A DNA stretch of 63,070 bases, counting the filler, from Collodictyon triciliatum (lineage: Eukaryota), in assembly GCA_043381765.1 (NCBI GenBank). It is 33 parts of 33 records of this genome, joined end to end, with 100 filler letters (N's around TTAATTAATTAA, not from the genome) between each part and the next. Parts side by side here need not be neighbours in the genome. Positions count along the whole stretch, not along the records: positions 9,608 to 11,429 come from JBHJMP010010144.1; 32 more parts are not named here. One strand, given 5' to 3'. The notes beneath the pieces were generated by a model that had not been told where the DNA came from, did no database searches, and saw only the letters and a list, made by a program, of their open reading frames with translations. This document shows, piece after piece, positions 1-63,070 of the stretch; position 1 is the first letter of the stretch; the number at the start of each line of letters is the position of its first letter. The translations under genes were made by a program, and so were the position numbers.

Positions 1-720
1 ACATTGATTTCTCGTTCGGGTAAATCATTGGAGCGAGAGAATGCACGCACACTCCATAAGGCCCACAGCATATGTCCCCTTGTGACTGTCCAGAGTATTC
101 TAGAGTCGTGGGTCATTTGGTATTGTGGGCCAAACAGGATGTCAGACGCGCTGAGTCGGTTGGGAGCATAATCAAGCTCAGAGAGCATCTTGTGGGTAGA
201 CTCTGTCACTTTTTGAGCAAGAGAGCACTTCACAAATGTTTGTTCGATAGAGTCATCTCCACTATGGCACATGGTGCACTCTGGAGAGGTCGTTGCTGCA
301 TGGACTACACGCGCACCTATCCACAGCTCTCTGTTAGAGATATTGAAAAGTAGGGCGCGGTGTTTCGGGAGTAGCTGAAATGTGCGGGCTTGCTTCCAGC
401 TTTTGACTATCAGTGGGTCTATAATGCCTGTGGTTTCGGCCCAACGACTCATCTTCTCCAGTTTGTAGGGATTCGGGCTGATGATTTTATATCGAAACAG
501 CTTGGAATATCCCATTATTCTCTCTACCCCCGCGGTAGGCAGGGTGTAAGGGGATGTCCTTTTATTCTGCTATAAGCTTGTTTTATGATTCTCTAATGAG
601 TCGACGGACTCGTTAAATATCCCCTGGACAAAGAGTTCAGGGGAAGTTTCTGAGAATGATCCTGGAGCGGTCCGCGGTGGTTCTTTGGACTGATTCTGAG
701 GATATGCTTGGATAATTCCG
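1..720 (-). mobile_element. Non-LTR (L1-clade-like) retrotransposon ORF2 C-terminal fragment with zf-RVT, degenerate
   Basis: Manual minus-strand translation: MGYSKLFRYKIISPNPYK...LLPKHRALLFNISNRELWIG...ECTMCHSGDDSIEQTFVKCSLAQKV...ILFG...MLWALWSVR. This fits the zf-RVT pattern CxxC...S-x-E-(H>Q)-x-F-xx-C. In-frame TAG near 571; runs off the contig. Confidence 0.75.
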
Positions 721-776
721 AGATGGGTCTAAGAATCATATCACAGATTCCAAGGACGCACTTGGGTGTCCAGTTG

Positions 777-1778
777 TTACACAGGGCCAACCATGTTTCC
801 ACTTTCATTCTGGTTTGCTTTCTGGCTCGCTATATTCGGTGGTGTACTTGACTGATATACTCTTTTTTCATAGGGCGATGCTTTATCTTCGACGGTTTCG
901 TTCTTTTTTGGTGCGCCAGTGATTACAGGATGAATAACCGGTGTTTTATATTCGTCTACGTTTCTTTTTCTTGTATAGGATTGTGTTTCTCGCTGGGGAG
1001 TCGCAAGAGTTTCGACAGCAGGTCTGCTCCCATAAACAGTACTTGAGGAGTAATTTGTTGTTCCCGAAGCTTCAAGCTGCTCGCTGTCTTCTTCAGCAGA
1101 ACTTTCTATGACGACGACAGGTTGGATGGACTGTTGTTCTTCCAATCCCTAGTCTGGTACGTCGCTTCTTATGGATTGCGCAGTACTTGCTGAAGAAGGA
1201 GTCTCTTGAGTGGTTCCAGGAGCCATGCCATGTAAGGTGGCTGGTGGGTGTGGTTTGCTGGGTGCCATTATGCTGTTTCCCGATGCTGTTACCGATTTGG
1301 CTTGAATTTCCCTTTCCTCGGCATCCTCTCCATAGTTTGAAGATGAGTTTGGTAAGATATCATCGGCTTGGGGTGGTTGGAAATCTTGGAGGCTATCGAT
1401 GTTTCCTCCACTTCGTTGAAGCCATTCCACGATTGATACTGCTTCCTCTGTGCTCATTGGCGGAGTTGAAGAAACGCTTTCAGACAAATCGCCTGGTGAT
1501 TCGTCCATTATTTCGATATCTATTTCTTGATTTTGGGGCCGTTCTGGAACCTTTATCTTGATGAAGACTTCGAGCACATCATCCACGGATGTCTTGTCGC
1601 GATTTCTCCCTCTGGCATTAGAGGATGACGCGTGTTGCCTTTGGCCTTGTTTGTGGGCTCTGGGCTTGTTTTGCACAGACGATCCCTGCACGGTTGGCCA
1701 GTCTTTAGCACTGAAGTCGGCTACTTTTGTGTTGAAGCCTGAGAAGCGAGTGGTGGCGTTTTGTTTTTTGGTGGCCAT
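777..1778 (-). pseudogene. Intronless S/T/P/E-rich ORF with one internal TAG (1149-1151); possible ORF1 of the adjacent retroelement
   Basis: ORFs 1149..1778 and 777..1145 are in the same frame and lie directly upstream of the zf-RVT fragment. Confidence 0.4.
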
Positions 1779-1820
1779 TGTTTGGTGGTGATTGGCTTGG
1801 CAGTAGCTGTTTTTTTTTTT

Positions 1821-1920
1821 NNNNNNNNNNNNNNNNNNNNNNNNNNNNNNNNNNNNNNNNNNNNTTAATTAATTAANNNNNNNNNNNNNNNNNNNNNNNN
1901 NNNNNNNNNNNNNNNNNNNN
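1821..1920. other. Artificial contig linker N44-TTAATTAATTAA-N44 (first of 32; last at 61165-61264)
   Basis: An identical 100-bp linker with a six-frame stop cassette recurs about every 1.9 kb. Most contigs end in microsatellites. Confidence 0.98.
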
Positions 1921-4013
1921 AAAGAAAAAAAGAAAAAAAGAAAAAAAGAAAAAAAGAAAAAAAGAAAAAAAGAAAAAAAGAAAAAAAGAAAAAAAGAAAA
2001 AAGAAAAAAAAGAAAAGGAAAAAAAAAGAAAAGGAAAAAAAAGAAAAGGAAAAAAAAGAAAAGGAAAAAGGAAAAAAAAAAGAAAAGAAAGAGGTAAAGA
2101 GGAAAGAAAAAAGGGGAAAAGGAGAAAAGGATATCATCCAGCTTAATTCTACACCCACGCCTAAGGCCGACAGAAAAGCCATACCGCTAGTCAAAGAATA
2201 CTTACTCCATCTTAAATCCAAGAAGCATCGAAGCCAAGAGGCAGACGAAAGCCAAACACCAAAGATGGTCAAGTTATCATGGGCCGACTGGGCCCAAGTC
2301 TACACTGTGTACGCTGCCTTTGGTAAGGCTCCCCAAAAGAGGGCTTGTTCATTCAAACACCTTTGCACCAAACCCCACGTTCTAATAGGTCACACCGATC
2401 AATGACATTAATTGCTTTGCTCCTTCAGTTTATGTCTTTCTGTCGATTTGCAACATGATCTTCGATTCATCCGAGGCTCAACTATCTGGCGTCGCCTTGT
2501 GAGTGAATATGCGATGCTTGAAACTGAGCCGAGCCTAACGTGTCTCATAATCACACCCATCAAGGGTCAAAAAAAGTGTCGCACATAAAAAAGTAAACTA
2601 TGAAACTATATTTCACAATCTTATACACACCCTTTGTGTACACCTTTATTAATCCATCCAGGGCGTTTGGTTGTCTTCTTCTTTTCTTAGAGGAGCCACC
2701 AGAGTTTCTCTACCCCTACTTTTCAAAGTATGACAATTGTTTCCTTCGCATGCTCGTCATCATAGGGTGAGCAGCCTCATTGTAACAAACGTAGTATTCA
2801 TATTCCTTTTATTTCCACATGACTGCTACTATCTCTAAGCTCATTGAATGAGAAGCATATCTCCTTCGAATTGTCCATTTTTTCTTTCTTCCTCTTTCTT
2901 TTTCCGTTTTCTTTTCTTTTTCATCGTCATTTTCGATCATCCTTATTGTCGATTCTAATAAGATGCTCCATCCCCGGCTTCTTCATTGCTGCTCCTGCTG
3001 CGGGTTCCATCTGTCTGATTGTCGGGGCCATCATGTATGGCTGGGGAGGATTTTCTGGCGAAAAGGCTGGCCCGAAGCCCCCAGGCCGTGCAGCGATGTA
3101 ATGGCCTTTTTCTTCAGTGACGCAAAGCCAGGCTGCCTGCATAGTCGCTTATTTCTTCTTTCCCCATTTGGCCCTCATTTTTACTTGGTGTGGTGCTTGT
3201 TTGCGTCTTGCTCTTACGTGCGCGGGAAAGAAAGAAAACTAGATAAAATAAAGAACTCAAATCAAGTCAAATCAAATCAAGACATAGCACACATGGGTTT
3301 ACAATGGTTTCGTCTAGCTTGGTCCCAGAATGTGAGACTTTTTTTTTTTATTCACGATAGCCTTTGCTGTTTGGCGTCCGTGCCAACAATCTTTTTTTCA
3401 ACCACCAAGCAAGTTTTCCGAGGTAAAAAAGAGAAAGTGATGGCGGATGTGCCATCAGAGGAGTATAGAGATGGGGAATAGAGACAGAAGAGAGAAGGGG
3501 ATGAGAAGGAAGAAAAAGGAGGTAAAGACCCTGGGGCTTGATAAGAGGCCCAGGGATTCCTTTCAGGAATAGGACTTGTGGTGAAGTCCTTAGGAGAGGG
3601 AAAGTAGCGGGCTTGATTATGTTTAGAGGGGAGTGGAAGAGGATGGAAATACTACTTTGGTGGCGCAAGGTGTTGAAAGGATGGTGGACAGGAGAAGTTC
3701 GCATTGAGTTAGAAAGGCACTAGGTCGAGTGCAAAGACAACTTCACAACNNNNNNNNNNNNNNNNNNNNNNNNNNNNNNNNNNNNNNNNNNNNTTAATTA
3801 ATTAANNNNNNNNNNNNNNNNNNNNNNNNNNNNNNNNNNNNNNNNNNNNGAAAAAGATGAAAAAGATGAAAAAGATGAAAAAGATGAAAAAGATGAAAAA
3901 GATGAAAAAGATGAAAAAGATGAAAAAGATGAAAAAGATGAAAAAGATGAAAAAGATGAAAAAGATATAAAAAATTCCAATTAAATAAAAAATGTTTATT
4001 CGTATTCCCATAG

Positions 4014-5360
4014 GATAGGAATGATTATGATGGGTCTCGGTGAGCTGGGGAACTTCCTTGCTTTTGGATTTGCGCCAGCTTCACTCGTATCTCCGCTTGG
4101 AGGAGTGAGTGTAATTGCAAACGCATTTATCGCATCTGGGTTACTAGGAGAGATTCTACTTGTGAGAGATGTAATCGGAACCTTCCTTGCCCTATGCGGT
4201 GGTGTTATCATTGTAATATTCGCACCAGAGGTAGAATATCAGTCAATTCAATACGAAGTTAAACTGTTCATTTTTTGTGTAGTTCCCTACCCCCTTTTTT
4301 ATATTTTTTTATTTATGTATCTATATATTTATCCACCTTCTAAACTTATTAATTTATGTACTGGGGTCTCTCGTATAATATTCTTGCTAGGACGATCCGA
4401 ACATTACACTGCCAATTTTGATGGATTATGCCCTATCAACTGAATTTTTGATGTTCCTGTCCATAATTATCTTGTCAGTGGTATTCTTGATGTCCCTACC
4501 GAAAGAGTACGCAGACCAGCATTTAATTGTAAATATCCTCATATGTTCTCTGCTTGGCTGCATCACTGTAATGACATGCAAGGTTGGTGCGATTATATCT
4601 CTTATAAGATCAGCAATTTTAGACTTAGTTTTACATCATGAGGCAATTAATGTGAAATAGCAATTGAAGAATTGATTAATTTTCCACATGATTTTCAAAT
4701 CACTGTTTTTATGAAACAATCAGAATCTAAAGGAAGAATAAAAAAATAATTGTTCTTTGAAACAAGGGAATATCTTTGTCGCTTTTTCTGACCATGGAGG
4801 GAGATAACCAATTTAAGTATCCATTTATTTATGTCTTGCTTGGAACAGCAGTTTTAACAATCGTATTTCAAATAAGGTATTCGATATCAACCATCCATCA
4901 CATTTATTTGGTCAAAATAGATTCTGAATAAAAAAGAAATACTATAAAAGCCAACATATCAGTTTCCAATCAAACAGTTAACCCGTACACAAGAGTGATT
5001 CATATATACATAATCATCCAATGAAACCATCGGTTAGACACCTAAACGAGGCGATGAAACTCTTCGGAACCGCCCAAGTCGTTCCTGTATATTATGTTTT
5101 GTTTACAACATGTGCCATCATGGGCGGGATGGTCCTTTACAAGGAGTTTCTAAATCTTTCGCCACATGAATTAATGAGCTTCATTGCAGGGTATTCACTG
5201 ATATAAAATAGTATTCAATCTAGATGAATGCATGATTTATATGTTTTTTTTTTTATCTTTGGTCCGAACTACCTCACATAATTTTTTTTTTTGGTAACAA
5301 GGTGCTGTATCACATTTGTCGGTATATTTGTAATCACAGCAAACAGAAAGCCGCGCCCAG
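4014..5360 (+). CDS. NIPA-family magnesium transporter, partial, about 5 exons
   Basis: GMIMMGLGELGNFLAFGFAPASLVSPLGGVSVIANA; ILICSLLGCITVMTCK; HLNEAMKLFGTAQVVPVYYVLFTTCAIMGGMVLYKEF; GT-AG introns. Confidence 0.92.
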
Positions 5361-5984
5361 GTTGTCGGTCAATTCCCTTTTTTTTCTTCTACGTTCTATT
5401 CAACCTTGTATTTGTGGATTTATTTCTCACTGAACCTACTTGAATGTTTGAATATTATGCCATATGTTCCATACAAACTGAAAAACATTAAAACACACAT
5501 GATATGAAGTTCAACATATTTAAAGACCAGCGTTTTAAAAAAATAAATATAACATGCAACAAGCAACAAGCAACAAACAACAAACAACAAACAACAAACA
5601 ACAAACAACAAACAACAAACAACAAACAACAAACAACAAACAACAAACAACAAACAACAAACAACAAACNNNNNNNNNNNNNNNNNNNNNNNNNNNNNNN
5701 NNNNNNNNNNNNNTTAATTAATTAANNNNNNNNNNNNNNNNNNNNNNNNNNNNNNNNNNNNNNNNNNNNAAAAAACACAAAAAACACAAAAAACACAAAA
5801 AACACAAAAAACACAAAAAACACAAAAAACACAAAAAACACACAAAACACAAAAAACACACAAAAAAAAAAGTACAAGAGCACGAAGGAACCAATTTAAA
5901 AGGAAAAAAAACGAAAGAAAGATGCTTGCAAATAGGTTACAATAGTAAATTATAATGGAAAGAAAAAACAAATATTCCAAATCA

Positions 5985-7460
5985 TTACTGTAAATCCCCA
6001 TAAACACTTTGGTTGAGAACCAGTTTCGTGCCTCATCTTCTCTCTGTAGGTTTTTCTTCAGCGCAGTGAACTCTTCCATGACTGGTGAAAGAGCCAAATC
6101 TATGACAGGATATTTTCCTACATTTGCCAAATTTTATTTAGGAATTACACACATAACACACGATGGCAACCTCGAAATTCCAATTCAATTACTTTTGCCT
6201 GCGCAACCGGGAAGCTTCGATTGAAAAAAAAGTCTCATGGTACAAAAAAATAAATAAATAAAAGATGAAACCAACAAAATAATGAGGTAAGAATGCATAC
6301 CTTTGGACGCTGGGTTGCTAAAAAAGATGAATTTTCGGACCGCAGCACACGTATAGAATGGATGATAAGACTCATCAAGCGATTTGAGCGACTCGTATGT
6401 TTTTAAGCATGCACCGACGAAATCCTCCAGATCCTAATGAAAGCAGCCATAATAAACTTCACAAACATCACGATATTCAATGCAATAATATGGTTAATTA
6501 CTTCTTCTTTTAGATAGCCCTTCCCTTCCGAATCAAAGTATGATAGTTCGATTTTTAGCTTTTGAAGTGTAACTATAAAGCAGCTGATTAGAATTCATTT
6601 ATTACGTCTTTTGGAAAAAAGAACACCTTAATTGTAATATCTGTAACCAGACAAATAAAATTACTTCTCTTCTCCACATATCCAATAAAATTAGAGCACG
6701 ATATTCTTCCGAATGAATCACGCCGGAAATGGAGGAATATTGACGGTGAGAAGAACTCTTTCCATTTATTTCCCACTTCAGATGCGAGTATTTGGAAATC
6801 AGCATAGTTAATCTGAGGAAAATGTTGATGAGAGATTGTAGTTTTTTCAAAGTTTAAAATAAACGAAAATATACAAAGAAGGACTATATGTGGTAGCATG
6901 ATGAGGAAATAACCCGTTTAGTCCCATCGTTTGGCCCAGAGATGTGCTTGAACACTTGCGCCTCAAGATCTATGATGTGTAGGTCATCCAGCTCACCATA
7001 CATAGTATCCAGCTGGCGTCTTCTGATTATTTTACGGTACTCTTTGGTGAAGTGCTCGCAGTCTGCATCGCGGGGCTATATAGAAACCAAAAGCCGGAGA
7101 AAAAAAAACAAACCAAATAATATTTGCGGTGAAACCGTACAAATGAAAATGATGGGAATATTAAAAAAATATATTGTTAAGATTGTTCAGTAATTTTGTT
7201 GGTCTTATTATTTAGTTTTGTTTACTATTGGTATTGTTATTATTATTATTAGTCTCGTATTCATATAATTATCATCATTTTAAATTTTGTTTGTATATCG
7301 AGAGGGGGTTTCAAGGTCTATGAACAAAACGGTAAAGGTAGGTTGTTTGCCTAACCTTAAAAAAGAACTTTGGTATGGGGCCACTCGCTTTTGACTTTCC
7401 GTCTTTTGCATCGAGCTCCCTCATTTTCTCGTCAAACAACTTCTGCTCGAGGGCTAATGA
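5985..7460 (-). CDS. PPP2R3C: PP2A regulatory subunit B'' gamma (TON2/FASS-like), partial, multi-exon
   Basis: Exons read GPIPKFFFK; INYADF...FFSPSIFLHFRRDSFGRISCSNFIGYVEKR; LSYFDSEGKGYLKEE; DLEDFV...FYTCAAVRKFIFF; EARNWFS. The order is colinear with PPP2R3C. Confidence 0.85.
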
Positions 7461-7829
7461 AAAATGTCGAATTAGAAAAGGGAGAAGAAAGAAGAGAGAA
7501 GAAAGAAGAGAGAAGAAAGAAGAGAGAAGAAAGAAGAGAGAAGAAAGAAGAGAGAAGAAAGAAGAGAGAAGAAAGAAGAGAGAAGAGANNNNNNNNNNNN
7601 NNNNNNNNNNNNNNNNNNNNNNNNNNNNNNNNTTAATTAATTAANNNNNNNNNNNNNNNNNNNNNNNNNNNNNNNNNNNNNNNNNNNNTGATTCTTTTTT
7701 TCTGATTCTTTTTTTCTGATTCTTTTTTTCTGATTCTTTTTTTCTGATTCTTTTTTTCTGATTCTTTTTTTCTGATTCTTTTTTTCTTTCTGATTCCTTT
7801 TTTCTAATTCTTATTTTTCTTTATATGAA

Positions 7830-9280
7830 ACATTCTTCCATTTTGTAGGTTATTTATATATCCATGCTATAATTGCCCATATCAAAGCGGGATATGGAAT
7901 AAAATTCATAGTATCGCAACGTAATCTAAATATTTTTGATTCATTGCAAGAGATTATGTCGAAAGAAAAATTACGTTGAGAATATTTGCTATTCCGACAC
8001 GATGAGGAACTTGCGCCTGGATAAGTTCGACTGTGATTTGATTTTTCATGTCTTGATAAGTAGGAGGATTTTCTACTGCACTTGTGTTTGCAGATAGAAC
8101 GCTATGAAGGGACCAATAATATCCTCTCATTACAGAATCGCCTATGAACGTAAACAATTTAGTTATTGAAGGCTTCAAGCAACAGAAGATAAAAATCAAG
8201 TCAGTATCAGTAATTTATTAAGGTCTGGAAATATGTTTCTTGATTTACTGTCGTCACACTTTTTCACTTAATCCGATTCCAAGAAGGGTATTCGTTTATG
8301 AGTAATTGAATAAAAAAAAATGAAAATACAAGGAACTGAGAGGACATACCAATGAAAGTAACGTATTTGTGTGCGAGACATTCTCGTATTTTTTGGGCGC
8401 TTAGCATCCTTAGGGTACAAGTTAGTGGCACAAACGCATGATGAAACTTTGCATCAAAAGGTACTACTTTCGGTAAAGGGCCGTCACACAAGCCTGACGA
8501 GCAGTCCGACGCACTCAAGAAGAAACCTTGGTCTATCGGCTTCGAATCACCACACCGATTCAAGAATATGTGAGGGGGGTTAACTGCCTTGTAACTTATG
8601 TAAGTCGGACTCCCATATATCGGCTGCATCGCACATGGGAAAAGATCGTCCCACTCAGGGAAAGTATAGTTTAATCCCGATGTCATCAGCGAGTATGTAT
8701 CAGGAGAAAATAAACGGCATCCGAATACGAGCTGAACATCGATGCGATAGCAACCTGTAGGTATCCGAGAAAGTGGAATATCAACGACATACTTTCCGTT
8801 TTGAATATCAGTGATTTTTAGACGTGTGTAGACATCTGGTACTTTTTCATTATCATGCATGTCTTCTTCAGAGCAACCATCAGTCATTTTTGTTTGAGTT
8901 CCTGTCAGTGTGGCGACAAAGTAATCTCCTCCGCTTGTTTGAGGCCATCCGTTGGACGTCCGCGCTTGGATGGTAAATTCAGCGCATGTGTTACAGAATC
9001 CACTCATTCCACTCGCCTGAGGGTTGGTCCTAAATAGATATGTGAATTAACAAGAAAGCATGGAAGCATCCTCCATTCTGCACAAGCTGAAAGGAATGAT
9101 GATGGTGGTGATGATGATGATGAAAATAATCATACTAATAATACATCTATTTACAAGAAAGGATGGAACAAAATTGATATTAAGTGTTAGTTGATCTATA
9201 GCTATATTTTTGAAGCAGCTGGAATAGGATTATGATTTTGTATAAATCAATGGCAGAATTTTGAATATGTATCATTTTTC
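7830..9280 (-). CDS. NXPE-like protein (Ig/filamin-like module plus SGNH/PC-esterase start), partial
   Basis: FTIQARTSNG...GGDYFVATL; TDIQNGKY; RECLAHKYVTFI spliced to GDSVMRGYY (GDS motif). Confidence 0.7.
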
Positions 9281-9607
9281 ATTAGAATCATTATACATTT
9301 GAATGCGACTTGGGGTTTTGTTTTCATAGCGGTTTTTTCGTCGCTGGTTTTTTTCTTTTTTCTTTTTTCTTTTTTCTTTTTTCTTTTTTCTTTTTTCTTT
9401 TTTCTTTTTTCTTTTTTCTTTTTCTTTTTTCTTTTTTCTTTTTTGCTTTTTGTTTTTTGTTTTTTGTTTTTTGTTTTTTGTTTTTTGTTTTTTGTTTTTT
9501 GTTTTTTNNNNNNNNNNNNNNNNNNNNNNNNNNNNNNNNNNNNNNNNNNNNTTAATTAATTAANNNNNNNNNNNNNNNNNNNNNNNNNNNNNNNNNNNNN
9601 NNNNNNN

Positions 9608-11125
9608 AAGAAGAACGCTTTCTGTTCGTCGGACTGTCTCATGTATTACCATACTTGGCGAGCCAAATGTTAGCAGCTTATCGTAATAACATCACGGAAC
9701 ATTTTGTATAGAGGTTACTGCGCTTTAAAAATCAAACAGTTCCTAAACATGAGAATATTACGGAAGCTATTAAAAAGGCAGAGCTACGATAGTTTTAAAA
9801 AAAAAAGCCGTCTTCATGAATCTCGACATACTGGAACAATAAATGATGAGCTAAAACGCATTTGCATCATATCATCCCAGCGATATTGTAAATGGTATCG
9901 AATATGACGCCAAAGTCAATCCAAATAAGTACATTCCATGTCCGATTCACATGAATCGCATTTTTTAGGACATTTGAACCAAACAGTTTCAACCAATCCC
10001 TATAAGAACTACCAATATACCATGTCATATTACTCTAGATATTGCATGTTTGATAGGTATTAGTATCAAGTGGAAAAACATTATTACTGAAGAATATATC
10101 AGGATGCAAAGAGACCCTATGGGATAAGTTCTTTGAAATGAAGAAGAGGGTCTTTCATCAAAGAGACTACAATTTCAAATACATGATACAAACAGACGGC
10201 TTGGCGGTGTCATTATTGTTTGAAAAGAAAGGTTTTTCAAAACTCAAAATTAAATCGAACCCCCCAAAAATATGTTTATATAGATGAACTTTCCGAAGAG
10301 CAGGTATCTTTCTTAGCCAAAAAAAAAATGGTTGGAGTGGACACAGGCAAGTTTAATTTTGTTTACATGGTGGATGAGACAGGCAAGAAATTACGTTACA
10401 CAGCACACCAAACAAGACATGATAGCAAATCTCTTAATCACAAAATACTCTTGCGCGAGAAAGAAAAGAATATTGTTTCAGGGATATAGATGGCAGAAGA
10501 TTTACAAAGTGCTGTTTCTTTTGGTCTCATGACTTTTGAAGAGAATCGGTAGTTTGAGACATCAAGAGTATCTTTAATTGATTTAGAGACAGAGCTGAGT
10601 AAACATAATTCACGCACGGTCGATTGTGAAAATTTCGAAAATATGTATCTATGAAATCAAGATGCCAGATAAAATTTTCTAGATTTTATGAACAAGTAAC
10701 TTTTCGAAAGATGATATGGAGACAGTATGTTGATACAAAAAGTAAACAGTTGCTTATGGACGGAATCGAAAGGACATTTGGCAAGGATGTTGTACTGGCG
10801 TATGGAGACTGGAGCAGAAAATATCCGATGAAACATTTTATGCTAACAATCGGAAGAGGATTACGGAAAATACTATCCAAATGTTTTGAAACGGTTATTG
10901 TAGATGAATTTAGAACCTCCAAAATGTGCTGTAACTGCGAAAAGGAACTGGAATGTATGAAGCCGAAAGGAAATACAAAAAAATGTGTATAGATGTCTCA
11001 CATGTAAAGAATGCAATCGTTCAGAAAGCAAAAAAGTGTATTCTTGACAAGGGACTTCAACAGCCCTAATAATATACTCATGAAAGTTCTTTTAATCCTT
11101 CAAAAAAAAATGCATACACCTTTTA
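9608..11125 (+). pseudogene. Fanzor1 (TnpB-like RuvC nuclease), copy 1; frameshifts and stops; 5' end cut by contig edge
   Basis: IQTDGLAVSLLF; YIDEL; RuvC-I VGVDTGK; LRYTAHQ; YGDWS; VDEFRTSKMCCNC; CKEC; RuvC-III RDFNS. Confidence 0.88.
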
Positions 11126-11131
11126 AAAAAC

Positions 11132-11248
11132 AGACTGTTGGGTCTTTCCATGCAACCTTCACCACTGTATTATCTTTGTGAAAAAAGTGGTGAGACCTTG
11201 GATACTAGCGCACCAGGTTTACCATTCGAAAGATTCGTATACTCCTAG
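11132..11248 (+). ncRNA. Candidate Fanzor omegaRNA scaffold / element right end, copy 1
   Basis: Noncoding block conserved in all three copies, with four adjacent hairpins. Ends in CTAG at 11245-11248. Confidence 0.6.
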
Positions 11249-11562
11249 TATATTAAAAAAAAGTAGAAAAAGCAGGAAAAAGCAGGATAAAGCAAAAAAA
11301 AAAAAAAGATTTTGTAGCGGGATGTAGGCAAATAAACCGAATATATACATATCTGGAAAATAAGAAATCCGATCAAAACATGCAGAAAAAGAAAAGTAGC
11401 AAGACATTCGCACCGTAGAATCAAGGCTGNNNNNNNNNNNNNNNNNNNNNNNNNNNNNNNNNNNNNNNNNNNNTTAATTAATTAANNNNNNNNNNNNNNN
11501 NNNNNNNNNNNNNNNNNNNNNNNNNNNNNGAACAAATTATCTGATGTAAATTTCATCAACAC

Positions 11563-11657
<95 letters not shown>

Positions 11658-11682
11658 TTTAAAAAAGAAGAAAATATCAAAC

Positions 11683-13017
11683 CTTTCGGTGCTTAGCCAG
11701 GAGTTGTCCCTCTGGGCCATAGACTGTGCAAGTATTGAATAGCGATTCTCCTTCCTTCTCCGGGATAGACCCTTTAAAAATCATTTTACTTGACTAACAA
11801 CAAATGTTCATAACAATACCGTTAGTTTTTTGTTTTGTGTTGTTTTGTGTTGTTTGTTTTGTTTTGTTTTGTTTTGTTTTTGTTTGTTTGTTTGCTTATT
11901 TATTTGTTTGTTTATCTGTTTATTATTTGTTTATTATACGCACTCATATGTTTCAGGTATTGTCTATAGCATTTGAATATGCCTGATAATGTTTACACCA
12001 ATTGAATGACTGTTAAGTTCCATTAATAATAACCATATAACCCTTCAAACATTTATTATTCCACTAGTATATTATAATGTTTGCTTCAATTGCGGAATCT
12101 TGCTTCTTTCTTTTAACATTTATAATACCCTTGAAGGAAAATATGTTCGCTAAATTGAGCATGTTACCTCCAACAAGGTAAATCTTGTTGACCTTCGCCT
12201 CTTCCTGAAGCATGGCAGTGGATGGGCCGCCAGGAATCGGTTCCGCATAAACTGGAAAGCTGCTGTTGGCATAAGGAGAGTTGAAGATTTCCTATCGTGC
12301 GTGCATATAGTTGATTGATTGATTGTTGAATGATTGTTGATGGTTGATTGTTGATTAAGATATGTATATGTTCATTATTATTATTATTGTTAACCATTGA
12401 TATTGGCCAAAAAATAGCAGGATTTTTTCGTTTTAATGAAATAATTATTTGGAAAATTTCCTTTTCTTTTGTTTATAATGACTACTTAAAGGGAATATTT
12501 ATTAATACCGGAAGGACAACCAAACGAGCACCATTTTTTGCTGCCTCTCGGATGGCTTTGCGCGCAGTTTCCAGATTTTCATCCTTGTTTTCCGTGACTA
12601 GCAGCTGGCAGGAAGCGATGCGAATAGGCTCTGCTCGATGAATTCAGTAGAAAGTTTCTTCAAAGAATATAGTTGACTGATGGCCATCAAGAGGATAGAG
12701 AAAGAGAGAAAGAAACAGAGAAAATAGGAAATAGGCTGAAAGGAAACTAGAAAGCAACCACAGACAAAGATCAGACACAAAGAGAAAAAAGTGGAGGTGG
12801 CTAAATATTTCGAAGAAGAAAAGGAAAATAATAAACAATAATGGCACAGATAGGAACACAGAAATTATCACCAAAGAGAGGAAGTAACCACGTTTGCATC
12901 AACTTTAAAAAGATGCATATATATTTGGGAGGGGCTCGAATGAAAATACACACGGGTTGATGTAGCCATCGAACGGCAGGCGGGTCGAAGAAAAGAGGCA
13001 ACCGGGCTCAGGAGCAT
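11683..13017 (-). CDS. NIT2: Omega-amidase NIT2 (nitrilase family), 5' exons
   Basis: [39 protein letters not shown] / [25 protein letters not shown] / [30 protein letters not shown]. Confidence 0.88.
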
Positions 13018-15360
13018 AAGTCAGTTGGGTCGTTCTTAGTTTCTCATTTGTTTCCCGACAAAGTTTACATGAATAAGCTTACTTCTTATGTTTCCTTTTT
13101 TCCTTTTTTTTCCTTTTTTTCTTCATCCCATTCATGTTTTCTTTCATCTGCTATGTTTTCGACTAGTACATTCGAGAATAGAGAAAAGCAACAAAGACAA
13201 AAAAAAGTCTCAAGTTTGTGCACCTTTGTTTGACGTGTTGGTCGTTAGTTTTCTTTTGTTTTTTGTTTTTTGTTTTTTGTTTTTTGTTTTTTGTTTTTTG
13301 TTTTTTGTTTTTTGTTTTTTGTTTTTTGTTTTTTGTTTTTTGTTTTTNNNNNNNNNNNNNNNNNNNNNNNNNNNNNNNNNNNNNNNNNNNNTTAATTAAT
13401 TAANNNNNNNNNNNNNNNNNNNNNNNNNNNNNNNNNNNNNNNNNNNNACTGTCAAAGTTTAGATGTTGGTATATGAAAAAATTTCAAAGACAACACTGTT
13501 TTCAGATATGTCGAATGACTTTAACGCACCATGTTTACAGCCGCAGAAGATCAGTTCCGTAAGCTAGGGTGGTTTTTTACATCAATTTATCACATTGTTC
13601 ACGGGATGAAGTACGGCTTGTTTGACATGCGTTAATTTTCCATATATTTATGAAAATACGCACATTATTTCGGGGAGACAAAGTATCTTTCAAAAAGACC
13701 ATGGATGAGAGGGACTTTGGCAAGGACGAAACCTACCGGACGTTCAGTCAGCGAAATATTGTATTCACAACTACTGAGTTTGTATAAATTCCATCACTTT
13801 CAGGAAGTGCGAAGCTGATGTTTTATGTGGACGAAAGCCCATGTTGTTGTTGCTCAGCCAGAGAGCCTCTAACATTGAAAGAGCTGACATTTTTTTGTAT
13901 GAGGAATGGAAGCCTATTACTGGAAAAGTCTAGGGGAACAAGTAATAAAAGGAAGGGTATATCTGAATTCGATCCCTCGGAGTAAGTTGTTCGAGATGTT
14001 TAGAACCTCTAAGGAAGATTATGAGTATGTGCGCCGCATCATGTTTTGTAGACCGTTCCAGACAGCATGATATGTTGCAGCGCCGCACAGTTTCATATTT
14101 AAATCGTTTGCCTTTTGGGTCTGTTCTCTGCAGCCTAGAGGTTCTTGATGCTTCGAAGCCCTGAAATCTCTGGAGGAAGACTCGATATGCGATTTTTGGA
14201 CAAATACAGACGGGATAGGTTGACCGAATAATCAACATGGATTGATTCAGCCAAAATTGAAACTTACAAGGACAATACGGAAAGCCTATTTTTCGAGACA
14301 AACAGTGTTGTAGTAGGCGCAACGATATCACTCTGGCAAATCAGTAATTCTGTTTTCATGCAACGAGAGAAACTCGAGATTTTTGAGGTTGGATATATCC
14401 TTCTGTATGCTTCCGAGCTGTTTCTTGAAATGTTGATGGGACATGAATTGTTTATCTGTAATAAAAAAAATCGTATGAAGATGGTATTTGATTGTTATTG
14501 ACGTGAAACAAGGTCAGATCTTCAAGAGAGGTGGATGGTACTGGGAGAAAAAATCAGCATGTTCTTGTCCACTCGATCTGTTTTGAACCTCTTTAGCATC
14601 ATCATTTTTGAGGAAGAAAATGAGGTCTCTTTGCAGGCATGTCTAGTAATTCGAGATTGGTGGGTAATATTAATTAGAACGAGAAGTCGTAATATAATCA
14701 TCGTGTGCATCAAAGAATGGCAGGCTCATCAGATTGTACATCACTGATCGGATGTTGTACTCATGTTTCTTCGAGAGGCTGAGTCACTTAAACAAACGAA
14801 ACTGCAAGATGGCTCCGCGAAGAGAAGAAATCTACCTATGAGCCAGGTAAAAAAAAAGTACATTCGCTTTTCAACTTGCTTTCTGGAGAATCCCAGAGAC
14901 TCACAGAAAATTAGTCGTCCGGGGCATTGCCTTCATGCTCCATTGCCAGAGCGTGCCTTTTGGTGCGCTCTCTACTATAATCAACGGGCTTTCCGTTTCA
15001 AGCCCTTTGCGATGCATAGTTCTTTTAAATCGGACTGTTAATAACCTCTCTCTCCATCTAAAACTATGCTTTTTCTTTGCTTTTCATTTTTCATTTTTCA
15101 TTTTTCATTTTTCATTTTCCATTTTCCAATTTTCATTTTTCATTTTCCATTTTCCAATTTTCATTTTACATTTTACATTTTACATTTTACATTTTACATT
15201 TTACATTTTACATTTTACATTTTACATTTTACATTTTACATTTTACATTTTACATTTTACNNNNNNNNNNNNNNNNNNNNNNNNNNNNNNNNNNNNNNNN
15301 NNNNTTAATTAATTAANNNNNNNNNNNNNNNNNNNNNNNNNNNNNNNNNNNNNNNNNNNN

Positions 15361-15461
<101 letters not shown>

Positions 15462-15469
15462 TGTAAAAC

Positions 15470-15493
15470 TTTGAATCGAATAAAGGAAAAAAA
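15470..15493 (+). mobile_element. Retroelement 3'-end tag TTTGAATCGAATAAAGG(A)n
   Basis: Identical to the 3' ends at 45.5, 49.1, 49.2 and 50.3 kb. TSD unclear because it abuts an (ATT)n tract. Confidence 0.6.
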
Positions 15494-15603
15494 TAGTAAC
15501 AATATCGTAAAACACGATTGGAAAAAACAACATATAAGATTGAAAGAAAGAGTCGAGTAATTTCACGGCTGAATTCAAAACTTATATTTTCAATCATATT
15601 TAG

Positions 15604-15979
15604 TTATGGAATAGTTCTCTGGGAAATCATTACAAGAAAAATTCCATACCCAAACATGACACCAATTCAAATTGTTGCTGCTGTTGCCTTTCAAGACCAA
15701 CGACCAGAAATACCAGACGAATGCGAAACAGTTCTGACAGAAATAATGCGCTGTTGTTGGGCAAAGTATTTTATCTTTGGATGATTAAAAGCATTTTTCT
15801 AAACAAGAAATAAGGAAGGAAATATATATAAACACCAAAGGGCAAGGACATGCAGCACATGTAATCATCATCACATTTTTTTTTTTTCATACAGAGACCC
15901 CAGCGCGAGGCCGTCTGCTCTCCACATCACAAGGACATTAGAGGACGTTCAAATACCCCAAAGCACCGAGCCGCGATAA
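15604..15979 (+). CDS. TKL-family protein kinase, last two exons
   Basis: YGIVLWEIITRKIPYPNMTPIQIVAAV...RPEIP...CCWAK / DPSARPS (subdomains IX-XI). Confidence 0.85.
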
Positions 15980-17277
15980 TGGAACACACTATGCCACGTG
16001 ATTCTGTCTTCCTTGCACGCTTCGTACTGTCTTTCAGTTATTTTGTTCAATCAGGATTTTTCATTACGTTTCTGTGGTACGAGTTCTCTTCCTCTCTTCT
16101 TCCTCTCTTTATTTTCTCCTTTTCGTTATCTCGACTCTTCAAACATTTCGATTGCGCTATTTGGAGCACGCACAACTGCCTTTGGAAAATCACGCTATAT
16201 ATCCTGCTTCCAACCAACCCTGCATAACTACCAAATTTGTTTGGTGGAAAGCAGCCCATTTTTTTTCTTTTTGCATGAGCGCGTGAGCCGATGGAATCGA
16301 CACAAACACTTTCATAAAATACTTTTATTCCTTCGCTCCATACGCATAAAAAATATCCGCCAATATTCTCCTCCCATCCTTATTATTTTATTGTAACTAA
16401 GCATTTGCTACCTTTGTCGTGTGTGCTTTCCCTAATATCATCAAAAGATTTGTCCTCTACTCCACCGACATAATAAAGAAATCGGAAAACAACAATTACA
16501 ACAGGGGGGTTTCTGCACCATGTCAAGATTGTCCTCCTCCTTATGTTATATCTCTTTCTATTTATTAAAAGATAAAAGAAAAAAAAAAGGCGTCATGATG
16601 TATGAGAACAGCACCGCCAGGACATCGCATCCGACCAGCCAACCACGCACGCATAATTGAACATCGGGTCAAACGAGAAAACAACATTCATTCGGCAGAC
16701 TTGGGCTCTGCCTCAACTTCATCGCCACCCGCCGTGCTCTGTTGGCTGCGGAACCACTTCTGAAAACTCGTCATCCCCTGGCCTGCTGCGTCTTCTCTTG
16801 TGCTTTCATCGCCGACCGGATTAATCCTCATAGTTCCGAAGCCGGATGAAACGGAGCCAACCGAGCCGGTAGATCTATACATCGAGTATGGCATTTGTAT
16901 TCCGCTGAGACATAACCCTCGAGAACCTTGTCAGATTTCATTTTGCCCCATATTCTATGATTTCTTGGGTAATATAAGAATATGCTTTTTTCTTACATAT
17001 TCCGCACTCTCATGGTCCCTTGGATTGATTCAATTGCAGACTCTGTTCAAATTCGTGAATTAATAGGAGGTATGCGCACCTCTACATGACGAAATAATAC
17101 ACATACACATATAAAAATTACAAAAATAATTCAAAAAAACAAAACAAACAAACAAACAAACAAAAAAAAACAAAAAANNNNNNNNNNNNNNNNNNNNNNN
17201 NNNNNNNNNNNNNNNNNNNNNTTAATTAATTAANNNNNNNNNNNNNNNNNNNNNNNNNNNNNNNNNNNNNNNNNNNN

Positions 17278-18970
17278 GGTTCTCAGTGTGTGAACCAGAC
17301 ATCGCCGTATTCGGGCATAGCGCAGAGCCTCTGCAGGTCTCAGTGTGTGCGAACCGCTCCGTTGCTCGATAAACAGGGAATTGGGCTTCGAATGTTCACA
17401 TAGCCGGACACAATTTGCACTATTTTCACAAGAGAAATTCAATTATTCTCCTTTATCCATGAATAGACTACTTCCATACGAATTATAACAAAACATCTAA
17501 ATATGTGCTTGCACAAAACAAAGTGCTCGAAATGAAGCTAAAAATAGAATTTTTGATTTAACGAGACTTACAGTTTTCGTATTCTGGCATAACGCACAAC
17601 CTTTGCGGGTCTTGTATGTGCGAAGCAGACTTCGTCGTATTCGGGCATAGTGCAGAGCCTTTGCGGGTCTTGTGTGAAGCATAATTCGTCAGCGTTCCGG
17701 CATAGTGCAGAGCCTTTGCGGGTCTTGTGTGAAGCAGACTTCGTCATATTCCGGCACAGTGCAGAGCCTTTGCAGTTCTCAAAGCGTGCGAACCGCTCCG
17801 TTGCTCGATAAACAGGGAATTGGGCTTCGAATGTTCCACATATCCGGACACAGACTGCTCTATTTTTGGCAGGAGAAATTCAATTTTTCACTTTTATGCA
17901 AAAATCCTTCCATATGAATTATGATAAAACATCTGTTAAGCATGTGCTTGCACAAATCAAAGTGCTCGATGCAAAGCTAAAAATAGATTTTTTGATTTCA
18001 CGAGACTTACGGTTTTCGTATCCGGGCATAGTGCAGAGCCTTTGCGGTTCTTTTGTGCGTTAGGCTTCGTCTACGTTCGGCATAGTGGAGAGCCTTCGAG
18101 GTATTATGTGAAGCAGACTTCTTCGACGTTCGGCATAGTGGAGATCCTTTGTGGGTCTTGTGTGAAGCAGACTTCGTCGCAGTTCGGCATAACGCACAGC
18201 CTTTGTGGGTCTTGTGTGAAGCAGACTTCGTCGACGTTCGGCATAGTGCAGAGCCTTCGGGGTCTTGTGTGGAGCAGACCTCGTCATATTCCGGCATAGT
18301 GCAGAGCCTTTGCGTGTCTTGCGTGTGTGAAGCAGACTTCGTCGTAATCACGGCATAGTGGAGAGCCTTCGCGGGTCTTGAGAGAAGCAGACTTCGTCGT
18401 AATCACGGCATAGTGGAGAGCCTTCGCGGGTGCAAGTGTGAAGCAGACTTCGTCGACGTTCGGCATAGTGCAGAGCCTTTGCGGGTCTTGAGAGAAGCAG
18501 ACCTCGTCATATTCCGGCATAGTGCAGAGCCTTTGCGTGTCTTGCGTGTATGAAGCAAACTGCGTCGTATTCCGGCATAATGGAGAGCCTTTGCGTGTCT
18601 TGCGTGTGTGAAGCAGACTTCGTCGTAATCACGGCATAGTGGAGAGCCTTCGCGGGTTGTGTGTGTGAAGCAGACTTCGTCGCAGTCCGGCATAGTGGAG
18701 AGCCTTGGCGGGTCTTGTGTGGAGCAGATTTCGTCACATTCTGGCATAGTGGAGAGCCTTGGCGGGTCTTGTGTGGAGCAGATTTCGTCACATTCTGGCA
18801 TAGTGGAGAGCCTTCGAGGGTTGTGTGTGTGAAGCAGACTGCGTCGTATTCTGGCATAGTGGAGAGCCTTCGAGGGTTGTGTCTTGTGTGGAGCAGACAT
18901 CTTCATATCCCAGCATAGTGGAGAGCCTTCGGGGGTTGTGCGTATGTGAAGCAGATTTCGTTGTATGCCG
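17278..18970. repeat. Complex minisatellite: about 22 units of 53-59 bp plus two copies of a ~230-bp interrupting block
   Basis: Unit is approximately GGCATAGTG(C/G)AGAGCCTT(T/C)GCGGGTCTTGTGTGAAGCAGACTTCGTCGTATTCC. Duplicated block at about 17350-17580 and 17789-18020. Confidence 0.92.
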
Positions 18971-19029
18971 GCTTTGTTGGACTTGTTCAATTTTTCTTCT
19001 TTTTTTCTCTTTTTTCTTTTCTTTTCTCT

Positions 19030-19094
<65 letters not shown>

Positions 19095-19194
19095 NNNNNN
19101 NNNNNNNNNNNNNNNNNNNNNNNNNNNNNNNNNNNNNNTTAATTAATTAANNNNNNNNNNNNNNNNNNNNNNNNNNNNNNNNNNNNNNNNNNNN

Positions 19195-19360
19195 GTCCGA
19201 TCAGACAGACTTGCAGGCGGCTTCCTTGCACGGGTCTTCCTAGACTTTCGTGCAACTCGGGGTTTTTCCGCGCCAGCGTTTGAACTAGAAGAACTGGCTG
19301 CAACTTGCAAAGTCTTCGACGGGTCGCGGCTTGTGTTTTCCATCAAATGCAGACGCATTT
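19195..19360 (-). repeat. Dispersed repeat; second copy at about 45272-45431 (+)
   Basis: Reverse-complement nucleotide similarity between two contigs; one frame reads RDPSKxLQVAASSS...RVARKSRKTRARKPPA in both. Confidence 0.8.
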
Positions 19361-19960
19361 GGAGAATATCAATAAAACAATATAGTTAAAGAAAAAGGAA
19401 TACGCAGCTCTGATGAGGATAAGACTTCAAAGCGGAAGTGGTGATGGAAATGAAAATGGGAAACATACCATACTAAATATACAACATTACATTTATGGAA
19501 TTTATAAACTATGAATTAAAATATGTATTCAATTCATATTTGTCAGTCGTTTCATATATAGTTAGTATAAGGACATAATAATATTTGAAATCAATATACT
19601 AGGGTGTCGTCAATTCCATGAATCAGCACAAATTCCAGTTATCATAAGCCCGCCAGTGGACATCAACGACACCTCACCCAACCCACATTTCAAAGTCTCT
19701 GCACTGCGGTTGTGGGGGTTTCTGACGCCCGAACCCAAGTCCTGACTTATAAGAGCCTCCTACGTCCTTTCGTTTGGGCAAAGCAATTGGCTACTCACGC
19801 GCCCGGATTATTCTCTGCGCGTAAAACAACGCGGTTATGTCCCTCTATCAATCCTTATGTAACTTAGTCTCTTGTGAAGCACAAGCACTGCCCAGCCCAC
19901 CACCCCAGCCGCAAAGCCTTAGAACTCCTCCAAGGAACTCCTGCATCAACTGCTCTCGCA

Positions 19961-21011
19961 ATGGCCGACGAGGCCACGCTTTTGGAAGAGTTGCAAAAAA
20001 TCACCGGGGTCGCCAACATTGCTGCTTTACGAAAAAGCACGTCACTTTATATTTCTTCCAAAAATATGGGGTATGTTCCTCGCGGTGTATTCTTGTTGGA
20101 TCTGTTGAAAACTTTGTCCATTTTTTCCAATAAGATTTCGTCGCTTTCACCAGAAATATCGCGCTTTACTCGTATCAAACGTTTGAAAATGTGCAACAAT
20201 CAGGTTTTATTTAAATTAAACTTTACTTACACTCATACCTATGAATCACTAAAGAAAAGGATAAACTCTTTATCTAATATATAGATCGAAGAGCTTCCAC
20301 CACAAACTACAGCTCTCGTAAGTCTGAGGGAACTCTCCATCAAAGGTGGCTACAATACGCAAACTATAAAAAGAGCACCTCGTGGAATTACAAATCTTTC
20401 ATTATGGGATAACACAACCCACAGGGACCATTCATGCATACTCACTCTGGAGCTTTACGAAGTTCTGGTATATCTCCATGATGCTTCTTATGATATGTAA
20501 ATGAATATAAACATCTTTTCGCCCGAAGCCATTGAAAATGATACATTAGGAGGATGATATGATGATGATGGAATGGATTGCAAATGCGAAGGAGATACGC
20601 TTCCAATCGCTCAATTTTTACGGCATGGGCATCTCCATTCTACCCACAAACGTATCACAGTTGACGAACATCACATATCTCAACATCAGCTGCAATAAGG
20701 TATTTAGCGACTCGAAGGAATCCCATATTTGGAACAAAGTTAGCTCTTTCAATACTCAGAATTGTAGATAACATACATGTACGTTATTATAGTTCAACCT
20801 ATTTCCCGCATCTATATGCACATTGACTCTAATCGAGTCTCATAATATTTCAAACAACCAGGTTTCTTTAGAACTTTTTTAAGTGCATTGAACTGGAAAT
20901 ATTGTGTGCCACATATTGTTCCTCTTATTTGATTGTAGTCTAACATGTTATTTAAACCCAGATTTCGCAGATTCCGGATGCCATCGCAAATCTTGTCAAT
21001 ATCCACAGATT
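19961..21011 (+). CDS. Leucine-rich repeat protein, 5' part, multi-exon
   Basis: LKTLSIFSNKISSLSPEISRFTRIKRLKMCNNQ / IEELPPQ; ISILPTNVSQLTNITYLNISCNK / ISQIPDAI. Confidence 0.8.
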
Positions 21012-21637
21012 NNNNNNNNNNNNNNNNNNNNNNNNNNNNNNNNNNNNNNNNNNNNTTAATTAATTAANNNNNNNNNNNNNNNNNNNNNNNNNNNNNNNNN
21101 NNNNNNNNNNNATCAAACGAACCTCACTTCTCTTTTCACCATCCTTTTCGACAGCTTGCGCCATCAAAGCAGTATTCCCCCTCCTCCATCCAATCAATAT
21201 CACCCGTCCTTTTTTTTCTCATGCTCGTGGGACACTATCACGCGTCCCCAAAAGAAATCCATGCGTCTCTTATCAAGCCTCAAGAACACCTCTCTTTTCC
21301 CTTTTTTCTTTTATCTTTATTTTTATCCCTGTTTTTTCTTTTTCTATCTCCCACACATCCTCACCTACTTTGGAACTACTTGCCTGGTGGTTGAATGAAA
21401 GATTGTTGAGGCGGGCTCAACAGCTAAGACTCTTAGAATAAAAAAAAAAAAATAGCACAGTGCCTTAAGCCAGAGCAAAACATGTCGTAAATATGCGCGA
21501 ATGTATTATTCAAAAGTTTCCCGTCGTTCCCATCTGCAAGAAATGCTGACCCATAGCCGAAATGTGTGATAAATGTGGGTTTCAAGATATAAAAACCGCC
21601 AAAACGCACGAATAAATCGAAGTAGAAAAAATTGATT

Positions 21638-22928
21638 ATGATGCTATCCAGGAGGACGACTTGATTGGGGAGATGGAAAGAAAATCAACGGAATGGCTGA
21701 AATCAAGTCAAAAGTCGAGAGCGAAATGAAAAAGGTTTATTCATGAAGTGCTCAAGCTATATATATGTTTCTTCTTTTCTGTTTATTTCCTCGAATATTC
21801 AATTCCTTAGATTGGAGCTATGGAGCGAGACCAAAATGCAAAGATCGACAAATTGTACGATGATATTGTACAGAAAGCAGCACAGCTGAAGGAGAAGCTG
21901 ATAGAAACTGTAATCATTCCTCTTGTCATCGTTTTTGTCCGATATTGACAATCTAAATTGGTTTTTTTTTGTTGTGTGATTGTATCCATAATTCACTAAA
22001 CATGGAAAATGATGATGATAATGAATTCAAGCTATCGTAGCCTTGCAGCCAGCGAGCAGCAAAATCAAGTACACACAGCATCGAATGGTGGCATCCGAGA
22101 AAATTCTAAGGCACTCCATAAACACGCTCAGGATATTCAAGGAGATATACGAGCGCGACAGACTCGTGACCAAGCTTTTCAAGATCGCCATGTTTGCTCC
22201 CACAGCTTTGCACATAGACATCGAAGAAGTCGGCAATGTGGATGTGGAAAGCTGCAAGCAAGCATAGAGATTGGCGGCAACGTTGTGATAGGAGAAGGCG
22301 AGGCGCATGTGCTGAAGGAAATCCACGCAAAGTGTGAGTCAGTCTTGGAAGAGCTGCGCACAGAAAATGCCGTGTGGCAGAGACGCATGAACGAGACAGA
22401 CAAGCACATGAAAGAGCCGGAGAGTGAGTTACAGGAGCATCGCGTAATGAAGGAACATATTGCAAAGATGGAGCAAGAGAAGATGAAAGAGGGGGAGGAA
22501 ATGAAGAAGAGAACGAACATAGACTTGTATCAGAAATTGTGGAAATACAACATCAAAGACTATGTGTTTCAGAAGAAGGTCGTGTCAAATGGAAGTGGAG
22601 CCCAACAGTTTTCTAGTCCATGGGGAATCCCAGCTCATCCAAAGACAAAGCAGATATTCGTAGTTGTTCGTAGTAGCATCACGTTCAAGTGCTGAATGAG
22701 GATTTGAGCTTTTCTGCACGCTTGGCACGGATGGCTCAGGCCCAAGTCAATTCAGCAATCCAATCGGAATCGCCATTTCGCATGATGGTTGCATCGCTGT
22801 TTGTGACCGTTCCAATCATCGTGTGCAAATCTTTGATGATAACTTCAAGATGATTGAGACAATCCAATCGGGTCGCAAAAGAAGCGCACAAAGCACAGAA
22901 TCCAGTGACTTTGGCGGATTCTCCAATC
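21638..22928 (+). pseudogene. Coiled-coil + NHL-repeat (TRIM-NHL-like) gene with frameshifts
   Basis: GSGAQQFSSPWGI, then after frameshifts DGSGPSQFSNPIGIAISHDGCIAVCDRSNHRVQIFD. Confidence 0.7.
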
Positions 22929-23028
22929 NNNNNNNNNNNNNNNNNNNNNNNNNNNNNNNNNNNNNNNNNNNNTTAATTAATTAANNNNNNNNNNNNNNNN
23001 NNNNNNNNNNNNNNNNNNNNNNNNNNNN

Positions 23029-23120
<92 letters not shown>

Positions 23121-25602
23121 AAAGAAGAAAATATACGAGAAAGAAAAAATAAAGACACATGCTTCACAACTTCAAACTCGAGCACGATTTTATCTGTTCG
23201 GGAGTGTTTTTTTTTTTTATTTCGTTATGCTGTGTTTCTGGCAGGAGAATATCATCCGTAGCCAGTTTCATCACGATTGTCGTCCTTATGAAAATCAACC
23301 TGACTGTTGCAGTGTTTTATAGAGGGAAATTAACAAAGTCCACCTGCCTGAAATACCACAAAAGAAAAGGGTAGAAAAACTTGTCGAGGGTTGCAATGTT
23401 GGCGATGCCCTATGGAAAGGAAGAGACGATAGGCCGAAGTGCACAAACAAAAAAATTCCTTGGCGGCGAAACTCTGCGCGAAGTCATTTCATTGTGTGCA
23501 CGATGGTTGGATTATTTTGATTGCAGTCGCTATGTTGCAACGAAAAGACAGTAACTGAGACTTGAGTTCACCTGCTCGTCAATCCAGCAGTTTTTTTTCG
23601 GGCCACGCTCCAAGAGAAGCGGAGATTATCGACAGGATGCAACTTTTTTTTTTATCCATTATTGGGGGAACGTAGAGGAAGCTTTATTCTCCGCAGCCAC
23701 AGAATTGTTTCCCGAAGAGTGATTTCAAAGCTGAATATATCACCGCTTGTGTTACAGTATTTCAACAGAAATATGCGCTTGTTAGATATCGGCGATGGTT
23801 TACATGTATCACAAGAAGTATTTTTAAATTAAGATATATTCATGACAACAATTTAGTTAAAGAGAAAATTTTTTGATACTCTTCTATAACAATTATTCAG
23901 GTTTTTTTTCATTTTGTGTCACATAGTACCCTCGACTACAAAACCATAATGCAGCGCATGCAGAAATTATGCAATCCACAATCCTTTTGATTCTTGCGTG
24001 AGCAAATTATATGTATTGATTTCTTTTCGCGCTGAGTATTGTTGGAAAACAAAGCTGAGAAATACGCTTTCATACGCCGAGCAGGATTTGAGCTGTGGAC
24101 GAGGCGCTAAAAATGCCGCATTGTGTGGTTTATGGATTTTTTTTATTACAAGCGCAAAAAAATAGCAGAGATTGGTAATACGGCGGAATTTGTGATGAAA
24201 TAGAAAGAATGGAAAGTTTTTCATAAGCAGACTTATTCTACCCAAGAGGCTGCGCTGCAAGGCGATTTTGGGGTGTATTCGAGACTGATATAAGACCAGA
24301 TAAAGTTGGCGGGTCCCGAAAGCACACGCACGGATATTTCTTCTCAAATCAATTCCTAGTTTTTCTCTCAACATCCTAGCCGCACTGATGGATACATCCT
24401 CGAATCCTCTCCATGATAAACGAGTCAGTCTTATTTGCGATGCTTTTGGTTTCACACAAAGGAACCAGACGTAGTTTACATACCAAAATTATATATTATT
24501 TGTGGAGTATATATGAAATGAATCCAAAATGCATTTAAGCGCATATTTGGCTCATATTAACGCAACTCCATGAAAAATATTTGAAGAGATATCAATCGGA
24601 CACAATCCTTTTTGCCAATCACAAGCATCACCAGTCAACCTGTTGACATGCGCCTCGGATGACTGATTTCGTGGAGATCGTTGCGTTAAACTCTTTCGTT
24701 TGCTTTTCATTTATTATTTCTTATTGAACAAACATGATCGCACCGCCTACTCCAGTGTCTTGTTATACCCACTCTAGTGCAGTTCAGAAAAAGAGCCATG
24801 TTGAAGAACGATCTCGATGCAAAGGCCACGTCCGCGTTGCTGAANNNNNNNNNNNNNNNNNNNNNNNNNNNNNNNNNNNNNNNNNNNNTTAATTAATTAA
24901 NNNNNNNNNNNNNNNNNNNNNNNNNNNNNNNNNNNNNNNNNNNNCATCTTCTATTTTATTCATCAAAGTTTTATTTTTTTTAAAAACAACCATCAGGTAT
25001 TTATCACATATAAACGCCTAAGACAATGTTTATGCATATATCTAAAAATTGACTTTGTAAAATTGTGAATATAATTTTTTAATATAAGACTAATTAATCG
25101 AAAATCATAAGTATATAATAGCTTTAATCATTTTAATAAATCAAGATACATAGTGAGAAACACAAAATTATATCAACTACGATATAACCTTACCTAGCCT
25201 AAGTGTATCATAGGTTATGTGTGAGAAACATAATTATTCTTGCGAATGATATATATTTGTATAATGTTCATAAATTTTCAGTATTTTATTTTTCCAGAAT
25301 CTGTTTGTTTTAGTCGCATGCATGTTGAACAATTACATTTGCATTTGCCGTGTCTTTGCATGTGAGTAAGTATGTAATTATATACCTGAGGGTCGAAATT
25401 GGATGTAAGGATTCCGACTTCACGCAGGGCAGTCGCAGTAAACCAGATGTATTACATTCGGATTGCTATTCATTCTAATGTCCTTGTTGCTGTTTTGCTG
25501 ATGCTTGGTTGTGCTGTTAGAAGACTGTTGCTGGTATATTATATTCATATGTATGCAACAAAGACTATTTTTTATTGCATTTACAACTCTAGACCCATTA
25601 TA

Positions 25603-26159
<557 letters not shown>

Positions 26160-26860
26160 CAAGTAAGCGGAGGATTCACGATTGGGAATTGTAACTTTGA
26201 TTGTGAATTTTTAATAATTGTGTAACATAATCATAACAAACAATCATAGGGAATCAGCTACTAGTGAATGGGAATGTCGCAAAGCAAGGAATCTAAGGAC
26301 CAAGAAACCAATACCAATGAAGCAGTGTCGGAGCTATTGGACGGACTCCCAGAAGACTTCTTTGATCCATTGGTCACTCATGTTGACCCCAATACATATT
26401 GCCACAATTCAAGGAAGATAATCCTCGTATAGACCTAAGTGACCCACAATATCAACACTCACCAAAGTAATTTGATTTTGGACATATGTTAGTTAAATGG
26501 CCGAATTCTCCCATATATCAAACAAATAGTGCTTTGTCTTTTAATTGTCTGGTATTTAAAGTTCAAACTTACGACTATTTTTCAAGATGGGACCCAAAAA
26601 AATATGCTTAGATGTTCGAGATATTACAGCGTGGGCTCATAGTTATTGGTTTTTTTAAAAAAATAAATGTATGTGTCACGTTTAGTTATAATATATACAG
26701 TGATACAAATACAGCTGCTCAACTATAACAAACTCACATAATTTATCACTTAAAATTCACNNNNNNNNNNNNNNNNNNNNNNNNNNNNNNNNNNNNNNNN
26801 NNNNTTAATTAATTAANNNNNNNNNNNNNNNNNNNNNNNNNNNNNNNNNNNNNNNNNNNN

Positions 26861-26926
<66 letters not shown>

Positions 26927-26993
26927 TGTTTTTTTTTTTTTTTTTTTTTTTTCGATTGAAGGCAGCAACTCCGAGTGTGTTGAATTACTGCCG

Positions 26994-63070: not shown

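Follow-up and report, generated by a model that had tools for sequence, protein, structure and literature searches.

The stretch of DNA analyzed here very probably contains three inactivated copies of a single eukaryotic mobile element that carried a Fanzor1 gene, each copy decaying on its own. This stretch, the window, comprises 63,070 nucleotides from Collodictyon triciliatum and consists of 33 contigs of about 1.8 kb with N spacers between them. Matches to a profile of the family are confined to three of the 33: c6 (9608-11429), c16 (28777-30591) and c27 (49818-51627), whose copies we call copies 1, 2 and 3. Our reading rests on Fanzor1 homology, a conserved residue pattern, the decay of the copies, their neutral divergence and a sharp right boundary beyond which the flanks differ.

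Three decayed copies of one repeat

The earlier note had described the three contigs as alignable at the nucleotide level, and all-against-all blastn confirmed this with identities of 84-88%. Contigs c6 and c16 are 85.2% identical over 1670 columns, c6 and c27 85.3% over 686 columns plus 86.8% over 468, and c16 and c27 84.3% over 683 columns plus 88.1% over 469. E-values for the pairs run from 0 to 1e-158, and the similarity is therefore far beyond chance. The copies share a right end, GTATACTCCT, past which their flanks differ, the boundary of the repeat being sharp at 11246; the ends proposed earlier (11248, 30573 and 51203) fall within 2 nt of it.

9608-11246, plus strand: copy 1 on c6, Fanzor1 pseudogene (blastn, alignment, profile mapping, lesion calls)
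28887-30571, plus strand: copy 2 on c16 (alignment, profile mapping, lesion calls)
49818-51203, plus strand: copy 3 on c27 (blastn, alignment, profile mapping, lesion calls)
11237-11246, plus strand: shared right end GTATACTCCT (alignment); counterparts at 30562-30571 and 51194-51203
50271-50522, plus strand: 252-nt insertion in copy 3, a SINE-like retroposon that ends in AATAAAGGAAAAAAA, with a repeated ATCTTTCATCGATTT target on its flanks

Copy 1 is cut on its left side by the start of its contig and maps to positions 117-595 of the 612-position profile, and copy 3 begins within the gene, also at a contig start. The most complete of the three is copy 2, which matches residues 94-581 of an intact relative, P0001. 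The 110 nt upstream of it (28777-28886), covered by copy 2 alone with no second copy, contain an ATG at 28869 preceded by a TATAAAA-like stretch. The repeat unit is short, 1.7 kb, and is found with several distinct flanks. On the 1.8-kb contigs we found no left end, TSD, TAM or partner transposase. The inverted repeats in c16 are low-complexity or internal pairs only, with no terminal inverted repeat among them, and across the whole window Rfam gave 0 matches at gathering score and the tRNA scan 0 genes.

Many diverged pieces of the family occur in four metagenome runs, with 12, 129, 4 and 25 matching records. The depth of metagenome contigs is 0 after about 11255, and loose ends there reveal two further flanks. 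A scan of metagenome contigs returned 12 loci, all at 45% identity or less, and thus no same-family copy with its context. No RNA run was among the listed sequencing runs with matches, in which the shares were small (0.05-0.12). Two metagenome contigs of run X2 contain a joint that skips 11106-11176, with sides of 30-34 nt, and one metagenome contig matches the flank from 11247 on only. Metagenomes from freshwater and groundwater also contain DNA of the source eukaryote. Atlas look-alikes of a kinase ORF came from mixed taxa.

All three copies are dead. Copy 1 carries 18 lesions (10 frameshifts and 8 in-frame stops), copy 2 carries 22 (14 frameshifts and 8 stops) and copy 3 carries 8 (4 frameshifts and 4 stops) in addition to the 252-nt insertion; the same retroposon is found in reverse orientation in c24 and as a 5'-truncated tail in c26. 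These counts, which agree with the earlier description of the copies as decayed, derive from one MAFFT alignment and a phase-anchored, lesion-minimizing mosaic, and the 5' 40% of the gene is covered by two copies only. Among about 45 distinct disabling events, 4 are common to two copies and 0 to all three, and 18 of the 19 sites with a stop are hit in a single copy; that the lesions largely differ between copies, as had been proposed, is therefore correct. At the stops and frameshifts of copy 1, the unbroken letter is seen in independent metagenome contigs. Divergence between the copies is neutral: the differences fall on the three codon positions as 66/66/67, 37/37/47 and 47/39/42 in the three pairs, and 24%, 25% and 20% of codons with a single difference are synonymous, against 23% expected at random.

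Fanzor1 homology and conserved residues

An unaltered 120-aa piece of copy 1 (10630-10989) matches three Fanzor1 proteins in the PDB, PpFz1 (9cf0, E 9.6e-11), SpuFz1 (8gkh, 2.6e-4) and GtFz1 (9cer, 0.036), the sole remaining row standing at E 0.13. The same piece also identified the intact relative P0001 (596 aa, E 5e-15), which itself matches PpFz1 (2.1e-22), SpuFz1 (4.4e-17, over nearly its whole length) and GtFz1 (3.5e-12). For the window piece, P0001 and a second relative, P0002, these three are the only significant PDB sequence matches. In tblastn, P0001 is collinear with c16 across residues 94-581, with frame switches. Exhaustive phmmer searches found 1244 relatives at E<=1e-3 and 213 at E<=1e-10, and pieces of every copy map in order, from position 117 to 595 of 612, onto a profile built from 56 full-length relatives.

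The nearest intact relative found, P0005 (634 aa, from public assemblies), is 41% identical to a mosaic of the three copies over 527 columns (E 3e-136) and 50% identical to the 120-aa piece. For the fold comparison, P0005 stood in for the broken copies of the window. The Fanzor1 fold differs from the compact fold of TnpB or Fanzor2 in its enlarged REC and RuvC regions, which form a channel. The top 7 PDB structure matches of the P0005 AlphaFold model (pLDDT 88.6) are all Fanzor1 chains, with TM 0.66-0.84 (SpuFz1 0.78-0.84, PpFz1 0.71-0.73, GtFz1 0.66), and the model gives TM 0.21 to both ApmFz2 (9b0l) and ISDra2 TnpB (8h1j). The PDB matches, the collinear profile mapping and the fold of P0005 together bear out the Fanzor1 reading of the earlier note, and the structure prediction, run on this relative, supports it in placing Fanzor1 chains best. 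Pfam matches of 8 window pieces all lie below gathering score, the best being PF07282 at 17.5 vs 26.3 bits and PF01385 at 15.9 vs 30.5. P0001 and P0002, although intact, also fall under the PF07282 cut-off. Because the pieces and both intact relatives tested are below the Pfam threshold, gene and domain tracks miss the family. A 97-aa piece of copy 3 matched no Fanzor in the PDB, its best match being an epimerase (E 0.18).

The motifs quoted in the earlier note are all present, spread over different frames in each copy.

10189-10221: QTDGLAVSLLF in copy 1
10331-10351, plus strand: RuvC-I motif VGVDTGK in copy 1, Asp codon at 10340-10342; counterparts at 29654-29674 and 50027-50047
10801-10815: YGDWS in copy 1
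10846-10869: TIGRGLRK in copy 1
10900-10938: VDEFRTSKMCCNC in copy 1, with the relocated Glu (10906-10908) and the first CxxC
10801-10938, plus strand: YGDWS through VDEFRTSKMCCNC, open in copy 1 only
10994-11064, plus strand: second CxxC (CLTCKEC, 10994-11014) and RuvC-III RDFNS (11050-11064), Asp at 11053-11055

The RuvC-I column holds Asp in 39 of 39 family proteins and aligns with D383 of SpuFz1. The canonical RuvC-II Glu site is occupied by the Gly of YGDWS, again Gly in 39 of 39, and the Glu of DEFRTSK, conserved in all 39 as well, lies 34 residues downstream of that site in c6; in examples given in PMC10530073 the alternative Glu lies about 45 residues downstream. In Fanzors and TnpB2-type proteins an inert residue, Pro or Gly, takes the place of the canonical RuvC-II Glu. 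Counted along the alignments, D383, E541 and D606, the catalytic residues reported for SpuFz1 (PMC10432273), coincide with the three motifs of the window. At 12 of 12 near-invariant columns the residue of the family is found in window pieces, save for one column where c16 has Y in place of N. Copies 1 and 3 retain the relocated Glu, which copy 2 has lost (VNGF, Gly); the first CxxC is broken in copy 2 (CCNR) and copy 3 (CCNY), CLTCKEC and RDFNS sit in different frames in copy 1, and copy 3 retains D, E and D.

A signature described for the C-terminal half of Fanzor and TnpB proteins, D-X(125,275)-[TS][TS]-X-X-C4-X(5,50)-RD (PMC3627910), is complete in copy 1 only. There it comprises the D at 10340-10342, the TS of EFRTSK (10915-10920), KM, CCNC...CLTC and RD, with about 190-200 codons from D to TS and 12 residues from the last Cys to RD. 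The relocated RuvC-II Glu had been regarded as characteristic of Fanzor1; this does not hold, since Jiang et al. 2023 (PMC10530073) ascribe it to all Fanzors and some TnpB clades. Probable membership in Fanzor1 is based on the best hits and the modeled fold and not on this motif. The conserved C-terminal motif of the family has its counterpart in HTPF(K/S)KK, with HTPF at 11113-11124 in copy 1. A downstream 'APGLPFER', considered as the family's RPxxFxR motif, was rejected: it has no profile match, and HTPF(K/S)KK is found in another frame instead.

Alternative explanations, reconstruction and the right end

The copies could instead belong to a living gene, with introns, programmed frameshifts, a variant genetic code or homopolymer errors of sequencing or assembly passing for lesions. 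In its favor, several frameshifts lie within A-runs, and a GT..AG interval from LLFEKK to DELSEEQ, noted by eye, would restore the frame in all three copies, with differing lengths. We consider this explanation highly improbable. The candidate intron is itself unlikely: it would remove Y[IV]xxL, a segment alignable with P0001 and PpFz1, and a DP in which introns were permitted chose none. At the private stop sites a range of sense codons (K, G, W, Y, Q, E and others) is present in the other copies, and a variant code was rejected because no stop is consistently recoded. The even spread over codon positions, a synonymous share at random expectation, frameshift places that differ from copy to copy and the retroposon that interrupts copy 3 also argue against a gene under use. 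One metagenome contig is identical to c6 over 10410-10560, both c6 stops there included, although the run that contains it may be the sample behind the window assembly.

Two other origins can be weighed against a cellular Fanzor1 element. Prokaryotic TnpB, an IS607-type Fanzor2 or bacterial contamination is hardly credible as the source. Accounts in PMC3627910 and PMC10530073 do place the D...TS-xx-C4...RD signature and the relocated Glu in Fanzor2 and some TnpB clades as well, and the weak Pfam matches are to TnpB-type models; however, both the significant PDB sequence matches and the high TM scores of the P0005 model single out Fanzor1, a protein body of at least ~530 residues with a large REC region fits Fanzor1, and other window contigs encode eukaryote-type domains (a WD40 array, WW, NHL and protein kinase). 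Descent from integrated giant-virus (Nucleocytoviricota) DNA is very unlikely. Fanzor1 is known in large dsDNA viruses, as PMC3627910 records, and viral members make up 82% of one look-alike Atlas cluster (score 0.94), but a scan of viral contigs confirmed no relative, with 0 of 12 pattern matches passing, and the top Atlas clusters are eukaryotic, most commonly Mucoromycota, Zoopagomycota and Oomycota, which serves as a lead only. A 1.7-kb unit repeated with several different flanks likewise speaks against a viral origin.

We favor decayed copies of a cellular Fanzor1-bearing element. When intact, this element would have coded for a Fanzor1 protein about 560-630 aa long, containing REC/WED, a split RuvC and a zinc-ribbon TNB domain. 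Two Asp residues, from GVDxGK and RDFNS, and the relocated Glu of DEFRTSK would make up the predicted catalytic triad of this protein. Judging from characterized Fanzor1 systems, it would bind an omega-RNA transcribed from the 3' end of the element, and would cut at DNA matching a guide read from the flank past the right end, beside a short TAM. We infer that the element transposed, that its protein was formerly an active nuclease and that hairpins near the right end (11132-11193 and counterparts) formed the omega-RNA scaffold.

The earlier note anticipated that a consensus would restore an open frame and that the family could be reconstructed from the three copies; neither expectation held as stated. 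The plain majority consensus has 10 stops in its best frame and a longest open run of 212 codons, partly because two frameshifts near the relocated Glu and Zn finger each occur in two copies. A best-of mosaic reaches 527 codons with one stop remaining at codon 132, a site intact in neither of the two copies that span it, and in the mosaic's linker all three copies are out of frame. About 100 N-terminal positions of the 612-position profile are absent from all three contigs, placing the full-length protein beyond rebuilding from the window. The intron-allowing DP went astray at RuvC-II and the Zn region, where it followed an open frame that was wrong. A naive consensus ends up in a wrong but open frame exactly over the catalytic Glu and Zn finger. 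Since some lesions are shared and the naive consensus takes the wrong frame, three copies are too few for a safe reconstruction.

It is unlikely that an intact, active master copy persists in the host. Such a copy would encode a compact Fanzor1 of ~560-630 aa with only about 41% identity to the nearest protein found. A ~115-nt module of two or three hairpins, running from just past the conserved C-terminal motif to GTATACTCCT, would serve as its omega-RNA scaffold. If this were true, more copies could yield a rebuilt protein that works as a new small eukaryotic RNA-guided nuclease.

11132-11193, plus strand: two adjacent hairpins downstream of HTPF; counterparts at 30459-30520 and 51089-51150

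Only copies 2 and 3 preserve these hairpins well, those of copy 1 having decayed; fold z-scores against shuffles are -0.56, -5.0 and -4.05 for copies 1, 2 and 3. Lying before the right end, the hairpins are a plausible candidate for an omega-RNA scaffold or a transposon-end structure. Compensatory change was found at 0 of 26 pairs in the consensus hairpin fold, and at E<=1 the 3' region had in Rfam two opposite-strand snoRNA rows only (E 0.14 and 0.3), which we took as chance. A reading of real but lesser weight is that they are a transposon-end structure, for example of Helitron type, a decayed C-terminal coding tail, or both, and not an omega-RNA scaffold. With indels taken into account, two reading frames run open through the region in every copy, and family members carry variable tails of 0-60 aa after RPxxFxR. 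PMC3627910 presents Fanzor1 families that are carried by Helitron2 elements, which have hairpins at their termini; in these families 5' truncation is frequent and the 3' end is left intact. The lack of covariation fits here too. However, the strong folds of copies 2 and 3 begin just past the conserved C-terminal motif, and omega-RNAs of characterized Fanzor1 and TnpB systems covered by PMC10432273 are transcribed from exactly such a position and may overlap the end of the ORF, so that the end-structure and omega-RNA roles are compatible.

Comparison with known systems

Among eukaryotes, Fanzor1 nucleases correspond to TnpB and Cas12; they are in development as compact genome editors, so that each new lineage adds a little to the catalogue. 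Their carriers are large DNA viruses or eukaryotic transposons (Mariner, Sola, IS4-like, Helitron, MuDR, hAT and others). The window itself holds three neutral relics, and its practical lesson is one of caution over consensus rebuilding.

PpFz1 of Parasitella parasitica (PDB 9cf0-9cf3; Xu et al. 2024, PMC11423790) is the best solved-structure match of both the 120-aa piece and P0001, and its motifs correspond to those of the window (GNWS/GDWS, GLRRML/GLRKIL and IDEFRTSSFC/VDEFRTSKMC, PpFz1 first). It has about 108 extra residues (chain 987-1096) between aligned blocks that P0001 and the window family do not have; at this stretch PMC11423790 describes a RuvC insertion (FRI) domain that only Parasitella and Rhizopus have. 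The TAM of PpFz1 is 5'-ATN. Unlike PpFz1, the window copies are pseudogenes.

SpuFz1 of Spizellomyces punctatus (PDB 8gkh; Saito et al. 2023, PMC10432273) aligns with P0001 over the whole length of the latter, and in structural alignment its sequence identity to the P0005 model is about 22%. For the Spu-1 family the same paper gives 42 loci, 19 of them full-length, plus 134 'ghost' loci. Like Spu-1, the window family is multi-copy, has partial copies and carries a candidate omega-RNA region at its 3' end. Spu-1 has 30-nt inverted repeats, whereas none was found for the window family, whose left end is absent from the contigs, and the copies of Spu-1, at about 82% identity to one another, have their catalytic sites intact, whereas the three copies here are dead. 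P0005 has all motifs in common with the window family, including KK(V/L)FRCL(V/I)C...SESKQ.VF..RD(L/F)NSA.N, but belongs to a different lineage, at less than 50% identity, with an intact ORF and about 130 more N-terminal residues.

TnpB (ISDra2), Cas12f and Fanzor2 (ApmFz2) would have in common with the window family, by analogy, a RuvC and zinc-ribbon (TNB) core and an RNA-guided mechanism, and the family has weak Pfam matches to OrfB_IS605 and Cas12f1-like_TNB. However, these proteins reach TM of only about 0.2-0.3 to the P0005 model and give no significant sequence matches, and at their canonical RuvC-II Glu site the window family has Gly.

Old decayed Fanzor1 families have been described as well, among them CMe-1A (Bao & Jurka 2013, PMC3627910), which the entries for such families portray with copies about 80-85% alike, no TIRs, frequent 5' truncation or 3' over-representation and the D...C4...RD signature, as here. 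Some CMe-1A copies listed there encode intact proteins, whereas none of the window's three does. Fanzor families already described number in the thousands, and multi-copy families that include partial copies are on record too (PMC10530073, PMC10432273 and PMC3627910). Judged by its sequence, the Fanzor1-bearing element of the window is of a known kind, and its lineage is a diverged one, at 41% identity to the nearest protein found.

A Fanzor1 family on three contigs

The 63,070 bases comprise 33 separate contigs of 1806-1829 nt each, ordered by length and divided by spacers of the form N44-TTAATTAATTAA-N44, and contigs outside the family described here encode eukaryote-type domains (a WD40 array of 604 codons, WW, NHL and protein kinase); the material is therefore a fragmented eukaryotic assembly. 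An all-against-all blastn comparison of the 33 contigs, numbered in order, identified one repeat common to three of them:

9608-11429, contig c6: copy 1
28777-30591, contig c16: copy 2
49818-51627, contig c27: copy 3

By blastn c6 and c16 are 85.2% identical over 1670 columns, c6 and c27 85.3% over 686 columns and 86.8% over 468, and c16 and c27 84.3% over 683 columns and 88.1% over 469. The motifs listed in the earlier note are all present, spread over different frames in each copy, and the three-contig family that it had aligned is thus borne out, with end coordinates that fall within 2 nt of the right boundary common to the copies.

Eight unaltered in-frame pieces of the window gave only sub-threshold Pfam matches, yet in the correct order (OrfB_IS605, E 0.015, then Cas12f1-like TNB, E 0.0048 and 0.045), and a 97-aa piece returned no Fanzor match from the PDB. 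A 120-aa piece at 10630-10989, the longest open one, directly matched Fanzor1 proteins of solved structure: PpFz1 of Parasitella parasitica (9.6e-11), SpuFz1 of Spizellomyces punctatus (2.6e-4) and GtFz1 (0.036). It led to two intact public proteins among 14 candidates, P0001 (596 aa, matched at E 5e-15) and P0002 (760 aa). P0001 matched PpFz1 (2.1e-22), SpuFz1 (4.4e-17, over almost the whole length) and GtFz1 (3.5e-12) and nothing else of note in the PDB, and P0002 behaved in the same way. Both stay below the Pfam cut-off, which is why domain tracks miss the family. Their precomputed Pfam label is PF26935.1, absent from the results of the local Pfam-A scan; this could be a more recent family specific to Fanzor that would catch this lineage.

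An exhaustive phmmer search with the window piece yielded 1244 relatives at E<=1e-3, of which 213 also passed E<=1e-10. Closest among the full-length ones is P0005 (634 aa), 50% identical across the 120 residues. On a 612-position family profile built from those 56 of 152 retained proteins that are 560-720 aa long, the pieces of each copy map in strict order to positions 117-595. When 39 family proteins were aligned with five window pieces, the latter kept the family residue at near-invariant columns, among them the Asp of RuvC-I, the Gly that occupies the canonical RuvC-II position, the relocated RuvC-II Glu, TS and RD.N; c16 alone departs from this, with a single Asn-to-Tyr change. Counted along the P0001 and window-piece alignments, GVDxGK, DEFRTSK and RDFNS correspond to the metal-binding residues D383, E541 and D606 reported for SpuFz1 (Saito et al. 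2023, PMC10432273). For the P0005 structure predicted by AlphaFold (pLDDT 88.6, pTM 0.86), all seven best PDB matches are Fanzor1 chains, with TM-scores of 0.78-0.84 to SpuFz1, 0.71-0.73 to PpFz1 and 0.66 to GtFz1 versus 0.21 to both Fanzor2 (9b0l) and TnpB (8h1j).

Because PDB matches, profile order, conserved residues and the predicted fold of P0005 agree, the assignment of the family to Fanzor1, already proposed in the earlier note, is well supported. The relocated Glu, part of the motif order offered there as characteristic of Fanzor1, is by itself not specific to Fanzor1, since Jiang et al. 2023 (PMC10530073) describe the residue in every Fanzor and in certain TnpB clades.

Decay and partial reconstruction

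Lesions were scored against a lesion-minimising mosaic of the three aligned contigs, with codon phase anchored on significant profile matches.

Lesions per copy against the anchored mosaic
c6: 10 frameshifting indels, 8 in-frame stops
c16: 14 frameshifts, 8 stops
c27: 4 frameshifts, 4 stops (shorter span), 252-nt insertion at 50271-50522

Frameshifts common to two copies (three)
c16 and c27: 2-nt deletion between ILSK and ETV; c6 intact
c6 and c16: 1-nt insertion before FRCLxC; c27 intact
c16 and c27: 2 extra nt in the linker that follows LLFEKK; c6 out of frame differently

An eleventh frameshift call in c6, at the contig start, proved an artefact. The lesions mostly differ between copies, as had been claimed: 18 of 19 stop sites are private to one copy, and the other copies carry varied sense codons there, which excludes a variant genetic code. 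Both catalytic Asp residues are present in all three copies; c16 has lost the relocated Glu (VNGF), which c6 and c27 retain, and the first CxxC is intact in c6 only. Differences between copies fall evenly over codon positions (66/66/67, 37/37/47 and 47/39/42), and the synonymous share of single-difference codons (24%, 25% and 20%) lies near the random expectation of 23%; essentially the whole of the copies' ~15% pairwise divergence has thus built up by drift, free of selection.

The three copies allow no more than a partial rebuilding of the gene. A simple majority consensus of the three-copy region is not open (10 stops in the best frame, longest run 212 codons), and an unanchored parsimony mosaic, rejected here, gave an "open" path that ran in the wrong frame right across the Glu and Zn-finger region. 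The anchored mosaic spans 527 codons, with an uncertain linker, intact in none of the copies, and one unavoidable stop at codon 132, a site where both covering copies are broken. As a single domain the mosaic aligns to positions 100-592 of the 612 in the family profile (E 2.9e-161), and its identity to P0005 is 41%. Roughly the first 100 positions of the profile lie on none of the three contigs; the upstream 110 nt of c16, with an ATG at 28869, are covered by no second copy. Identity and decay as read in the earlier note therefore stand, and its restored open frame was overstated.

The right end and its hairpins

Similarity among the copies ceases at ...GTATACTCCT (11246, 30571, 51203), beyond which the flanks differ. 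Contigs from four freshwater and groundwater metagenome runs aligned to c6 (12, 129, 4 and 25 records, most of them 90-95% alike) at a depth that gives no copy number. They cover the element to about 11254, where coverage falls to zero, and display two further, different flanks beyond the same right end. They carry the unbroken letter at the c6 stops 9709, 9790, 9975 and 10550 and at the frameshifts 10056, 10628 and 11032, independent support for private c6 lesions and a family of many diverged copies, though one run may itself be the window's source.

Directly 3' of the conserved C-terminal motif HTPF (11113-11124 in c6) lie adjacent hairpins. In c16 (z -5.0) and c27 (z -4.05) these fold much better than shuffled sequences; in c6 they do not (z -0.56). 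In Fanzor and TnpB systems the right end is transcribed into the omega-RNA, which can extend back over the end of the ORF (PMC10432273), and in position and shape the hairpins fit such a scaffold, as a candidate. They may equally well form a structure of the transposon end or be the decayed tail of the coding sequence. The consensus fold has compensatory changes at 0 of 26 pairs, Rfam gave no match for the region, and a search of c16 found no inverted terminal repeats.

One metagenome run, X2, holds odd contigs. In two of them c6 11105 is joined to 11177, so that hairpin 1 and half of hairpin 2 are missing; in another the match begins at 11177 after unrelated sequence, and one matches the flank alone, starting at 11247. 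Deletion variants, copies of the 3' end only ("ghost"-like) or an empty site may explain them, though the matching sides are short and the flank has low complexity.

Surrounding repeats and known Fanzors

The insertion in copy 3 belongs to a SINE-like retroposon family of ~205 nt that starts CCAACCCCTGCTACCCACGC and ends ...CTTTGAATC(G/T)AATAAAGGAAAAAAA, with no tRNA or Rfam match. Heptamer arrays, (TTTTTTG)n / (CAAAAAA)n, number 22 matches versus 0 expected, several at contig ends.

Repeats in the window
50271-50522, c27: retroposon, 252-nt insertion in Fanzor1 copy 3
45512-45715, minus, c24: retroposon
about 49227-49270, minus, c26: retroposon, 5'-truncated, only the 3' ~35 nt
9439-9507 (end of c5), 13252-13342 (end of c7), 47338-47365 (c25), 41127-41147: heptamer arrays
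51570-51627, end of c27: related octamer

The c27 retroposon has a repeated ATCTTTCATCGATTT target on both sides and is preceded by an extra 20-nt tail-only unit. A microsatellite at which the assembly breaks may account for the arrays; a repeat of chromosome ends is another possibility. By blastn c24 (44087-45897) is a patchwork of repeats common to c11, c28, c27, c26 and c9 (c28 96% over 167 nt, c11 89% over 158 nt, the c27 insertion 91%); repeats abound in this assembly's small contigs. Contig c17 (30694-32505) is filled from end to end by an unbroken 604-codon WD40-repeat ORF (E 1.5e-80, 9 stretches); neither end is closed, so the gene extends past the contig.

No intact copy of the same family was found by a word search of 5.8 billion proteins (longer lengths), where two of 14 candidates were intact relatives, both <=52% identical, or in JGI metagenome contigs (12 loci, all <=45%), and viral contigs held no relative. 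By the collections searched, sequence comparison places the family as a diverged new Fanzor1 lineage, here as relics only, alongside the 3655 unique Fanzor nucleases reported by Jiang 2023 (PMC10530073). It differs from PpFz1, whose structure was solved by Xu 2024 (PMC11423790), in that the RuvC insertion domain described there is absent and appears as a gap in the P0001 alignment. Saito 2023 (PMC10432273) counted 42 Fz loci in S. punctatus, 19 of them full-length, and 134 ghost loci. Bao & Jurka 2013 (PMC3627910), who defined Fanzor1, described old multi-copy families, some ~80% identical to their own consensus.
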